Shown here: one piece after another, positions 1 through 64,000 of the stretch
How positions within the stretch are numbered: position 1 is the first letter of the stretch
Layout: the number at the start of each line of letters is the position of its first letter
NCBI GenBank assembly: GCA_964511965.1
Contig: CAZEGF010000023.1
Coordinates: 42,887-106,886, forward strand
Reading direction: 5' to 3'
DNA length: 64,000 nucleotides
From: an uncultured Gammaproteobacteria bacterium
GTDB taxonomy: Bacteria; Patescibacteriota; Microgenomatia; Levybacterales; GWA1-39-11
The notes under the pieces: model-generated
Databases searched by the model: none
What the model saw: the letters and a program-made list of their open reading frames with translations, nothing else
Told to the model about the DNA's origin: nothing
Program-made: the position numbers and the translations under genes

Positions 1-724
1 CGCAATTTTGTCTATACATGCAGGACAGGGAGGGGTGGATGCTATGGATTGGGCAGGAATGTTATCCCGGATGTATCAACGGTTTTTTGAAAGGCGAGGT
101 TTTAAATTTGAGATCATTGATCAAACAAATGGTGAAGAGGCCGGTATCAAAAGTATAGACTATCTCGTGGAGGGGGAATTTGCTTATGGTTATTTAAAAG
201 GCGAAAATGGAACGCACCGCCTTGTACGACTCTCCCCATTTAATGCAAATAATCTCAGACAAACATCATTCGCATTAGTCGAAGTACTACCGCAAACGGA
301 TGATGACAATGCTCTTAAGATTAATGAAGATGATCTTGAGTGGGATTTCTATCGTGCTTCTTCTCATGGTGGGCAAAATGTTCAAAAAGTCAGTAGTGCA
401 GTGCGCCTCACCCACAAACCAACAGGAATTATTGTTACCAATCAGACTGAACGGTATCAAGGTCAGAATAGAGAGTACGCACTAAAACTTTTGAGAGCAA
501 AACTTCTTGCAAGGGCAGAGGAAGAAAGGGTTGCTGCTGAGCGGAAAATTAAAGGGGATTATAAAGCTGCTTCATGGGGAAACCAAATCAGGAATTATGT
601 TTTGCATCCGTACCAAATGGTAAAAGATGTTAGGACAAATGTTGAAACGAGCAATACGGAAGCTGTCTTGGATGGTGATATAGATATATTTATCGAAGCA
701 GAACTAAAAGATGTTTCGAATTAA
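1..724 (+). CDS. prfB: Peptide chain release factor 2, C-terminal ~240 aa (5' end lies outside the window)
   Basis: Carries the GGQ motif (SSHGGQNVQKV). The C-terminal WGNQIRNYVL...VETSNTEAVLDGDIDIFIEA stretch matches the RF2 pattern rather than RF1. The reading frame is open to window position 1. Confidence 0.85.
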   Translation, partial: AILSIHAGQGGVDAMDWAGMLSRMYQRFFERRGFKFEIIDQTNGEEAGIKSIDYLVEGEFAYGYLKGENGTHRLVRLSPFNANNLRQTSFALVEVLPQTDDDNALKINEDDLEWDFYRASSHGGQNVQKVSSAVRLTHKPTGIIVTNQTERYQGQNREYALKLLRAKLLARAEEERVAAERKIKGDYKAASWGNQIRNYVLHPYQMVKDVRTNVETSNTEAVLDGDIDIFIEAELKDVSN

Positions 725-2384
725 GCCCCCTATTCTTTTATTGATAATTGGGTTTGTCACCTATGCAAATAGTCTTTTTAATTCTTTCGTTTTAGAAGAT
801 AGAGCAAATATTCTCAGAAATCCTAGCATTCAGAATTTTTTTAACATACCAAATTTATTTTTTCATCAAGTGGGTGGTCAAGAATCACTACAATATTACC
901 GGCCGGTCCTTTTTACTTTCTATACTTTACTCTATTCGCTCTTTGGGGAATTTACTTTCCCTTATCATTTTGTTCAACTTTTACTACAGATAACTAATAG
1001 TTTTTTAATTTTTGTTTTGTTTAAAAAATATCTTAACAAACAAATTGCTTTCATAATTTCAATATTATTTTTAATTCATCCCATTAATGAAGAGACGGTA
1101 GTGTGGATAGCAAATCTTCAGGATGTTTTATTCGTCTTTTTCGGATTGCTTTCACTTCTTGTTTTACAAAGAAAAGTTTTGTCTACAAAAAATATTCTAC
1201 TTTCAAACTTATTAGTTTTATTATCATTATTTTCTAAAGAGGCAGGAATACTATTTGTCGGTCTTGGATTTTTATATGTATATCTCTATCACAAAAAGGA
1301 TTTTTGGTTCTACAGTTTTTTTACCGGAATAACAGGAATAATTTACGTTATTCTAAGACTTGCCTCCCAAATTCCATTACAAAAAGAATCATTGGTTCCA
1401 ATCATGGGACTAACTTTTTCGCAACGGATGATCCAAATACCTTCTATAATTTTTTACTATTTAAAAACATTACTATTTCCATTTAGTCTTGCTGTATATC
1501 ATTCAGAAATAATTCATGAAATAAATTTTGAAAACTTCTATTTTCCGCTAATTGTTGATGTAATATTTCTTGGACTATTGTTATCTGTCGCTTACAAACT
1601 AATACAAAAAGGCACCGATAAAAAAATTGTTTTATTTTTTCTCTTATGGTTTTCGTTAGGTTTACTTTTACATATTCAGATAATTCCATTAGATTTTACT
1701 GTTGCTGATCATTTCTTTTTATTTCCATTCATAGGACTTTTAGGACTGACGGGGTTATATATAAATCAGTTTGGAAAAAAATTTTTAAATCAAAAGATTG
1801 TCTTAGGTTTGACTTTTATAATTTTAAGTTTATTGTTTGTCCGGACGGTTGTCAGAAATTTTGATTGGCGTGATCAAAAAACGTTGTTATCGCATGATAT
1901 TAAAGTAAATCCAAACGATTATTTATTAGAGTTGCTATACACTACCGAACTTATAAATGACAAAAAACTTGATGAAGCCGAAACTCACATACATCATGCA
2001 ATTTCATTGTATCCCCAAAGTTATCTGGGGTTGAGTAGTCTTGGCGTTATTTATTATCAGAAAGGTGACTTTAAAAAAGCAAAGGAATCATTTGAGAGAT
2101 CAATGAAATATGGGAGAAATTTTGGTGCATATGAAAATTATGGCTTGCTGCTTCTCAAACACGATTCGTTACCAGTTGCCAATGAGTTTATAAGAAAGGC
2201 AAACAATATATTTCCCAACAGCAAAAAGTTATGGTACTACAGAATAATTTCTGAATATAAATCAGGGAATTTAGACATGGCCTTACTGGCATCTAAAAAT
2301 TATTATTTACTATCACTAGATCAACAAAGCTACACAATTTACTCTTATCTTAAAGAAAAAAAACCAATAAAGATTGAGTTCTAG
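711..2384 (+). CDS. Polytopic GT-C/PMT-like membrane protein with C-terminal TPR repeats
   Basis: About 11 predicted TM helices in the N-terminal 400 aa. The C-terminal ~150 aa hold TPR-like helical repeats (YYQKGDFKKAKESFERSMKYG...). This is the TMTC/PMT-like architecture. Confidence 0.5.
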   Translation: MFRIKPPILLLIIGFVTYANSLFNSFVLEDRANILRNPSIQNFFNIPNLFFHQVGGQESLQYYRPVLFTFYTLLYSLFGEFTFPYHFVQLLLQITNSFLIFVLFKKYLNKQIAFIISILFLIHPINEETVVWIANLQDVLFVFFGLLSLLVLQRKVLSTKNILLSNLLVLLSLFSKEAGILFVGLGFLYVYLYHKKDFWFYSFFTGITGIIYVILRLASQIPLQKESLVPIMGLTFSQRMIQIPSIIFYYLKTLLFPFSLAVYHSEIIHEINFENFYFPLIVDVIFLGLLLSVAYKLIQKGTDKKIVLFFLLWFSLGLLLHIQIIPLDFTVADHFFLFPFIGLLGLTGLYINQFGKKFLNQKIVLGLTFIILSLLFVRTVVRNFDWRDQKTLLSHDIKVNPNDYLLELLYTTELINDKKLDEAETHIHHAISLYPQSYLGLSSLGVIYYQKGDFKKAKESFERSMKYGRNFGAYENYGLLLLKHDSLPVANEFIRKANNIFPNSKKLWYYRIISEYKSGNLDMALLASKNYYLLSLDQQSYTIYSYLKEKKPIKIEF

Positions 2385-4120
2385 TTACAGTGCTCTATAA
2401 ATTTACTTGTATAAATAGGAGCTTTTTGGTCGTTTTGCTTTTGATATATAAAGGAAATATTTTGAAGAGCAGCACAATTATTGGGTTCGAATTGTAAGTA
2501 TCTTAGATTCATTGCTAACCATTGATTCTCCCAACCAACATTTCTAAAAAAATTGACGAGCTGTCTAACATTATTTTTAGAATTTAAATCATTAGGTGAA
2601 AGTTTTATATTGTTTTGATCAATAAAATATCTATCGATAAGTTTTTGGTTTTGCGCATTTTGTTTTAGAAAAATAGCAACTGTATTGTTGAGATATACCA
2701 TTTTCCAGTTTGGATGACGAATAATTATGTTAAGAAACGTTTCCCCGGAGGGTGAGGTGTCAGTGTGGGCTAAAATTATGGCATTAAATCCATAATTTTT
2801 GTCAATTAAATCAAAAGTTCTTTGGGAATTTTGCATAGGAAAATATATATTATCAAAAAATGATTTTGGATATGCTTCAGGTCTTCCATCGACAAATACT
2901 TTTTCTTTTGGATATAAGGAAAAGTCTAAATAATTTCCAATATCGTAATTGTTAAATATTGGACCACGTATATTGTTTTTCTTGACAAATTCTATTGATT
3001 CTTTTGCATTGTCAATGGTTCCAAACCCAAAACCATGTATATCAATGTTTTGTTTGATTGATGGAATTAACAATAGAAAAAAAATAATTATTGCTACGAT
3101 TTCGATTTTTCTAATCATTTTCTGCCCGAACTTTTTTTGTTTCTTCTCCAAAAAATTTATAATTTCATTGACAACTATTAACAATGGTATAAAAGTCCCA
3201 ATTGCAAAGAGAGGAAACATCCTGACTGCAAATAATCCAAGAAATGTGAAAAAAATTGAAAGAAGAATATCAATAGGTTTTAACTTGTTCCATGTAAACA
3301 AGATTCCTACCCACAATAAAGCAATGGCAATTTCAAAAAACAGAAATGTCGTGTCGGTATATGAATTTATTGCCGTCAAAAATCCACTGTTTTCCTCCAC
3401 CTTAAAGCCATAATTTTGCATGACAAAAAGTGGATAAAATGCACCCCTTATAAAATTCGGATTTATTAGAGTAGAGACTATTGATGATGATAAAATTATT
3501 AAAAGTGTTTTTGATTTTTCGAATTTAAACTTATTCCTAATTAATTCATCCAGCAAAAATAAAGTAATAGTAGCGTAACCAAGAAAGAAAAAAATATGAA
3601 GATTGGTCCATAAAAGTTGAAGGGGTATTAGCAAATAAATAAGATTAGTTTTTACTTTTCGAAACTTATAAAGAATAAATATGAATAATGCGAGCAGCAA
3701 GTAACTAAATAATTCAGGTTTTACTTCTGTTCTTTCATAAACAATTTGAATATAAAGAAGTGAGACAATTGTGAATGCTAATAATTTGTATTTTCCAAAA
3801 ACATTTTTAACAAGCAGTCCAAAACTCAATAAAGCAAGTACTATTGCTAATATTATAAGTCCATTTCCTCCAAATAATTTATAGATACTGTAAAAAAATA
3901 CCTCAGTTAGCCAATTCGCATTAATGAATGGAAAATTTGGATTGGTATATGAGAGTAGATTGGTTGACGGTACAGTATGTGTTGTAACAATTATTTCACC
4001 CATCTTAAGATAGTAGCCAAGATCACCTACAAGATTTGTTATGGGGTGAAGGTAGTAAAGTCCGAGTAAAATAAAGAGAACGGAAACAGAAGAAATTGAA
4101 AATATTTTAACCAATCGCAT
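2381..4120 (-). CDS. Large polytopic membrane protein (GT-C-like TM core plus C-terminal extracytoplasmic domain), function unknown
   Basis: 579-aa ORF with many hydrophobic helices in the N-terminal two-thirds and a soluble C-terminal ~200 aa. It converges on and overlaps the upstream GT-C gene by 4 nt. Confidence 0.4.
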   Translation of the reverse strand: MRLVKIFSISSVSVLFILLGLYYLHPITNLVGDLGYYLKMGEIIVTTHTVPSTNLLSYTNPNFPFINANWLTEVFFYSIYKLFGGNGLIILAIVLALLSFGLLVKNVFGKYKLLAFTIVSLLYIQIVYERTEVKPELFSYLLLALFIFILYKFRKVKTNLIYLLIPLQLLWTNLHIFFFLGYATITLFLLDELIRNKFKFEKSKTLLIILSSSIVSTLINPNFIRGAFYPLFVMQNYGFKVEENSGFLTAINSYTDTTFLFFEIAIALLWVGILFTWNKLKPIDILLSIFFTFLGLFAVRMFPLFAIGTFIPLLIVVNEIINFLEKKQKKFGQKMIRKIEIVAIIIFFLLLIPSIKQNIDIHGFGFGTIDNAKESIEFVKKNNIRGPIFNNYDIGNYLDFSLYPKEKVFVDGRPEAYPKSFFDNIYFPMQNSQRTFDLIDKNYGFNAIILAHTDTSPSGETFLNIIIRHPNWKMVYLNNTVAIFLKQNAQNQKLIDRYFIDQNNIKLSPNDLNSKNNVRQLVNFFRNVGWENQWLAMNLRYLQFEPNNCAALQNISFIYQKQNDQKAPIYTSKFIEHCN

Positions 4121-4192
4121 TTTCCCATTATACTAAAGCGAAGGCTGACTAGGGTTGAATAAAAGCTCAGAATATGATTATATAAAGATTGC

Positions 4193-4660
4193 ATGGAAGA
4201 TCAAAAATCACCTAAAAAAGAGCTTTTACACAATTTAAGTTCATCAAAAAGAAACGGCAATTCTATGGCAAAACCATTAATTTTAACAATAGTCATAGTA
4301 CTTATTTTGGGCGTTGGGACAGGCTATATCGCATCAAATGTCGGATCGACTAAAAAGGGTCCAATCTCTATAAATAGTAGTAGCTCAAGCGGTTCAATAG
4401 GGAAAGGATTTACAGCTGGTGTTACAGACACTAAAGCTTTTCCAGACTCAGCAGAAGGAAAACTTGAGGCTGGAGGAATTGATGGTGAGGGCGCTTATCA
4501 TTTAGTCCGACCCGGTGGAGATTCACAAAATGTTTATTTAACCTCATCTGCAGTTGACCTGTCTCAATTTGTCGGTAAAAAAATAAAGGTCTGGGGTCAA
4601 ACTCAATCAGCGGAAAAAGCAGGTTGGCTCATGGATGTAGGAAAAATTGAGGTTTTATAG
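4193..4660 (+). CDS. Small membrane-anchored extracytoplasmic protein, hypothetical
   Basis: Single N-terminal TM helix (PLILTIVIVLILGVGTGYIA) followed by a Ser/Gly-rich linker. A TTGAAT-N18-TATATA promoter-like pair sits upstream at about 4164-4186. Confidence 0.4.
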   Translation: MEDQKSPKKELLHNLSSSKRNGNSMAKPLILTIVIVLILGVGTGYIASNVGSTKKGPISINSSSSSGSIGKGFTAGVTDTKAFPDSAEGKLEAGGIDGEGAYHLVRPGGDSQNVYLTSSAVDLSQFVGKKIKVWGQTQSAEKAGWLMDVGKIEVL

Positions 4661-4669
4661 TCCCCACAT

Positions 4670-5524
4670 TTGATTTACATGATTAAGTTTCAAGAAGTGT
4701 CCAAACAATACTATTCGGATCTTGCCCTAGATAGGCTAAGCTTTTCTATTGACAAAGGTGATTTTGTATTTCTAGTTGGACCAACAGGGAGCGGAAAAAC
4801 CACGATTTTCAGGTTAATAATCCGAGACTTACTCCCTACTGAAGGAGAAATTCATATCGGGGACATTGATATTCTAAAATTGCCGGGTAAAAAGATACGG
4901 CAATTAAGAAGAAACGTAGGGGTTATTTTCCAAGACCTAAAACTTTTACACGATAGAACTGTTGGGGAAAATGTTATGCTTCCTTTGCAATTTTCTGGAG
5001 TCTCTGAGAGTGACTCAAAAACAAGGGCCGAGGAAGTTCTGGCTGATGTTGGCTTGAAAGATGCATTTAATAAATTTCCTCAACAATTATCCGGAGGAGA
5101 ACGTCAAAGAGTAGCTATTGCAAGAGCACTCGTTTTTGATCCTGAAGTTATTTTGGCTGATGAGCCGACAGGCAATCTAGATATTGAGACCAGCATGCAA
5201 ATTTTAGATTTGTTGGACCAAATAAATAAAACAGGTACAACAATATTTATGGCAACTCACAATGATAGAATTATTGAAACAACAAAAAAAAGAGTAATAG
5301 TTCTTGAAAACGGTAAACTGAAAGAGGATAGAAAGAAAAAAAGTGGAGAAACACATCACGCTACTGAAACTCATCATGTAAGTGAATCCCACCATGAAAA
5401 AAAGGAAGAACATAAAGAAAAAATAGAAGTTAAAGATGAAAAAAAAGAAGTTCGACTTCCTGCTCAGGATTTAAAAACAGAAGACGGAAAAATTAGTCTT
5501 GATCAATTAGTCAAAAAACAATAA
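4670..5524 (+). CDS. ftsE: Cell-division ABC ATPase FtsE with a ~60-aa His/Lys/Glu-rich C-terminal extension
   Basis: Walker A (GPTGSGKTT), ABC signature (LSGGERQRV) and Walker B (ILADEPT) are present. It lies immediately upstream of ftsX. The tail reads ETHHATETHHVSESHHEKKEEHKEK. Confidence 0.8.
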   Translation: MIYMIKFQEVSKQYYSDLALDRLSFSIDKGDFVFLVGPTGSGKTTIFRLIIRDLLPTEGEIHIGDIDILKLPGKKIRQLRRNVGVIFQDLKLLHDRTVGENVMLPLQFSGVSESDSKTRAEEVLADVGLKDAFNKFPQQLSGGERQRVAIARALVFDPEVILADEPTGNLDIETSMQILDLLDQINKTGTTIFMATHNDRIIETTKKRVIVLENGKLKEDRKKKSGETHHATETHHVSESHHEKKEEHKEKIEVKDEKKEVRLPAQDLKTEDGKISLDQLVKKQ

Positions 5525-5529
5525 TTTCT

Positions 5530-6396
5530 ATGCATATTCAAACAGTTTCAAAATACATTAGGCGTTCGCCATATCAGTCAGTTGCTGCAGTTCTTATAAT
5601 GTCTTTAACGTTTTTATCAATTGCCGTTTTTTCAATTATTACAATTATTTCAGTCAGAGTTATAAATTATTTTGAAACAAGACCACAACTATCAGTATTT
5701 TTCAAGCAGGATGCAACAACAGATGATATTAAAGGACTAAGAACTCAACTAGAAGCTACCGGTAAAACTAGAAGTATAAAATTTGTCTCACAAAATGAAG
5801 CTCTATCCATATACAAACAACAGAACAAAGAGGATCCGTTACTTTTGGACTTAGTCACTTCAGATATTTTACCTGCCTCTTTGGACGTACAAGCAACTGA
5901 TGCACAATATCTCTCAAGTCTTGCCCAGGTTGCAAAGGGATCAAAAGTGGTTGATGAGGTTGTATTTCAAAAAGACATAGTTGATACACTCATTAAATTT
6001 ACTAATGGTCTTCGACAAATTGGTATTGTTATTATTTCTGTTCTATTGCTCGTTTCTATCTTTGTGATACTGACAATAATTGGTATAAAAATTACAGTTA
6101 GAAAAGATGAAATTGAGATAATGAAACTTATAGGCGCGAGTAATTGGTTTATTCGTACACCGTTTCTTCTTGAAGGAATATTTTATGGAGCGGTTGGTGC
6201 GATTATCGGTTGGGGTATTTCATATGGAGTTCTTGCTTTTTATGCAACTCCTAAAATAGAATCATTCTTCGGTGGGGTACCTGTTCTTCCAATAGAGCCA
6301 ATTTTAATGGCTGAAGTTTTTGCTATATTATTTATATCGGCAGTTATTTTGGGTGCGTTTTCAAGTTTTCTGGCAGTTCTTCGGTACTTGAAATAA
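5530..6396 (+). CDS. ftsX: Cell-division permease FtsX
   Basis: Four-TM topology with a large first extracellular loop and a C-terminal FtsX-like permease region. It is adjacent to ftsE. Confidence 0.8.
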   Translation: MHIQTVSKYIRRSPYQSVAAVLIMSLTFLSIAVFSIITIISVRVINYFETRPQLSVFFKQDATTDDIKGLRTQLEATGKTRSIKFVSQNEALSIYKQQNKEDPLLLDLVTSDILPASLDVQATDAQYLSSLAQVAKGSKVVDEVVFQKDIVDTLIKFTNGLRQIGIVIISVLLLVSIFVILTIIGIKITVRKDEIEIMKLIGASNWFIRTPFLLEGIFYGAVGAIIGWGISYGVLAFYATPKIESFFGGVPVLPIEPILMAEVFAILFISAVILGAFSSFLAVLRYLK

Positions 6397-6400
6397 TGTC

Positions 6401-7675
6401 ATGACAAATCATTTTTACTTCAAAAAAGTATTAAGTATTAGTGTCGTTTTTGTTGCTTTTTTGCTTTTTCCGTTGGTAAGTTTTGCCGATGATCCAACCC
6501 CAACTCCAACTCCTACTTCTTCACCAAGTTCAGCAAATTCAACAAGTAACATTGGTGATTGTAGTGATAACCATGTTTCTGTAGCTGATTGTCCAAATTA
6601 TTTGCAAAGTAAGCTGTCAAATTTACAGGGTCAAGATAAAACCCTTTCTTCCCAAATTGCAATTGCTGATAACCAAATAAAATTAACTGAGGCAAAAATA
6701 GATAGTACACAGGCTCAAATCGCAAATCTAGAGGAGGATATTGAAATTACGAAAACAAAAATATCAAGCTCTGAGGGGGATTTAGATAAAACCTCGCACG
6801 CTTTTGTTGGCCGTGCAAAAGCTGTGTATCAAGTCGGAACAATTGACCCATGGCAAGTGCTTTTGACTTCAAACACGTTGGATAATTTTTTCACAAGACT
6901 TAAGTATCTTAAGATTGTTCAGCTTTTTGACAAGAAAAATATTTATGCTGCAGAACAAGCCAAGGTAAATTATGCAAATCAACAGGATATTTTAGAGGAT
7001 AAAAAGAAACAAGAAGAAGCTTTGAATGCTAAATTGCAAGATTATACGGACCAACTCAATCAGGATAAAGAATCCAAGAAAAAACTACTTGCTGAAACTC
7101 AAGGTAGTGAGGCAAATTATCAACGATTACTTAATGCTGCACGCGCTCAACTGGCTGGTTTTAGTAATTTCGTAGCTGCCCAGGGTGGAGCGTCACTACT
7201 ATCCGGACAAACTTCCTGCGACTCCTGGGGTTGCTATTACAATCAAAGAGATTCAAGTTGGGGAGGTATGGCTTTGAATGGAACGCAATATACTCTTGCT
7301 AGCGATGGATGTCTGGTTACATCAATGGCTATGATTTTTACACATTATGGTCATCATATAACCCCGGTTGATATTAATTCCAACTCTTCAAATTTTGCTT
7401 CCTATTACCCTGCATATTTGTTGTTTACAATTTCTGCGGGTGGAGCAACAGCTCAAAGGGTAGGTGCAACAATGGATTCTGAGTTATCATCCGGTAACCC
7501 ATTGGTCGTAGGAATAAATGCATATGGGGGCACACATTTTGTAGTTATTAAGAGCGGGTCAAATGGAAGTTACACTATGAATGATCCTTATTTGTCCAAT
7601 GGGCACGATATTAGTTTTACCGATCACTATTCTATGAATAGTATATTCTCGATACAGAAAGTAGTATTTATGTGA
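6401..7675 (+). CDS. Secreted coiled-coil protein with a C-terminal C39-like cysteine-peptidase domain (PcsB/EnvC-like partner of FtsEX)
   Basis: Signal peptide, then a PTPTPT linker, then ~200 aa of heptad-rich coiled coil. The C-terminal domain has DGCLVTSMAMIFTHYG and GGTHFVVIKSG, which resemble the Cys and His motifs of Peptidase_C39_2. It is co-oriented with and contiguous to ftsEX. Confidence 0.55.
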   Translation: MTNHFYFKKVLSISVVFVAFLLFPLVSFADDPTPTPTPTSSPSSANSTSNIGDCSDNHVSVADCPNYLQSKLSNLQGQDKTLSSQIAIADNQIKLTEAKIDSTQAQIANLEEDIEITKTKISSSEGDLDKTSHAFVGRAKAVYQVGTIDPWQVLLTSNTLDNFFTRLKYLKIVQLFDKKNIYAAEQAKVNYANQQDILEDKKKQEEALNAKLQDYTDQLNQDKESKKKLLAETQGSEANYQRLLNAARAQLAGFSNFVAAQGGASLLSGQTSCDSWGCYYNQRDSSWGGMALNGTQYTLASDGCLVTSMAMIFTHYGHHITPVDINSNSSNFASYYPAYLLFTISAGGATAQRVGATMDSELSSGNPLVVGINAYGGTHFVVIKSGSNGSYTMNDPYLSNGHDISFTDHYSMNSIFSIQKVVFM

Positions 7676-7763
7676 TTGGCAAAACGTGCATTGCATGCTA
7701 AGTTTTACCGATCACTATTCGATGAATAGTATATTCTCAATACAGAAAGTAGTGTTTATGTAA
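7613..7763 (+). repeat. 63-bp direct duplication of the 3' end of the upstream CDS (copies 7613-7675 and 7701-7763, 4 mismatches)
   Basis: Both copies encode SFTDHYSMNSIFSIQKVVFM followed by a stop. Copy 1 is the real gene end (TGA); copy 2 sits 25 bp downstream and ends in TAA. Confidence 0.8.
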
Positions 7764-7950
7764 TTTGGCTTCACATTACGTGTTTGCAAGTGACGCTCAG
7801 TGCAGTTCCAACAATTCAAAACAACTTCCCTTCTTCGCTATGTGAACGCCTCTTTTAAGGAATTTTTCTATACAGATAAGTTTTTTTTCGGCGTTCAAAT
7901 CACTATGCAAACAGTAAATGTTGAGCCTTTCGGCCCGGAGTAATAGGGGG

Positions 7951-7979
7951 TTGAAAGTTTGGTGAGTTTCCTTTTAAAT
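7951..7979 (+). promoter_or_regulatory. Sigma70-like promoter, TTGAAA-N17-TTAAAT, for the downstream surface-protein gene
   Basis: Hexamers at 7951-7956 and 7974-7979, 14 nt before the ATG at 7994. No Shine-Dalgarno sequence is present. Confidence 0.4.
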
Positions 7980-7993
7980 CAAAATAATCATTC

Positions 7994-8857
7994 ATGCGTA
8001 AAATTGTTGTCATTAGTTTACTTTTTCTTTTGTTTTCCTTCCCAAAAAATGTTTTTGCCGTTTCAATAACTATCAATACACATCCTGATACAATATCCTC
8101 TTCCGATCAGTTTACTGTAAATGTTTCGATTTCAGGAGCTGACGCTGGTAAAAATTATTTGAGAATACAATTATATAAAGAGGGTACTACAAAATATTTT
8201 GGTGAAACTTACAACGGAAGTACATGGTACAGAGATTCTGATGGAACACAATATTTTCCTATTGATATAACTTCGGGGACTACATGGACTGGAGATGTTC
8301 AGGGAAGGTTCGGGTCGCCTAGTCCATCTGAGTATGATGGCCAAGGAACATATAAGATGAGAATTCAGAGATACACAAGCTCAGGAAGCTTGGGTTCTGA
8401 AGATGAAAATTCAAGTGCGGTAACTCAAACAATTACTGTTCCTACACCTTCTCCATCCCCATCTCCAACTCCTACACCTACCAAATCACCAACTCCGTCT
8501 CCTACTCCAACTCCAACAAAAGCACCAACTCCTACTCCAACTCCAACAAAAACACCAACGCCTACTCCAGCGACATCATCAAAAAATACACCAACTCCGC
8601 TTCCTACAGTTGACCCTAACCGGGAAGGTGGCACAGAGTCGGCTGTTTTCGACCAACCAGTTCAGGGGCATGAGAGCATATTGGGTAATAGTACAGGCTT
8701 TAACAACATGCAATCAGGTATATCTGACGATAATAATTCCTACAGCTGGGGGAAGCTATTTATTTTAATGGGTGTGGTTCTTGTAGGTGGTGCCTGTGGT
8801 ATACTTTTGTACAATAACTATAGAAAACAAAAAGAGAGCAGCATAACCTCACAGTAA
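7994..8857 (+). CDS. Cell-surface protein: signal peptide, beta-rich domain, Pro/Thr-rich linker, C-terminal TM anchor
   Basis: N-terminal signal peptide. Long (PTPTPTK)n linker. C-terminal hydrophobic helix ([19 protein letters not shown]) followed by basic residues. Confidence 0.45.
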
Positions 8858-8860
8858 TAA

Positions 8861-9313
8861 ATGATTTCAGTAAAAGTTACAAAAACATCAGAAGAAACGG
8901 AAAAAGTTGGGGAGGAATTTGCACGGCAATTAAATCCTCAAGATGTCATATTTTTAATAGGCAAATTGGGTAGTGGAAAAACTACCTTTGTAAAAGGACT
9001 CGCCCGTGGACTTGGAATTGTCAGTAGGATAATTTCACCGACTTTTGTTGTTGTCAGACAACATACGTTACCAACAACAAATTATGAGATTTTAGATGGA
9101 AAGGTAAAAACTCTTTACCACCTAGATCTTTACAGATTGCAAAACACTCAAGAAGCATTGGCAATAGACATGAAAGATTATTTAGATGATACAAGTGGAA
9201 TAGTTGCAATAGAATGGCCGGAATTAAGTCAAAAAATAGTAAATAAAAAAGTTTGGAAAGTAAAAATAGATGTAAAAAATGAGATGCGTGAAATAAGTAT
9301 GTCTTATGAATAA
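8861..9313 (+). CDS. tsaE: tRNA t6A biosynthesis ATPase TsaE (YjeE)
   Basis: P-loop GKLGSGKTTFVKGLARGLG, about 150 aa, adjacent to tsaC. Confidence 0.75.
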   Translation: MISVKVTKTSEETEKVGEEFARQLNPQDVIFLIGKLGSGKTTFVKGLARGLGIVSRIISPTFVVVRQHTLPTTNYEILDGKVKTLYHLDLYRLQNTQEALAIDMKDYLDDTSGIVAIEWPELSQKIVNKKVWKVKIDVKNEMREISMSYE

Positions 9314-9884
9314 TGAAGATTTTATTCAAAATTTCAAAGAGGGAAAGATAGGAATTTTCCCTACAGATACTGCTTATGGAATCGGATGCCGGATAGATGA
9401 CGCATCTTCGATTGATAAAATTTATAAATTAAGAAACCGCCCTGAAGAAAAAGCTCTACTTGCACTGGTTAGCTCTGTCGAAATGGCAGAAGAATATGTA
9501 AATATCCCTGAAGATGTAAAAGATCAACTGATTGAGAAGTATTGGCCCGGTGGTCTTACGATAATTTTCAATTGCTATGTTGATAAAATTCCTGCAAATG
9601 TCAGAGCTAATGGAACGACATTGGCAGTAAGATGGCCAAATCACAAAGGTCTTTGTGAGATTATAGATAAGGTAGGGGTTCCAATTGTAGCCCCCTCCGC
9701 AAATTTTTCAGGAGAACCTACACCTTTGGAACTCTCTGAGGTAGACACTGAATTAATTGAGTCTGTTGACTTTGTTATTGAGGGTATGTGTACAATAAAG
9801 GGCGTAAGCACAATTGTTGACGTGACCGTAACGCCATGGAAAGTTGTCCGTAAAGGAGTAATCGAATTGGAAATTGAGAATTGA
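9306..9884 (+). CDS. tsaC: L-threonylcarbamoyladenylate synthase TsaC/YrdC
   Basis: YrdC-domain motifs FPTDTAYGIGC and LRNRPEEKAL. Length 192 aa. Confidence 0.8.
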   Translation: MNNEDFIQNFKEGKIGIFPTDTAYGIGCRIDDASSIDKIYKLRNRPEEKALLALVSSVEMAEEYVNIPEDVKDQLIEKYWPGGLTIIFNCYVDKIPANVRANGTTLAVRWPNHKGLCEIIDKVGVPIVAPSANFSGEPTPLELSEVDTELIESVDFVIEGMCTIKGVSTIVDVTVTPWKVVRKGVIELEIEN

Positions 9885-9901
9885 GATTGACGAATTACAA
9901 A

Positions 9902-10216
9902 ATGACTATTTTGCATATTGATACTAGGGATAATAAAAATGTTGTTGCAAAACTTGATATTGATGGAAAAATTATCGAAGCCAATTCAATAAATGAAGAT
10001 AGAAGACCGGAATCAATAGTCAATCTGATTGCTGCGGTTTGTGAGAAAGCCGGGATTAGGGTACAGGATGTAGATGAAATAAATGTTGAGGAAGGTCCAG
10101 GATCGTACACAGGACTTAAGGTAGGAGTAAGTGTAGCCAACGCTTTGTCTTTTGCTCTTGGCAAAAAAGTTAATGGAAAAATGATTGGCGAAATGGTGGA
10201 ACCTACATACGAATAG
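9902..10216 (+). CDS. tsaB: Minimal TsaB (YeaZ-like N-terminal domain only)
   Basis: ILHIDT...GPGSYTGLKVGVSVANAL matches the TsaB/YeaZ N-lobe. The start was moved to the internal ATG at 9902 to avoid overlap with tsaC. Confidence 0.6.
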   Translation: MTILHIDTRDNKNVVAKLDIDGKIIEANSINEDRRPESIVNLIAAVCEKAGIRVQDVDEINVEEGPGSYTGLKVGVSVANALSFALGKKVNGKMIGEMVEPTYE

Positions 10217-10233
10217 ATTTTATTACTGCCAAT

Positions 10234-11100
10234 ATGCACATTCTACATTTTTTTGTCCCCCATAAAAAAAATAACCACAGGGCAAAATTACTTCATAATG
10301 TTACGCTTACCGTCCTAATTCTAACCGTCGCATTAACTTCATCTCTTGCAGTATATCTACAAAAAACACATCCGGAAGTTCTTGGAATTTCGTATCAAAT
10401 TTCAGATATGGAACTTCTCAATTTAACGAATTATGAGAGAACTCAAAACGGATTACCACCACTCGCACTTAACCGACAGCTTTCAACTGCCGCTCACAAT
10501 AAATCTGATCACATGTTTGCTAACAATTATTGGGCACATTTCGCGCCCGACGGTACAAGTCCTTGGTATTTTATTAAAAACGCAGGATACGAGTATACAT
10601 ATGCAGGGGAAAATTTAGCAAAAGGATTTACAACTTCATCAGATGCAATGTCTGCTTGGATGAAATCACCAACACACAGAGCAAATATATTAGCACGACA
10701 ATACGAAGATGTTGGATTTTCTGTAGCTGAAGGAAAATTACAGGGGGAAGACACCATTCTTATTGTTCAAGAATTTGGAGCAAGGGATAAAACGGGGACA
10801 ATCAATCCTAACGGCACAATTGATACTCAAGTACCACCAAATTTTGGTAATCTTGCTGAGGTTAAGGGTTCGACTGGAACTCAAAATATTGAGAATAAAC
10901 CACTACTTGATATAGGAGTAGTCGCAAAAACTATTACTTTCATTTTACTTTCAGCACTTCTCATTGCTCTTGTTTTGGACTTTATTATTATTGAGAAAAA
11001 GAAAATTCCTAGAGTAGTTGGAAATAATTTGGATCATATAATATTAATAACTATATTCGTTTCATTTTTACTCATGGCAAAATTAGGAAAAATAATTTGA
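10234..11100 (+). CDS. CAP/SCP (PR-1-like) domain protein with N- and C-terminal TM anchors
   Basis: CAP-domain motifs (HNKSDHMFANNYWAHF, GENLAKGF) flanked by hydrophobic helices. Confidence 0.65.
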   Translation: MHILHFFVPHKKNNHRAKLLHNVTLTVLILTVALTSSLAVYLQKTHPEVLGISYQISDMELLNLTNYERTQNGLPPLALNRQLSTAAHNKSDHMFANNYWAHFAPDGTSPWYFIKNAGYEYTYAGENLAKGFTTSSDAMSAWMKSPTHRANILARQYEDVGFSVAEGKLQGEDTILIVQEFGARDKTGTINPNGTIDTQVPPNFGNLAEVKGSTGTQNIENKPLLDIGVVAKTITFILLSALLIALVLDFIIIEKKKIPRVVGNNLDHIILITIFVSFLLMAKLGKII

Positions 11101-11101
11101 T

Positions 11102-11359
11102 ATGAAAAGAAATCATGCACTGCTTTATCTCATTGAATTTTTGATAATCGGTGGTGGATTTGCTTTGATTTTATCTCTAACTTTAACGTTTTATATGCAA
11201 ATGCTTATTATCGCAGCAATTTTGATTTTATATATTGTAATAGGGTTGACACATCATAGAACTCATCATGATATTAATATTAAAGTTGTGCTAGAATATA
11301 TTTTAATTAGTACTCTAATATTTGCATTGTTTGTACTTCTGAATACATCAAGAATATAA
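11102..11359 (+). CDS. Small two-TM membrane protein, hypothetical
   Basis: 85 aa, two hydrophobic helices, co-directional and tightly packed with its neighbours. Confidence 0.35.
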   Translation: MKRNHALLYLIEFLIIGGGFALILSLTLTFYMQMLIIAAILILYIVIGLTHHRTHHDINIKVVLEYILISTLIFALFVLLNTSRI

Positions 11360-11361
11360 CT

Positions 11362-12084
11362 ATGAAAGGAATAATACTTGCAGGTGGAAAAGCAACTAGA
11401 TTAAGGCCTTTAACAAAAATTACCTCAAAACAATTACTTCCGGTTTATGACAAGCCGATGATTTACTACCCGATAGACACTCTTGTAAAAGCTGGAATAA
11501 AAGATATTCTTATCATTGTAGCACCTGAATATTCTGGTCATTTTCTAAATCTTTTAGGATCCGGTAAGGATTTCAATGTCAACTTTTCTTACGAGGTCCA
11601 AGAAGAACCTAGAGGATTGGCAGATGCTTTTAGAGTTGGCGAAACTTTTATTGGTGATGATAATGTCACAATGATTCTAGGAGATAATATTTTCGATCAG
11701 GATTTTACTGAGAGCATAGCATCATTCCAAAAAGGTGGAAAGGTCTTTGCTAAGAAAGTCCACGATCCTGAACGGTTCGGTGTTGTAGACTTTGATGAAA
11801 ATCACAATGTACTTTCTATAGTTGAAAAACCAGAAGTTCCAAAAAGTGAATATGCTGTCGTAGGATTATATATCTATGATAATAGAGTTATACAATATGC
11901 AAAAGAACTAACTCCCTCAGAGAGAGGAGAAATTGAAATAACAGATATTAATAATAGGTATTTGAGAGACGGAGCATTAGTTGTTGATATTATCGATGGT
12001 ATTTGGCAAGATGCAGGAACTTTTGACAGTCTTTATGAAGCAAGTAAGTATTGGTATGATAAGAAAAAGGCTAACATTTCTTAA
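11362..12084 (+). CDS. rmlA: Glucose-1-phosphate thymidylyltransferase (short form)
   Basis: MKGIILAGGKATRLRPLT...QLLPVYDKPMIYYP is the canonical RmlA N-terminus. Confidence 0.8.
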   Translation: MKGIILAGGKATRLRPLTKITSKQLLPVYDKPMIYYPIDTLVKAGIKDILIIVAPEYSGHFLNLLGSGKDFNVNFSYEVQEEPRGLADAFRVGETFIGDDNVTMILGDNIFDQDFTESIASFQKGGKVFAKKVHDPERFGVVDFDENHNVLSIVEKPEVPKSEYAVVGLYIYDNRVIQYAKELTPSERGEIEITDINNRYLRDGALVVDIIDGIWQDAGTFDSLYEASKYWYDKKKANIS

Positions 12085-12107
12085 TTTTTTTTGATATATT
12101 TTACATT

Positions 12108-12548
12108 ATGCCGCTCGCAACAACAGAAGAAGCAAAAAAAGTACCCACACGTGATCACTCAGGAAATGATAATGGATTTCTTATTGAGCTATTTAAAGAT
12201 AAAGAAACAGGTGAAAAAACAGAAGTATATTTAACTGCAGCAATTCCGGGGGCATTTAAGGGATATCACTTACATAGAGTAAGAGCAGCACGTTACGTTG
12301 CGCTAAAAGGAATTATGAAAATCACGCTTTACAAGCCGGGTGATCCAAATTCTAAAGAGGAACATATCCTTGATAGTTCAAAGCCATCTAGACTTTTTAT
12401 TCCTAAAGACATTGCAACCGGTCTTGAGAATGTAGGAGAAGAAGAGGCTTGGCTAGTCAATTACCCGGATCCAGCTTACGACCCATCCTTAAAAGATGAG
12501 CAAGTTGAATACACAGAAGAAGAACTCCTCCAAGGCATAATTAAGTAA
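12108..12548 (+). CDS. Cupin-fold sugar-nucleotide epimerase or isomerase (RmlC/FdtA-like; probably the dTDP-4-dehydrorhamnose 3,5-epimerase of this locus)
   Basis: 146-aa beta-rich protein with a conserved GYHLHR / IPKDIATGLENVG pattern. It sits between rmlA and the other rml genes. The assignment rests on context. Confidence 0.45.
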   Translation: MPLATTEEAKKVPTRDHSGNDNGFLIELFKDKETGEKTEVYLTAAIPGAFKGYHLHRVRAARYVALKGIMKITLYKPGDPNSKEEHILDSSKPSRLFIPKDIATGLENVGEEEAWLVNYPDPAYDPSLKDEQVEYTEEELLQGIIK

Positions 12549-12567
12549 ATTTCTCCATTGAAAAATA

Positions 12568-13314
12568 GTGAGAATAGCCATACAATTCAAAATTATTATG
12601 GCAATTCAAGAGGGAGACACATCTGCGTTTTTGAACCTGGATCCAGAAGCTGATTTTACTATGCAGAGTAGGATAATTTTGAAGGACGTGTTGGGTGTTA
12701 TGCAGGATAACCCTGATTTTGTAGCATCAAGCGTTGATGCTGCTGTTGAAATTTGTGCTGATACAGTCAAAAAAAAGCCTGAATTTATACCCATAATCAC
12801 TCCGATCAAAGCTGTTTCTACATATCTTGAAAGTTTTGTTAGGGAGCCTCTTGTTGACGCTGCCGGGAAATATCCTGATCCGGCAGGGGAAATATTGGGA
12901 GATATCTCAAGAGGAGTTTTTCACTTATCAAATGCTCTTGCCGAAGTTGATGGAGTATTAAGTCTTGGAGTACCGGGTCAAGTCATGTTCTCTTTGTCAC
13001 GAGAAGCACAAAATCTTTCTCCAGAAGTAAGATCAGAATTTATATCAAAGCGTAGAGAATTTAGGACATATTTAGCTGAAAGAAGGTTTGGTCTCTATTT
13101 AAAAGATCCAACTGGGGGAAGACTGGTGTGGCAAGAGTATGAAGATCTCATAGATTTAAGCAAAGGAATATCTCCATATGAGGGTTATAAAGTAAATGGA
13201 AATCCAATTAACGAGATAGGAGTAGAAGGTGGATCATTTGTTCTAAATGCATATGGTATGATCTACCGTTGTGCCCGAGAAAAATTAGGATCAGGCATAG
13301 TAGTTACTCAATGA
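12568..13314 (+). CDS. Hypothetical soluble protein
   Basis: 248-aa ORF with no recognisable motif. The true start may be the internal MAIQEGD at 12598. Confidence 0.35.
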   Translation: MRIAIQFKIIMAIQEGDTSAFLNLDPEADFTMQSRIILKDVLGVMQDNPDFVASSVDAAVEICADTVKKKPEFIPIITPIKAVSTYLESFVREPLVDAAGKYPDPAGEILGDISRGVFHLSNALAEVDGVLSLGVPGQVMFSLSREAQNLSPEVRSEFISKRREFRTYLAERRFGLYLKDPTGGRLVWQEYEDLIDLSKGISPYEGYKVNGNPINEIGVEGGSFVLNAYGMIYRCAREKLGSGIVVTQ

Positions 13315-13883
13315 AAACCGTTGCATTTGTAATCCCCGGATACCATCATTCTCCAGACCGGAAAATTTATACAGATATAATAGACGGTTTTGAAGAAAAA
13401 AAATTTAAAGTAATCCCGGTAAAAATTTCCTGGCAATATCACACAATGTCTTTTTGGGTGGAGGAGTTTCTTAAAATTTATGACATTGAAAAAGGAGACA
13501 TAAATATATTTTTAGGATTTTCTTATGGAGCGATGATTTCGTTTATAGCTTCAACACAAGTAAAAGTAGATACTCAAATACTGTGCTCATTGTCTCCATA
13601 CTTTGCAGAAGATCTTGAATTTCTTCCTCGCCTCTGGAAAAAAGGGAAAAGAAGAATTGCTGATTTTAAAACTATATCTGCTTCCATTCGTACCCCTCAA
13701 ATAAAAGCAGATACCTATGTGTTATATGGTTCAAAAGAGAGTAAACAGATTGAAAAAAGAGCTAAAGATGTGTTTGCATTGTTAACATCATCAAAACATA
13801 TTATTCAAATTAAAGATTCAAAACATGATATCGGAAACCCTGACTATTTGTTTGAAATTAGAAAAATTATTGCTCAACTTTGA
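13311..13883 (+). CDS. Alpha/beta-hydrolase-fold protein
   Basis: GxSxG nucleophile elbow (GFSYGAM) and a late HD. The start was set at the internal MKTVAFVIPGY, immediately after the upstream stop. Confidence 0.5.
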   Translation: MKTVAFVIPGYHHSPDRKIYTDIIDGFEEKKFKVIPVKISWQYHTMSFWVEEFLKIYDIEKGDINIFLGFSYGAMISFIASTQVKVDTQILCSLSPYFAEDLEFLPRLWKKGKRRIADFKTISASIRTPQIKADTYVLYGSKESKQIEKRAKDVFALLTSSKHIIQIKDSKHDIGNPDYLFEIRKIIAQL

Positions 13884-13895
13884 TATACTGAAAGC

Positions 13896-14351
13896 ATGGA
13901 TGTCAGGAAATTAATTTCCGAATACTTTGAAAGTGCCCAGTTACTTCAAATAATAACTTCAATCAACGACCAACCTTGGGCTGCAACAGTATTTTTTGCA
14001 TACGATGATGACCTCAATTTGTATTGGATATCAAGGACGGATAGAAGACACTCTCAAGAAATTAATCAAAATCATAATGTGGCAGGAGTGATTGTGAAAT
14101 ATCACACGTATAGTGAAAAGGTAAGGGGGATTCAGTTAGTAGGTACAGCAGAAGAATTGATGGGTGAAGAAGAAGAGAAATGCATGCAAATTTATCAAAA
14201 AAGATACTCGTTCCCTCGAGCAAGGGTATTAAATCCATCTACCGAGGATGAAAATGAAAAAAAAGTACTATATAGATTAAAGCCTACATATATTGTTCTT
14301 TTTGACGAAGTTAATTTTCCAGAAAATCCAAGACAAGAATTCCGACCTTAA
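13896..14351 (+). CDS. Pyridoxamine-5'-phosphate-oxidase-like FMN-binding split-barrel protein
   Basis: About 150 aa. Paralogous to the next ORF (LQIATV..RPWAATVF..D..LNLYWIS...RHS.E...N..VAG.VV). Confidence 0.6.
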   Translation: MDVRKLISEYFESAQLLQIITSINDQPWAATVFFAYDDDLNLYWISRTDRRHSQEINQNHNVAGVIVKYHTYSEKVRGIQLVGTAEELMGEEEEKCMQIYQKRYSFPRARVLNPSTEDENEKKVLYRLKPTYIVLFDEVNFPENPRQEFRP

Positions 14352-14352
14352 T

Positions 14353-14802
14353 ATGGATTTAAAAAAACTGGTGCAGGATTATTTGGCAAGCGCACAAGTA
14401 ATGCAAATTGCCACAGTACATGACAACAGACCGTGGATTGCTACCGTCTACTATGTTGCTGATTCAGAGCTTAATTTGTATTGGATCTCAAAAGGCATGA
14501 GAAGGCACTCTAGAGAACTTGAAAAAAATTCACATGTTGCAGGAAGTGTAGTGGTAAACCATGTATATGGAGAAAAAGTAAGGGGTCTTCAGGTCGAGGG
14601 GACAGCTGAGCAGCTCAAAGGGGTAGAGGCAGAACAAGGATTAAATGTATATAAATCGAGATTTTGGATAGTTGAAGAAAGAGAAAAAGCTTTGGCCGGT
14701 GAAAATGAACCAGCTTATGTGTATAGACTTAAACCGGAGCGGTATGTACTGATTGATGAGGTAAATCTCCCCGATAATCCCCGACAGGAGTTAAAAATGT
14801 AA
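14353..14802 (+). CDS. PNPOx-like FMN-binding protein (paralogue 2)
   Basis: Roughly 50% identical to 13896-14351. The start was taken at the internal MDLKK. Confidence 0.6.
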   Translation: MDLKKLVQDYLASAQVMQIATVHDNRPWIATVYYVADSELNLYWISKGMRRHSRELEKNSHVAGSVVVNHVYGEKVRGLQVEGTAEQLKGVEAEQGLNVYKSRFWIVEEREKALAGENEPAYVYRLKPERYVLIDEVNLPDNPRQELKM

Positions 14803-14803
14803 C

Positions 14804-15523
14804 ATGCGCACTAAGCAAATTTATTTAGACGATTCATATTTACAAGAAATGGATGCGGAAATTCTTGAAGTAATTTCTGAAAGCGATGATCGTTACCGCT
14901 TGTTATTATCCCAAACTGTTTTTTATCCAATGGGTGGAGGACAAGCAACAGACCAAGGAAGTTTGGATACCGGGTCTTACACCGGTGAGGTTTACCAAGT
15001 TATGTATAAAGATGGTGAGATTTGGCATTTTGTAAAATGTGATGTAGCGCCGAAAGTTGGGGATAAAGTTCACGGAAAAATAAATTGGGTAAGACGATTT
15101 AAAAATATGCGCTTACATTCTGCAGGGCATATCATAGATTTTGCAATGGCTGCATTAGGTTACTCCCCAAAACAATTAATACCTCAAAAAGCCGATCACG
15201 ATAAAAATCCACATATTGTTTATTCGGGTGTTTTGGATCATGACATTAGAGATGAGCTACAAACAAAAACAAACGCACTTGTTCTTGAGAATCGTGAATT
15301 CTCCTGGTACTTTGAGCCTTATGACCAACTTCAAAAAGAAGCAATTTATTTGCAACCCGGATTACCCACCGACAAACCTTTGAGAACACTAAAGCTTGAA
15401 GGAATTGGGGTAGTTGCCGATGGTGGGACGCAGGTCAAAAAAACTTCGGAAGTCGGAAAAATACAAATCGACGCAATTGAGGAAAAAACAGACATGACTG
15501 TAGTAAAATACTCATTGCAATAA
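14804..15523 (+). CDS. AlaX-like free-standing aminoacyl-tRNA editing protein (Thr/Ala-tRNA synthetase second additional domain)
   Basis: HSAGHII (HxxxH) zinc motif, and 239 aa is typical of AlaX-M. Confidence 0.55.
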   Translation: MRTKQIYLDDSYLQEMDAEILEVISESDDRYRLLLSQTVFYPMGGGQATDQGSLDTGSYTGEVYQVMYKDGEIWHFVKCDVAPKVGDKVHGKINWVRRFKNMRLHSAGHIIDFAMAALGYSPKQLIPQKADHDKNPHIVYSGVLDHDIRDELQTKTNALVLENREFSWYFEPYDQLQKEAIYLQPGLPTDKPLRTLKLEGIGVVADGGTQVKKTSEVGKIQIDAIEEKTDMTVVKYSLQ

Positions 15524-15939
15524 TGGATGATAAAAAAACTATTCTTGAATTTTTAAAGACAGTGAACCATGCAGTCATTGGTACCGTCAATAAAAATGGA
15601 AATCCGCAGGGAGCAACCGTTGGATTTGGACAAACTGAAGAATTGGAAATTATTTTTGGAACAAGTAGTCTCACTCAAAAGGCTCAGAATATATCACAAA
15701 ACAACCACGTTTCACTAGTCGTTAATGATCCAACAAGATCCGTTCAGTACGAGGGGACCGCAAGACTTCTTGATGGTGTAGAAAAAGAGATGTATACAAA
15801 AATATATTTTGAAAAAAATCCGGGTATGGCAAAGTACTACGAATTAGAATCACAGCAATATTATTTGGTAACCCCTCACTGGATACGATACATCGATCAC
15901 ACAAAATCCCCAAATGGGACAATTGAAATAAGGTTTTAG
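15523..15939 (+). CDS. PNPOx-like FMN-binding protein (paralogue 3)
   Basis: 138 aa with the split-barrel pattern (VIGTVNKNGNPQGATVGF...HVSLVV). Confidence 0.55.
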   Translation: MDDKKTILEFLKTVNHAVIGTVNKNGNPQGATVGFGQTEELEIIFGTSSLTQKAQNISQNNHVSLVVNDPTRSVQYEGTARLLDGVEKEMYTKIYFEKNPGMAKYYELESQQYYLVTPHWIRYIDHTKSPNGTIEIRF

Positions 15940-15943
15940 CAAT

Positions 15944-16789
15944 ATGACTATGCAAGAAATGGGACGCGTTCCTGAAGGTGAAAATTTACAGTTTCTGCAA
16001 GATGTTTTAACAGACGTATCAGAGATAGCTAGGAGAAACTTTGGTAGAACTGCATCTATTTCTACAAAAGATGGAGACAATAACCAAGTTTTAACAGAAA
16101 CAGATTTAGAAATAGGTAAGTTAATTGTAGATAGAATCCAAGAAACATTTCCAACTCACAATATTATTGATGAAGAAGCTGGTGTTATCGATAAAGGGTC
16201 GGAACACACTTGGATAGTCGATCCAGTTGATGGTACAAGTAATTTTGCAAATCGTGCCCCTCTTTTTGGAACAATCATTGGAAAACTTTATAAAAACAAG
16301 GCTGTAGTTGGTGGTGTTGCATTGCCAATGTTTTCCGAAATATATCTAGCAGAGCAGGGTAGAGGAACATTTTGCAATGGAGAAAAATTAGGAGTAACCT
16401 CTGAACAAAATTTATTGGCAGTTCTTGTTGGATATAGTTTGGATGGTCATCAAGAAAATCCACAATTAACTTATGAAGAGTGCGCACTTCTTGCAGATAT
16501 TATCCTTGGGTGCAGAAATCTAAGAACCAGCGGGTCTATATTTGATGCCATGCAAGTTGCTAAAGGAAATTATGGTGCTTATCATCATAGAAATACCAAA
16601 ATTTGGGATATTGTTGGAATGCAGGTAATTATTGAAGAAGCAGGTGGGGTATTTACAAATTTTGATGGAAGTCCTGTTGATTACACTGACCATTTGAAAA
16701 GGGCTAAAGATAAATATCCATTCTCCACAGCAGCACCTGAAATACATAGACAATTACAGGAAATAATTCACAGAAGTAAAGTCATATAG
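15944..16789 (+). CDS. Inositol-monophosphatase-family phosphatase
   Basis: DPVDGTSNF metal-binding motif and the IMPase-family length. Confidence 0.75.
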   Translation: MTMQEMGRVPEGENLQFLQDVLTDVSEIARRNFGRTASISTKDGDNNQVLTETDLEIGKLIVDRIQETFPTHNIIDEEAGVIDKGSEHTWIVDPVDGTSNFANRAPLFGTIIGKLYKNKAVVGGVALPMFSEIYLAEQGRGTFCNGEKLGVTSEQNLLAVLVGYSLDGHQENPQLTYEECALLADIILGCRNLRTSGSIFDAMQVAKGNYGAYHHRNTKIWDIVGMQVIIEEAGGVFTNFDGSPVDYTDHLKRAKDKYPFSTAAPEIHRQLQEIIHRSKVI

Positions 16790-17596
16790 ATGGATTATTT
16801 GGAGTTTATAAAAAAAATTTTAGAAGAGGCGTTTGAGATTGCCCGAAATAATTTTGGTAAAACTTCTTCGGTAATTACAAAAAGTGGTGATAACAACCAA
16901 GTCCTGACCGAGACAGATTTGGCTATTGGAAATCTAATCGTTGGAAAAATAAAAGAAGTATTTCCTACCCACAATATCATTGATGAAGAGGCAGGTGTAA
17001 TTGATAATAAATCTGAATTCACATGGGTTGTCGATCCAATTGATGGGACAAGTAACTTTGCAAACGGCATTCCATTGTACGGGGTTATGGTAGGTTTGCT
17101 AAATAAAGAAACACCAATTGCAGGAGGAATTTCTCTTCCATCATTTAATGAAATATATGTTGCTGAAAAAGGGAAGGGTGTATATTGTAATGGTGAGCAA
17201 ATATATGCAACAAAAGATGAAAGTCTTTTGAAAGTTCTCGTCGCATATGGTATCGATGGACATCAAGAAAATCCAGACATTTCTTATAACGAAACAAAAT
17301 TGCTTGGCGAAATAGTTTTGAATATCAGAAATCTCAGATCCAGCAACAGCGCATTTGATACTGCAATGGTTGCAAAAGGCTCGTATGGCGCAACTCTTAA
17401 TAGAACAAGTAAAATTTGGGATAATGTAGCTCAACAAATTATATTAGAAGAAGCTGGGTGCACATATACAGATTTTTTTGGAAAACCAATCGACTATAGT
17501 AACCCTGTCTCAAAAGCCAGAGAAAATTTTACTTTCTGTGCCGCTCCGCCAAATCTTCATCAAGCTCTTCAGACACTCATTCACAAGGTGCATTAA
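16790..17596 (+). CDS. Inositol-monophosphatase-family phosphatase (tandem paralogue)
   Basis: DPIDGTSNF. Shares long identical stretches with the upstream gene (NNQVLTETDL.IG.LIV). Confidence 0.75.
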   Translation: MDYLEFIKKILEEAFEIARNNFGKTSSVITKSGDNNQVLTETDLAIGNLIVGKIKEVFPTHNIIDEEAGVIDNKSEFTWVVDPIDGTSNFANGIPLYGVMVGLLNKETPIAGGISLPSFNEIYVAEKGKGVYCNGEQIYATKDESLLKVLVAYGIDGHQENPDISYNETKLLGEIVLNIRNLRSSNSAFDTAMVAKGSYGATLNRTSKIWDNVAQQIILEEAGCTYTDFFGKPIDYSNPVSKARENFTFCAAPPNLHQALQTLIHKVH

Positions 17597-17627
17597 ATAA
17601 TGTACACTTTAGTAGTAAATAGTTTTA

Positions 17628-18104
17628 ATGTTACGAATGAAAAAGAAGAAAAATAATCACTTTGCTATTATTGTTTTAGGAATCGTAGTTCTGATTATTG
17701 GCGCTGTTTCATATTTTGTTTTTTCAAAACCAACAGCTACTCAACCACAAACTCAAAACCAAACCCAAATAACACCACTTCCATATTCAAATGAGATTCT
17801 AGTAACATCACCCACGCAAAATGAAAAAGTAATTTCCCCTATAAAAATTACAGGGAAAGCAAAAGGAACATGGTATTTTGAAGGTACATTTACTGCTGAA
17901 CTTTTTGATAGCAACAATACTTCTTTAGGAACCGTACAAGTTAATGCAAAAGGTGACTGGATGAGTGAGGAATTTGTACCATTTGAAGGGGATCTTACAT
18001 TTACTTCCCCGGCAACAAAAATGGGAAAACTTATTATAAAAAAGGACAACCCTTCAGGATTACCTGAAAATGAGAAAAAGCTCGAAATCCCCGTGACTTT
18101 TTGA
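17628..18104 (+). CDS. N-terminally anchored extracytoplasmic beta-rich protein, hypothetical
   Basis: One TM helix followed by a ~110-aa domain. Confidence 0.4.
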   Translation: MLRMKKKKNNHFAIIVLGIVVLIIGAVSYFVFSKPTATQPQTQNQTQITPLPYSNEILVTSPTQNEKVISPIKITGKAKGTWYFEGTFTAELFDSNNTSLGTVQVNAKGDWMSEEFVPFEGDLTFTSPATKMGKLIIKKDNPSGLPENEKKLEIPVTF

Positions 18105-18138
18105 GATACTACCCGATTTTGGTATACTTACATACGTA

Positions 18139-19152
18139 ATGTCTAAAATCCTTGTTACTGGTGGGGCCGGTTTTATCGGTTCAAACTTCGTACTTTATTG
18201 GGTCAATAAATATCCGGAGGACACTGTTGTTGTTTTTGATAAGTTGACCTACGCAGGAAATCTTGAAAATCTTTCTTCAATTGAAAAAAAGTCTAATTAT
18301 TTATTTATCCAAGGAGATATAACAGTCCCTGAAATGGTAAATAATGTTATGGAGGGGGTTGATACTGTTGTTCATTTCGCAGCTGAATCACATGTTGATC
18401 GCAGTATTAAAGAACCTGCTGCTTTTGTTAAGACAAATGTATTGGGTACTCAAGTATTACTGGATAGCGCACTCAAGCATAACGTAAAAAGATTTCATCA
18501 TGTCTCAACAGATGAGGTTTTTGGAGCCTTAGCTCTGGACACTACAGAAAAATTTAATGAATCGACTCCCTATGATCCTCGAAGTCCTTATTCGGCAAGT
18601 AAAGCCGGATCAGACCATCTTGTACGTGCGTATTATGAAACCTACAATTTACCCGTAACAATTACTAATTGTGCTAATAATTATGGTCCATACCATTTTC
18701 CCGAAAAACTTATACCATTGGCCATCACAAATATACTCGAAGGGAAAAAAGTGCCTGTTTATGGCGACGGGTTATACGTTAGGGATTGGTTATATGTTGA
18801 AGATCATGTAAGAGCAATTGAGATGGTTTTACAAAAAGGTAAAGTTGGCGAGACTTATTGCGTAGGTAGCATGACTCAGGATATAAACAATTTAGAGGTT
18901 GTTAAGAAAATTCTTAAAATAATGGGTAAAGACGAAAGCCAAATAGAGTTTGTAAAAGATAGACCCGGGCATGATAGACGGTATGCAATTGACTGGTCTA
19001 AAATCCACAACGAATTAGGGTGGGAACCATTAAATGATTTTGATACATGGCTTTCAAAAACGATTGACTGGTATAAAGAAAACGAGAAATGGTGGAGAGA
19101 TATAAAAGAGGGTACCTATAAAGATTATTACAAGGAGCACTACAATTCATGA
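18139..19152 (+). CDS. rmlB: dTDP-glucose 4,6-dehydratase
   Basis: ILVTGGAGFIGSNFV, YSASKAGSD catalytic motif, 337 aa. Confidence 0.85.
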   Translation: MSKILVTGGAGFIGSNFVLYWVNKYPEDTVVVFDKLTYAGNLENLSSIEKKSNYLFIQGDITVPEMVNNVMEGVDTVVHFAAESHVDRSIKEPAAFVKTNVLGTQVLLDSALKHNVKRFHHVSTDEVFGALALDTTEKFNESTPYDPRSPYSASKAGSDHLVRAYYETYNLPVTITNCANNYGPYHFPEKLIPLAITNILEGKKVPVYGDGLYVRDWLYVEDHVRAIEMVLQKGKVGETYCVGSMTQDINNLEVVKKILKIMGKDESQIEFVKDRPGHDRRYAIDWSKIHNELGWEPLNDFDTWLSKTIDWYKENEKWWRDIKEGTYKDYYKEHYNS

Positions 19153-20075
19153 GAATTATACTTTCAGGAGCATCAGGTCTTATAGGATCACGGTTTGAAG
19201 AACTTTTTTTTGAAACTCACGAAATTATTCCACTTTCCTCAGATCATGGAGTAGACATAACAAGCCAATCATCGCTTTCGGAATTTTTCCTTGGTAAAGG
19301 GGTTGATGTTGTAATTCACTTAGCTGCAAAAACCGATGTTGATGATTGTGAGAAAGACCGCGAAAATGATATGAGCCGTCTAGCTATTGATCCTAATGAC
19401 ATTTTAAATTTGGATGTAAAAAATCTATTTAGTGAGGATTGGAAGGATCAAAATACTGCTTTTGCCGTAAACACTATCGGTACAAAAAATTTATATGAAG
19501 CTGCAGTGAAATGTGGAGCCAAATTTATATATATTTCAACCGATTTTGTTTTTTCAGGAAAAGACGAGTTTTATGATGAAAAATCGACACCCAATCCGGT
19601 TGATTGGTATGGGATGACTAAATACTTTGGGGAAAAAGTAGTCGACACTTCTAACAATTTAATTGTTAGATTGGCATTTCCATATGGGTATCTGAGCCCA
19701 GTTAAAAAGGATGTCGTTTGGAAGTTATACGATCTATTAACTTCACGAGATGAAGTAAGGCTTATTTCAGATCAAATCATTACACCCACTTTTATTGACG
19801 ATATTGTAAATGGGATTGATTTTTTGATTTCAAAAAATGCAACCGGTATATATCACTTAACCGGAAGTTCATCATTAAGTCCTAAGGAGATAGGAGAAAA
19901 AATTAAGGAAGTATTTTCTCTTTCGACAAAAATTGGATCTTCAATTTTGAATGAAGTATATCATGGAAAAGCACCACGACCTCAAAAATCAATAATGAAA
20001 AGTGAAAAGATTGCAAATTTAGGATTTAAAACGAAAAATTTTGATGAAGGACTAGCTTTGATTCATTCAACATAG
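19149..20075 (+). CDS. rmlD: dTDP-4-dehydrorhamnose reductase-like SDR
   Basis: N-terminal GASGLIGS Rossmann motif, about 300 aa, overlaps the rmlB stop. Confidence 0.6.
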   Translation: MRIILSGASGLIGSRFEELFFETHEIIPLSSDHGVDITSQSSLSEFFLGKGVDVVIHLAAKTDVDDCEKDRENDMSRLAIDPNDILNLDVKNLFSEDWKDQNTAFAVNTIGTKNLYEAAVKCGAKFIYISTDFVFSGKDEFYDEKSTPNPVDWYGMTKYFGEKVVDTSNNLIVRLAFPYGYLSPVKKDVVWKLYDLLTSRDEVRLISDQIITPTFIDDIVNGIDFLISKNATGIYHLTGSSSLSPKEIGEKIKEVFSLSTKIGSSILNEVYHGKAPRPQKSIMKSEKIANLGFKTKNFDEGLALIHST

Positions 20076-20106
20076 TAAAATGACTAATCTTTAGGATAGT
20101 AAAATC

Positions 20107-21405
20107 ATGAAAATAACATTCATCGGACACGGATATGTAGGACTTGTAAGTGCTTCTATTTTTGCAGATCTTGGAAATACGGTAACAGTGATAGGGCATA
20201 CTCCGGAAACAGTAAAAAATCTTAATAATGGAATTGTTCATATTTTTGAACCGGGTCTTACCGAGTTGGTGCAAAAAAATATAGAGGCAAAACGATTATC
20301 ATTTACCCTTGACTACGATTCCGTAAAAGAAGCCGAGCTTGTTTTTATTGGTGTAGGGACTCCTCCAAAAGATAATGGAGAGGCTGATCTTACTACAGTT
20401 CTTGAAGTTGCCGAGCATATTGGTAAAAATTTATCCGACTATGCTGTTGTTATAACGAAAAGCACGGTACCAATCGGAACCAATAGAAAAATAAAAGATC
20501 TTATAAGTAAAGTTAAAGATCCAAAATCTTCATTTGATGTAGCTTCATGTCCTGAGTTTTTAAGACAAGGGTCCGCGATTTCTGACACTTTATATCCGGA
20601 CCGCATAGTAATAGGGACAGAAACACAAAAGGCACAGGATTTATTGGTGCAGCTGCATAAGCCCCTTCAGGAGAATACAAATTGCCCACTCGTCCTTTGC
20701 AACCTAGAAACAGCCGAAATGATAAAGTACGCAGCAAATTCATTTTTGGCTATGAAAATATCTTTTGCAAACTCTATTGCTCAGCTATCTGAGGTAACCG
20801 GAGCCGACGCTCTCAGAGTTTTGGAGGGTATAGGGTTTGATAAAAGGATTGGTAATTATTTTCTGTCTCCGGGACCGGGATACGGAGGAAGTTGCTTCCC
20901 TAAAGATGTTAAAGCACTAATTTCTATTGCAAAAGGATATAATTATGATTTTGAATTATTAAAAGAGGTTGAGAACGTAAATCATTTAGCAAAGAAATCT
21001 ATTGTTGAAAAAGCTGAGAGGTTATTAGGGGATCTTAAGGGTACAAAAATTGGAATTTTAGGTTTAGCTTTCAAACCAAATACTGATGACATGAGATTTG
21101 CTCCTTCAATTGAAATTATTGACTGGTTGAAGCAAAAAGGAGCTGAAGTTACAGCGTTTGATCCGCAATCTATGGAAAAAGCAAAAAAAATAATAACAGG
21201 TATAACCTATTCTGAAGATATTTATGGAGTAACTGAGGGAGCGGACCTTCTTATTGTAGTTACCGATTGGAATGAATTTAAAGAAGTCGATTTTGAGAGG
21301 ATTAAGAAAAGTATGAAATCACTAAATCTCATAGATGCAAGAAACATTTATGATCCAGAAAAAATGAAGTCCCTCGGATTTAAATATATTGGTGTGGGAC
21401 GCTAA
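20107..21405 (+). CDS. ugd: UDP-glucose 6-dehydrogenase
   Basis: MKITFIGHGYVGL N-terminus, catalytic GGSCFPKD, 432 aa. Confidence 0.8.
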   Translation: MKITFIGHGYVGLVSASIFADLGNTVTVIGHTPETVKNLNNGIVHIFEPGLTELVQKNIEAKRLSFTLDYDSVKEAELVFIGVGTPPKDNGEADLTTVLEVAEHIGKNLSDYAVVITKSTVPIGTNRKIKDLISKVKDPKSSFDVASCPEFLRQGSAISDTLYPDRIVIGTETQKAQDLLVQLHKPLQENTNCPLVLCNLETAEMIKYAANSFLAMKISFANSIAQLSEVTGADALRVLEGIGFDKRIGNYFLSPGPGYGGSCFPKDVKALISIAKGYNYDFELLKEVENVNHLAKKSIVEKAERLLGDLKGTKIGILGLAFKPNTDDMRFAPSIEIIDWLKQKGAEVTAFDPQSMEKAKKIITGITYSEDIYGVTEGADLLIVVTDWNEFKEVDFERIKKSMKSLNLIDARNIYDPEKMKSLGFKYIGVGR

Positions 21406-21407
21406 AC

Positions 21408-22346
21408 ATGCCTAAAGCTTTTGTCACCGGAATAAATGGGTTTGCAGGTACTCATCTCAATAATCTGCTCTTGCAAAAGGGATACGAGGTTTTTGGAACA
21501 ATAAAACCTGATGGTAACAATTCGGATAACGGTAATCTTTTTTCCGTAGATATACAGAACTTTGACAGCTTAAAAAGCGCGATCGAAAAGGTTTCTCCGG
21601 ATCATATTTATCACTTAGCAGCTCTAACAAGTCCGGGGGAAAGTTTTAAAAATCCATCAGACACAATTACAACAAATATAAGTGGCCAGCTTAATATTCT
21701 TGAATCGGTAAAGCAACTACAACTCATGGAAACAAAAGTTCTGGTCGTCTCATCAGCTGAAATTTATGGAGCAGCTAAAGAATCCGATTTACCGATGACG
21801 GAAAATACTCCTCTCCGCCCGCTATCTCCATACGCTGTCAGTAAAATTGCCCAAGATTATTTAGGATACCAGTATTCTCATTCACAAAATGTTAAAGCGA
21901 TTATTGTACGGACATTTAACACTGTAGGCCCAAATCACGCTCCTATTTTTGTTATTCCATCATTTGCAAAGCAAATTGCTGAAATAGAAAAGGGCATGAA
22001 AGAACCAATTCTTAAAGTGGGTAATTTAGAAGCAAAACGTGACTTTACTGACGTGAGAGATGCAATGAGGGCATATGAGTTAATTATGTTGCACGGTCAA
22101 CCTGGTGAGGCATATAACGTGGGATCTGGTAAATCCCACAAAATTAAAGAAGTTTTAGATATTCTTCTATCATTCTCTGACAAAGAAATAATCGTCGAAA
22201 AAGACCCGGCACTCATGCGTCCGGGGGATATTCCTGAACTTCGATGTGACTACTCAAAACTTCATCATGCAACTGGGTGGAAACCTGAAATTGAATTAGA
22301 ACAAACGCTGAAAGATACCCTGGACTATTGGCGCAATATTGTTTAG
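21408..22346 (+). CDS. rmd: GDP-4-keto-6-deoxy-D-mannose reductase (GDP-D-rhamnose-forming)
   Basis: FVTGINGFAGTHL, SPYAVSKIAQD, RTFNTVGPNH and VGNLEAKRDFTDV match the Rmd pattern. It is followed directly by gmd. Confidence 0.7.
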   Translation: MPKAFVTGINGFAGTHLNNLLLQKGYEVFGTIKPDGNNSDNGNLFSVDIQNFDSLKSAIEKVSPDHIYHLAALTSPGESFKNPSDTITTNISGQLNILESVKQLQLMETKVLVVSSAEIYGAAKESDLPMTENTPLRPLSPYAVSKIAQDYLGYQYSHSQNVKAIIVRTFNTVGPNHAPIFVIPSFAKQIAEIEKGMKEPILKVGNLEAKRDFTDVRDAMRAYELIMLHGQPGEAYNVGSGKSHKIKEVLDILLSFSDKEIIVEKDPALMRPGDIPELRCDYSKLHHATGWKPEIELEQTLKDTLDYWRNIV

Positions 22347-22461
22347 AATTATTTAAATTATATGAAAAGGGGATTCACCTTTTACGAAGTAAAAGACAAG
22401 CTCGGGAGACAATAAGACTTTAAAAAACAACAATGGTAGTCAAAAGATCACAATTTTAGTT

Positions 22462-23436
22462 ATGAAAAGAGCGCTTATTACGGGAATAACAGGACAAGAC
22501 GGAAGTTACCTCGCTGAATTATTATTATCAAAAGGTTATCAGGTTTATGGCCTTGTAAGACGTCTGTCTACTCCAAATACTGAAAATATCAGACACCTTC
22601 TTGATAAGATCGAGCTTATCTCCGGTGATCTTTTGGATCAAAAATCATTAGATGATGCTTTGTACGAATCCCAACCGGATGAAGTTTATAACTTAGCTGC
22701 TCAATCTTTTGTTAAAACCTCTTGGAATCAAGCTGTTCTTACCGGAGAATACACAGCTTTGGGTGTTACAAGAATGCTTGAGGCAGTAAAAACAGCTTCA
22801 CCTAAGGCGAAGTTTTATCAAGCATCATCTTCTGAAATGTTTGGGAAAGTGACAGAAGTTCCACAAAGAGAAACCACGAGATTTTATCCCAGAAGCCCTT
22901 ACGGAGTTGCAAAAGTTTATGGACACTATATAACATTAAATTATAGGGAAAGTTATAATATTTTTGCATGCTCCGGAATTCTTTTTAATCACGAATCTCC
23001 ACGCCGCGGAATTGAATTTGTAACAAGAAAAATTTCTCATGCAGTAGCAAGAATTTCACTTGGTAAGCAAGATAAAGTAGTTTTGGGAAATTTAGACAGT
23101 AAGAGGGATTGGGGTTTTGCCGGTGATTATGTAGATGGAATGTGGAGAATGCTTCAACAAGATACTCCCGATGATTATGTTATTGCAACTGGTGAGACTC
23201 ACAGCATTGAAGAATTTGTTGAAGCGGCTTTCAAAGTTGTAGGAATAGACGATTGGAAATCTCACGTAGAATCAAATAACCCTAAATTTATGAGACCTGC
23301 AGAGGTAGATTCTCTTATTGGTGACTATTCAAAAGCTAAAGAAGTGTTAGGTTGGACTCCAACCACAAGTTTTAATCAACTCGTTGAGATGATGGTTAAA
23401 GCTGATCTTGAGGCTGAAAAGAAAAACGATCATTAA
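22462..23436 (+). CDS. gmd: GDP-mannose 4,6-dehydratase
   Basis: [19 protein letters not shown]...VYGLVRR is the canonical Gmd N-terminus. Length 324 aa. Confidence 0.85.
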
Positions 23437-23508
23437 ATTCTGCCACGCTCCATCACTATTAAATTCCTTTTTTTGATACAATAAATGTACATTTTTTAAC
23501 AAAATTAT

Positions 23509-24462
23509 ATGAGTAAGATATTGATTGCCGGTGGTGCTGGATTTATTGGGTCAAACCTCTCAAAAAAGTTTTTAGATGAGGGGCATGAGGTCATTGTAGT
23601 TGACAATTTAGTCTCAAGTTCTGAGTCAAACATTGAAGATCTGAAACAAAATAGTAACTTTAAATTTATAAATCATGATGTAACAACTCCTCTTCCTGAT
23701 GACCTTACGGCAGAAGCGGTATTTCATCTCGCATCTCCTGCTTCCCCAAATCATCATAGCCGCATTTCATACCATGCTTTACCAATGGAGACCATGATGG
23801 TAAATACATTAGGAACCCTTGAGTTATTAAAGTTTGCACAAAAAAATAACGCTAAATTTCTTTTTGCTTCAACATCTGAAGCATATGGTGATCCACTTGA
23901 GCACCCACAGAAAGAAGAATATAGAGGAAATGTTTCAACAACAGGGCCCCGAGCCGTTTATGACGAGGCAAAAAGATTTGGAGAAACTATAACGTCTTAT
24001 TTTTGGAGAGATAAAGGAGTTGACGCTCGGATAGTGAGAATTTTTAATACATACGGTCCTAATATGCATAAAGATGATTTACGTATGATTTCCCGATTTA
24101 TTGCACAAGCGCTTGCAAACGAACCGATAACAATTTTTGGCGACGGATCACAAACAAGATCTCTTTGTTATATTGACGATTTGATTGAAGGACTATCCCG
24201 CCTTATGTTTTATAACAATACTAAAGGTGAAGTTGTAAATTTAGGAAATCCGGAAGAGCATACTGTCTTTGAATATGCTGAGATGGTCAAAAAGATTACC
24301 GGATCAACAAGTGAGATTGTGCATACTGAAGATTTGCCAAAAGATGATCCTTTAAGAAGGTGTCCGGATATTGAGAAAGCAAAAAATCTTTTGTCATGGG
24401 AACCAAAAGTTAGTCTTGAGGATGGACTTATGAAAATGATTGAGTATGTAAAAAATATGTGA
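23509..24462 (+). CDS. UDP-glucuronate decarboxylase (UDP-xylose synthase)
   Basis: ASTSEAYGDPLEHPQ.EEY.GNV...GPR..YDEAKR and RIFNTYGPNM match the UXS family. ugd lies upstream. Confidence 0.75.
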   Translation: MSKILIAGGAGFIGSNLSKKFLDEGHEVIVVDNLVSSSESNIEDLKQNSNFKFINHDVTTPLPDDLTAEAVFHLASPASPNHHSRISYHALPMETMMVNTLGTLELLKFAQKNNAKFLFASTSEAYGDPLEHPQKEEYRGNVSTTGPRAVYDEAKRFGETITSYFWRDKGVDARIVRIFNTYGPNMHKDDLRMISRFIAQALANEPITIFGDGSQTRSLCYIDDLIEGLSRLMFYNNTKGEVVNLGNPEEHTVFEYAEMVKKITGSTSEIVHTEDLPKDDPLRRCPDIEKAKNLLSWEPKVSLEDGLMKMIEYVKNM

Positions 24463-24466
24463 TTAT

Positions 24467-24507
24467 ACCGACAACTCTTGTTCGCTCTGCGAAAAGAGCT
24501 TCTCGGT
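24467..24507 (+). terminator. Imperfect hairpin after the UXS gene (ACCGA-CAA-CTCTT...AAGAG-CTTC-TCGGT) followed by a T-rich tract
   Basis: Inverted repeat read directly from the sequence, but the trailing U-tract is weak (ACAATTTTC). Confidence 0.3.
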
Positions 24508-24546
24508 ACAATTTTCAAAACATATTGAGATAATAGAATTTGAATT

Positions 24547-25683
24547 TTGAAAATTATGAAAATCTATATAGTATCTGCTGCCTATAACGAGCGTGACAAT
24601 ATAAAAGAATTGATAACAATTCTTGAAGAAGAAGTATCTCCTGAAATCAAAGAGCATGAAATGCATATCTTAATAGCAGATGACAATTCCCCTGATGGAA
24701 CCGGAGATGTTGTTCGAGAGCTCATGGGTAAATATAAAAATTTGGATATCAATCAAGGGGAGAAAAAAGGACTCGGAGCAGCATACGTCAGGGCAATGGG
24801 TTATGCAGTTGAACATGAAAAGGCAGATGTAGTTATAAGCATTGATGCTGATTTACAACATGATCCCCGTGCTGTCCCTTCATTTATTAAAAAAATGGAA
24901 GAAGGATACGATGTAGTTAGTGGAACCCGTTATAGTGATGGCGGATCGATGCCTGCAAAATGGCCAATTCAAAGGAAATTATTTTCTGTAACTGCAAATA
25001 TTTTAATGAGGGTTATAACAGGACGGTTTTATCTTCACGATTGGACAGGTGGTTATCGGGCTATAAAAAAAGAAGTATTTATTAAAGAAAAAGAAAAAGT
25101 CCGAGAATATAAAGGATATACTTTTCAAGTTGCATTTTTATACAAAACTATTCTTGACGGTTTCAAAGCAGGTGAAGTACCCATTCATTTCAGAACCAGA
25201 AGAGTTGGTGATTCGAAAATAGCTCCACTTGCATACATTGTTAATGTTTTAAAATATGTCATAACGGAAAGGATAAGAGAATTAATTACCGGTCCTTTTG
25301 GAAAATTTATAATTGTTGGGGGCTTTGGATTTTTACTAAATGCAATTATCTTAAGGTTATTAGTAGATAGATTTCATTGGGTACCATATTATGCAAATTT
25401 AATCGGAGCAGTTGTCGCTATTTTTTCAAATTATAATTTGAATAACCTCTGGACATTTAGACATCATAAAGCAACAAGCTTTTGGAAGTACATTATTAAG
25501 ATGCTTCAGTTCTATCTAACATCAGCTTTTGGTGTAATCGTAATACAAACAGGGACAATATTTGTTGGAGTACATTTTATAACACAACAAAAAGATTACT
25601 TTATATATTTCATTGGAGGAACCGCTATTTTATTAGTCTGGAATTTCTTCGTTTATTCCAAATTTATTTGGAGGAAAAAATAA
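24547..25683 (+). CDS. GT2 polyprenyl-phosphate sugar synthase (DPM1/ArnC-like) fused to a C-terminal GtrA-like 4-TM domain
   Basis: N-terminal GT-A (YNERDNI, ADDNSPDGTGD, DAD). The C-terminal ~120 aa form four hydrophobic helices like GtrA. Confidence 0.7.
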   Translation: MKIMKIYIVSAAYNERDNIKELITILEEEVSPEIKEHEMHILIADDNSPDGTGDVVRELMGKYKNLDINQGEKKGLGAAYVRAMGYAVEHEKADVVISIDADLQHDPRAVPSFIKKMEEGYDVVSGTRYSDGGSMPAKWPIQRKLFSVTANILMRVITGRFYLHDWTGGYRAIKKEVFIKEKEKVREYKGYTFQVAFLYKTILDGFKAGEVPIHFRTRRVGDSKIAPLAYIVNVLKYVITERIRELITGPFGKFIIVGGFGFLLNAIILRLLVDRFHWVPYYANLIGAVVAIFSNYNLNNLWTFRHHKATSFWKYIIKMLQFYLTSAFGVIVIQTGTIFVGVHFITQQKDYFIYFIGGTAILLVWNFFVYSKFIWRKK

Positions 25684-25692
25684 ATATTTTCC

Positions 25693-27303
25693 ATGTTAGA
25701 AAAAATAAAAAAATATATTTCACAACACAAAGTTGAAATTTCTCTTCTACTATTAATTCTTTTTGTTGCTGCTTTTTTTAGAATATATAGGATTTCTGAC
25801 TACATGACTTTTTTAGGCGATGAGGGACGGGATGCCATTGTTGCAAAAAATATACTTCATGGCAATTTTACTCTTCTTGGACCACGGGCAAGTGCGGGAG
25901 ACTTTTTCTTGGGACCCATATATTACTATATGATGGCTCCCTTTCTTTTAATGTCAAATTACGATCCTGTTGGACCGGCAATTATGGTGGCAATTTTTGG
26001 AGTAGCAACTGTATTTTTGGTTTATTATGTAGGGCTTAAATTTTTTAATGCGAAAGCTGGACTTATTGCTGCTTCACTTTATGCAATTTCGCCATTAGTA
26101 ATTGCTTATTCCAGATCTTCTTGGAATCCGAATGTAATGCCATTTTTCTCAATTGTCATGTTATATGTTTTGTATGTTTCAATTAAAAAACAATCAAGAA
26201 AACTTTTTCTTTTAGTGGGGCTTTTATTGGGTATTGCAATGCAACTTCATTATCTCTCGACCTTTTTAGCCGTTATTGTCTTTTTCTTTGTCCTATTAGG
26301 CGAGAGAATGCTTGATAAAAATAATTTTGTAAAGCGTTGCTTTATTCACTATATAGAAATATTTATCGGATTTATAGTTGGTTTATCACCTTTTTTAGCT
26401 TTTGAAGTTAGACACGGATTTCCAAATATTAGGACTATATTCAAATTTATATTCGAAGACAATGCAGCTAAAGGATATGAAATTCATCATTCATTTTTTG
26501 GCAATATTTGGGATGTATCTTTTAGACTTTTTGGGCGACTCGTTACAAAATTTCCACCTCCTGATCAGATAAATGTAGGACTTCATACTAATTTGCAAAT
26601 TTGGTTTGTAGGTACCGTTCTTCTTGCAATTTTTTCAATATTTGCTCTTAAGTATGTGAAAGAAAAATTGAAAGTTTTACTTCTGGCCCTGTGGTTATTT
26701 TTTGGAATACTATTATTCGGGTTTTATAAAAAGTCAATTTATGACTACTATCTAGGTTTTATGTTTCCGGTTCCATTTCTTCTTGTTGGAGGACTACTCA
26801 GTCACTTAACAGAACTGAAAAAATTTAAATGGATGAGTATTGTTGCAGGAGTGATATTTGTTACATTAGTTGCGATAAATCTTTCAGGAAACCCATTTAG
26901 GTACCAGGGAAACAGGCAAAAAGATCAAGCAAGACATATTGCAGAAGCTGTACTTGCGCAAACTGGAGGCAAGCCATTTAATTTTGCACTTTTAACAAAA
27001 GGTAATTCAGATCATGTGTACCGGTATTTCTTTGAAATAGAAAACCGTGCACCGGTAACTATTCAAAATATTATTGTTGATCCGGAAAGAAAAAGTGTTA
27101 CAGACCAACTGATGGTGGTTTGTGAAGATTTGGATTGCCATCCATTGGGAAATTCTTTATGGGAAGTGTCGGGCTTTGGAAGAGCAGAAATAACAGGAGA
27201 ATGGAGCGTTCCATTTGTAAAAATATTTAGACTTGTGCATTACAAAGAACCGGAAGCAACACCTACTCCAAAGGTGTATAATCAGCCTCATGCAACCAAG
27301 TGA
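25693..27303 (+). CDS. GT-C membrane glycosyltransferase (GT39/GT83 ArnT-PMT family)
   Basis: GDEGRD acidic motif in the first periplasmic loop, about 12 TM helices, 536 aa. Confidence 0.65.
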   Translation: MLEKIKKYISQHKVEISLLLLILFVAAFFRIYRISDYMTFLGDEGRDAIVAKNILHGNFTLLGPRASAGDFFLGPIYYYMMAPFLLMSNYDPVGPAIMVAIFGVATVFLVYYVGLKFFNAKAGLIAASLYAISPLVIAYSRSSWNPNVMPFFSIVMLYVLYVSIKKQSRKLFLLVGLLLGIAMQLHYLSTFLAVIVFFFVLLGERMLDKNNFVKRCFIHYIEIFIGFIVGLSPFLAFEVRHGFPNIRTIFKFIFEDNAAKGYEIHHSFFGNIWDVSFRLFGRLVTKFPPPDQINVGLHTNLQIWFVGTVLLAIFSIFALKYVKEKLKVLLLALWLFFGILLFGFYKKSIYDYYLGFMFPVPFLLVGGLLSHLTELKKFKWMSIVAGVIFVTLVAINLSGNPFRYQGNRQKDQARHIAEAVLAQTGGKPFNFALLTKGNSDHVYRYFFEIENRAPVTIQNIIVDPERKSVTDQLMVVCEDLDCHPLGNSLWEVSGFGRAEITGEWSVPFVKIFRLVHYKEPEATPTPKVYNQPHATK

Positions 27304-27337
27304 GAGAGATAGAGAACCCCAAGAACGAGTGGACCTC

Positions 27338-28015
27338 ATGGAGGTTAAACCCAACATTCCATTTCACCCATTTGAAGGGTTAGATGAATGGTACTCAGTT
27401 GAGCAAAGACGCTCGGACCCAAAAATTGAAGATGATTATCAAATTCTTTATTTGAGAAGGAAAATAATCTATAAAGGAATCGAGGGATTTATTGACTTAG
27501 TTGATGAGGATTCAGGGTATCTTGGATACGACCAGGTAACAAGAATAGCAGATGCAGGGTTTGTACTTGAGGAATCAGAAGAGGATCAAGAAGGCCCGAT
27601 TAAGGGATTAAAAGTAACAGATGAAATTGAAAATCCTTTGGTTGTTAGGATGGTTTTTTTTCTGAAAAATCCAAGAGATCTTATGTCACTAATAAATACT
27701 AATATTCAATTACTTACCGATAAGGGAAATTTCTTATTGTTATATCAGGTTGACGTAGGTGAAAGAAAATATCTTGAGGAACTTGAACTAGAAGGAATGA
27801 AAACTTTAGTTAGGGATGGTTATTCTAAAGTTACTGAACTTGATGGAAATGTTAGTAGAATAATAAAAGCGGACCGAGTTTGGTTTCCAGTAAATGATGA
27901 TGAAATTGATAAAATAAAAGTTGTTTTTCAAGTAGATGAGAATAAGAGAGACGATGATGAAGAACCAGAACCACCAGAACCTCCCGTAGAAGAAAGAGAA
28001 CTTATTAGAGTTTAG
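27338..28015 (+). CDS. Highly acidic hypothetical protein with C-terminal EPEPPEPP tail
   Basis: The ORF is open from 27233 but overlaps the GT39 gene. The start is placed at the internal ATG at 27338 (alternative at 27290). Rich in Glu and Asp. Confidence 0.4.
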   Translation: MEVKPNIPFHPFEGLDEWYSVEQRRSDPKIEDDYQILYLRRKIIYKGIEGFIDLVDEDSGYLGYDQVTRIADAGFVLEESEEDQEGPIKGLKVTDEIENPLVVRMVFFLKNPRDLMSLINTNIQLLTDKGNFLLLYQVDVGERKYLEELELEGMKTLVRDGYSKVTELDGNVSRIIKADRVWFPVNDDEIDKIKVVFQVDENKRDDDEEPEPPEPPVEERELIRV

Positions 28016-28332
28016 TATCCTAAGAAGTTAAGGTGTAAAAATCCAGTTGCAAGTAGTGTAAAAAGCAGAACATCAAAAGCGGCAACAATTCCGGAAGCAG
28101 CAGTTATTGCAACCATATCGTGCTTCAAATACTCAGCGTCTTTTTGAGCCACAGTTGAGCCTTCCGGTATAACTACTTTTTTTTCTGTAGGAAGTGCTTC
28201 TGTTGTAGGTAAGCTAGCAACAGAATAGGTTGGCGCTTGAGTGTGAATATGATGTGTATGTTGCTCTATTTCAACGTGATGTCTTGTTGAGGCTAATTCT
28301 TTTTGTTTTCTTGTTTTTCTTTTCTTTGACAT
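28012..28332 (-). CDS. Small tail-anchored membrane protein with His-rich N-terminal region
   Basis: 106 aa. Basic N-terminus, HHVEIEQHTHHIH, and a C-terminal TM helix. Confidence 0.35.
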   Translation of the reverse strand: MSKKRKTRKQKELASTRHHVEIEQHTHHIHTQAPTYSVASLPTTEALPTEKKVVIPEGSTVAQKDAEYLKHDMVAITAASGIVAAFDVLLFTLLATGFLHLNFLGY

Positions 28333-28353
28333 AGAGGCTCAAGTTATCATATT

Positions 28354-28382
28354 GACTCTGTATTTTCAAGATACTAAAATGG
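28354..28382 (+). promoter_or_regulatory. Sigma70-like promoter TTGACT-N17-TAAAAT for the 28393 gene
   Basis: Hexamers read directly from the sequence; about a 5-nt leader. Confidence 0.4.
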
Positions 28383-28392
28383 TAAGACGCTT

Positions 28393-28863
28393 ATGAATTC
28401 GCTCCCCCTTTTGATCCTCGTTGTTATTTTAATAGTGTGGAACGGAATTCTATCTTATTTATTTTACCGAATATGGACATCTTTGCAAAAAGTTTCAACA
28501 GGAGACAAAAAAGAAACAATTATTGAGCTTTTGAGTAAAGTTCTTGAGCATGAAAAAAGACTCAGCCAGAATTTAGCTGACACAAATAAAAAAGTTGAGG
28601 ACTTGATATTTGATTCACAATTCTATATACAAAAGATAGGGCTTGTTCGGTTTAATCCGTTCAATGACACAGGAGGAGACCAAAGTTTTATTCTTGCCCT
28701 AATTGACGCTGAGGAGTCAGGAGTAGTTATTTCCGGTCTTCACACGAGAAATGGTACAAGATGGTATGCTAAGAAAATCAGTAATGGTCACGGAGTTGAG
28801 CATGAACTCTCAAATGACGAAGTAAAGGCGATAAAATCTGCCACAAAAAGGGCAAAAAAATAA
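28393..28863 (+). CDS. N-terminally anchored hypothetical protein (possibly DUF4446-like)
   Basis: One TM helix and a ~120-aa domain. The family assignment is from memory and uncertain. Confidence 0.4.
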   Translation: MNSLPLLILVVILIVWNGILSYLFYRIWTSLQKVSTGDKKETIIELLSKVLEHEKRLSQNLADTNKKVEDLIFDSQFYIQKIGLVRFNPFNDTGGDQSFILALIDAEESGVVISGLHTRNGTRWYAKKISNGHGVEHELSNDEVKAIKSATKRAKK

Positions 28864-28866
28864 GCT

Positions 28867-30078
28867 ATGGATCAGGAAGCAGTTGTGAAAGACAGAAGAT
28901 TAGAAACAAAGAAAAAGACAATGAATGCAAAAATATTAATTACAGGTATTGTTGTTTATATTGTAAGTGCCGTTGTTTCGTTTTTGATTTTCAGTGGTTT
29001 GTCAGGACCTAGTGCCGTTCCTGTTACTGCTCCTAAAAAAACTGCAAGCGGTGGATTAATGTTTGATGATTCACTTCCAAAGACCGAAAGCTGTCCTATA
29101 AATGGAGCGAAATACTCAAAACAACAGAGGGCTTGGTGGGAAAAGCATGAACCATTGGGAGTTATGATAGAGAATCACACTGAAGCCCGTCCTCAAAGTG
29201 GAATATCATTTGCCGATGTGGTTTATGAGGCTATTGCTGAGGGTGGTATAACCCGTTTCTTAACTGTCTTCTACTGTCAGGATGCAGACGTTGTAGGACC
29301 GGTTAGATCTGCAAGAACGTATTTCATAGATTTCCTATCGGAATATGGTTCTTTTCCATTGTACGCACATGTGGGAGGAGCCAACAGTGATGGACAGGCA
29401 GACGCATTAGGACAACTTGAAACATACGGATGGGCAGGGGTTAATGATCTTAATCAATTCTCAATTGGATTCCCGGTATTTCTTCGTGATTATGACCGTT
29501 TAGGAAGAACAGTAGCGACAGAGCACACCATGTATTCTTCAACTACTAAATTGTGGGATTATGCCGCAAAATCAAGAAAGATTACTAACGTAAATCCGGA
29601 TGGTGAGAAGTGGGATAAAGATTTTGTACCATATACTTTTAAAGAAGATGCAGCTCTTTCAACAAGACCAGCTGCCCAAACGGTTTCATATGACTTCTGG
29701 GATGGGTACGGAGATTTCAGTGTTCTTTGGAATTATGATAAAACTACCAATTCTTATTTAAGAACTAACGGAGGAAAACCTCATTTGGATCTTGATACAA
29801 AAAAGCAGCTAACCGCTAAAAATGTCATCGTATTATTTATGAAGGAGAGTAGAGCAAATGATGGTTATGAAGGTAACCTACATATGCTATATGGGACGAA
29901 AGGAACTGGAAATGCAAAGGTATTTATGGATGGAGTTGAAACTGATGCAACATGGTCTAAAAAATCTAGAACTGCTCATCTATACCTTAAAGATAAGCGT
30001 GGGCAAGATATTGAACTTAACCGAGGAAAGATTTGGTTTTCAATTGTTTCTCCGACCACTGATGTTACTGTAAAGTAA
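28867..30078 (+). CDS. DUF3048 (YerB-like) extracytoplasmic protein
   Basis: N-terminal TM/signal, then MIENHTEARPQSGISFADVVYEAIAEGGITRF, which matches the DUF3048 signature as I recall it. Confidence 0.55.
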   Translation: MDQEAVVKDRRLETKKKTMNAKILITGIVVYIVSAVVSFLIFSGLSGPSAVPVTAPKKTASGGLMFDDSLPKTESCPINGAKYSKQQRAWWEKHEPLGVMIENHTEARPQSGISFADVVYEAIAEGGITRFLTVFYCQDADVVGPVRSARTYFIDFLSEYGSFPLYAHVGGANSDGQADALGQLETYGWAGVNDLNQFSIGFPVFLRDYDRLGRTVATEHTMYSSTTKLWDYAAKSRKITNVNPDGEKWDKDFVPYTFKEDAALSTRPAAQTVSYDFWDGYGDFSVLWNYDKTTNSYLRTNGGKPHLDLDTKKQLTAKNVIVLFMKESRANDGYEGNLHMLYGTKGTGNAKVFMDGVETDATWSKKSRTAHLYLKDKRGQDIELNRGKIWFSIVSPTTDVTVK

Positions 30079-30147
30079 AAACAGTTTTACCTCATTTCTC
30101 TCTTGTAAATATCAAAGGACTAGTATAATATATGTACTCAGAAGCAT

Positions 30148-30726
30148 ATGTTTGATGATTTGATTACTTCTAAAACCCGCATCAAAATTTTACACCTTTT
30201 TTTGGGAAACCTCGGGGAAATGTTTCATGTTAGAGAAATTGTTAGACGCGTTGATGAAGAGATCAATGCGGTAAGACGGGAGTTAATGCTTCTTGAGAAA
30301 AAGGGAATTTTAAATCGTGAAGCCCGTGCAAATAGAGTATATTATTCACTAGATACTTCATACCCATTTTATAATGATCTTGTTAAAATTCATGCGAAGG
30401 AATCTGGGTTAGGACGCGATATCATCAAGAATAGAGCAAAACTTGGGAGGATTAAATACGCCATGCTTTCAGGTGATTTTGCAAAAAATTCTCAAGAGAG
30501 TGGAGAAAGCGTTGATCTATTAGTTGTAGGAATAGTTGTCCTTCCGGAATTATCACTTATCATTAAAAAAGAAGAGGAGCTGAAAAAAAGAGAGATTAAT
30601 TATACAATTATGAATGAGGATGAATTTAATTTCAGAAAAGGAAGGCGTGATCCTTTTATTTCCTCAATTATTTATGGTTCACGCGTAATGCTTATTGGTG
30701 ACGAAGAGTCATTAGTAAAAGAATAA
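30148..30726 (+). CDS. Winged-helix transcriptional regulator (ArsR-like N-terminal domain plus uncharacterised C-terminal domain)
   Basis: KTRIKILHLF...VREIVRRVDEEINAVRRELMLLEKKGIL...YYSL resembles a wHTH. A TATAAT box lies upstream at about 30121. Confidence 0.45.
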   Translation: MFDDLITSKTRIKILHLFLGNLGEMFHVREIVRRVDEEINAVRRELMLLEKKGILNREARANRVYYSLDTSYPFYNDLVKIHAKESGLGRDIIKNRAKLGRIKYAMLSGDFAKNSQESGESVDLLVVGIVVLPELSLIIKKEEELKKREINYTIMNEDEFNFRKGRRDPFISSIIYGSRVMLIGDEESLVKE

Positions 30727-30736
30727 TATTTCCTAT

Positions 30737-32134
30737 ATGCGTAATTCAAAAATATTCATTGCGGTTATTTCTGTAATCTCAGTGATTTTATTACTTCAAA
30801 ATATACCCGGAAAGATTGATCTTAGATCAGTAAAAATTCCATTTGTACAAAAAAATAAGCAGATAGCAAATACTGTTATTGATCCTCAAAAGATTGATCT
30901 AAGATTTTTGGCTATTCCATTTCAAAAAGATCTTTCATACAAATTGGGATTGGATCTTCAGGGTGGTACACAACTTACCTACAAGGTGGACATGAAAGGT
31001 ATAAAAAAAGAGGCACAACAAGACGCATTCGAAAGTGCGAGAGATGTTATTGAAAGACGTATTAATTATTTAGGAGTTTCAGAGCCAACCATTCAGACAA
31101 TAAAATTGGCGAATGAATACAGAATTGTTGTTGACCTTCCGGGTATGTCTAACGTTTCTCAAGCAATTGATCTCATTGGGGCAACAGCCCAGCTAACATT
31201 TTGGGAGGGTGGAAAAGAAAAGCCGATTCAGACCCCTGGTCAGGATATGTTTCTTTACACACTCGGACAATTAATTGGTGCAAATCCTCTTCCAACGAAA
31301 TTAACTGGTAAAGATCTTCAGAAAGCAACGGTAGTTTTTGATAAAACAACGGGCAAGCCTCAAGTGCAAATACAATTTTCTGGTCAGGGTGCAAAATATT
31401 TTGATGAAATTACCAAAAGAAATATTGGCCATCCGGTTGCAATTGCTTTGGACAATCAAGTCATAAGTGCGCCTGTTGTTCAAACGGAAATTGCAAACGG
31501 AATAGCAGTAATATCCGGAACATTTACACCGGATATTGCGAAAAATTTAGCTATCGCTTTAAATGCTGGTGCACTCCCGGCCCCCCTTCATGTAATAGCT
31601 CAGTCATCTGTAGGTCCATCGCTAGGAATTGACTCTCTGCATAAAAGTATGTTTGCTGCGATCATAGGATTCTTATCAATTATATTTTTCATGACATACA
31701 TTTATAGAAAAGAAGGGGTAATTGCATGTGTTGCCCTTGCCATGTATACGGTAATAACACTATTTATTTATAAGCTTATTCCTGTTACATTAACCCTTGC
31801 CGGAATTGCAGGTTTCATCCTTTCAATTGGAATGGCTGTTGATGCCAACATATTGATATTTGAAAGAATGAAAGAAGAGCTTCGTCGTGGCAAGCCTCGT
31901 GACATTGCCATGAAGAATGGTTTTTCTAGGGCATGGACTTCAATTCGTGACTCAAATATTACAAGTATTATTACATGTGCAATATTATTTTACTTTGGTA
32001 GTGGTATTGTGAGAGGGTTTGCCTTGACGCTATTTTTAGGTATTGTCATTAGTATGTTCTCAGCAATTACTATTACTAGAAATTTACTTTATGTTTTCGA
32101 CACCAAAGAAAAAAAGAGTTCGATTAATCACTGA
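30737..32134 (+). CDS. secD: Protein translocase subunit SecD
   Basis: LGLDLQGGT motif, periplasmic domain, and a C-terminal 6-TM SecD/SecF core. Confidence 0.85.
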   Translation: MRNSKIFIAVISVISVILLLQNIPGKIDLRSVKIPFVQKNKQIANTVIDPQKIDLRFLAIPFQKDLSYKLGLDLQGGTQLTYKVDMKGIKKEAQQDAFESARDVIERRINYLGVSEPTIQTIKLANEYRIVVDLPGMSNVSQAIDLIGATAQLTFWEGGKEKPIQTPGQDMFLYTLGQLIGANPLPTKLTGKDLQKATVVFDKTTGKPQVQIQFSGQGAKYFDEITKRNIGHPVAIALDNQVISAPVVQTEIANGIAVISGTFTPDIAKNLAIALNAGALPAPLHVIAQSSVGPSLGIDSLHKSMFAAIIGFLSIIFFMTYIYRKEGVIACVALAMYTVITLFIYKLIPVTLTLAGIAGFILSIGMAVDANILIFERMKEELRRGKPRDIAMKNGFSRAWTSIRDSNITSIITCAILFYFGSGIVRGFALTLFLGIVISMFSAITITRNLLYVFDTKEKKSSINH

Positions 32135-32159
32135 TTACTAATCACTAATCACTAAATTA
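32125..32159 (+). repeat. Tandem heptamer array TAATCAC|TGATTAC|TAATCAC|TAATCAC|TAAATTA (copy 1 of a 35-bp element)
   Basis: Read directly from the sequence. It spans the secD stop and abuts the secF ATG. Confidence 0.7.
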
Positions 32160-33097
32160 TGGATATTGTAGGAAAAAGAAGAATATTTTTAACAATTTCG
32201 GGTATTGCAACGGCAATAGGACTTTTGTCCATTATTCTTTTTGGATTTAAACTATCAATTGAATTTACAGGCGGTTCAAAACTTGAAGTTGCTTCAACTG
32301 ACAACAGAGCTCTTGACATCAATAAGATAAAAGAGGCATTTAATGCTCAAAGAATAAAAGTCGTAACAATAACAAAAAATTCGGATAAGGATTTAATGAT
32401 CAGAACCGATCAGATAACAGATGCACAAAAAAATCAAGTTTTGGCAAAAATAACCGATAAAAAGATCAATATAAAAGAAAAAAGTTTTGACACATTAGGA
32501 CCAATAATTGGATCAGAAACAACTAATAACGCTCTTAAAGCGATAGGTCTTGCCATACTTGCAATTACTCTTTATATAGCGTTTGCTTTCAGAACAGTTT
32601 CAAAACCGGTATCTTCATGGAAATTTGGTATTAGTGCAATTATTGCTCTTGTGCATGATGTACTTATTGTTGTTGGGACATTTTCTCTTCTTGGATTATT
32701 TTTTGGAGTAGAAGTTGATGTTTTATTTATAACAGCAGTTCTAACAATAATGGGATTTTCGGTTCATGACACTATTGTTGTTTTTGATAGGATCCGGGAA
32801 AACCTGATAAAAAATGTCAGAAATCTTACCTTCGAGCAAGTAGTAAATCAAAGTTTTAATGAAACGCTAGCAAGATCCTTAAATACATCTCTTACTGTTG
32901 TTCTTGTTCTTTTTGCATTACTACTATTTGGAGGAGCTTCTATAAAATGGTTTATTGTCGCATTTTTAGTAGGAATTATAACTGGAACATACTCATCAAT
33001 TTTTGTTGCGAGTGCAGTTCTTATAGAGTGGTACGATCTCAATAAAAGAGGTATAACATTTAAAAATCTCCTCAATAAATCAAAAAAGAAAAAGTGA
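32159..33097 (+). CDS. secF: Protein translocase subunit SecF
   Basis: EFTGGSKLEV motif and the 6-TM core. Confidence 0.85.
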   Translation: MDIVGKRRIFLTISGIATAIGLLSIILFGFKLSIEFTGGSKLEVASTDNRALDINKIKEAFNAQRIKVVTITKNSDKDLMIRTDQITDAQKNQVLAKITDKKINIKEKSFDTLGPIIGSETTNNALKAIGLAILAITLYIAFAFRTVSKPVSSWKFGISAIIALVHDVLIVVGTFSLLGLFFGVEVDVLFITAVLTIMGFSVHDTIVVFDRIRENLIKNVRNLTFEQVVNQSFNETLARSLNTSLTVVLVLFALLLFGGASIKWFIVAFLVGIITGTYSSIFVASAVLIEWYDLNKRGITFKNLLNKSKKKK

Positions 33098-33525
33098 AAT
33101 CTACTCCAAAAGTAACAAAACAAATCACAGTTTTTGTTGGTCTGGTTATCCATAACGAAAAATTACTGATGGTAAAAAGGTTTGAGCCGGAAGTGAAAGA
33201 CGCTCATTTAAAATGGGAAATTCCAGGTGGAAAGGTAGATTTTGGAGAAAATCCGGAACAAACAATAGTTAGAGAAATAAAAGAAGAAACCGGAGTAAAA
33301 GTAAAGGTAAAGCGATTGATTCCAACAGTTTACACAAAATATTGGGATTACCCATGGGGGATACAGCACACCATTTTACTTGGTTACGAATGTGAATTGA
33401 TTTCAGAAGGAAAGAGGACCAAAGATCACCACGTAGAGGATGTTATGTGGATTGAAATTTCTAATGTAAAAAAACTTGATAGGCTTCCGGGTGTAGATTT
33501 TTTTATAAAGGCATTAAGCGCCTAA
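33094..33525 (+). CDS. NUDIX hydrolase
   Basis: Nudix box GGKVDFGENPEQTIVREIKEETG. Confidence 0.75.
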   Translation: MKSTPKVTKQITVFVGLVIHNEKLLMVKRFEPEVKDAHLKWEIPGGKVDFGENPEQTIVREIKEETGVKVKVKRLIPTVYTKYWDYPWGIQHTILLGYECELISEGKRTKDHHVEDVMWIEISNVKKLDRLPGVDFFIKALSA

Positions 33526-33966
33526 TTGTTCCCGGACGATAGAGGACACCAATGATCCATCAGCTTTTCCTTTAGTTTTGGCAGATAACGCCCCCATTAC
33601 TTTTCCCATGTCCTGCATAGTTGAAGCACCAAGGGACTGAATTGTATCTTCGACTAGCTTTCTCACTTCTTCTTCAGACATTTGCTCTGGTAGATACCCT
33701 TGCAAAACTTCAAGCTCTCTTTTTTCTTTATCTGCAAGTTCTTGTCTGCCTCCTTTTTCGTATAATTCAATAGATTCTTTTCTCTTTTTTATTTCACGTC
33801 CTACAACTTCAATGACATCTTCATCAGTTGCCGTATAACCTGCCCCTCCCTTTTGGATTTCATGGTACTGTAGAGCAGATTTTAGCATGCGGATAGTAGA
33901 TAACTTTTCCTCTGCCTTTGAAAGCATTGCCTGCTTTAAATCTTCCTGAATGACGTCTTTTAGCAT
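33514..33966 (-). CDS. GatB/YqeY-domain protein
   Basis: The N-terminal DLKQAMLSK...RMLKSAL pattern and 150-aa length fit the YqeY family. Confidence 0.7.
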   Translation of the reverse strand: MLKDVIQEDLKQAMLSKAEEKLSTIRMLKSALQYHEIQKGGAGYTATDEDVIEVVGREIKKRKESIELYEKGGRQELADKEKRELEVLQGYLPEQMSEEEVRKLVEDTIQSLGASTMQDMGKVMGALSAKTKGKADGSLVSSIVREQLGA

Positions 33967-33972
33967 ATGGTA

Positions 33973-33981
33973 ATTATATCA
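33973..33981 (-). promoter_or_regulatory. Extended -10 element TGATATAAT positioned for a leaderless yqeY transcript
   Basis: The minus strand reads TGnTATAAT, ending 7 nt before the ATG (33966). Confidence 0.35.
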
Positions 33982-33989
33982 TTTTTAAC

Positions 33990-34024
33990 TAATCACTAAT
34001 TACTAATCACTATTCACTAAATTT
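33990..34024 (+). repeat. Tandem heptamer array TAATCAC|TAATTAC|TAATCAC|TATTCAC|TAAATTT (copy 2 of the 35-bp element)
   Basis: About 86% identical to 32125-32159 in the same orientation. It lies between the ABC permease stop and the yqeY start. Confidence 0.7.
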
Positions 34025-34808
34025 ATCCTTCATTTCTTGCGAATTGACCGGTTTCTAGTGATTTTCTATAGAAAAGGTAGAAGATAAGACATGAGGTAGC
34101 GAAATAAATAATATTGAGTCCAATTGCAAGAAAAAATAAACTCCAATCTGTTTGGGGATTTATGAAATTTTTTCTAGCAGCAACAAAAACATGTGTTGCC
34201 GGAATATAGTAAGAAATAATTTGGATTGGTTTGGGAAGAATGGTTATTGGGAAAAAAGATGCAGATAATGGTTGAAAAAGAAATACAGCTCCCCAAGCCA
34301 TTGCTTGAATTCTCGTCCCAAATCTAAATACTAATCCGGTAAGAACAATACCCATTGACCACGAAAATATTATTAAATTAGTGAAGTCCAAAATTATATT
34401 TAAAAATCCAATTTTTAGTATATTAAATCCGGTTATATAAAAGACAATAAATCCTACAATTATTAAAACTACTATACATTTGATAATAGAACTAATCATA
34501 AGAGCAGCCAAATATTCAGCGGTAGATAGGGGACTTACAAACATATTGCTTAAATTTCTCGACCAAACATTCCACAAAACTGAAACCGTTACGGAATATT
34601 GACCAACCCTAACAATTTCCCATAATACTAGACCTATGATCAGATAAACCGCACCTGTTGTATTTTGACTCCCTGCTAAGTATTTTGCGACAAACCCAAA
34701 AACGACAACCGTTATTGATGAAAAAATAAATAAATCAAAAATAACTTCAAGAGATCTTTTTGTAATAAAATATTCTTGCTGCATGATAGCAATAATTCTG
34801 TTAATCAT
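34023..34808 (-). CDS. ABC-2-type exporter permease
   Basis: Six TM helices, 261 aa, and a 4-nt overlap with the upstream ATPase gene. Confidence 0.6.
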   Translation of the reverse strand: MINRIIAIMQQEYFITKRSLEVIFDLFIFSSITVVVFGFVAKYLAGSQNTTGAVYLIIGLVLWEIVRVGQYSVTVSVLWNVWSRNLSNMFVSPLSTAEYLAALMISSIIKCIVVLIIVGFIVFYITGFNILKIGFLNIILDFTNLIIFSWSMGIVLTGLVFRFGTRIQAMAWGAVFLFQPLSASFFPITILPKPIQIISYYIPATHVFVAARKNFINPQTDWSLFFLAIGLNIIYFATSCLIFYLFYRKSLETGQFARNEG

Positions 34809-35725
34809 TTTTGCCCCTCCCTTGCAATTGACAAAAAGACGTCTTCAAGTGTTGGTTTTTTCACTTCTATATCAGTAATATAAATATCCTCATTGGTAAG
34901 GCCGAAAATTAGTTTTGGAATAAGCGATTCTTTTGTATCTATATTAACTGTAAATTTGTTATGAAATGTATAGTTCTGTTTTTTAGAAGATAAATATTTT
35001 TTCATTCTTTCCTGGCTACCTTCAAAAGTCAGTTTTAATTGAGCAGCATCAATTCTTTTTGTAAGTTGTAGTGGTGTATCTTGTGCAACAATTTTTCCAT
35101 GATTAAGAATTATTACTTCATCGCAAATTCGGGTCACTTCTTCCATATTGTGACTTGTATATAAAATAGATAATTTTTCATCATTTTTAAGTTGCTCAAC
35201 AAAAGTTAGTACTTTGTCAGCAATATCGGGGTCAAGAGAAGCTGTGGGTTCATCCAAAAGTAATAATTCAGGTTTATTAAGCATAGCTTTGATTATGTTA
35301 ACCCTAGTTTTTTGTCCGGCAGATAAATCCCAAAACCGTTGGCTTAGTAAATCCGATATTTCAAAATATTCAAGAAGTTCTTTAACTTTCTTTTCAGCGT
35401 TCTTGACTGAGTAAAGACGAGCAAAAACAACTAAATTTTCCCAAACCGATATTCTTCCTTGCAGAGTATTATAAGCAGAGGCGAAATTTATTCTCTGTAG
35501 TATTTCCTGTCTATTTTTAAAGAAATCCTTCCCGAAATATTCAATAAAACCTGAAGTTATTGAACTGATTCCCAAAAGCATTTGGATGGTTGTAGTTTTA
35601 CCGGCTCCATTGGGTCCTAGAAAACCAAGGATTTTACCTTTCTCTACAGAAAATGAGATTGAGTCAACTGCAACAAAAGAGCCGTATTTTTTGGACAAAT
35701 CATTAACTGTTAAGACAGAGGACAT
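34805..35725 (-). CDS. ABC transporter ATP-binding protein
   Basis: Walker A GPNGAGKTT, ABC signature LSAGQKTRV, Walker B LLLLDEPT. Confidence 0.8.
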   Translation of the reverse strand: MSSVLTVNDLSKKYGSFVAVDSISFSVEKGKILGFLGPNGAGKTTTIQMLLGISSITSGFIEYFGKDFFKNRQEILQRINFASAYNTLQGRISVWENLVVFARLYSVKNAEKKVKELLEYFEISDLLSQRFWDLSAGQKTRVNIIKAMLNKPELLLLDEPTASLDPDIADKVLTFVEQLKNDEKLSILYTSHNMEEVTRICDEVIILNHGKIVAQDTPLQLTKRIDAAQLKLTFEGSQERMKKYLSSKKQNYTFHNKFTVNIDTKESLIPKLIFGLTNEDIYITDIEVKKPTLEDVFLSIAREGQK

Positions 35726-35742
35726 TTAGTAATTGTACCAAA

Positions 35743-37185
35743 TTAAATTTTCTTAAGTACTTTGTATAATTTAGAGGTTTTGTTTTGCTTGAATAAAACT
35801 ATGTTTCCATGTTTTTCAAGATTTATTATACCATTCATAAAATCGTCTCTAGATCCAAGATAATGTAGACTATTCCATGTACTTCCTGTATCAATTAATA
35901 AATACTTTGGATTTCCTCCAACCCGGAACCACCGGCATGTTGATAGTTCACATGGGCTATCAGTTTTAAAATCACGAAGACTTGGGAAGAGAGTATATAA
36001 TTCTTTTCTATGAGCCAAATGCGCACCAATATTTATTTGAGTTACAACAGATTCGTTCTCTGGGACTTGTTTTAACATTTCGTAAATGTTATTTACTTCC
36101 GGAGGAATTGTCCAAAAATATTTTTTTGTTAAATAGGAAAGTGGAAGATGAAGATAATATTGTAAGACAAGTGCACATACTATCAAGTAAACAGCTGTTT
36201 TCCAATTATTTAATCTTTTAAATCTTGAAATGGCAATTATTGTAGGCCACACAAGTAGTAATCCAACCGTGCTTCTATAATGAAGAAATATTCCCTCAGT
36301 CCTTATTGCGATATGCCCCAGAACGAAATAATGCCCCAAATCCCCTATAAATGGAATAAGATAAATAAAAGATAATAATGGGAGAAATCCAAACCATCCT
36401 AGGGAATATAAATATGTTTTTTGTTTGTCTAATGAATCTATAAAATAGTACGGATTTATATCACTTAAAAGTCCACGAGGATTTGCAAAATGATATCCAC
36501 CTGGAACAAAATTAGGAAAATATACAAAAAAAACAAATATTAAATATATTAATGAAATAACACCGGAAATTAGTGAGGTTTTAGTTTTGTTTTTAATGAA
36601 ATACGTAAGACTGATAAGAAGAGTTAAAAATGCAATATCTTCCTTACAAATTATTGCAAGAATTAAAAAAAGATATGTTAATTTTGTTTTTTTGCATTCA
36701 AGAAAGTACAGAAACCAAGAAATAAATCCAACAGCAAAAACTAACGTATGTACATCGGACCAAATGGCAAATTGCAAACCAAAAAAAGCAAGGTACGTGG
36801 CAAATATAGTGTTTGCAAGCACGTCTTTTATGAGATACTTTTTTGCTATTAGTAAAACTGCAACCCCTGAAGCAATCACACTTGCAACTTGAAGAATTAT
36901 CAAAACATACACACTATTTATCACCCAGTATAAAGGAGCAAGAAGAACGAGTATTAACTCTAAATGATCGTAGTAAATAGGAGCATCATAATAAACATGC
37001 GTTGTGGAAATTGGATTTAAAAAGTGCGAGTATTTCCAAATAGCTTGATCAATGATAGAAAGATCATAACCTGATAGGAAAGAGTAGTGTTTTATTATTG
37101 AAAGAAGTAAATAACAAATCGAAAAAGCAAAACCTATAAAAATTGGAATGAAGTGTTTTTTAAGAAAATTCTTTTTCAATTTCAT
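35743..37185 (-). CDS. Polytopic membrane protein (DUF2079-like)
   Basis: N-terminal GYDLSIIDQAIW motif reminiscent of DUF2079, with more than 10 TM helices. Confidence 0.45.
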   Translation of the reverse strand: MKLKKNFLKKHFIPIFIGFAFSICYLLLSIIKHYSFLSGYDLSIIDQAIWKYSHFLNPISTTHVYYDAPIYYDHLELILVLLAPLYWVINSVYVLIILQVASVIASGVAVLLIAKKYLIKDVLANTIFATYLAFFGLQFAIWSDVHTLVFAVGFISWFLYFLECKKTKLTYLFLILAIICKEDIAFLTLLISLTYFIKNKTKTSLISGVISLIYLIFVFFVYFPNFVPGGYHFANPRGLLSDINPYYFIDSLDKQKTYLYSLGWFGFLPLLSFIYLIPFIGDLGHYFVLGHIAIRTEGIFLHYRSTVGLLLVWPTIIAISRFKRLNNWKTAVYLIVCALVLQYYLHLPLSYLTKKYFWTIPPEVNNIYEMLKQVPENESVVTQINIGAHLAHRKELYTLFPSLRDFKTDSPCELSTCRWFRVGGNPKYLLIDTGSTWNSLHYLGSRDDFMNGIINLEKHGNIVLFKQNKTSKLYKVLKKI

Positions 37186-38536
37186 GAAGTCTAGAGATTA
37201 AATAATCTTTATTATTTTTTGATAAATCTTCATCTACCTCCAAAAACAGTTTCTGAAGTATATCTCCTACTTTTCTTCCCGGTCTGATATTGAGCTCTGT
37301 CATGATGTCATTTCCGTCTATCGCCATATCATTTATTGAGAATGGAGGATTGAGTTGTTCCTCGAGTCTCTCTTTAAATTTTTTTAGTCTCCAGGATTCT
37401 GCAGTTTGTGTACCACCCCCCAGTCTATCGCCAATTCTCAGATCAATCATGTCTTTGACATTTTCAAGACCTACCCGTCTGATAAATCGTCTAACAGCAC
37501 TATCTGTAATATGCTCATCAACCGTGAACATATGCCACCTTATGAGTGTATATATTTTATCTTTGTCTTTATTTGAAAATCTAAGGCGCTCTGCAATTTC
37601 TCTTGCAACTTTTGCACCTACTACTTCGTGGTTATAGAAAATTACAAATCCGTCTTTATCATTCGTTGCTACATAAGGTTTCCCTACATCATGTAGTAGT
37701 GCAGAAAATTTAACCAATGGATCTTTTGATGGACATTCTTTAAGAGACAGTAAATTATGTGTAAATACATCTGTTGTGTGATGTCTTCCTGGTCTTGCCT
37801 GGGATACCCCTTTTCCTTTCAAAAGTTCGGGAAAAATAATATCCAAAATTCCAATCTCATCAAGAATGACAATTCCTTTATAAGCATTATCAGTTGCAAG
37901 TATCTTAATTAGTTCGTCATGAATCCTTTCATGCGACACATGCTCAATTAGATGACTGTCATTTTTAATAGCTGTAAATGTTTTTTCTTCAATTTCAAAA
38001 TTAAGTTGTGCGCAGAATCTGACTGCCCGCATAAGTCTTAATGCATCTTCTTTGAACCGCTCGTCGGGATTGCCAACAGCTCTAATTAATTTATTTTTTA
38101 AATCCTCCTGCCCATTAACCTTATCTATTATTTCGCATGATCCATCATTTAAAATTTTTAGAGCCAATGCATTTACGGTAAAATCCCGTCTTGAAACATC
38201 TTCATCTAACGTTTTCCCCCATATTACTTCCCCCGGATGTCTGTAATCAGAATAAGATGACTCTGTCCGAAATGTTGTGATCTCAGCGTAATCTTTATGG
38301 TCATCTGATTGGACGGGATACTTTACACCAACTGTACCAAAGTCATTGTCGTAAAAAGAATCGGGAAATACTTCTTGAATTTGAGTGGGAGTAGCATTAG
38401 TAGTCATGTCCCAGTCTGTGACAGAAATTCCCATTAACAAATTTCTTACACAACCACCAACTAAATAAACTTCAAATCCGGCTTTTTCCAGTTGAGAATA
38501 GATTGATTTGACGTCTTTATTGATTGATAAATCCAT
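37160..38536 (-). CDS. cca: CCA-adding tRNA nucleotidyltransferase (Pol-beta NT plus HD domain)
   Basis: VYLVGGCVRNLLMG...DWDM head motif and an HD region (HDVGK). Confidence 0.75.
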   Translation of the reverse strand: MDLSINKDVKSIYSQLEKAGFEVYLVGGCVRNLLMGISVTDWDMTTNATPTQIQEVFPDSFYDNDFGTVGVKYPVQSDDHKDYAEITTFRTESSYSDYRHPGEVIWGKTLDEDVSRRDFTVNALALKILNDGSCEIIDKVNGQEDLKNKLIRAVGNPDERFKEDALRLMRAVRFCAQLNFEIEEKTFTAIKNDSHLIEHVSHERIHDELIKILATDNAYKGIVILDEIGILDIIFPELLKGKGVSQARPGRHHTTDVFTHNLLSLKECPSKDPLVKFSALLHDVGKPYVATNDKDGFVIFYNHEVVGAKVAREIAERLRFSNKDKDKIYTLIRWHMFTVDEHITDSAVRRFIRRVGLENVKDMIDLRIGDRLGGGTQTAESWRLKKFKERLEEQLNPPFSINDMAIDGNDIMTELNIRPGRKVGDILQKLFLEVDEDLSKNNKDYLISRLHEIEKEFS

Positions 38537-38571
38537 ATGGTATTATGAGAGTTACTATAAAAAAGTATATC

Positions 38572-40224
38572 ATGAAACACTGGAAGTTTTTATCTCAGAA
38601 CTCAAAACTCATAACTCATAACTCGGTAGACGATATTTTAAATTTGTTACTTGCGAACAGAAATATCACTTCAAAAAAAGGGATTGAAACATTCTTAAAT
38701 CCCAATTTAAAAAAGACAGATTTAACTTCTTGTGGGATTGACGCGAAGGAGTTTAAGAAATTCAAAATAAGAATTGAAAAAGCGATCAAGAATGAAGAGA
38801 AAATAATAATTTTTGGCGACTATGACGTAGATGGTATTACGAGTTGCGCTATCCTTTGGGAAACTTTATATGCAAGAACAAAGTATGTTGTGCCATATAT
38901 TCCGGATAGAGCCGATGAGGGATACGGTCTTTCAAAAAAAGGAATCGAAAATGTTCTAAAAGAAAATCCAGACACAAAAATTATAATAACGGTTGATAAT
39001 GGAATAGTTGCATATGAAGCGGTTGATTTTGCCAATGAAAAAGGCATCGAGGTAATTATTACCGATCATCATGTCAAAGGGAAAAAACTACCAAAGGCAT
39101 TTTGCATAATTCACACTACATCACTTTGCGGAGGGGGAATCGCGTGGGTTCTTGCAAAAGAGTTAGCATTTCAAAGTAAAAAAGAAATAACTGAAAAATT
39201 AGAACTTGCAACACTTGCAACAATTGCAGATTTAGTTCCTTTGACAAATGATAACCGCGCAATAGTAAAAGAAGGACTTGAATTATTGAAAAAAACGCAA
39301 CGAGTGGGACTAATTGAACTTCTCAAAGAAGCAGGAATCAGTAATGAAACTCTAGGAGTGTATTCAATAGGACATGCTATAGCACCACGTCTTAATGCAA
39401 CCGGAAGAATTCAAAGTGCGATGAATGCATTGCGCCTACTATGCACAAGAGATCCCAAAAAAGCACGTGATTTAGCACAAATGCTAGGTGGTGTAAATCG
39501 TGACCGTCAGGGGTTAACTGAGGAGTCGGTAAATCACGCTAAACTTTTGGCTATAGAAAACAGTAGTCCCCATATAACAATTGTTTCAGACGCTTCATAC
39601 AACCAAGGAATCATTGGTCTTGTTGCCTCTCAACTTGTCGAAGTATATTACAAACCTGCTATTGCCATTGCTGTCGGAAGTGAAATTTCTAAAGGTTCTG
39701 CAAGATCAATTAGCGGGGTAAACATTATTGAACTTTTAAGAAGTGTTTCAGATACACTTCTTGAAACCGGTGGACACCCAATGGCAGCCGGTTTTAGTTT
39801 GGTGACTGAAAGAATTGAAGAATTTAAAATGGCTCTTGAGAAAAAGGCATCTGAAATAGTAACGGATGAATTACTTAAGAGATATTTAAATATTGATCTT
39901 ATGATCCCTTTCTCAATAATTTCAATGAAATTATATGATGAAATAGAAAAACTGGCACCTTATGGTATGGGAAATCCAGAGCCTGTATTTGCAACGGAAA
40001 AAGTTAATGTAGTTGAGTTAAGAAAGATTGGAAGAGAACAAAATCATCTAAAGTTGAAATTAGAATCGGATGGAAAAACATTTGATGCAGTGGCATTTAA
40101 AATGGCTGATAAAGTAGAACTTTCACAAGGGGACCTAATAGATGTTGCTTATGTAATTGACAAAAATGAATGGAATGGAAAGGTAAATCTTCAACTAAAA
40201 ATCAGGGATATAAAGCTAAGCTGA
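38572..40224 (+). CDS. recJ: Single-stranded-DNA-specific exonuclease RecJ
   Basis: DHH motifs (IIFGDYDVDGITS, ITDHH), DHHA1, and a C-terminal OB-like domain. The start is taken at the internal ATG at 38572 to avoid overlap with cca. Confidence 0.8.
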   Translation: MKHWKFLSQNSKLITHNSVDDILNLLLANRNITSKKGIETFLNPNLKKTDLTSCGIDAKEFKKFKIRIEKAIKNEEKIIIFGDYDVDGITSCAILWETLYARTKYVVPYIPDRADEGYGLSKKGIENVLKENPDTKIIITVDNGIVAYEAVDFANEKGIEVIITDHHVKGKKLPKAFCIIHTTSLCGGGIAWVLAKELAFQSKKEITEKLELATLATIADLVPLTNDNRAIVKEGLELLKKTQRVGLIELLKEAGISNETLGVYSIGHAIAPRLNATGRIQSAMNALRLLCTRDPKKARDLAQMLGGVNRDRQGLTEESVNHAKLLAIENSSPHITIVSDASYNQGIIGLVASQLVEVYYKPAIAIAVGSEISKGSARSISGVNIIELLRSVSDTLLETGGHPMAAGFSLVTERIEEFKMALEKKASEIVTDELLKRYLNIDLMIPFSIISMKLYDEIEKLAPYGMGNPEPVFATEKVNVVELRKIGREQNHLKLKLESDGKTFDAVAFKMADKVELSQGDLIDVAYVIDKNEWNGKVNLQLKIRDIKLS

Positions 40225-40470
40225 TTGTTCAACTAGCTCATTCTCTTTTGGTTTCGGAAGTGGGGAGTGTTTTATCTGAGGGAGATTCGGTTGACTTTGC
40301 TGAACTTCGATCCAATTATTAACCTCTTCTGTCGTAACAGTATTTCCAATTCCTCTTTTTGCAAGAGCTGCTCGATAAGCATCCGACTGTTCTTGAGTTG
40401 CCTCCTGTGCCTTCGGATTCATGGGTCTGTCGTATGGATCATCATAATCCACATTATCTATTCCAGACAT
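40216..40470 (-). CDS. Small hypothetical protein
   Basis: 84 aa, acidic N-terminus, no recognisable motif. Co-directional with 40495-40794. Confidence 0.3.
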   Translation of the reverse strand: MSGIDNVDYDDPYDRPMNPKAQEATQEQSDAYRAALAKRGIGNTVTTEEVNNWIEVQQSQPNLPQIKHSPLPKPKENELVEQSA

Positions 40471-40494
40471 ACAATCATTAAACCTGAATTAAGA

Positions 40495-40794
40495 TTATTT
40501 ATCAACTGATGCAGTAACACTTGAAGCAGTATTCATTCTTAATTCAAAATAATTTGATGGCAATGCTGTAAATGCCAAATGTTTTCTTTCATACAAAACT
40601 GTATCATGTGTTTTATCTGCTATTTCTTGATATTCATCAATTAATTTTTCAATTGTTTCATCAGGCAAGTTACCGGGTTGAATTATTGCATGTTTAATCG
40701 GTTTTTCCCAAGGCACATCTCCTTTTGCAAGAGGATTACATAATCCTTCACCTAAAGTTACCGTTTCAATTTGTGTTAATATTTCTCTTTTCAT
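40495..40794 (-). CDS. Small hypothetical protein downstream of the leader/terminator unit
   Basis: 99 aa. The ATG sits 12 nt after the U-tract of the minus-strand terminator. Confidence 0.35.
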   Translation of the reverse strand: MKREILTQIETVTLGEGLCNPLAKGDVPWEKPIKHAIIQPGNLPDETIEKLIDEYQEIADKTHDTVLYERKHLAFTALPSNYFELRMNTASSVTASVDK

Positions 40795-40805
40795 ATATTT
40801 TTACC

Positions 40806-40833
40806 AAAAAAAAACTCCCTCATGGAGGGAGTT
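40806..40833 (-). terminator. Intrinsic terminator on the minus strand: perfect 9-bp-stem hairpin AACTCCCTC-ATG-GAGGGAGTT followed by U9
   Basis: The palindrome at 40813-40833 plus the A9 run on the plus strand (40806-40814) makes a T/U-run 3' of the hairpin on the minus strand. Confidence 0.55.
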
Positions 40834-40916
40834 CGCGTATTGCACACACGGACTCCCTAAGGGGTAATACCCTTAAAGGAGTTTCTATTCATGGCCACGT
40901 GCAAATTTTTCATTTC
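40806..40916 (-). ncRNA. Candidate ~110-nt structured leader or sRNA (two hairpins with alternative pairing), transcribed from the promoter at 40923-40951
   Basis: Bounded by a consensus promoter and a strong terminator. HP1 is at 40852-40882, HP2 at 40813-40833. HP1's 3' arm (AGGGAGU) can pair with HP2's 5' arm (ACUCCCU). Not matched to any known RNA family. Confidence 0.35.
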
Positions 40917-40922
40917 AAATTC

Positions 40923-40951
40923 ATTATAATAATTCATTTTTTCCATGTCAA
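40923..40951 (-). promoter_or_regulatory. Consensus sigma70 promoter TTGACA-N17-TATAAT on the minus strand
   Basis: The minus strand reads TTGACA (40951-40946), a 17-nt spacer, then TATAAT (40928-40923). Confidence 0.5.
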
Positions 40952-40990
40952 GCTATATTTTGAAGCAAAATATGATATGATACAGCTAAT

Positions 40991-42337
40991 ATGCAAAATC
41001 GTGTTTTAACCGGTGAGGTGGTCAATAAAGTGGGTGAAACCGTCCTAATTTGTGGATGGATAGAGCGGGTACGATCCCATGGAAAAATAGCATTTTTTGA
41101 TATCCGGGATCGGGGCGGAGTCCTTCAAGTAGTTGCAGCAACTCCAGAGACTGTTGTATCAACCGAGGATTTATCAGTCCAGAGTGTCGTAAAAATTACC
41201 GGTACAGTAAAAGAACGTGGTGAGCGGTATGTCAATCCGAATATCCCATTAGGAAAAGTCGAAATTGAATTGACCCAACCGGTTGAGATCATTTCAAAAG
41301 CAGAGGAAATGCCTTTTGATATGGGAGGTACTGAGCTAAATTTACAGCTGCCTACCTTACTTGATTTTCGGACGCTAACACTTCGTAACCAAAAAATTGC
41401 TGACATTTTCCGTGTACAAGCAGAAGTTCTGAATGGGTTTCGTAAAGCTGCATCAGATATTGGAGCTATTGAGATAGTTGTACCAACAATTTCAGCGTCA
41501 GCTACCGAAGGTGGAGCAGAAGTTTTTCCAGTGAAATATTATGATTACGACGCATATCTAACACAGAGTCCACAATTGTATAAGCAAATGATGGTTCCTG
41601 TTTTTGAAAGAGTTTATACGATAGCACATGCTTATAGAGCAGAACCATCAGTCACAACTCGCCATCTTTCCGAAAACACTCAAATGGATATGGAAATAGG
41701 TTTTGTTGAGTTTACTGAGTTATTGGATATTTTGGAAGATGTAATTGTAAACACGTTAAAATACGCCCAAGAAAAAACCGGTGACATTTTGAAGGAATAT
41801 GGAATTTCTGAGATTGCTTTTGGTAATATCCCACGTCTAAAACTTTCAGAAGCTCAGGAAATCATCTTTAAAGAATTTGGCCGTGACTCTCGTGGAGAGA
41901 AAGATCTCGCACCTCAGGATGAAATAGATATCTGTAAATGGGCTCATGAAAAACATGGATCTGACCTTGTAACAATTACCCATTTTCCAACAAAGAAAAG
42001 AGCATTTTATACTATGCCCGATCCAATGGAGCCAGAAAATTCACTATCTTTTGATATTCTTTTTCGTGGTGTTGAAATATCAAGTGGAAGTCAAAGAATT
42101 CATGAATACGCAAAGATTTTGGAAGCTATAAAGGATCGTGGCATGGATCCAAAGAATTTTGCACTGTATCTTCAGGCATTTGAATACGGAATGCCTCCGG
42201 AAGGTGGTTTTTCATTCGGACTTGAGCGTATAACGATGCACATATTAGGACTTGCTAACGTGCGTGAAGCTTCTCTTTTCCCAAGAGATATGGAGCGAAT
42301 AGATGAAAGACTCTCAATCCTTGCCCAAAAAAAATAA
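40991..42337 (+). CDS. aspS: Aspartyl-tRNA synthetase, archaeal/eukaryal-type class IIb (AsnRS not fully excluded)
   Basis: 448 aa with an N-terminal OB fold. Class II motifs (FRAEPS...RHL, GGFSFGLER). No bacterial-type insertion domain. Confidence 0.6.
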   Translation: MQNRVLTGEVVNKVGETVLICGWIERVRSHGKIAFFDIRDRGGVLQVVAATPETVVSTEDLSVQSVVKITGTVKERGERYVNPNIPLGKVEIELTQPVEIISKAEEMPFDMGGTELNLQLPTLLDFRTLTLRNQKIADIFRVQAEVLNGFRKAASDIGAIEIVVPTISASATEGGAEVFPVKYYDYDAYLTQSPQLYKQMMVPVFERVYTIAHAYRAEPSVTTRHLSENTQMDMEIGFVEFTELLDILEDVIVNTLKYAQEKTGDILKEYGISEIAFGNIPRLKLSEAQEIIFKEFGRDSRGEKDLAPQDEIDICKWAHEKHGSDLVTITHFPTKKRAFYTMPDPMEPENSLSFDILFRGVEISSGSQRIHEYAKILEAIKDRGMDPKNFALYLQAFEYGMPPEGGFSFGLERITMHILGLANVREASLFPRDMERIDERLSILAQKK

Positions 42338-43262
42338 ATCAAAAAAAACTCTTCCAAAAACACACATTTTCGACTTTGCGATAATACTTTTGCTTTTGGA
42401 TATAGCTTCTGTTGCGCTTGTGGTTTTTTATATACATAAAATAAATTCTTATTCTATTCCAAAGTCATCGAATCAGTATTTAAAAGTTACACAAATCCCA
42501 CTGTCTTCAGATCTTAATTCAATTAACGCCAGCGCAGAAGCATACGTTGTTTATGATCCATCGACTAGAAGTGTCGTAGCTGGCAAAAATCAAAATCTCA
42601 GATTCTCTCCTGCTTCAACTGCAAAAGTTATGACTGCTGTCCTTGCAATTGAATATTACAATTTAGACCAATACCTGACCGTACCCGATGATATTTATTC
42701 GGTTCAGGGTTCCAAAATGAATCTCGTACCTGGAGAGGAACTTACAGTGAGGGATCTACTGTATGGAATGCTACTTCCATCCGGAAATGATGCTGCTTAC
42801 ACACTTGCATATAACTATCCTGGAGGAATAGAAGGTTTTGTTGCAAAGATGAATAAAAGAGCCAGGGACCTTGGGCTTTCTAATACATATTTTGCAGACC
42901 CGGCAGGTTTTGAAGATGGAAATTACACGACAGGAGCAGAGCTTGCCCGACTTGGAGCATTTGCTATGCAAAAAGATTTTTTTAGAGAGGTAGTTAAAAC
43001 CAGGACGATAGATGTTAATAATAGAGCTTTTAATCATAAATTCCATTTGGTAAATCTTAATGAACTGCTCCAATTTGATAATGTTTTAGGTATAAAAACA
43101 GGCTATACAAATGAAGCAGGGGGTGTTCTCCTTACAGCAATTGCTAAAAATGGCAAATTATTAATAGTTGCAGTTCTTAAAAGCCAAGATAGATTTTCAG
43201 ATACAAAAGATATAATGAATTTTATACAAGAAAAAGTAGATTTTTCATACCCGGAAAATTAA
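42303..43262 (+). CDS. D-alanyl-D-alanine carboxypeptidase (peptidase S11, PBP5/DacA-like)
   Basis: SxxK (SPASTAK), SxN (SGND), KTG (KTGYT), and an N-terminal TM anchor. Confidence 0.75.
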   Translation: MKDSQSLPKKNKSKKTLPKTHIFDFAIILLLLDIASVALVVFYIHKINSYSIPKSSNQYLKVTQIPLSSDLNSINASAEAYVVYDPSTRSVVAGKNQNLRFSPASTAKVMTAVLAIEYYNLDQYLTVPDDIYSVQGSKMNLVPGEELTVRDLLYGMLLPSGNDAAYTLAYNYPGGIEGFVAKMNKRARDLGLSNTYFADPAGFEDGNYTTGAELARLGAFAMQKDFFREVVKTRTIDVNNRAFNHKFHLVNLNELLQFDNVLGIKTGYTNEAGGVLLTAIAKNGKLLIVAVLKSQDRFSDTKDIMNFIQEKVDFSYPEN

Positions 43263-44296
43263 TTTTCTAAAGAAGAGGCGGGTATGGCTTCAACATAAGC
43301 AGTAAAGTTGATTCCGGTAAATACAATAATTGGTAGCAGATATTCACTACTTTCACGATTTAAATAATATTTCAGTTCTACATTTGTAATATCTACATTT
43401 GTTAAATTTTGTGGATTTATCATATATGCATTTCCGGACTTTAAATCTTCAAGGGCAGCAGTAGCCGATTTTACCGGGTAATCACTTGATTTAGTTAAAT
43501 CCGGCTCATGGTTATAAAATTCTCCTTCTAGAATTTGAAAACTTGATCCTGGATAAGAAACAACAAATTTGATCTGCGAATCATTTGGGTTATCGTATAC
43601 AATTGGCAATGAGTCAACATCTTTTTGTGCTAACGAAACTCTAGCATATTTTGCGCTACCTAAATTTTGAGCAGTAATTAGATTTGTTCCCTGCATTTGC
43701 AAATACTCAATTTTTGTTTTATCCATATCAATATCTGCGACATTAGCATTTAAAGTTTGTAAAAACCCGCCTATATCGGATTTAATACTATCTTCAGATG
43801 GCATAAGATTGGTTGATGCAAGGGCTGGGTTTTGTAAATAATTTGAAGAAATTGTGAAGTTTTTTGTAACTATATCATATCTTAAAATGGCTCCACTTTT
43901 GGGTTGTGTCCACTGATAAAGAGTGTCTGTTATTTTTGTTTGGTTATCAATAAAATTAGCAGAATCAACAGTATGTTTTGCAGTGTCTAGTGCAAGCAAA
44001 TTCGGTTCCGGATGTATAAGCTTATATACATTAACTTTTGTTGGAAGACTTGGGAGATTACCATCAACAGTATTTACAGTAAATTGAATTCCGGTTGTGC
44101 CTTGTGAGGGGAACTTAATATGGGGTAACTTGCCAAGAGCTTCTTTTGGTGGAGAAGGGGGTTTTGGAAAAAAAATATTTCTAAAAAGTACTCCTCCTTG
44201 AACGAAGATATAAATAAGAAGAAGAATACCGGCACCAATTCCACCAACTTTTAGAATTATTCTACTGTCTTTTGTAACTGTTACAAGATTGGCCAT
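43259..44296 (-). CDS. N-terminally anchored extracytoplasmic hypothetical protein
   Basis: One TM helix (GGIGAGILLLIYIFV) followed by a ~300-aa domain. It converges on and overlaps the carboxypeptidase gene by 4 nt. Confidence 0.4.
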   Translation of the reverse strand: MANLVTVTKDSRIILKVGGIGAGILLLIYIFVQGGVLFRNIFFPKPPSPPKEALGKLPHIKFPSQGTTGIQFTVNTVDGNLPSLPTKVNVYKLIHPEPNLLALDTAKHTVDSANFIDNQTKITDTLYQWTQPKSGAILRYDIVTKNFTISSNYLQNPALASTNLMPSEDSIKSDIGGFLQTLNANVADIDMDKTKIEYLQMQGTNLITAQNLGSAKYARVSLAQKDVDSLPIVYDNPNDSQIKFVVSYPGSSFQILEGEFYNHEPDLTKSSDYPVKSATAALEDLKSGNAYMINPQNLTNVDITNVELKYYLNRESSEYLLPIIVFTGINFTAYVEAIPASSLEN

Positions 44297-44346
44297 ATTT
44301 TGAGCTATATTGAGTATATTGAAATATTACGCTAGAATGCAATAGT

Positions 44347-45561
44347 ATGGATTCAAAAATAAAAGTCCGTTTTGCGCCAAGTCCTACCGGAATTCTTCAT
44401 GTCGGTGGAATAAGAACTGCTTTATTTAATTATTTCTTCGCTAGATCGAAGCAAGGTGAATTTGTTTTAAGAAATGAGGATACCGATCAAGCACGAAAAG
44501 TTGAGGGATCGGTAGAAGCTACTCTTGAATCATTGAAATGGCTTGGAGCTGATTGGGATGATTTTGTAACTCAATCTGAAAGATTGGACGAATATAGAAA
44601 TTATGCGAATCAACTTTTAGAAAAAGGACATGCTCGTGAGGAAGAAGGAGCTGTTCGTTTTATAACACCAAAGGAAGGAACAACTAAATGGCATGATTTG
44701 ATTGGAGATAAAGATATATCTTTTGAAAATAGTGACATTGAAGATTTTATAATTTTAAAAAAAGATGGTTATCCAACATACCATTTAGCAAACGTAATTG
44801 ACGATCATTTAATGGGAATATCCCATGTCATCCGTGGTGAAGACTGGATTCCGTCTGCTCCCAAGCATCTCATGCTTTATGAAGCATTCGGGTGGATTCC
44901 ACCGCAATTTGCACATGTACCTAATGTGATGGGAACCGATGGCAAAAAATTATCAAAGAGAAGAGGAGCTAAAAGTGTTTTGGATTTTAAAAACGAAGGA
45001 TACTTGTCAGAAGCACTGTTGAATTATTTAATGCTACTTGGATGGTCTCCTAAAAACGATCGCGAAGTATTATCAAGAGATGAAATAGAAAAAGAATTTT
45101 CTCTTGAAAGGGTAAATTCAGCGCCCGCTATTTTTGATGAGAGAAAATTGTTATGGATGAATGGGGAATACATAAGAAGAACTCCGATCTCAAATCTCAA
45201 ATCTCAAATTCTAGAAATAAACCCCGAATTAGGAGATTTAGATCAAGAATTGATAGACAAACTTTTGGTTCCTGCGCAAACACGAATGAAAAAACTCATT
45301 GAGTTTAAAGATTATGTTTTGCCTTTTATAAATCCTGTAACAACCAAAAGTCCCCTTCTTAATAGACTTGGAAATGCATTGGAAACAGTTATGGATTGGA
45401 ATAACGATAAAATTATGGAAGTAATAGTGTCATTTTTGCAAAATGAAAATGTAAAATACCCGCAAATCTATCAGGATTTAATTGGACAAAAACAAGGGCT
45501 TCCACTGGGTGAGGTTTTTGTTATTTTAGGAAAAGAAAAAACATTAACACTCTTGAAGTAG
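44347..45561 (+). CDS. gltX: Glutamyl-tRNA synthetase (compact 404-aa form)
   Basis: HIGH-type motif (PSPTGILHVGG) and KLSKR (KMSKS). A TTGAGT-N17-TAGAAT promoter ends 8 nt before the ATG, consistent with a leaderless mRNA. Confidence 0.8.
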   Translation: MDSKIKVRFAPSPTGILHVGGIRTALFNYFFARSKQGEFVLRNEDTDQARKVEGSVEATLESLKWLGADWDDFVTQSERLDEYRNYANQLLEKGHAREEEGAVRFITPKEGTTKWHDLIGDKDISFENSDIEDFIILKKDGYPTYHLANVIDDHLMGISHVIRGEDWIPSAPKHLMLYEAFGWIPPQFAHVPNVMGTDGKKLSKRRGAKSVLDFKNEGYLSEALLNYLMLLGWSPKNDREVLSRDEIEKEFSLERVNSAPAIFDERKLLWMNGEYIRRTPISNLKSQILEINPELGDLDQELIDKLLVPAQTRMKKLIEFKDYVLPFINPVTTKSPLLNRLGNALETVMDWNNDKIMEVIVSFLQNENVKYPQIYQDLIGQKQGLPLGEVFVILGKEKTLTLLK

Positions 45562-45587
45562 CATATTTATTCCTATATCCTTAATTA

Positions 45588-46169
45588 ATGAAGCTTTTGG
45601 CAAATATCGTAGCTTACACTTTGCATCCTGTAACTCTCACAATACCAGCTGTTTTTTTGATTGTTTTTATCTCTACTCATAACGCAAATCTTGCTTTCTA
45701 TTGGACTTTTGTCTCATTAGTATTTACAGGAGTAATTTCCACTTTTGTTTTGTTTGGTGTGAAAAAAGGATTTTTTAATAACATTGACGTTTCAAATAGA
45801 AAACAAAGAATTATCCTTTATCCGGTCGTGATTATAGTTGTGTTGTTGTTTGGCTTTATTGTTTATTCTCTCAATGGACCCAGATTGTTAGTATATGCGA
45901 GTTGTATGTTTGTTGCAGCTTTAATACTTTTTGATGTTGTTAATACGAAGATTAAAGCAAGCATTCATGTGGCATCTGTTGCATCACTTGTGACCGGGGT
46001 AGTCTATCATTATGGTGGAATTTCTTATCTTCTGATATTCTTAATTCCTCTTATGGCCTGGGCAAGAATCAAAGAAAAAAGACACACTCTTCGTGAAACT
46101 ATTGTTGGGGGTATTATGGGTACTGTATTTTCATTTATTGCTATTTATATAGTACAATTTATCCGATGA
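45588..46169 (+). CDS. Five-TM membrane protein, hypothetical
   Basis: 193 aa and hydrophobic. It overlaps the dgkA start by 4 nt. Confidence 0.35.
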   Translation: MKLLANIVAYTLHPVTLTIPAVFLIVFISTHNANLAFYWTFVSLVFTGVISTFVLFGVKKGFFNNIDVSNRKQRIILYPVVIIVVLLFGFIVYSLNGPRLLVYASCMFVAALILFDVVNTKIKASIHVASVASLVTGVVYHYGGISYLLIFLIPLMAWARIKEKRHTLRETIVGGIMGTVFSFIAIYIVQFIR

Positions 46170-46537
46170 ATATAAAAAAATTTATCAGATCTTTTGGTTT
46201 TGCTATTGAGGGTTTGAAGTTGGCAGTAATGGTGGATCAGAATGTTAGATTTCATCTTATTGTCGGAATTTTGGTTTTTATAACCGCTATACTTTTGAAG
46301 GCCTCCAAATCGGATCTTCTTTTCGTCATTTTTGCTATCTTTTTTGTTGTTATAACTGAAATGATAAATACAGCAATCGAGGAAATGACCAATCTGATAT
46401 TGAAGGAACATAGTCAGGAAGCAAAGATCGCAAAAGATGTTGCTGCCGGTGCGGTTTTACTTGCTGCAACTTTTGCAGTAATCGTTGGATTTGCCGTACT
46501 CGTTCCAAAACTTCTAATTCTTTTCGCGAGTCTGTGA
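46166..46537 (+). CDS. dgkA: Diacylglycerol/undecaprenol kinase DgkA family
   Basis: 123 aa, three TM helices, and the EMINTAIEEMTN motif typical of DgkA. Confidence 0.7.
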   Translation: MNIKKFIRSFGFAIEGLKLAVMVDQNVRFHLIVGILVFITAILLKASKSDLLFVIFAIFFVVITEMINTAIEEMTNLILKEHSQEAKIAKDVAAGAVLLAATFAVIVGFAVLVPKLLILFASL

Positions 46538-46694
46538 ATGTCAGTGTGTTAGAGCCAAAATTTCAGATAGTTTTTTACCTTTTGTGTTGTGAAGATAAAC
46601 AAACAGGCAAAAAAGTCATTGCATGTAGTTAGTTCTTTTCTCTAGTCTGAGAATGTCCGTGTGTTAGAGCTAGTATTTCGGACAGCTTTTTTAC
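46518..46694 (+). repeat. ~61-bp direct repeat, copy 1 at 46518-46578 and copy 2 at 46633-46694 (~82% identical), each ending in a T6 run
   Basis: Copy 1 covers the dgkA 3' end and stop. Copy 2 covers the 3' end of the convergent DUF3467-like gene and contains a 6-bp stem TGTCCG...CGGACA followed by T6. Confidence 0.7.
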
Positions 46695-46895
46695 AAATTT
46701 GTGTGCGTGATCACGGCTCATGCCAATACGTGACACAACTTGAAGTTGGTTGGAATTTCCTACTTTTTGACAAATATCAAAAGTTACTCCGTCGTCATTC
46801 ACATTCATAAATATAGTATCCGTATAAAGAATATTTACTTTCTCAGGATTTAAATTTATTTGAAATTGTTGATCGTCTTTTGTTGCCATGTACAC
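46629..46895 (-). CDS. Small soluble protein (DUF3467-like)
   Basis: 88 aa. The family call is from memory and uncertain. Confidence 0.4.
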   Translation of the reverse strand: MYMATKDDQQFQINLNPEKVNILYTDTIFMNVNDDGVTFDICQKVGNSNQLQVVSRIGMSRDHAHKFVKKLSEILALTHGHSQTREKN

Positions 46896-46900
46896 CCCCT

Positions 46901-47224
46901 TTACCTAATAGAACTACCTGCCTCCACCTCTTTAATTGGCGAAATAAGTGTTATATTTTCAAGATCATCACCTGTTGCGAGTATCATACCTTGGCTTTCT
47001 TCTCCCATCATCATTCTTGGCTCTAAATTAACAATTGCTACAAGCTCACGTCCAACAATGTCCTCAGGTGTATAGCTTTTCCCAATTCCCGAAAGTATTT
47101 GTCTTTCTTCGTTTCCGATATTAACTTTCAAACGCAACAATTTTTCAGACCCATCCATTCTTGTTGCTTCAAGTACTTTAACAATTTTTATATCAAGTTT
47201 TGCAAAATCGTCAATTGTAGCCAT
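46901..47224 (-). CDS. tRNA-binding domain protein (CsaA/Trbp111/EMAP-II-like OB fold)
   Basis: KIVKV...GSEKLLRLKVNIG...RQILSGI...Y.PE.IVGR.LVAIVNLEPR is the canonical tRNA-binding-domain pattern. Confidence 0.7.
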   Translation of the reverse strand: MATIDDFAKLDIKIVKVLEATRMDGSEKLLRLKVNIGNEERQILSGIGKSYTPEDIVGRELVAIVNLEPRMMMGEESQGMILATGDDLENITLISPIKEVEAGSSIR

Positions 47225-47260
47225 GGTGTAATGTTATGCTATAGCTCGCAAGTACTAAAG

Positions 47261-48706
47261 TCAAGTTTTGGAGTAGACAAAGAAATCCCCAATTTGAGAA
47301 TGGAGTAAATAATGAGTTCTGACATATGTGCCAATTGGACTGGTATCTTTGGGTGAAGTAAGTAAAACCACTTTAACATCTTTTGCTATTAAATTGTAAA
47401 TAACAGTTTCCTCATACATTTTTGACGGAATAAATCCGGGAAAATCATAAGCGGTTGGATTTTTTCTTTCTAGTGTGAAATATAAAAGTGGTGAATAGGA
47501 ATTAATAAAAATATAGTCGTCTTTTTTAGTATGTTTATCAATCAGATCTTGAAGGGCATATTGAGCAGATGAAAATTGAGGATTTGTAAAGACTTTTAGT
47601 CTACCTCCGATATACTGGTTATTTTCCGCAAGTATTCTGTCCCAACGGTAGTACCCACGAAATAATGCACTATGAAACCCAACAACTATAAGAAGTATAA
47701 AGAGGGAATAGATTGTAAGCTTGTTAAGAGTAGTTGGAAATTGATTTGCAATTATTATAAGTGGGATACCACAAAGGCTTAATATTGGGATGACGTGCAC
47801 ATAATCAGTTGTTGGTCGTATACCTACGAATAGAAATAGAGCAACAGTGAGTGGAATAAAAAGCAAATAATATCTTTTTCTATATAGTAGCAGTAAAGTG
47901 GCAATAGCGGAAAGATAGAGGGGGGAGAAGTAAAGAAGTGATCTTGACGCAACTTTTATTGGAGTATCATTGTAAAAAAGAGGCGTTGTAATGTCATTGT
48001 TGAGTAGTACCTTTCTTATAGTAAATTCATAAAAATCAGAGATAAAAGCACCAACTGAGTTTGTTAAAAGTAAGTAAATTCCAAACAAAATTACACCCCA
48101 TAATAGACCATAAATTGCATAAAGAATATGATTTTTTTTAAATTCTTTCGATGTGATCAGTGCGAATAGAACAGCAATAAAAATTATTCCAAAATTTTGT
48201 TTGAACAAAAAAACGAGAAATGATAAGAATCCTGCTGCAAACGGGACCCAGGAAATTGTTTTTGTGGCATTTTTTGACAGTATGTAAATAGTAAGCATCG
48301 AGACTGGAATGACAAACATTACTGGCCATGCAAAATTAATATGCGTCGGCCCCCATGCAAGATACATGGAAACACACACATATCCATAGACATCACGCTT
48401 TGTAATTTGTTTTGCAATCAAAAAAATAAGTATGGCGCTAATAAGGCTTACTAAGATCATGAGCAATCTTGATGCAAGTACTGAGTGCCCAAAGATACTA
48501 AAAAAAAGACTTACCAAAAAAACACTTCCAGGGGTATAACTGAAGTGGAAATCTTTGTATATCGTTTCACCACTTAAAATTTTTTGAGCACTATTAAGAA
48601 CGTATCCTTCGTCGTGAACTATTACACCTCTTGTATGGAAAAAAATCAAAAGAAGAAGAACAAAAAGGAAAAAATACAACGGAACTGATAACTTCATCCT
48701 GCCCAT
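47261..48706 (-). CDS. GT-C-fold membrane glycosyltransferase (PMT/ArnT-like)
   Basis: 481 aa, about 12 TM helices, and an acidic DE-type motif in the first loop (GVIVHDEGY). Confidence 0.5.
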   Translation of the reverse strand: MGRMKLSVPLYFFLFVLLLLIFFHTRGVIVHDEGYVLNSAQKILSGETIYKDFHFSYTPGSVFLVSLFFSIFGHSVLASRLLMILVSLISAILIFLIAKQITKRDVYGYVCVSMYLAWGPTHINFAWPVMFVIPVSMLTIYILSKNATKTISWVPFAAGFLSFLVFLFKQNFGIIFIAVLFALITSKEFKKNHILYAIYGLLWGVILFGIYLLLTNSVGAFISDFYEFTIRKVLLNNDITTPLFYNDTPIKVASRSLLYFSPLYLSAIATLLLLYRKRYYLLFIPLTVALFLFVGIRPTTDYVHVIPILSLCGIPLIIIANQFPTTLNKLTIYSLFILLIVVGFHSALFRGYYRWDRILAENNQYIGGRLKVFTNPQFSSAQYALQDLIDKHTKKDDYIFINSYSPLLYFTLERKNPTAYDFPGFIPSKMYEETVIYNLIAKDVKVVLLTSPKDTSPIGTYVRTHYLLHSQIGDFFVYSKT

Positions 48707-48729
48707 GAATTCAACTCATTATAGCAAAT

Positions 48730-49998
48730 ATGAATAGTTTGATATATATGCAAATGATATATAAGTCACGTATAATTAAAACTTACTTAAAATTTATGAT
48801 TAGAAAACAAATTCAAAAACTTTCAGAGAATAGAAATCTTGCAATTATTGCCGTTATTGCAGTAGTTAATGCATTGGGTTACGGAATTATTATTCCAATC
48901 CTTTACTCGTATTCAAGAAAATTTGGATTATCTGACTTTCAGAATGGACTCCTTTTTGCTTTGTTTTCTCTTTGTTCTTTTTTATCAACTCCACTTATTG
49001 GGAGATTATCCGATAAATATGGTAGAAAACCTTTATTGGTAATTTCTATTACAGGTACAGCAATTTCTTTTATTATTGCAGCATTTGCTCCAAGTGCAAT
49101 TTTTCTTTTCCTAGCAAGAGCTTTGGATGGTATAACAGCGGGTAATATTCCTGTTGCTTCTGCGGTTATTTCAGATACAACTCCACCACAGGATCGTGCT
49201 AGAGGATTTGGAATAATTGGTGCCTCATTTGGTTTTGGATTTCTATTCGGTCCGGCAATTTCTGCAGCAACTGTACAGTTCGGACTCAATGCGCCTTTTT
49301 TAATCGCGGCTGCTATTTCCATAATTGCTGTCTTGTTGACAGTATTTTTCTTGCCCGAAACAAACCAACATATTGGACAAGTTCAAAAAGGTAAAATATT
49401 TGATATTCCAAAACTTGTAAATTCTGTGTTTGACCCTAATGTAGGCAGAACTTTATTGATTTCTCTTATCTATAATTTTGCTTTTGCTATGTTTATATTT
49501 GCTTATCAACCATTTTTTGTAAAAGTTCTCCATCTTAATCCTGGACAGATCGCGTTACTTTTTATTCAATTCGGGATTGTAGGACTGATCATGCAGGTTT
49601 TTGTTATCCAAAAGATTGTACGTAAATTTGGTGAGAAGAAAGTTTTTATGGTCGCTCTTCTAATAGGTTCCATATCATATTTTCTTTTGTTTTTTGTAAA
49701 TACATTAGTTTTATTTGTAGCATTAGCTTTTGTTACAAGTGCGGCGAATTCATTTGTTGGTCCCCTGATTCAGACAATTCTTTCAAAAGAAACTGATGAA
49801 AGATCCCAAGGCTCAATTCAAGGATTAAACGCCTCCTATGTCAGTATTGGAAGTATTTTCGGTCCAATAGTTGCAGGTATTCTGGCAACATTCATTCTTC
49901 CTCTGCCTTTCTTTGCAGGATCGATAGTTTTATTCCTTTGTTTTGTATTGTCTTTTGGAATAGTACTAAGCAATCGTCATCTCCAGCACGCCTTTTAA
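48730..49998 (+). CDS. MFS transporter
   Basis: 12 TM helices and the MFS signature G.LSDKYGRKP in loop 2-3. The true start may be the internal ATG at 48796. Confidence 0.75.
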   Translation: MNSLIYMQMIYKSRIIKTYLKFMIRKQIQKLSENRNLAIIAVIAVVNALGYGIIIPILYSYSRKFGLSDFQNGLLFALFSLCSFLSTPLIGRLSDKYGRKPLLVISITGTAISFIIAAFAPSAIFLFLARALDGITAGNIPVASAVISDTTPPQDRARGFGIIGASFGFGFLFGPAISAATVQFGLNAPFLIAAAISIIAVLLTVFFLPETNQHIGQVQKGKIFDIPKLVNSVFDPNVGRTLLISLIYNFAFAMFIFAYQPFFVKVLHLNPGQIALLFIQFGIVGLIMQVFVIQKIVRKFGEKKVFMVALLIGSISYFLLFFVNTLVLFVALAFVTSAANSFVGPLIQTILSKETDERSQGSIQGLNASYVSIGSIFGPIVAGILATFILPLPFFAGSIVLFLCFVLSFGIVLSNRHLQHAF

Positions 49999-50001
49999 GA
50001 A

Positions 50002-51327
50002 TCAAAGCGGGTGAATATACCTGTAGGTTATAAGAATAGTAAGAAATATCAGAAAGTAGAACCAAGAGTTTGACAGGAAAACAAATAGTTTGTTTTTTTT
50101 AAGTATTGATGAAAGTAATAAGGGCACAAAAAATAATAGCAAAATTAGACGGAAAGTAGGTGAACTCAAACCATATTTTGCTTCAATACGATATTGTGTT
50201 GCAAACATTCCGATAAAAAGTGTGGCAACGAATATATACCAGTTTTTATTTTTTATTCCATCGACTAAGAGATTGGAAGTGAAAATTGCAAAGAAAGGAA
50301 AAAGCGGAATCATGTACCATCCCATTTCAGCTTTACTTGTTAGAAAAAACATGCACAAGAATAAATATAGGAATGATGGAATCAAAAGAAATTTGTTTTT
50401 TTCAAAATTTATGAAAGAAGCAAAAAAGCTTACAAACCCCAGTAAATACCACCCATCCAAATATTTTTTATTTACGGATATTGGATTGAAAAATAACATA
50501 TACAACGTATTAGGACCAATTTCTCTTGATGATTGGACAAATACGATTTGCTTAAATAATTCCCAGTTGTAGATGTATCCATAAAGCAAGTAAAGCAAAC
50601 CAAAAACAATAAAAATAAAACTTAAAAGTATAAGTTTTCTATAACTAACTTTTTGCATTAAAAGAAGACAAAATGAGGAAATAAAAACAACTATCCCTAA
50701 CTCCTTTACCCATAAACTCAAACCAGCTATAAGGCCGAGTGAAATGATGAGTTTATATGAAACTCTTTTTTTTACCGATGAAATTAAAAGAATAGAACCT
50801 AACAGTAAGGGTGTGAATAAATTCTCGGCAAAGACTGTTCTTGTTTCTATGACAAATATCGTTGCTGTTGAATAGATTAGAAGAGCCCAGAGAGCCGTTT
50901 TCTTTCCATATAATTTTAATGCGAGCAAATAAACCAGAAGAGATGTCATCATACCTAAAAGGATAGGAACCTGGCGGATTGTTTTTAGTGAAATTGCGTT
51001 AAAAGTTGTTTCTCCATTTATCATTGCCCAACCTCCAACTAAAATTCCGTAGAGAGGCGGGTGATCAAAATATGGAGTTACAATGGGGAAGTAGATGTGA
51101 TTAATCGTTAACTTTGAGGTTTTGGCATATGATGAATATGCAGGAAAATAAGACCATGAAGTAGGTACTCCTTTCTCAAGTAGACTTAATCCCAAGAATG
51201 AATATGTATACTCATCAGAAGAAGCACCTCTTGGTGGTTCATTTGTATAATTATTAATTCGAAGTAAAAGACCAATCAGTAAAATTAAAAGCAATAATAG
51301 ATTAGATTTTATTATTAAATTTTTCAC
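50002..51327 (-). CDS. GT-C-fold membrane glycosyltransferase (GT39-like)
   Basis: 441 aa, a SSDEYTY acidic loop motif, and multiple TM helices. Confidence 0.55.
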   Translation of the reverse strand: MKNLIIKSNLLLLLILLIGLLLRINNYTNEPPRGASSDEYTYSFLGLSLLEKGVPTSWSYFPAYSSYAKTSKLTINHIYFPIVTPYFDHPPLYGILVGGWAMINGETTFNAISLKTIRQVPILLGMMTSLLVYLLALKLYGKKTALWALLIYSTATIFVIETRTVFAENLFTPLLLGSILLISSVKKRVSYKLIISLGLIAGLSLWVKELGIVVFISSFCLLLMQKVSYRKLILLSFIFIVFGLLYLLYGYIYNWELFKQIVFVQSSREIGPNTLYMLFFNPISVNKKYLDGWYLLGFVSFFASFINFEKNKFLLIPSFLYLFLCMFFLTSKAEMGWYMIPLFPFFAIFTSNLLVDGIKNKNWYIFVATLFIGMFATQYRIEAKYGLSSPTFRLILLLFFVPLLLSSILKKNKLFVFLSNSWFYFLIFLTILITYRYIHPL

Positions 51328-51821
51328 TTTATGTAAAGGTATACATCGCTTTTCATTTTTTCAATTTTCCAATTTTCAAATTGAAAATGATTGCTAACAA
51401 TCCTAGTCCCCGGACGCACTTCTTTTCTTAACTTATTTCCCAAATTTTTTGTCATATGCTTAGTACCCCAAATTGTAATATAGTCATATTTTGAAAAATC
51501 TGTTTGCCACATATCTTTAAGTAGTATTTTAGTTTTTTTTGCTTTTCTAATTCTAATACTAAATTTTGAATATAAATAAAGAATAGGGTTTATTTCAACA
51601 CCTGTTGCTATTAGTCCCATTTTTGCAGCTTTTATAACTATTCTCCCATCACCTGACCCAATATCAATAAGAGATTTTCCCTTTTTAACTTTTAAAAGCT
51701 CAAACATTGCATTTATTCGTTTTTCACCTAGTCCGGCATAAGGGGCGCCAAAAATAAGTGAATAAGAAAGTAATAGAATTATGTATAGAAGAACGAGCAA
51801 TATAAATATTTCAAAAATCAT
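51324..51821 (-). CDS. Membrane-anchored class I SAM-dependent methyltransferase
   Basis: N-terminal TM helix, then motif I (LIDIGSGDGRIV) and motif II (VEINP). Confidence 0.6.
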   Translation of the reverse strand: MIFEIFILLVLLYIILLLSYSLIFGAPYAGLGEKRINAMFELLKVKKGKSLIDIGSGDGRIVIKAAKMGLIATGVEINPILYLYSKFSIRIRKAKKTKILLKDMWQTDFSKYDYITIWGTKHMTKNLGNKLRKEVRPGTRIVSNHFQFENWKIEKMKSDVYLYIK

Positions 51822-52147
51822 AATTTACAATCACATTTTTTATTTTTAAGTATTTCAATTTGTTCTTTTGGAGTGTGAACAAACTCAGTTTGAATTTTTT
51901 TACCTTTTGCTAGTCTTACATCAAGATCACTATGATGTTTGTACCCACGATTCATCATTTCCTGAACTAATAAATTGTGTCTTATATATAATGCTTTTAA
52001 TTTTCCGACCCATCTTAATGTTTCGGGATGCTTACTGTACCCCTTTTTGTTTTGCGTAATAATAGTCCAAAGGGCGTGAAGCTCTCGATGTTCACCCAAT
52101 AAGTGTTTCCTACATAGTATTTCCGGTGGAAGATCCCAAATTCTCAT
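51818..52147 (-). CDS. Pyrimidine-dimer DNA glycosylase (T4 endonuclease V/DenV-like)
   Basis: The N-terminus MRIWDLPPEILCRKHLLGEHRELHALW parallels T4 endoV [27 protein letters not shown], including the catalytic N-terminal region and the E..RE motif. Length 109 aa. Confidence 0.55.
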   Translation of the reverse strand: MRIWDLPPEILCRKHLLGEHRELHALWTIITQNKKGYSKHPETLRWVGKLKALYIRHNLLVQEMMNRGYKHHSDLDVRLAKGKKIQTEFVHTPKEQIEILKNKKCDCKL

Positions 52148-52155
52148 ATTTCAAA

Positions 52156-53571
52156 TTACCAAAATGTTACCCAATATTCGTTAATAGTCAGTACTAACAA
52201 TAATTGAAGAATAAGTATAGCTATAAATTGATAGGAAGAAAACTTATTATTAGTAATGAAATTTACCAAAGGTAGTAATAAAAACGGCACATATGGAATC
52301 CATATCCTTGCAACTTCTCCTCTAACGGACCCTGAGAAATTTACAATGAATAGCATTAGTAAAAACGATACAAATAATATATCAATTTTTTTTCTTTGGT
52401 TAACTATCAAATATATAAAAGTGAGTGTTAATGGAATTCCCAAAAATATAAAGAAGTCATATAAATTGTAAAAAACCCACGTTAAATAGTGTCTATTCTC
52501 AGGTAGTCCTTGCATAAGAACCGTAAACATTTTGATAGAGTCAAAACTAAAAAATATCCAAAGTATCATGGGCAAGATTAAATTTCCCAATAGAAAATAT
52601 AATCCAAAATTAAGTATCAATTCCTTTTTGAAATTAAATTTTGAAATTAAATAAGATAAATGTATTAAAACCAAAGGAAGAAGAGAGATACTGAAGTAAA
52701 CACCGACAGAAAAAACAATACCCGACAGAAAGAATAATAATTTATTCTTTGTACCTATACCTTTTAAAAAAACAATAAAAGATAATAAGGGGAAAATTGA
52801 TATGAAAGCATCGTTAATTGGTATAAAAAGTAAAACACTGGGAATAAATGAAAGCGCAACTTGTGTGCGAATTGCAATTTTAGAGTTGTAAAGTTTTTTT
52901 CCAATAAAATAGACTAGAATTCCGGTTAATGAAACAAGAAGTGGAATTAAAATTATGGAGAAAAAAGTTCCTAACATTTCATTTGGCGAAAGATTAACCC
53001 ATATCTGATTTATTAAATGAGTTGATGGGTTTACGTTTTTAACAAATACATTTAAAAAAGGAGTAAATTTAAAAAATTCATTAATCCAGTAAAAAAATAA
53101 GATTGCCAAAGGTGGATGTCCTTGAGCATGCATCGAAAATGACAAAACATTCGCATTATAGTTCTTCAAAAAGTCAGAAATAGAATTAATTTGCAAAGCA
53201 GTTGAAAAATATCCATTAACATCGGGATTTATTATGCGGCTCAGTAACCCATTTATTCCGGCACGATTTGCAAATAATAATGCAAATTGGAAAAAAAAGG
53301 TTAATAAAGCAAATATAAAAACAAAAAAAGACTCATGTTTTGAAAACCACTTTTTTTTGGTTTCAATCTTGTAAAACAACAATAATATTAAACTTCCAAC
53401 AAGAATAGGTAGCCAAATGTGTGGATAGGTATTTACAAAGTTATATTCCCATCGCCAGTCCGGAAAATAGGGGGCTGGTCCGCGTAAGTATGGACTAATG
53501 TCAAACGCTGCAGCTATGACAAATAATATAGTAAAGACAGAGGAAATAATAATAAATAATTTCGGCTTCAT
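52156..53571 (-). CDS. Polytopic membrane protein (GT-C-like), function unknown
   Basis: 471 aa with more than 12 hydrophobic helices. Confidence 0.4.
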   Translation of the reverse strand: MKPKLFIIISSVFTILFVIAAAFDISPYLRGPAPYFPDWRWEYNFVNTYPHIWLPILVGSLILLLFYKIETKKKWFSKHESFFVFIFALLTFFFQFALLFANRAGINGLLSRIINPDVNGYFSTALQINSISDFLKNYNANVLSFSMHAQGHPPLAILFFYWINEFFKFTPFLNVFVKNVNPSTHLINQIWVNLSPNEMLGTFFSIILIPLLVSLTGILVYFIGKKLYNSKIAIRTQVALSFIPSVLLFIPINDAFISIFPLLSFIVFLKGIGTKNKLLFFLSGIVFSVGVYFSISLLPLVLIHLSYLISKFNFKKELILNFGLYFLLGNLILPMILWIFFSFDSIKMFTVLMQGLPENRHYLTWVFYNLYDFFIFLGIPLTLTFIYLIVNQRKKIDILFVSFLLMLFIVNFSGSVRGEVARIWIPYVPFLLLPLVNFITNNKFSSYQFIAILILQLLLVLTINEYWVTFW

Positions 53572-55133
53572 CTCATTTTTTTCTTGTAAATATATACAAG
53601 GGCTTCGTTTTCTGTAGTGACAGTAAATACGAGTGTGTAATTTTTATAAAAATCTGAAGGTATTTTTACGGATCTGGTTACAACAATATAGTCTGAATTG
53701 TTAGGTTTTTCGATAAAGTCCGTTGTTTGATCTTGGCGGAGTCTGGGAAAAACGTATTTTGGTACAACTAATAGACCTACTTTTGATTTTTTTGCACCAT
53801 GAGCTCTTAACCAGAGACCTGCTTCTCTTTGTCCCTCACCCCACCAAGAAAAATCTAGATTATTGTGAATTGCCCCGGATCTTCCAATGAATTGATTGTA
53901 ATAATCCAGATAGTAGGGAAATGCTTTCGATTGCTCGTAAAACATAAATAATAATACCGGTATAAGTAGTAACAATTTATTCTTCCGCAAAAATTTTTTA
54001 AAACCTATGGTCGCAATTATCGCAATTGACGGATAAAGTATGACTACGTATCTTGTCCCTCCCAATTTAATACAAAAAATTGAATACAAAATTATTGTTA
54101 ATCCTACCCACCAAAGCAATAAATAATTTTTATAATTCCTTTCCTTTAAGCAAACAAAAATACCAACAAAAAAAGCTGCAAGAAGTGGAATTGAGGTTGC
54201 AAGTAAGAAGTATTGCCAATAGTAAAATGAAAGTCCTACAAAACGATTTTGGTGATACGATAAACTATCCAGAAGATACTTTGGAAAACTATGCCACTGG
54301 GTAGGCCAAATTGCAATCCCGAGAAAAAAAGCTATAAGAGGAATTAAGAATAGCTTCCAATTAAATATTTTTTTGTTCTTTGTTTCAAGAAAATTAATTC
54401 CTAACCATCCTGCTAAAAATGGAAAAACAATTATATTGTTATATCTTGTCCAAAAGAATAAACCTGACAATATTCCTGTAACAATATATGGTAGTAACTT
54501 ATTTGGTTTTTCCAAAAGTCTTTTAAAAACGATTATTAGTAGGCAAAAAAGAAATACTGATATTGATTCAAATGTAGCAAGTTGCCCCAGAAAAACAAAA
54601 CGCGGTGTAAGAAGTAGAAATAATCCCGGCAGCAAGCTCCACCTTTTACTCATATAAATACCGGCAATCATAACCGTTAGCATTACGGCTAGTGAATTAA
54701 AAATTGCAGAAAGAATACGGGCAAAAGTGTAGTCGTATGGAATAAGGTATGTGTTATAGCCAATTGTTGTGATGATGCTGTTGTCATTTAGAGTCCTATT
54801 ATAATCAGCTTCCGTAATTGCCATCCCGGTAAATGCATTTTTTAAAAGTAAAGCTTGTGAAGACTGAGCATACCCATAAATATATTTAGCAACCATAGGG
54901 TGTTCTGTGGCAACATTCCAGTGTCCTTCTGAAAAATCTCCAACTGAGATCAGGTTCCATGCAAGATGACCATAGTCCAACTTATATTCCTCATCCCAAG
55001 TTCTACCGATTTGGTTGAGACCAATTAAGTGAACAATAAACGCAACAAGAAATATCAAGAAATAAAATAATTTTGGAGCAGTTTCGATAGAAGTAAATAT
55101 TTTATTTAACTTTTTCATTATTATAAGTTTCAT
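53568..55133 (-). CDS. GT-C-fold membrane glycosyltransferase (PMT/ArnT-like)
   Basis: 521 aa, a WDEEY acidic loop motif, and a C-terminal soluble domain. Confidence 0.5.
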   Translation of the reverse strand: MKLIIMKKLNKIFTSIETAPKLFYFLIFLVAFIVHLIGLNQIGRTWDEEYKLDYGHLAWNLISVGDFSEGHWNVATEHPMVAKYIYGYAQSSQALLLKNAFTGMAITEADYNRTLNDNSIITTIGYNTYLIPYDYTFARILSAIFNSLAVMLTVMIAGIYMSKRWSLLPGLFLLLTPRFVFLGQLATFESISVFLFCLLIIVFKRLLEKPNKLLPYIVTGILSGLFFWTRYNNIIVFPFLAGWLGINFLETKNKKIFNWKLFLIPLIAFFLGIAIWPTQWHSFPKYLLDSLSYHQNRFVGLSFYYWQYFLLATSIPLLAAFFVGIFVCLKERNYKNYLLLWWVGLTIILYSIFCIKLGGTRYVVILYPSIAIIATIGFKKFLRKNKLLLLIPVLLFMFYEQSKAFPYYLDYYNQFIGRSGAIHNNLDFSWWGEGQREAGLWLRAHGAKKSKVGLLVVPKYVFPRLRQDQTTDFIEKPNNSDYIVVTRSVKIPSDFYKNYTLVFTVTTENEALVYIYKKKMR

Positions 55134-56814
55134 TTACTTCATTTGAGAATTCAATTATTGTATCTCTTGGAATAGCTTGCTTCCTTATATATATAGTAAG
55201 TGTTGAGTTGTCTTTCGGAACTTTAATTGTTTCAACTTTTTCAAATGAATTAAGAATTTGTGGATTATTTTTTAAGGCTGAATTTACGGCAATAACATAT
55301 TTATATGCACCGGATCCAAAATAATTATCAGCAATAGTTCCTGATTTGGTAACAATAATTTGAGCGTTTGAAAAAAGTTTGTCTGCATAGTCACCGGATG
55401 ATTTAAAACTTGGAACCCCCATGCTTACAAAATTGCTTATGTTAAGAGGAGAAGTCGTGTGATGTTTATTCAAAGAATAAATTGGGTTGTCGATTGGATG
55501 ATATGAAAAAATAAATACTATTTGATCATCTTTTTTCTTATTTAGTTTTTGTAGATGTTCAAAAAGTTTTCTTGCATTGGTCTGCTCAGTTGTTGGTGGC
55601 CAGACTATAGAACTTGTGTGTACCAGTCTGGGATGACCCAAAGGCATTGGGATAAGAACAGAGGATAAGCCTTTTCCCATAGGTCCAATACCCCAAACAC
55701 ACCCAAAGAATGAAAAGACTGACAAAACCAAAACACCTGCAACAAAAAGTCTCTTTAATATTTTATTCATGATCAAGTCATACCCTGATAGAGAAATAAT
55801 TGCCATTATTGGGTAAATTGGCACAATATAACGGTCAGCTTTAATAATAGTTGCAAATGAAAATGCTAAATAAGGGATAAGAAATGCTAGAATTAGACTC
55901 ATTCTTCCTTTCCTTTTCCATATAAGCAAAGTCCCACCAACAATAAACAAAGTAAAATGGAAAATAGATAGTTGTTCAAATATTTTGAAATAGTAAGCTG
56001 CTGACTGAAGAGACACATGATGTTTTTGCTCTTGTGGTACTAATGTCCACAGACTTCCACCAAACATTTGTTTATCAACATATGTTCCAAAAAAACTACT
56101 GATATTTAAAATGTATGGCCAGATCCCAAAAAGGATTACCAAAAGAATTGAAACAGTAATTATTTTTATATGTTTTTTTAAGAATTTCTTTGTGTATATT
56201 TGTTTGGATGTTAATGAAACAATTAAAGGTCCGGCAACAAACAAGAGACTTACCCAGCGTGTGAGAAGTGCTAGCCCAAATGTTACCCCAAAAAGAATAG
56301 TAGGATTTTTTAGCGAAAAGTTTTTAGATTTTAAAAGGTAATATATTGCAACGGTTGTAAAGAAAGTTGTAGCAGTCTCAGAATACGTAAAATGAAGATA
56401 AAATAATGACCATCCATATGTGGCAAATAATATAGATGATAAAAGGCTTGCAGTTTTTCCGAAATAAAATCGTGATACCCCATACACTGCTAACATCGTT
56501 CCAATATAAAAAAATACATTTGCAAAAAGCATGATTTTATATGAATAAGAAAGACCTAAGATAAGTAAGACTGGAAGAACGAGTAAAGGGTATCCGGGTT
56601 GTCTATAGGGAAGATATTGAATTATTTCTACAGGTGAATTAAGAGTAGCGTGCTGAAGGATTTTATAATACCCGGTAACCATATCCATATAATTTTGCTC
56701 ATCCATTTCAGGATATTGTTGAGTTTTAACCGTATATATTGAGTGGCTTACAAAAATAATTATTGATACCAGGATGAGAAGAACAACGTGTATGTTTTTT
56801 GTCATTTTTCCCAT
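55102..56814 (-). CDS. GT-C-fold membrane glycosyltransferase (GT39 PMT-like)
   Basis: 570 aa, an EMDEQNYMD loop-1 motif, about 11 TM helices, and a C-terminal beta-rich domain. Confidence 0.6.
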   Translation of the reverse strand: MGKMTKNIHVVLLILVSIIIFVSHSIYTVKTQQYPEMDEQNYMDMVTGYYKILQHATLNSPVEIIQYLPYRQPGYPLLVLPVLLILGLSYSYKIMLFANVFFYIGTMLAVYGVSRFYFGKTASLLSSILFATYGWSLFYLHFTYSETATTFFTTVAIYYLLKSKNFSLKNPTILFGVTFGLALLTRWVSLLFVAGPLIVSLTSKQIYTKKFLKKHIKIITVSILLVILFGIWPYILNISSFFGTYVDKQMFGGSLWTLVPQEQKHHVSLQSAAYYFKIFEQLSIFHFTLFIVGGTLLIWKRKGRMSLILAFLIPYLAFSFATIIKADRYIVPIYPIMAIISLSGYDLIMNKILKRLFVAGVLVLSVFSFFGCVWGIGPMGKGLSSVLIPMPLGHPRLVHTSSIVWPPTTEQTNARKLFEHLQKLNKKKDDQIVFIFSYHPIDNPIYSLNKHHTTSPLNISNFVSMGVPSFKSSGDYADKLFSNAQIIVTKSGTIADNYFGSGAYKYVIAVNSALKNNPQILNSFEKVETIKVPKDNSTLTIYIRKQAIPRDTIIEFSNEVNETYNNEKVK

Positions 56815-57476
56815 ATAGTTAATTTTCCAATCTCTACAAATCCTGCCCCTTTTGCATATTCTAAATCTTTATCTTTTTCATATCCAACGAGAGGTTTATT
56901 TTTATAATTAATATTGACAATTTCTGGCCATATATTTGAATTATTTTTGTCAAACACATTCGAAACTGAAATCACACCATCTGATTCATAGGTTATGAAT
57001 CCTGAAATTATTCCTGCCCCCTTCATCTTTGCATATATTCTAACTTTAGGTTTTAACAAAAGGTTAGGTAAAAAAATTCTATCTGAGGAGACATTTCCCC
57101 ACGCATCTTCCCAAAGAGCTAAATCTTCTTCTGTTGAAATCTGTGACCATTTTTCATTTTTAATATTTTCTTTATTATTTATATATCCTATCCATGAAGC
57201 AGTAAAGAGTTTTGAAAAACCCTGGGATTGTATGCTCAGAACAGCAAAACTATCTTTGACTGAAAAATGCTCAAAGGGAATTGTAGAGATTTCTTCAGCT
57301 TTCGATTCCGGTTTTAGTGTAATTAAATTAGGATAGTATTTTGGGACCAGGGATTTTGTTAACCAAACATTTGGGAGGAATTGAGTTTCGATTCCGTGAG
57401 TGGAGCAAATGAGGTCACACCAAGAAGCATTGTTTGCGACTGCTTTTTCTAGCAAGTCGTCATTCATTTGCCCCAC
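56802..57476 (-). CDS. Hypothetical soluble protein
   Basis: 224 aa with no recognised motif. First of four co-directional uncharacterised genes. Confidence 0.35.
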   Translation of the reverse strand: MGQMNDDLLEKAVANNASWCDLICSTHGIETQFLPNVWLTKSLVPKYYPNLITLKPESKAEEISTIPFEHFSVKDSFAVLSIQSQGFSKLFTASWIGYINNKENIKNEKWSQISTEEDLALWEDAWGNVSSDRIFLPNLLLKPKVRIYAKMKGAGIISGFITYESDGVISVSNVFDKNNSNIWPEIVNINYKNKPLVGYEKDKDLEYAKGAGFVEIGKLTIWEK

Positions 57477-57712
57477 CTCCAGCGAGGCTTTTCACCAGTT
57501 TTCCAGCAAATGGCAATAAGAATTATGGTTGCAATTAATGTTTCTAAAATTAATCTGAATATGTAAGGTGAAGTAGTATCAAACATTGTGTCTAGAGCAT
57601 AAGCTCTATAAACAACAAATCCCGTGTATATCCCAAGAATTCCCCACCCTTGCCACGTGACAGGATACCATCCCCACCCATACCTTTTTGCTGCAAACCA
57701 CTTCTTAGTCAT
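57464..57712 (-). CDS. Small Trp-rich two-TM membrane protein, hypothetical
   Basis: 82 aa (WGWYPVTWQGWGILGIY). Confidence 0.3.
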   Translation of the reverse strand: MTKKWFAAKRYGWGWYPVTWQGWGILGIYTGFVVYRAYALDTMFDTTSPYIFRLILETLIATIILIAICWKTGEKPRWRWGK

Positions 57713-57744
57713 AATTTTATTCTATCAAAAGTTAATCGGAGAAA

Positions 57745-58221
57745 TTAATGTGTATTTCCTGTTTGACGAAGAGGCCAAGATGGTTGCTGTGGATCATTGA
57801 ATTTATGAAAGAAAACGTTGTCATCAAAAGTTATTAATTTTGCTGGGAGTTCTCTATCATTGACTATTATAATTCCTTTACATGACAATTCTAGACCTTC
57901 TCTTGCCCAGCTTCCAATGTTTCTTTGAAAAACCAATCGGTAGCCCGGGCCAGATGAGGGATATTCTAATTTCTCAAGAGGAGTTTCTGCTTTACCATTA
58001 ATCCAAAATGTTATTGGAGAATAATCATCCATATACATATCAACACCTGGGGACAATACTGCATGAAATTGGTTGTCTTCCAAAACTTCAATTGCATCAT
58101 ATGGTTGATGCTGTGGTATTTCTGCAAGTCCCTGTCGCATTACAGCTAATTCTTCTTTAGAGGATGGAGGAATATCAAAAAGTACTCCTTGTTCTGCCGT
58201 CATGATGTTATTGTATTCCAA
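57745..58221 (-). CDS. Hypothetical soluble protein
   Basis: 158 aa with no recognised motif. Confidence 0.35.
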   Translation of the reverse strand: MEYNNIMTAEQGVLFDIPPSSKEELAVMRQGLAEIPQHQPYDAIEVLEDNQFHAVLSPGVDMYMDDYSPITFWINGKAETPLEKLEYPSSGPGYRLVFQRNIGSWAREGLELSCKGIIIVNDRELPAKLITFDDNVFFHKFNDPQQPSWPLRQTGNTH

Positions 58222-58287
58222 AACTGCGGGGTGTCAAATAGTTTAATTTTGCTGGCATTAATGGACGCGTTTAGAATCTATGACAGA

Positions 58288-58824
58288 CTATTCAAAACTT
58301 GGCGGACGCAAAGTATTATTAGAGGCTCTTTCTTCAAACTCGTTTAACATGCTTTCAAGTGAAGGATCATTATCAAACGCCCATCTAACAAAGTTTGATA
58401 CTGCTGTGGGATTTTCTTGAAATCCTTTTAAAAGATTTTTTGTTTCCTCTTCAGAATTTCCTAACCATGACTCTCCCAAGTATATTGCACTTTGACCTTC
58501 TCTTTCTGTGGCATCTTCAATATAACCTAGTGTGAACCAAGCTGTATTATGCAACATCGGTGTGTTGTCAATCTGGTCGCGGTTGATTTTCTCTTTAGGA
58601 TCGTACTCAGGTAAGGTAGTTATACCTCCTGGAAGTGAGTTATGATATAGGCTTAAGGACAACTCCGCCATTAATCTTTCTGCTTGATCCTGCGTAGCGC
58701 CTAATGCTAGGAATACTCTAATGCCCCCATGATAGCCTGCAAATTTATCTTCAAGATACATCGGTGCAATAATTGCAAAACCCCGCATTCTAATTTCAGA
58801 GTAATCGTACTTATCCCGTTCCAT
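58288..58824 (-). CDS. Hypothetical soluble protein
   Basis: 178 aa with no recognised motif. Confidence 0.35.
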   Translation of the reverse strand: MERDKYDYSEIRMRGFAIIAPMYLEDKFAGYHGGIRVFLALGATQDQAERLMAELSLSLYHNSLPGGITTLPEYDPKEKINRDQIDNTPMLHNTAWFTLGYIEDATEREGQSAIYLGESWLGNSEEETKNLLKGFQENPTAVSNFVRWAFDNDPSLESMLNEFEERASNNTLRPPSFE

Positions 58825-58846
58825 GAAAGGAATTATATCAGAAGAA

Positions 58847-59326
58847 TTATCCGAGAAGGGGTAGTGGAAATTCTTTTTCTAAATATTCAAAACTTTTTAT
58901 TATTGAATCTCGGTGGTCAAAAGCAAATTCTTCATCCGGGGGTAAAGTGTCTCTTCCAAACCAGTGAATATCTGAAACCTCACTATTTAAAGTTGATGCA
59001 CCGCCAACAACTCTTACAAGATATATAAAATCAACATTTTGCCTATCCTCTTTTGGTCTGTTTGGATTGTCGTTCACTCTAAATAAACTTACTATCTCAC
59101 CATCAAACCCTGTTTCTTCCCTTAACTCTCGTAAAGCACCATCTGAAGTATTTTCATTTCTATCTAAAAAACCACCAGGTAGAGTATACTTTCCGCCGTT
59201 ATGAATATTTGCTGCTCTTTTTACAAGAAGAACTTCATTTTTTTCATTAATAGCAATAGATCCGACCGTAACATGTCGTAACCCTTTTTCTGCTTTATTC
59301 CCATTTTCAAAACAGCACTGAATCAT
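58847..59326 (-). CDS. NUDIX hydrolase
   Basis: Nudix box GGFLDRNENTSDGALRELREETG. The start was trimmed to the internal ATG so it does not overlap the tRNA gene. Confidence 0.7.
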   Translation of the reverse strand: MIQCCFENGNKAEKGLRHVTVGSIAINEKNEVLLVKRAANIHNGGKYTLPGGFLDRNENTSDGALRELREETGFDGEIVSLFRVNDNPNRPKEDRQNVDFIYLVRVVGGASTLNSEVSDIHWFGRDTLPPDEEFAFDHRDSIIKSFEYLEKEFPLPLLG

Positions 59327-59375
59327 GACTAAGGTATAGCAAAAAATCAGGAGAATCTTGTTTGAAGAAGATTTG

Positions 59376-59446
59376 CTGGGAGTCAGGGATTTGAACCCCA
59401 ATAACGTCCTCCAGAGGGACGTGTCCTACCATTAGACGAACTCCCA
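59376..59446 (-). tRNA. tRNA-Gln (anticodon CTG), 71 nt, CCA not encoded
   Basis: Folds by hand into a cloverleaf. Acceptor stem UGGGAGU/ACUCCCA with U1-A72; anticodon stem CGUCC/GGACG; loop CUCUGGA; T-arm GGGG-UUCAAAU-CCCU. Confidence 0.85.
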
Positions 59447-59478
59447 TTACTTTTAGAGAGGCTAATGGCAAACTTGTT

Positions 59479-59498
59479 TACCATTAGACGAACTCCCA
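59479..59498 (-). repeat. 20-nt duplicate of the tRNA-Gln 5' end (acceptor plus D-arm 5' half), 32 bp upstream of the tRNA; part of a 12-bp-stem hairpin (59462-59487)
   Basis: TACCATTAGACGAACTCCCA occurs at 59427-59446 and 59479-59498. CTAATGGCAAAC-TTG-TTTACCATTAG is an inverted repeat. Confidence 0.75.
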
Positions 59499-59573
59499 AT
59501 ACGTTCGAAACTTGTCATATTTTACTAAATTGGAGCTATAATAGCTAATAAATTTTGTTAGAATAAATTCAAT

Positions 59574-60200
59574 ATGAAATATTATTTATCTTCATACAAA
59601 CTCGGAAATGAACTGGATAGACTACATGAATTGATAAGACAGACCTCTGGAAAATTCGGATACATTCCAAATGCATTGGACTTTATCGGCGCGGATCCGG
59701 AATGGAAGAAAGAGCATATAAAGACTGACATGGAGGATCTTCGTAAAAATGGTGCAGAGGTTGAATTGTTAGACCTAAAAGATTATTTCGGGAAAGAGAA
59801 AGAATTGGAAGAAAAACTGCAAAATCTTGGTGGTGTGTATGTAAGTGGTGGGAACACATTTGTTCTTCGCCAAGCCATGAAAATAAGTGGGTTTGACCAA
59901 ATTTTTTCTGAGCTTACAAAAAGAGACGACTTTTTATACATCGCCTACAGTGCAGGTGTTTGTCTGCTTTGTAAAACTATGAAATATTTTGCTATGACTG
60001 ACAATGCAAACGACTTTCCCTATAAAGAAATTAAGGAAACTATCTGGGAAGGACTAGGGGTTCTGGATTTTATTTTTGAGCCTCATTATGATTCAGATCA
60101 TCCGGAGTCGGAAAGCACGGATCGCGAAATAAAAAAACTTGTCGATGAAAAAGTTTTGTTCAAGGCCTACCGCGATGGCGAAGTCCTTATTTTTTCCTAA
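59574..60200 (+). CDS. Peptidase S51 (dipeptidase E / cyanophycinase-like) family protein
   Basis: VSGGNTF and the nucleophile elbow AYSAGV, 208 aa. A TATAAT box lies upstream at about 59537. Confidence 0.55.
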   Translation: MKYYLSSYKLGNELDRLHELIRQTSGKFGYIPNALDFIGADPEWKKEHIKTDMEDLRKNGAEVELLDLKDYFGKEKELEEKLQNLGGVYVSGGNTFVLRQAMKISGFDQIFSELTKRDDFLYIAYSAGVCLLCKTMKYFAMTDNANDFPYKEIKETIWEGLGVLDFIFEPHYDSDHPESESTDREIKKLVDEKVLFKAYRDGEVLIFS

Positions 60201-60501
60201 CTATCATTTGAGAAAATCCACCAACAAGTACAAAGAACCCAATAACAATTCCTGCTGTTACAATTTGGGATCCAGCTTCAAGTCCAAAAGGAACAGCATA
60301 TTTTCTCGACGAAAGTGTGCACACGTTATTTACTTTTCTAATGCAATCCCTTTTTAAAATCAATCCATTATTTGAAGTTTCAATTACTCTTACATAAAGA
60401 ACAAAAGAGACGATAATCCATATAAATAGCCAGTAAAAAGTCATATAAAAAGGATACTGATATTTTTTTGTAGGTAAAATTTTCATGGTAAATTTTCGCA
60501 C
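60187..60501 (-). CDS. Small membrane protein, hypothetical
   Basis: 104 aa with two or three TM helices. Confidence 0.3.
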   Translation of the reverse strand: MRKFTMKILPTKKYQYPFYMTFYWLFIWIIVSFVLYVRVIETSNNGLILKRDCIRKVNNVCTLSSRKYAVPFGLEAGSQIVTAGIVIGFFVLVGGFSQMIVRKK

Positions 60502-60791
60502 ACCTTACCGTCTCCATCGTGATCAAGTCGACTCAGTGTTGGAAGTTTGTCGTGATTTTCTTCGTAAAATTGTTGAGCCTCAATCCGGGTTATAAAAGAA
60601 TCGCACGTAGGGTCAGAAGCATTTACAATGGGAGTTTCTACATAATTTTTATGATGATACAAAGGGGAGAGGTAAGAAAAGTAAAAATAGATAAGTGTTA
60701 TTTCAAAAAGCACCAAAAAAAACCCAAAAAGGAATGATAATACACGCATAAATAAATAATACACTAAAAAATTAGCCTTGACTTGAGGCAT
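60483..60791 (-). CDS. Membrane-anchored Excalibur (extracellular Ca-binding) domain protein
   Basis: N-terminal TM helix and the C-terminal DHDGDGKVCE motif (DxDxDGxxCE). Confidence 0.55.
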   Translation of the reverse strand: MPQVKANFLVYYLFMRVLSFLFGFFLVLFEITLIYFYFSYLSPLYHHKNYVETPIVNASDPTCDSFITRIEAQQFYEENHDKLPTLSRLDHDGDGKVCENLP

Positions 60792-60843
60792 TTTATGATT
60801 TATTCTTTGTATATCACTTCATCTAGAATTTATTCCCAAAAGA

Positions 60844-60872
60844 TTGACAATTAGCAATTAATTTGCTACACT
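60844..60872 (+). promoter_or_regulatory. lon promoter TTGACA-N17-TACACT with an embedded inverted repeat TAGCAA-N5-TTGCTA (60852-60868)
   Basis: Hexamers and the palindrome read directly from the sequence; 12 nt lie between the -10 box and the ATG. Confidence 0.45.
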
Positions 60873-60884
60873 GCTAAAAATTAT

Positions 60885-63287
60885 ATGTCTGAGGTATACG
60901 ACAACTACAATGAAAAATTAATCCCAATAATTCCAATCCGAGACGGAATAGTTTTTCCTCACACAGAGTCAATTTTGACCTTTGGAAGACCCAGAAGCCT
61001 TGCTGCATTAGAAACTGCGTTTAGTGGTGAGCGTGTCGTTTGTTTTGTTCTACAAAAAAATCCTCGTCAAGAAGATCCTGAAGTATCAGACCTTTACCAA
61101 ATGGGAACCATAGCTCACATCGAGCGAATGATCAGATCCGATGGTGAAGTAAATGCTCTTGTGAAAGGGTTATCCCGCGCTCAAATTGTAAGTTTTTCCG
61201 AATCGACCCAATATTTACAAGCGGTAGTTCATGAGATCGACGATTTTGAACCGGAAAAACCGGAAGTAAAAGCGTTGATGAATCACTTAACTACTTCATT
61301 TAAAAAGGCTCTTAGTCTTGGAAAACAAGCTGATTTTTTGGTCTTTATGAATATCATGTCAGATATTTCAGCTTCAGAGCTTGCGGATCAAATTGCCTCA
61401 ACTTTGGATATTAAGGGGTCTGAACGACAAGATATTTTAGAAACAGTTGATGTCCAAAAAAGGTTGACCAAGGTAAGTGAATTTTTGGATAAAGAAGTTA
61501 AAGTATTAGAATTAGAAAGAAAAATTGCATCAAAAACTCAGGAACAATTGGAAAAATCTACAAAAGACGCAATTTTAAGAGAAAGACTTAAGACCATTGA
61601 AAAAGAATTAGGCGAAACCGATGATGGAGGCGAAATAAAAGAACTCTCAGACAAAATAAAAAAGGCAGGTATGCCAAAAGATATTGAAGAAAAGATGATA
61701 AAGGAGCTCAAAAAACTCCAACAGCTCACCCCATATAACCCCGAATCCGGATATCTTCGCAACTACTTGGAATGGATGGTTGCACTTCCGTGGAGTAAAA
61801 AGTCTGAAGGAAAAAGTACCCTTAAAAATGCTGAAGCAACACTAGACGAAGGGCATTATGGCCTCAAAAAGGTAAAAGAGAGAGTAGTTGAGTACCTTGC
61901 AGTTCATCAATTGTCCGGAAAGATGAAGGGACCAATTCTTTGTTTTTCAGGACCTCCGGGAGTAGGTAAAACGTCAATTGGAAAAAGCATCGCAAAAGCA
62001 TTGGGTCGTGAATTTGTAAAAGTATCTTTGGGTGGGATCCGAGATGAGGCTGAAATTAGAGGGCATAGAAGAACATATGTCGGAGCTCTTCCAGGAAGAA
62101 TTATACAGGGCATAAAGGATGCTGGAACCAAAAATCCGGTATTCATGTTGGATGAGATTGATAAAGTAGGAGCTGATTTTAGGGGTGACCCATCATCTGC
62201 GCTTTTGGAGGCTCTTGATCCGGAGCAAAACGGAGGATTTTCAGATCATTATTTGGAGGTTCCTTTTGATTTGTCAGACGTAATGTTCATAACTACGGCA
62301 AATTCTCTTGATACTATCCCACCTGCGCTACGTGATAGGCTTGAGATTATTGAATTTACCGGTTACACCCAGGATGAGAAATTTCATATCGCTAAAGACT
62401 TTTTACTCAAAAAACAATTGTCTTCACATGGACTTAAATCTGCAAACGTAAAAATTTCGGATGAAGCTCTCCAATATATTATTCATAGATATACAAGAGA
62501 ATCCGGAGTCAGAAGTCTTGAGCGACAAGTTGCTACGATTTTTAGGAAAGTAGCGAGAAAAGTGGCAGAAGGGGAGAAAGATAAAGTTCTTATAACTGTC
62601 AAAAATATCACAAAATATTTAGGGCCTGAAAAAGTTTCCTCAACTCTTGCCGAACGTAAAGATGAGGTAGGAATAGCAACCGGTCTTTATTATTCTCCAT
62701 CCGGTGGTGGAATACTTTCAATTGAAGTTGCTCTTATGCCTGGAAAGGGGCAGTTAATATTAACCGGTCAATTGGGAGATGTTATGAAAGAATCATGCCA
62801 AGCTGCAATGACTTATGTAAGAGCACGGGCTCATAAATTTGGACTTTCCGATGATTTTTACAAAACATTAGATGTTCATGTCCATGTACCGGAAGGAGCA
62901 GTACCAAAAGATGGTCCGTCAGCAGGAGACGCAATTACTACTGCATTAGTTTCAGCCTTAACAAAAATTCCAACAAATAGACTTGTTGCTATGACCGGAG
63001 AGGTCACAATTCGAGGTAAAGTTCTTGAAATTGGAGGAATTAAAGAAAAAGTGATAGGCGCACACAGAGCCGGAATTAAGACTATAATATTACCAAAGGA
63101 GAATAGGAAAGATATGGAAGAAATTCCAAAAGAAGTCTCAAAAGATATACGTTTTGTATTTGTTTCCCATATGGATGAGGTGTTAAAAGTTGCTTTGACA
63201 AAACATATTCCCGGATTTAAGGAAATAAAAGGAGAAAAAGAGAAAAAACCAAACCTTACTGTTGCAACCCCAACTCTAGCAGATTAG
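60885..63287 (+). CDS. lon: ATP-dependent Lon protease
   Basis: Lon N-terminal domain, AAA+ (GPPGVGKTS, Walker B FMLDEIDK), and a C-terminal S16 domain with PKDGPSAGDA plus the catalytic Lys. Confidence 0.9.
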   Translation: MSEVYDNYNEKLIPIIPIRDGIVFPHTESILTFGRPRSLAALETAFSGERVVCFVLQKNPRQEDPEVSDLYQMGTIAHIERMIRSDGEVNALVKGLSRAQIVSFSESTQYLQAVVHEIDDFEPEKPEVKALMNHLTTSFKKALSLGKQADFLVFMNIMSDISASELADQIASTLDIKGSERQDILETVDVQKRLTKVSEFLDKEVKVLELERKIASKTQEQLEKSTKDAILRERLKTIEKELGETDDGGEIKELSDKIKKAGMPKDIEEKMIKELKKLQQLTPYNPESGYLRNYLEWMVALPWSKKSEGKSTLKNAEATLDEGHYGLKKVKERVVEYLAVHQLSGKMKGPILCFSGPPGVGKTSIGKSIAKALGREFVKVSLGGIRDEAEIRGHRRTYVGALPGRIIQGIKDAGTKNPVFMLDEIDKVGADFRGDPSSALLEALDPEQNGGFSDHYLEVPFDLSDVMFITTANSLDTIPPALRDRLEIIEFTGYTQDEKFHIAKDFLLKKQLSSHGLKSANVKISDEALQYIIHRYTRESGVRSLERQVATIFRKVARKVAEGEKDKVLITVKNITKYLGPEKVSSTLAERKDEVGIATGLYYSPSGGGILSIEVALMPGKGQLILTGQLGDVMKESCQAAMTYVRARAHKFGLSDDFYKTLDVHVHVPEGAVPKDGPSAGDAITTALVSALTKIPTNRLVAMTGEVTIRGKVLEIGGIKEKVIGAHRAGIKTIILPKENRKDMEEIPKEVSKDIRFVFVSHMDEVLKVALTKHIPGFKEIKGEKEKKPNLTVATPTLAD

Positions 63288-63290
63288 TAT

Positions 63291-63605
63291 ATGTCCAAAG
63301 AGCTTAGACAAGCACTTTCTAGTATTCCTTTTCCCGAAACAAAGGTATATTCAAATAGATATGAAGAATATATATTTAAACCAGGGCAAGTTGTCGAATA
63401 CACCTTGGGGTTAAGACCAACCCCTGAATCATGTGTTTTTGCAGAACCGGATGCTATAAAGAGATCTCCAATACATTTTGAAGTCAGAATGGGTGGAGGA
63501 GGAAGCTATGTACCTGTTTACGAAGGTCAAGATATTACAGACAACGTTTCACCACAAATTTTAGCTAAATTACCTCTTAATTCTTCTCGAGAGCTCACCT
63601 CTTAA
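63291..63605 (+). CDS. Hypothetical protein
   Basis: 104 aa with no recognised motif. It overlaps the convergent GH1 gene end by 36 nt. Confidence 0.3.
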   Translation: MSKELRQALSSIPFPETKVYSNRYEEYIFKPGQVVEYTLGLRPTPESCVFAEPDAIKRSPIHFEVRMGGGGSYVPVYEGQDITDNVSPQILAKLPLNSSRELTS

Positions 63606-64000
63606 AAGTTTTCTAATAACTTCATTCGCTTTTTCTTTCTGCTCGTCTCCTTCTATATATTTTTCTATGAGATGATCGATATCAATTTTGCCAGATTTTG
63701 CGATTTCTTCATATAAATGCGCACTTTTTCTCAGTTTTCGAGCTCCCGTTATTTGATCAACTTCAATTAATCCAAATTTTTTGGTGTAACCCTCAGCCCA
63801 TTCTAAATTGTCAACAGTTGACCAATGAATATAATGTCTGACAGGTATCCCTTCGCGAAGCGCACGCCAGACGGCAACCAAGTGAGTTAGTATGAAAAAT
63901 GCTCTATGCTTGTCGTGTCTATCGGCGATTCCATTTTCAGTAATAAGAATCGGTAATTTATAGGAGTGATGCAAAATATGAAGAGTATTTAGTAAAAAAT
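63570..64000 (-). CDS. Glycoside hydrolase family 1 (beta-glucosidase-like), C-terminal part only; the 5' end runs off the window
   Basis: ITENG nucleophile motif, then HWS..DNLEW..GY..KFGL..VD. The frame stays open upstream of the TTG-started ORF through to window position 64000. Confidence 0.7.
   Translation of the reverse strand, partial: FLLNTLHILHHSYKLPILITENGIADRHDKHRAFFILTHLVAVWRALREGIPVRHYIHWSTVDNLEWAEGYTKKFGLIEVDQITGARKLRKSAHLYEEIAKSGKIDIDHLIEKYIEGDEQKEKANEVIRKLLRGELSRRIKR

Follow-up and report, generated by a model that had tools for sequence, protein, structure and literature searches.

The leaders of amino-acid operons (trpL, hisL, leuL, thrL, pheL and ilv; Rfam families Trp_leader, His_leader, Leu_leader, Thr_leader and Phe_leader) are the classical leader-peptide attenuators, and further leaders, among them those of vmlR, lmo0919, msrD, erm and cat, respond to antibiotics or translation stress. 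To our knowledge, gene regulation is almost unexplored in CPR bacteria (Patescibacteria), most of which are uncultured and show few recognizable regulators, and neither leader-peptide attenuation nor a structured cis-regulator came up for Levybacteria or CPR bacteria in our literature search. For bmrB-bmrCD of Bacillus subtilis, a ribosome-mediated attenuator responsive to antibiotics or translation stress has been described (PMC4191407). In mycobacteria, polycysteine attenuators are described as leaderless short ORFs that form the first cistron, with ribosome occupancy remodeling a downstream duplex and controlling the operon genes (Canestrari et al., bioRxiv 10.1101/834739). Here we describe an element of Levybacteria-like genomes that, judged from sequence comparison, is probably a ribosome-mediated (leader-peptide) transcription attenuator.

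The element occupies the minus strand of the spacer at 40795-40990 in the window, the whole 64,000-nt stretch of DNA that was analyzed (contig CAZEGF010000023.1, GCA_964511965.1); its features are collected in Table 1. The sigma70-type promoter named in the original prediction was recovered at the same position with the same 17-nt spacer. A scan of both strands found this to be the single 12/12 match in the 64 kb, where ~0.05-0.16 such sites are expected per window as calculated from its 34.9% GC composition. A perfect -35, a TAnnnT -10 and a spacer of 17-18 nt recur at orthologous positions, within the 17 ± 1 nt expected of a sigma70-type promoter, and transcription is predicted to start near 40916. 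Its earlier description as an orphan was mistaken, as the promoter is predicted to drive an operon composed of the leader and the cassette genes behind it. Antisense overlap with the aspS transcript was considered and judged unlikely since aspS apparently has an extended -10 box of its own adjoining its start codon, which was recognized by eye beyond the -35 of the leader.

Table 1. Features of the predicted attenuator and its cassette in the 64,000-nt window.
Feature	Position	Strand	Evidence and remarks
-35 hexamer TTGACA	40951-40946	minus	Sequence; perfect TTGACA in 25/25 promoter-bearing homologues
-10 hexamer TATAAT	40928-40923	minus	17-nt spacer to -35; TAnnnT with a spacer of 17-18 nt in homologues
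Leader ORF MKNLHVAMNRNSFKGITP, 18 codons and UAG stop (40859-40857)	40913-40857	minus	Frame open in 25/25 homologues
Strand A, ORF body: 5' side of P0 (40904-40895) with segment 1 (40882-40870), which is the P1 5' arm	40904-40870	minus	Folds, covariation
Hairpin 1 (P1)	40882-40852	minus	Sequence, folds
Strand B, switch strand: segment 2 (CCCCUUAGGGAGU, 40864-40852) and G/U-rich stretch CCGUGUGUGCAA	40864-40840	minus	Pairs with strand A (P0+P1) or strand C
Middle hairpin P2 (CGUGUGU-GCA-AUACGCG)	40850-40834	minus	Folds; present in both states
Terminator T: segment 3 AACUCCCUC (40833-40825), loop CAU, segment 4 GAGGGAGUU (40821-40813)	40833-40813	minus	-12.8 kcal/mol
U9 tract	40814-40806	minus	Predicted 3' end of ~111-nt attenuated transcript; U-run of at least 5 in all homologues
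Cassette gene 1, 99 aa, orphan	40794-40495	minus	AUG 11 nt after U-tract
Cassette gene 2, 84 aa, orphan	40470-40216	minus	End overlaps 3' end of convergent recJ

The predicted folding energy of the 117-nt transcript is -40.9 kcal/mol, compared to -24.6 ± 3.5 kcal/mol for shuffled sequences (z = -4.7; 0/200 shuffles as good). Hairpin 1, the terminator hairpin and the U9 tract stand where they had been placed, and AGGGAGU (40858-40852) is, as claimed, complementary to ACUCCCU (40832-40826). The two-hairpin anatomy originally drawn is too simple, with P0, P1, P2 and T all present: a P0 helix (40904-40895 with 40851-40840) extends hairpin 1, and in the predicted fold P2 stacks on the helix of segments 2 and 3 to give a long antiterminator (40859-40825). 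Predicted energies in the window are -23.1 kcal/mol for the closed form, -19.2 kcal/mol for the antiterminator and -12.8 kcal/mol for the terminator; the closed form is predicted to fold first, and closed form plus terminator make up the full-length minimum at -37.8 kcal/mol. In the window's own clade, the minimum-energy fold of the nascent RNA without a ribosome slightly favors the antiterminator (-25.6 vs -23.1 kcal/mol), and a default OFF state would therefore depend on folding kinetics. Pairing of segments 1 and 4, seen in the window's minimum-energy fold, was rejected as it has neither a same-species advantage nor covariation across homologues. The claim that this is the only clean intrinsic terminator in the 64 kb is essentially right, although a stricter scan returned four candidates, the other three lying inside ORFs with stems that contain G-U pairs. 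The G+C-rich hairpin with a U-tract that an attenuator calls for lies between leader ORF and downstream genes. The scarcity of other clean terminators in the window counts against an attenuator.

The leader peptide had been offered as speculative support, in the form of an 18-codon ORF beginning ~3 nt from the predicted transcription start and ending with a UAG inside hairpin 1. This ORF is present as described, with the UAG in the 3' arm of the hairpin, and has become the best-supported feature of the element, for its frame is kept in every one of the 25 homologues and its stop holds a fixed structural position. The other two frames are open in 1/25 and 4/25 homologues (35 and 45 stops), and the probability that the leader frame is open is ~0.41 per shuffled sequence. 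The AUG lies 9 nt past the -10 box, and the ORF begins 7-14 nt after this box in 22 of the 25 homologues; the leader message is predicted to be leaderless or nearly so. While ORF length varies from 14 to 19 codons across homologues, the stop, whether UAG, UAA or UGA, always falls at or just before the 5' edge of the G-rich strand B. The element has a short conserved 5' ORF upstream of the putatively regulated genes, as is expected of a ribosome-mediated attenuator.

The sequence of the leader peptide is poorly conserved, and comparison of the homologue peptides revealed no conserved run of any residue or regulatory codon, on which basis an amino-acid-specific signal was rejected. Sensing of RF1 through an invariant UAG was also rejected, as UAA and UGA are used in other species. 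Ile and Asn codons recur 8-11 codons ahead of the stop and would be suitably placed if a specific amino acid were sensed. The peptides are uniformly basic, with a mean net charge of +2.2, and Asp and Glu account for 3 of 329 residues compared to 10.5% in the proteome. Cys is 6-fold enriched, yet is present in only 8 of 21 peptides.

Another 24 Levybacteria-like species carry the unit in the same gene neighborhood, divergent from aspS and upstream of one or two small ORFs and a convergent recJ. The rule-based architecture is present in 25 of 51 Levybacteria-like loci, or 26 if locus L046, detected through the covariance model only, is included; upstream of aspS in other CPR genomes or loci it was found in 0/25. 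Further members came from metagenomes (L196, L211 and L114), with the L114 element at another locus, again ahead of orphan ORFs. A metagenome pattern scan produced 120 hits, nearly all of them ordinary gene-end terminators, with L114 and L196 the only members. In locus L056 a second copy, which lacks a promoter, lies between two genes of the cassette, and no other copies were found within the 64-kb window. In the strain-level contigs L001-L010 the leader is identical except for C/U at 40842 in the P2 loop, and such near-identical leaders say nothing about conservation. Along the locus, conservation peaks in the leader, which has 87-97% nucleotide identity to L211, compared to 35-87% for aspS and 45-60% for the cassette. 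In L211, the leader is 91% identical and AspRS 63% identical, with the step in identity located inside aspS.

The original prediction could assign the element to no known family by eye, and Rfam at gathering thresholds agreed, returning only tRNAs from the whole window and 12 homologous loci. Permissive searching of the spacer gave sub-threshold, terminator-driven matches (AaHKsRNA20, Phe_leader, PyrR and others), and a CRISPR-DR7 match inside a cassette ORF was judged to be due to chance. The best match to an amino-acid leader was Phe_leader at 19.2 bits, where the threshold is 55. The sensor region consists of one long, simple hairpin that coincides with the conserved ORF; neither an Rfam match nor a multi-helix junction was found that would point to the conserved aptamer of a riboswitch.

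Covariation in both hairpins and in the alternative pairing had been named as a check on the prediction. In P1 and T together, 90.2% of cells are paired compared to 75.6% in shuffles (0/500 as good; slid controls at most 68%), with compensatory change in 14 of 17 pairs, comprising 8 of 9 in P1 and 6 of 8 in T (95% of T cells paired), in a test biased toward the model's structure because alignment A4 was fitted to it. Every homologue can form the alternative pairing, and its energies are species-matched, but its column-wise covariation is at shuffle level (67.9% for segments 2 and 3 vs 66.3%, 113/500). The GGG:CCC core of this pairing is nearly invariant and its flanks shift register, and support for the antiterminator is for this reason drawn from alignment-free energy tests. 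In these permutations, which ignore phylogeny, same-species A:B and B:C pairings reached -18.5 and -18.7 kcal/mol, compared to about -13.3 kcal/mol when mismatched (10 divergent lineages; 0/50000 permutations each). Same-species strands also outperformed those of different species for segments 2 and 3 (-12.0 vs -9.8 kcal/mol), P0 (-7.6 vs -4.9 kcal/mol) and P2 (-5.5 vs -3.7 kcal/mol), each with 0/20000 permutations. In nearly every homologue, masked-ribosome folds yield the three states predicted for an attenuator.

Across homologues the cassette AUG lies 6-30 nt past the U-tract, and same-strand ORFs fill the cassette region of each species. The gap to the ATG at 40794 in the window is 11 nt rather than the 12 nt first given, and a separate cassette promoter within it was rejected for want of space. 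As 6-30 nt leaves no room for such a promoter, expression of the cassette would require read-through of the terminator. The gene call P0001 was seen to run through the terminator. Cassette proteins are orphans of 65-235 aa across species, and the cargo cannot be recognized even where the AspRS of two species is 93% identical. For the 99-aa protein, word-based searching gave no homologues and HMMER a single relative in 1.84 billion representatives, which is also encoded directly behind the conserved leader. The 84-aa protein matched only itself in the search and shares 38-42% identity with the second cassette gene of L011. For 12 cassette proteins and for the 99-aa protein of the window, Pfam and PADLOC gave no match and PHROG no informative one, and an AlphaFold single-sequence model of a cassette protein (pLDDT 40) was too poor for a fold search. 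No resistance gene lies near the element.

Between the small RNA and the attenuator that the original prediction left open, the comparative evidence favors the attenuator, given the frame kept in 25/25 homologues, the species-matched and mutually exclusive pairings and a cassette with no promoter of its own. For this mechanism we infer the start site, translation of the ORF, termination, the logic of the ribosome footprint and the signal. A strong constitutive promoter would produce an RNA that opens with the leaderless 18-codon ORF and contains four competing strands: A, the ORF body; B, with the stop codon, the GGGAG motif and the G/U-rich stretch; C, with the P2 3' arm and ACUCCCU; and D, with GAGGGAGUU followed by U9. 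If the leader is not translated, A and B would zip together (P0+P1), leaving C free to form the C:D terminator, and transcription would stop near 40806 to give the ~111-nt RNA. A ribosome on the ORF but short of the stop would hold A open, allowing the B:C antiterminator to form, with D unpaired and polymerase reading through into the cassette. A ribosome at the stop codon would cover GGGAG of strand B, freeing C and restoring termination. By this three-state pairing logic the cassette would be ON when translation of the leader lags or pauses relative to transcription, as might happen during starvation, under translation stress or in the presence of inhibitors, and the element would be an on/off switch that senses the ribosome and controls two rapidly evolving orphan genes.

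It is also conceivable, though unlikely, that A:B and B:C are shifted against each other without translation by a bound protein of the TRAP, PyrR or ribosomal-protein type or by a small ligand, with the ORF incidental. The binding site would be the conserved UAGGGAG or the AU-rich internal-loop region; such a factor could be bound by GGGAG and CUCCC, which are strongly conserved, and by the AU-rich stretch that precedes segment 1, and the unconserved peptide lacking a regulatory codon run and the weak sub-threshold likeness to PyrR and ribosomal-protein leader models are consistent with this. However, the 5'-end ORF is open in 25/25 homologues, and its stop keeps to the edge of strand B even though three different stop codons and whole-codon indels occur. 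Without translation this is difficult to account for, and neither a multi-helix junction, an aptamer-like conserved loop nor an Rfam match was found. Were the peptide itself the product, as a functional toxin-like or regulatory micropeptide of 14-19 aa with its own terminator and a structure serving mRNA stability only, conservation of the ORF and the uniformly basic peptides nearly devoid of Asp and Glu would follow. Here, the residues diverge while the pairing is kept, with Gly, Val and Ala interchanging where GGG/CCC becomes GUC/GAC and GCC/GGC, the bias in composition is that expected of a C/U/A-rich strand pairing with a G/U-rich one, and the complementarity of B and C is unexplained, making this highly improbable.

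The consensus promoter, stable structure and strong terminator of the element also fit the classic layout of a gene for a stand-alone small RNA, possibly of dual function, whose anti-Shine-Dalgarno-like CUCCC motifs would pair in trans with ribosome-binding sites of other mRNAs while the cassette is expressed by leakage past an efficient terminator. Attenuator-derived RNAs with trans roles are documented for rnTrpL/peTrpL of Sinorhizobium (PMC7968998, PMC7298713), and conservation of the leader far exceeds that of its cargo. As the sole function this is nevertheless very unlikely: the C-rich and G-rich motifs, which are conserved, lie buried in helices rather than exposed, cassette ORFs without a promoter of their own are kept directly behind the U-tract in every species, and a purely trans model explains neither the conserved ORF nor the balanced alternative pairing. 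A trans role of the terminated ~111-nt RNA is possible as an additional function of the attenuator, with which it is compatible. Chance co-occurrence of promoter-like and terminator-like sequence in an AT-rich spacer may be dismissed almost entirely. At loose thresholds such matches occur as often as they do in shuffles (promoter-like 50 vs 46.6; terminator-like 5 vs 7.1), but the unit has the sole 12/12 promoter in 64 kb, a fold at z = -4.7 and covariation across ~25 species, and its conservation already refutes a chance origin.

If the element is a leader-peptide attenuator, a broader role may tentatively be proposed, which we consider possible but doubtful: a lineage-specific, general sensor of translation status, in which a leaderless mini-ORF read directly by 70S ribosomes gates a fixed slot between aspS and recJ where unrelated orphan small-protein genes would be swapped repeatedly by recombination. 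Homology arms would be provided by the leader, which is conserved, and by the housekeeping genes on either side. Pointers in this direction are the divergence of cargo at 93% AspRS identity, the identity step in aspS of L211, the second copy in L056 and the separate locus of L114. Should this be true, an episymbiont with a minimal genome would retain a single hard-wired stress switch while exchanging what it turns on. As an attenuator, the element would be a concrete, testable example of ribosome-coupled transcription control and leaderless translation in CPR bacteria, and would offer a functional handle on orphan small proteins by wiring them to a sensor of slowed translation. As a putative conserved cis-acting RNA switch it is easy to recognize, and a covariance model would be useful for annotating it and for correcting gene calls that pass through the terminator, such as P0001.

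The terminated transcript and peptide could persist as stable products like rnTrpL/peTrpL of Sinorhizobium meliloti, for which a trans function has been demonstrated that is only a possibility here (PMC7968998, PMC7298713). Like the bmrB-type leaders, the element has predicted alternative stem-loops that include an intrinsic terminator and no amino-acid-specific codon run, and its read-through is predicted to need leader translation and to respond to general slowing of ribosomes. Those leaders are led by a Shine-Dalgarno sequence and precede resistance genes (ABC transporters, ABC-F proteins and methyltransferases), whereas hypervariable orphans follow the leader here. With the mycobacterial polycysteine attenuators the element shares a short, predicted leaderless ORF as first cistron and a duplex predicted to be remodeled by the ribosome, but it has no codon tract and its output is an intrinsic terminator. 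In its topology it resembles the amino-acid leaders, with a short 5' ORF overlapping strand 1, a stop adjoining strand 2, the predicted alternative 1:2, 2:3 and 3:4 pairings, an intrinsic terminator immediately upstream of the genes and the same predicted three-state logic. Unlike them, it lacks a cognate codon run, scores far under the Rfam gathering thresholds, begins with a leaderless rather than a Shine-Dalgarno-led ORF, precedes orphan small proteins instead of biosynthetic enzymes and belongs to a CPR lineage. The type of mechanism is well known, and each single feature has a precedent and adds no new principle; what sets the element apart is the combination of a predicted leaderless ORF, the lack of a regulatory codon run and a hypervariable orphan cargo on a trp-type topology, in a lineage for which we found no earlier description.

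The leader occupies the minus strand of a spacer between divergent genes. Plus-strand position 40991 is the start of aspS (class II AspRS). Behind the leader, on the minus strand, come two small ORFs without a Pfam match, and beyond them a convergent recJ and a CCA-adding enzyme gene. In L002, L005 and L006, strain-level variants of the window's genome, an additional DUF559/MTES_1575 gene of 148-156 aa, missing from the window, separates recJ from the CCA-adding enzyme gene, and recJ is in fragments in L003 and L008, reflecting frameshifts or assembly errors. By eye, aspS appears to have an extended -10 promoter (TG-A-TATGAT, 40973-40981, plus strand), (near-)invariant as ATGRTATGATA in ten aligned species; it has no -35 box and is hence absent from the promoter-scan output. 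Because this motif ends 9 nt before the ATG at 40991 and no Shine-Dalgarno sequence was seen upstream, aspS itself may be leaderless or nearly so.

Elements of the leader and the cassette behind it
Feature	Sequence or description	Position	Strand	Basis or remark
-35 box	TTGACA	40951-40946	minus	strand reading of 40400-41400 and consensus scan
-10 box	TATAAT, spacer 17 nt	40928-40923	minus	strand reading and consensus scan
Leader ORF	MKNLHVAMNRNSFKGITP	AUG at 40913; UAG at 40859-40857	minus	
Hairpin 1 (P1)	ACUCCUUUAAGGG-UAUUA-CCCCUUAGGGAGU	40882-40852	minus	
Terminator hairpin (T)	AACUCCCUC-CAU-GAGGGAGUU	40833-40813	minus	
U-tract	nine U	40814-40806	minus	directly after terminator hairpin
Cassette gene 1	99-aa ORF	ATG at 40794	minus	11 nt past U-tract
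Cassette gene 2	84-aa ORF		minus	behind 99-aa ORF

As shown in the table, the promoter, hairpins, terminator, U-tract and ORF of the original prediction were all found at their minus-strand positions, and the 99-aa ORF starts where claimed, at a distance from the U-tract one nucleotide short of the predicted 12. The promoter is the sole 12/12 match in a scan of both strands of the whole window; since ~0.05-0.16 such sites are expected per window at 34.9% GC, it is by itself only suggestive. The terminator, predicted to be the only clean one, is the cleanest but not the sole candidate, as a whole-window scan found four terminator-like hairpins, the other three being within ORFs and dependent on G-U pairs. 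The 117-nt transcript folds at -40.9 kcal/mol, compared to -24.6 ± 3.5 for shuffled sequences (z = -4.7). An Rfam search of the whole window placed no family at threshold in the leader, and a permissive search returned weak resemblances only, driven by the terminator. A sub-threshold CRISPR-DR7 match (21.5 bits, threshold 37) at 40763-40795 on the minus strand, overlapping the start of cassette gene 1, was regarded as chance; no repeat array is present.

Strain-level contigs are uninformative on conservation because their leaders are virtually identical; across the 221 nt of spacer and leader, 11 such sequences differ only by a C/U at 40842 (minus strand), in the loop of the middle hairpin, P2. 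In nine further species, with AspRS identities of 53-93%, the spacer is recognizably kept ahead of aspS, on the strand opposite to it, and a covariance model derived from ten sequences added 15 species at the same syntenic position, for a total of 24 besides the window. A rule that ignores sequence similarity and asks for a TTGACA-type promoter followed by an ORF of 10-26 codons and a hairpin with a U-run found this layout ahead of aspS at 25 of the 51 Levybacteria-like loci that could be tested, and at none of the 25 loci taken from other CPR groups. AspRS-anchored loci of reference genomes group the window with Levybacteria/Microgenomates (CPR). Many of the closest loci (L011-L015, L017-L019 and others) were deposited as 'uncultured Gammaproteobacteria bacterium' MAGs, a label that is probably wrong, as their AspRS and gene order group with Levybacteria/Patescibacteria. 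Nearly all of the 120 matches in a metagenome pattern scan were ordinary terminators, with two genuine members: L196, a syntenic locus scoring 66.8 bits, and L114 (4140-4259, plus strand), which has TTGACA, 17 nt and TAGCAT, a 17-codon ORF ending UAG GGGAGU and a long complement forming P0, the helix that extends P1. The neighborhood of L114 differs, with no aspS, an adjoining HD-domain-like gene and tRNA, and small unannotated orphan ORFs behind. In locus L056 a second, promoterless copy (3438-3553, minus strand) separates cassette genes 1 and 2. Its 23-codon ORF ends in UAG and is accompanied by a hairpin and by a terminator, GUCUCCC/GGGAGAU, with a U-run, which points to an attenuator inside the cassette or to duplication of a module made of leader and gene.

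A mini-ORF of 14-19 codons is present in all 25 sequences, starting with AUG (GUG in two) and lying 7-14 nt past the -10 box in 22 and 24-28 nt past it in the other three; none of the 25 has a Shine-Dalgarno sequence before it. Its stop (UAG, UAA or UGA) abuts the G-rich segment on the 5' side, at 0-1 nt, or, in one subgroup, falls in the loop just ahead of that segment. With 35 and 45 stops, the other two frames stay open in just one and four sequences, and the probability of an open frame is ~0.41 per shuffled sequence. The leader-peptide idea, offered speculatively in the original prediction, is strengthened by this invariably open frame and the fixed structural position of its stop. The peptide itself is poorly conserved: where GUC/GAC or GCC/GGC replaces GGG/CCC in the inner stem of hairpin 1, the encoded Gly becomes Val or Ala. 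Since the peptide diverges while pairing is kept, the comparison indicates that base-pairing, reading frame and stop position are under selection and the amino-acid sequence is not. In peptides from 21 representative species Glu is absent and Asp and Gly are very rare, the mean net charge is +2.2, and Phe, Asn, Arg and His are enriched ~2-fold and Cys 6-fold; no run of a codon is shared, Ile and Asn being merely frequent 8-11 codons ahead of the stop. This composition may reflect a G-poor strand having to pair with a G/U-rich one, and a peptide-level role of the ORF is possible.

In a 24-row alignment fitted to the covariance model, a fit that favors the tested structure, 90.2% of cells in P1 (segments 1 and 2) and T (segments 3 and 4) were paired compared to 75.6% in shuffles (0 of 500 as good), with compensatory changes in 14 of 17 pairs and at most 68% pairing in slid controls. 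Per-species folds added P2, between segments 2 and 3, and P0, in which the 5' half of the ORF pairs with the stretch right after segment 2. Because the P0 and P2 regions are entirely different from species to species and of variable length, an alignment-free test was used that compares the pairing energy (kcal/mol) of own-species partners with that of partners from other species, by permutations that ignore phylogeny. Own-species partners were favored, with 0 of 20000 permutations as good, for P0 (-7.6 vs -4.9), P2 (-5.5 vs -3.7), segments 2:3 (-12.0 vs -9.8) and segments 3:4 (-12.6 vs -9.6); segments 2:3 in narrow windows gave -8.8 vs -7.9 (1 of 20000), and segments 1:4 gave no signal (-7.4 vs -7.2; 4065 of 20000). 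P1 and T are strongly supported by the alignment. For the alternative segment 2:3 pairing, a putative one, column-wise counting showed no covariation (67.9% vs 66.3% in shuffles, 113 of 500 as good), the GGG:CCC core being nearly invariant and its flanks shifting register. In ten divergent lineages, strand A (the ORF body) pairs with strand B (stop codon, GGGAG and G/U-rich stretch) at -18.5 kcal/mol, and B pairs with strand C (P2 3' arm and segment 3) at -18.7, compared to ~-13.3 for mismatched species (0 of 50000 permutations as good each, phylogeny again ignored). There are thus two candidate partners for strand B, species-matched and of equal strength, that exclude each other, and its G/U-rich make-up fits a strand obliged to pair two ways.

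When the RNA is folded with the stretch that a ribosome would cover masked, almost all homologues show one common set of three states. Masking the ORF to just short of the stop lets segments 2 and 3 pair, which lengthens P2 into a long antiterminator; masking for a ribosome at the stop leaves segment 3 free; and with no ribosome segment 3 is free in most species because P0 and P1 hold strand B. In the window, P0 and P1 (-23.1 kcal/mol) are the first to form as the chain grows. Once segment 3 has emerged the antiterminator is only marginally better (-25.6 vs -23.1) and would require ~17 bp to be unzipped; once segment 4 is out, the closed hairpin with the terminator is lowest in energy by a wide margin (-37.8 vs -26.1). 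With the ORF strand held open, the antiterminator (-19.2) beats the terminator (-12.8). The cassette AUG lies 6-30 nt past the U-tract across species, too close for a promoter to fit, and same-strand ORFs fill the stretch from leader to recJ in every species, the first preceded by a canonical GGAGG in more distant species. For these reasons the cassette would be expressed solely by read-through, which argues for a conditional terminator. From the sequence we infer the transcription start, ORF translation, termination and ribosome footprint. A ribosome on the leader that has not reached the stop, translation being slow relative to transcription, would allow read-through into the cassette; a ribosome at the stop would leave segment 3 free to form the terminator, as would the absence of a ribosome, with P0 and P1 holding strand B. 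Taken together, the conserved ORF, the alternative pairings and the dependence of the cassette on read-through support the attenuator reading of the original prediction, and we consider it probable that the leader is a ribosome-mediated attenuator.

The cassette genes (40216-40794, minus strand; equivalents in L011-L064) are hypervariable orphans, one or two between leader and recJ. In an all-against-all comparison most of their proteins (65-235 aa) stand alone and a few form small families; they have no match in Pfam or PADLOC and nothing useful in PHROGs. Between the window and L011, DNA similarity spans aspS, spacer and leader, ends precisely where cassette gene 1 begins and returns at recJ; gene 1 is unrecognizable despite 93% identical AspRS (dN 0.058), and gene 2 is 42% identical (dN 0.51). 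The sole detectable relative of the 99-aa protein is the public protein P0001, with a near-identical leader directly ahead in L211. The public gene call for this orthologue of cassette gene 1 begins 19 codons too early (L211 1152-1208) and runs through the terminator, and its N-terminus (...PFHEGVFFWLKN) is the translation of the terminator 3' arm and U-tract, an instance of automated annotation reading straight through the attenuator. Compared to L211, the window's leader is 91% identical, AspRS 63% and cassette gene 1 43% (dN/dS ~0.46). Along L211 1-1525 and window 40450-42010, identity is 35-70% in distal aspS, 67-87% in proximal aspS (~40991-41340), 87-97% in spacer and leader and 45-60% in the cassette, a peak that makes the leader the most conserved segment of the locus. 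The aspS-recJ locus looks mosaic, and the identity step within aspS near 41340 suggests recombination that moved the leader region between lineages.

The leader shares its topology and predicted logic with classical amino-acid leaders, and the proposed read-through logic is that of trp-type attenuation. However, classical leaders have a codon run, biosynthetic cargo and an Rfam match, and the leader described here has none of the three. Antibiotic/translation-stress leaders of the bmrB-bmrCD type likewise have no amino-acid signature (PMC4191407), and mycobacterial polycysteine short ORFs resemble it as leaderless mini-ORFs, reportedly acting on translation via a Cys tract (Canestrari et al., bioRxiv 10.1101/834739). 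The literature searched yielded no description of such elements from CPR bacteria. Given the shared topology, the failure of the defining features and this lack of a CPR report, the leader would work like a ribosome-mediated attenuator but belongs to no described family. To our knowledge, almost no regulatory RNAs are known in this lineage. The leader involves no new principle; it is a well-conserved, testable regulatory RNA tied to an unusual hypervariable orphan-gene slot.
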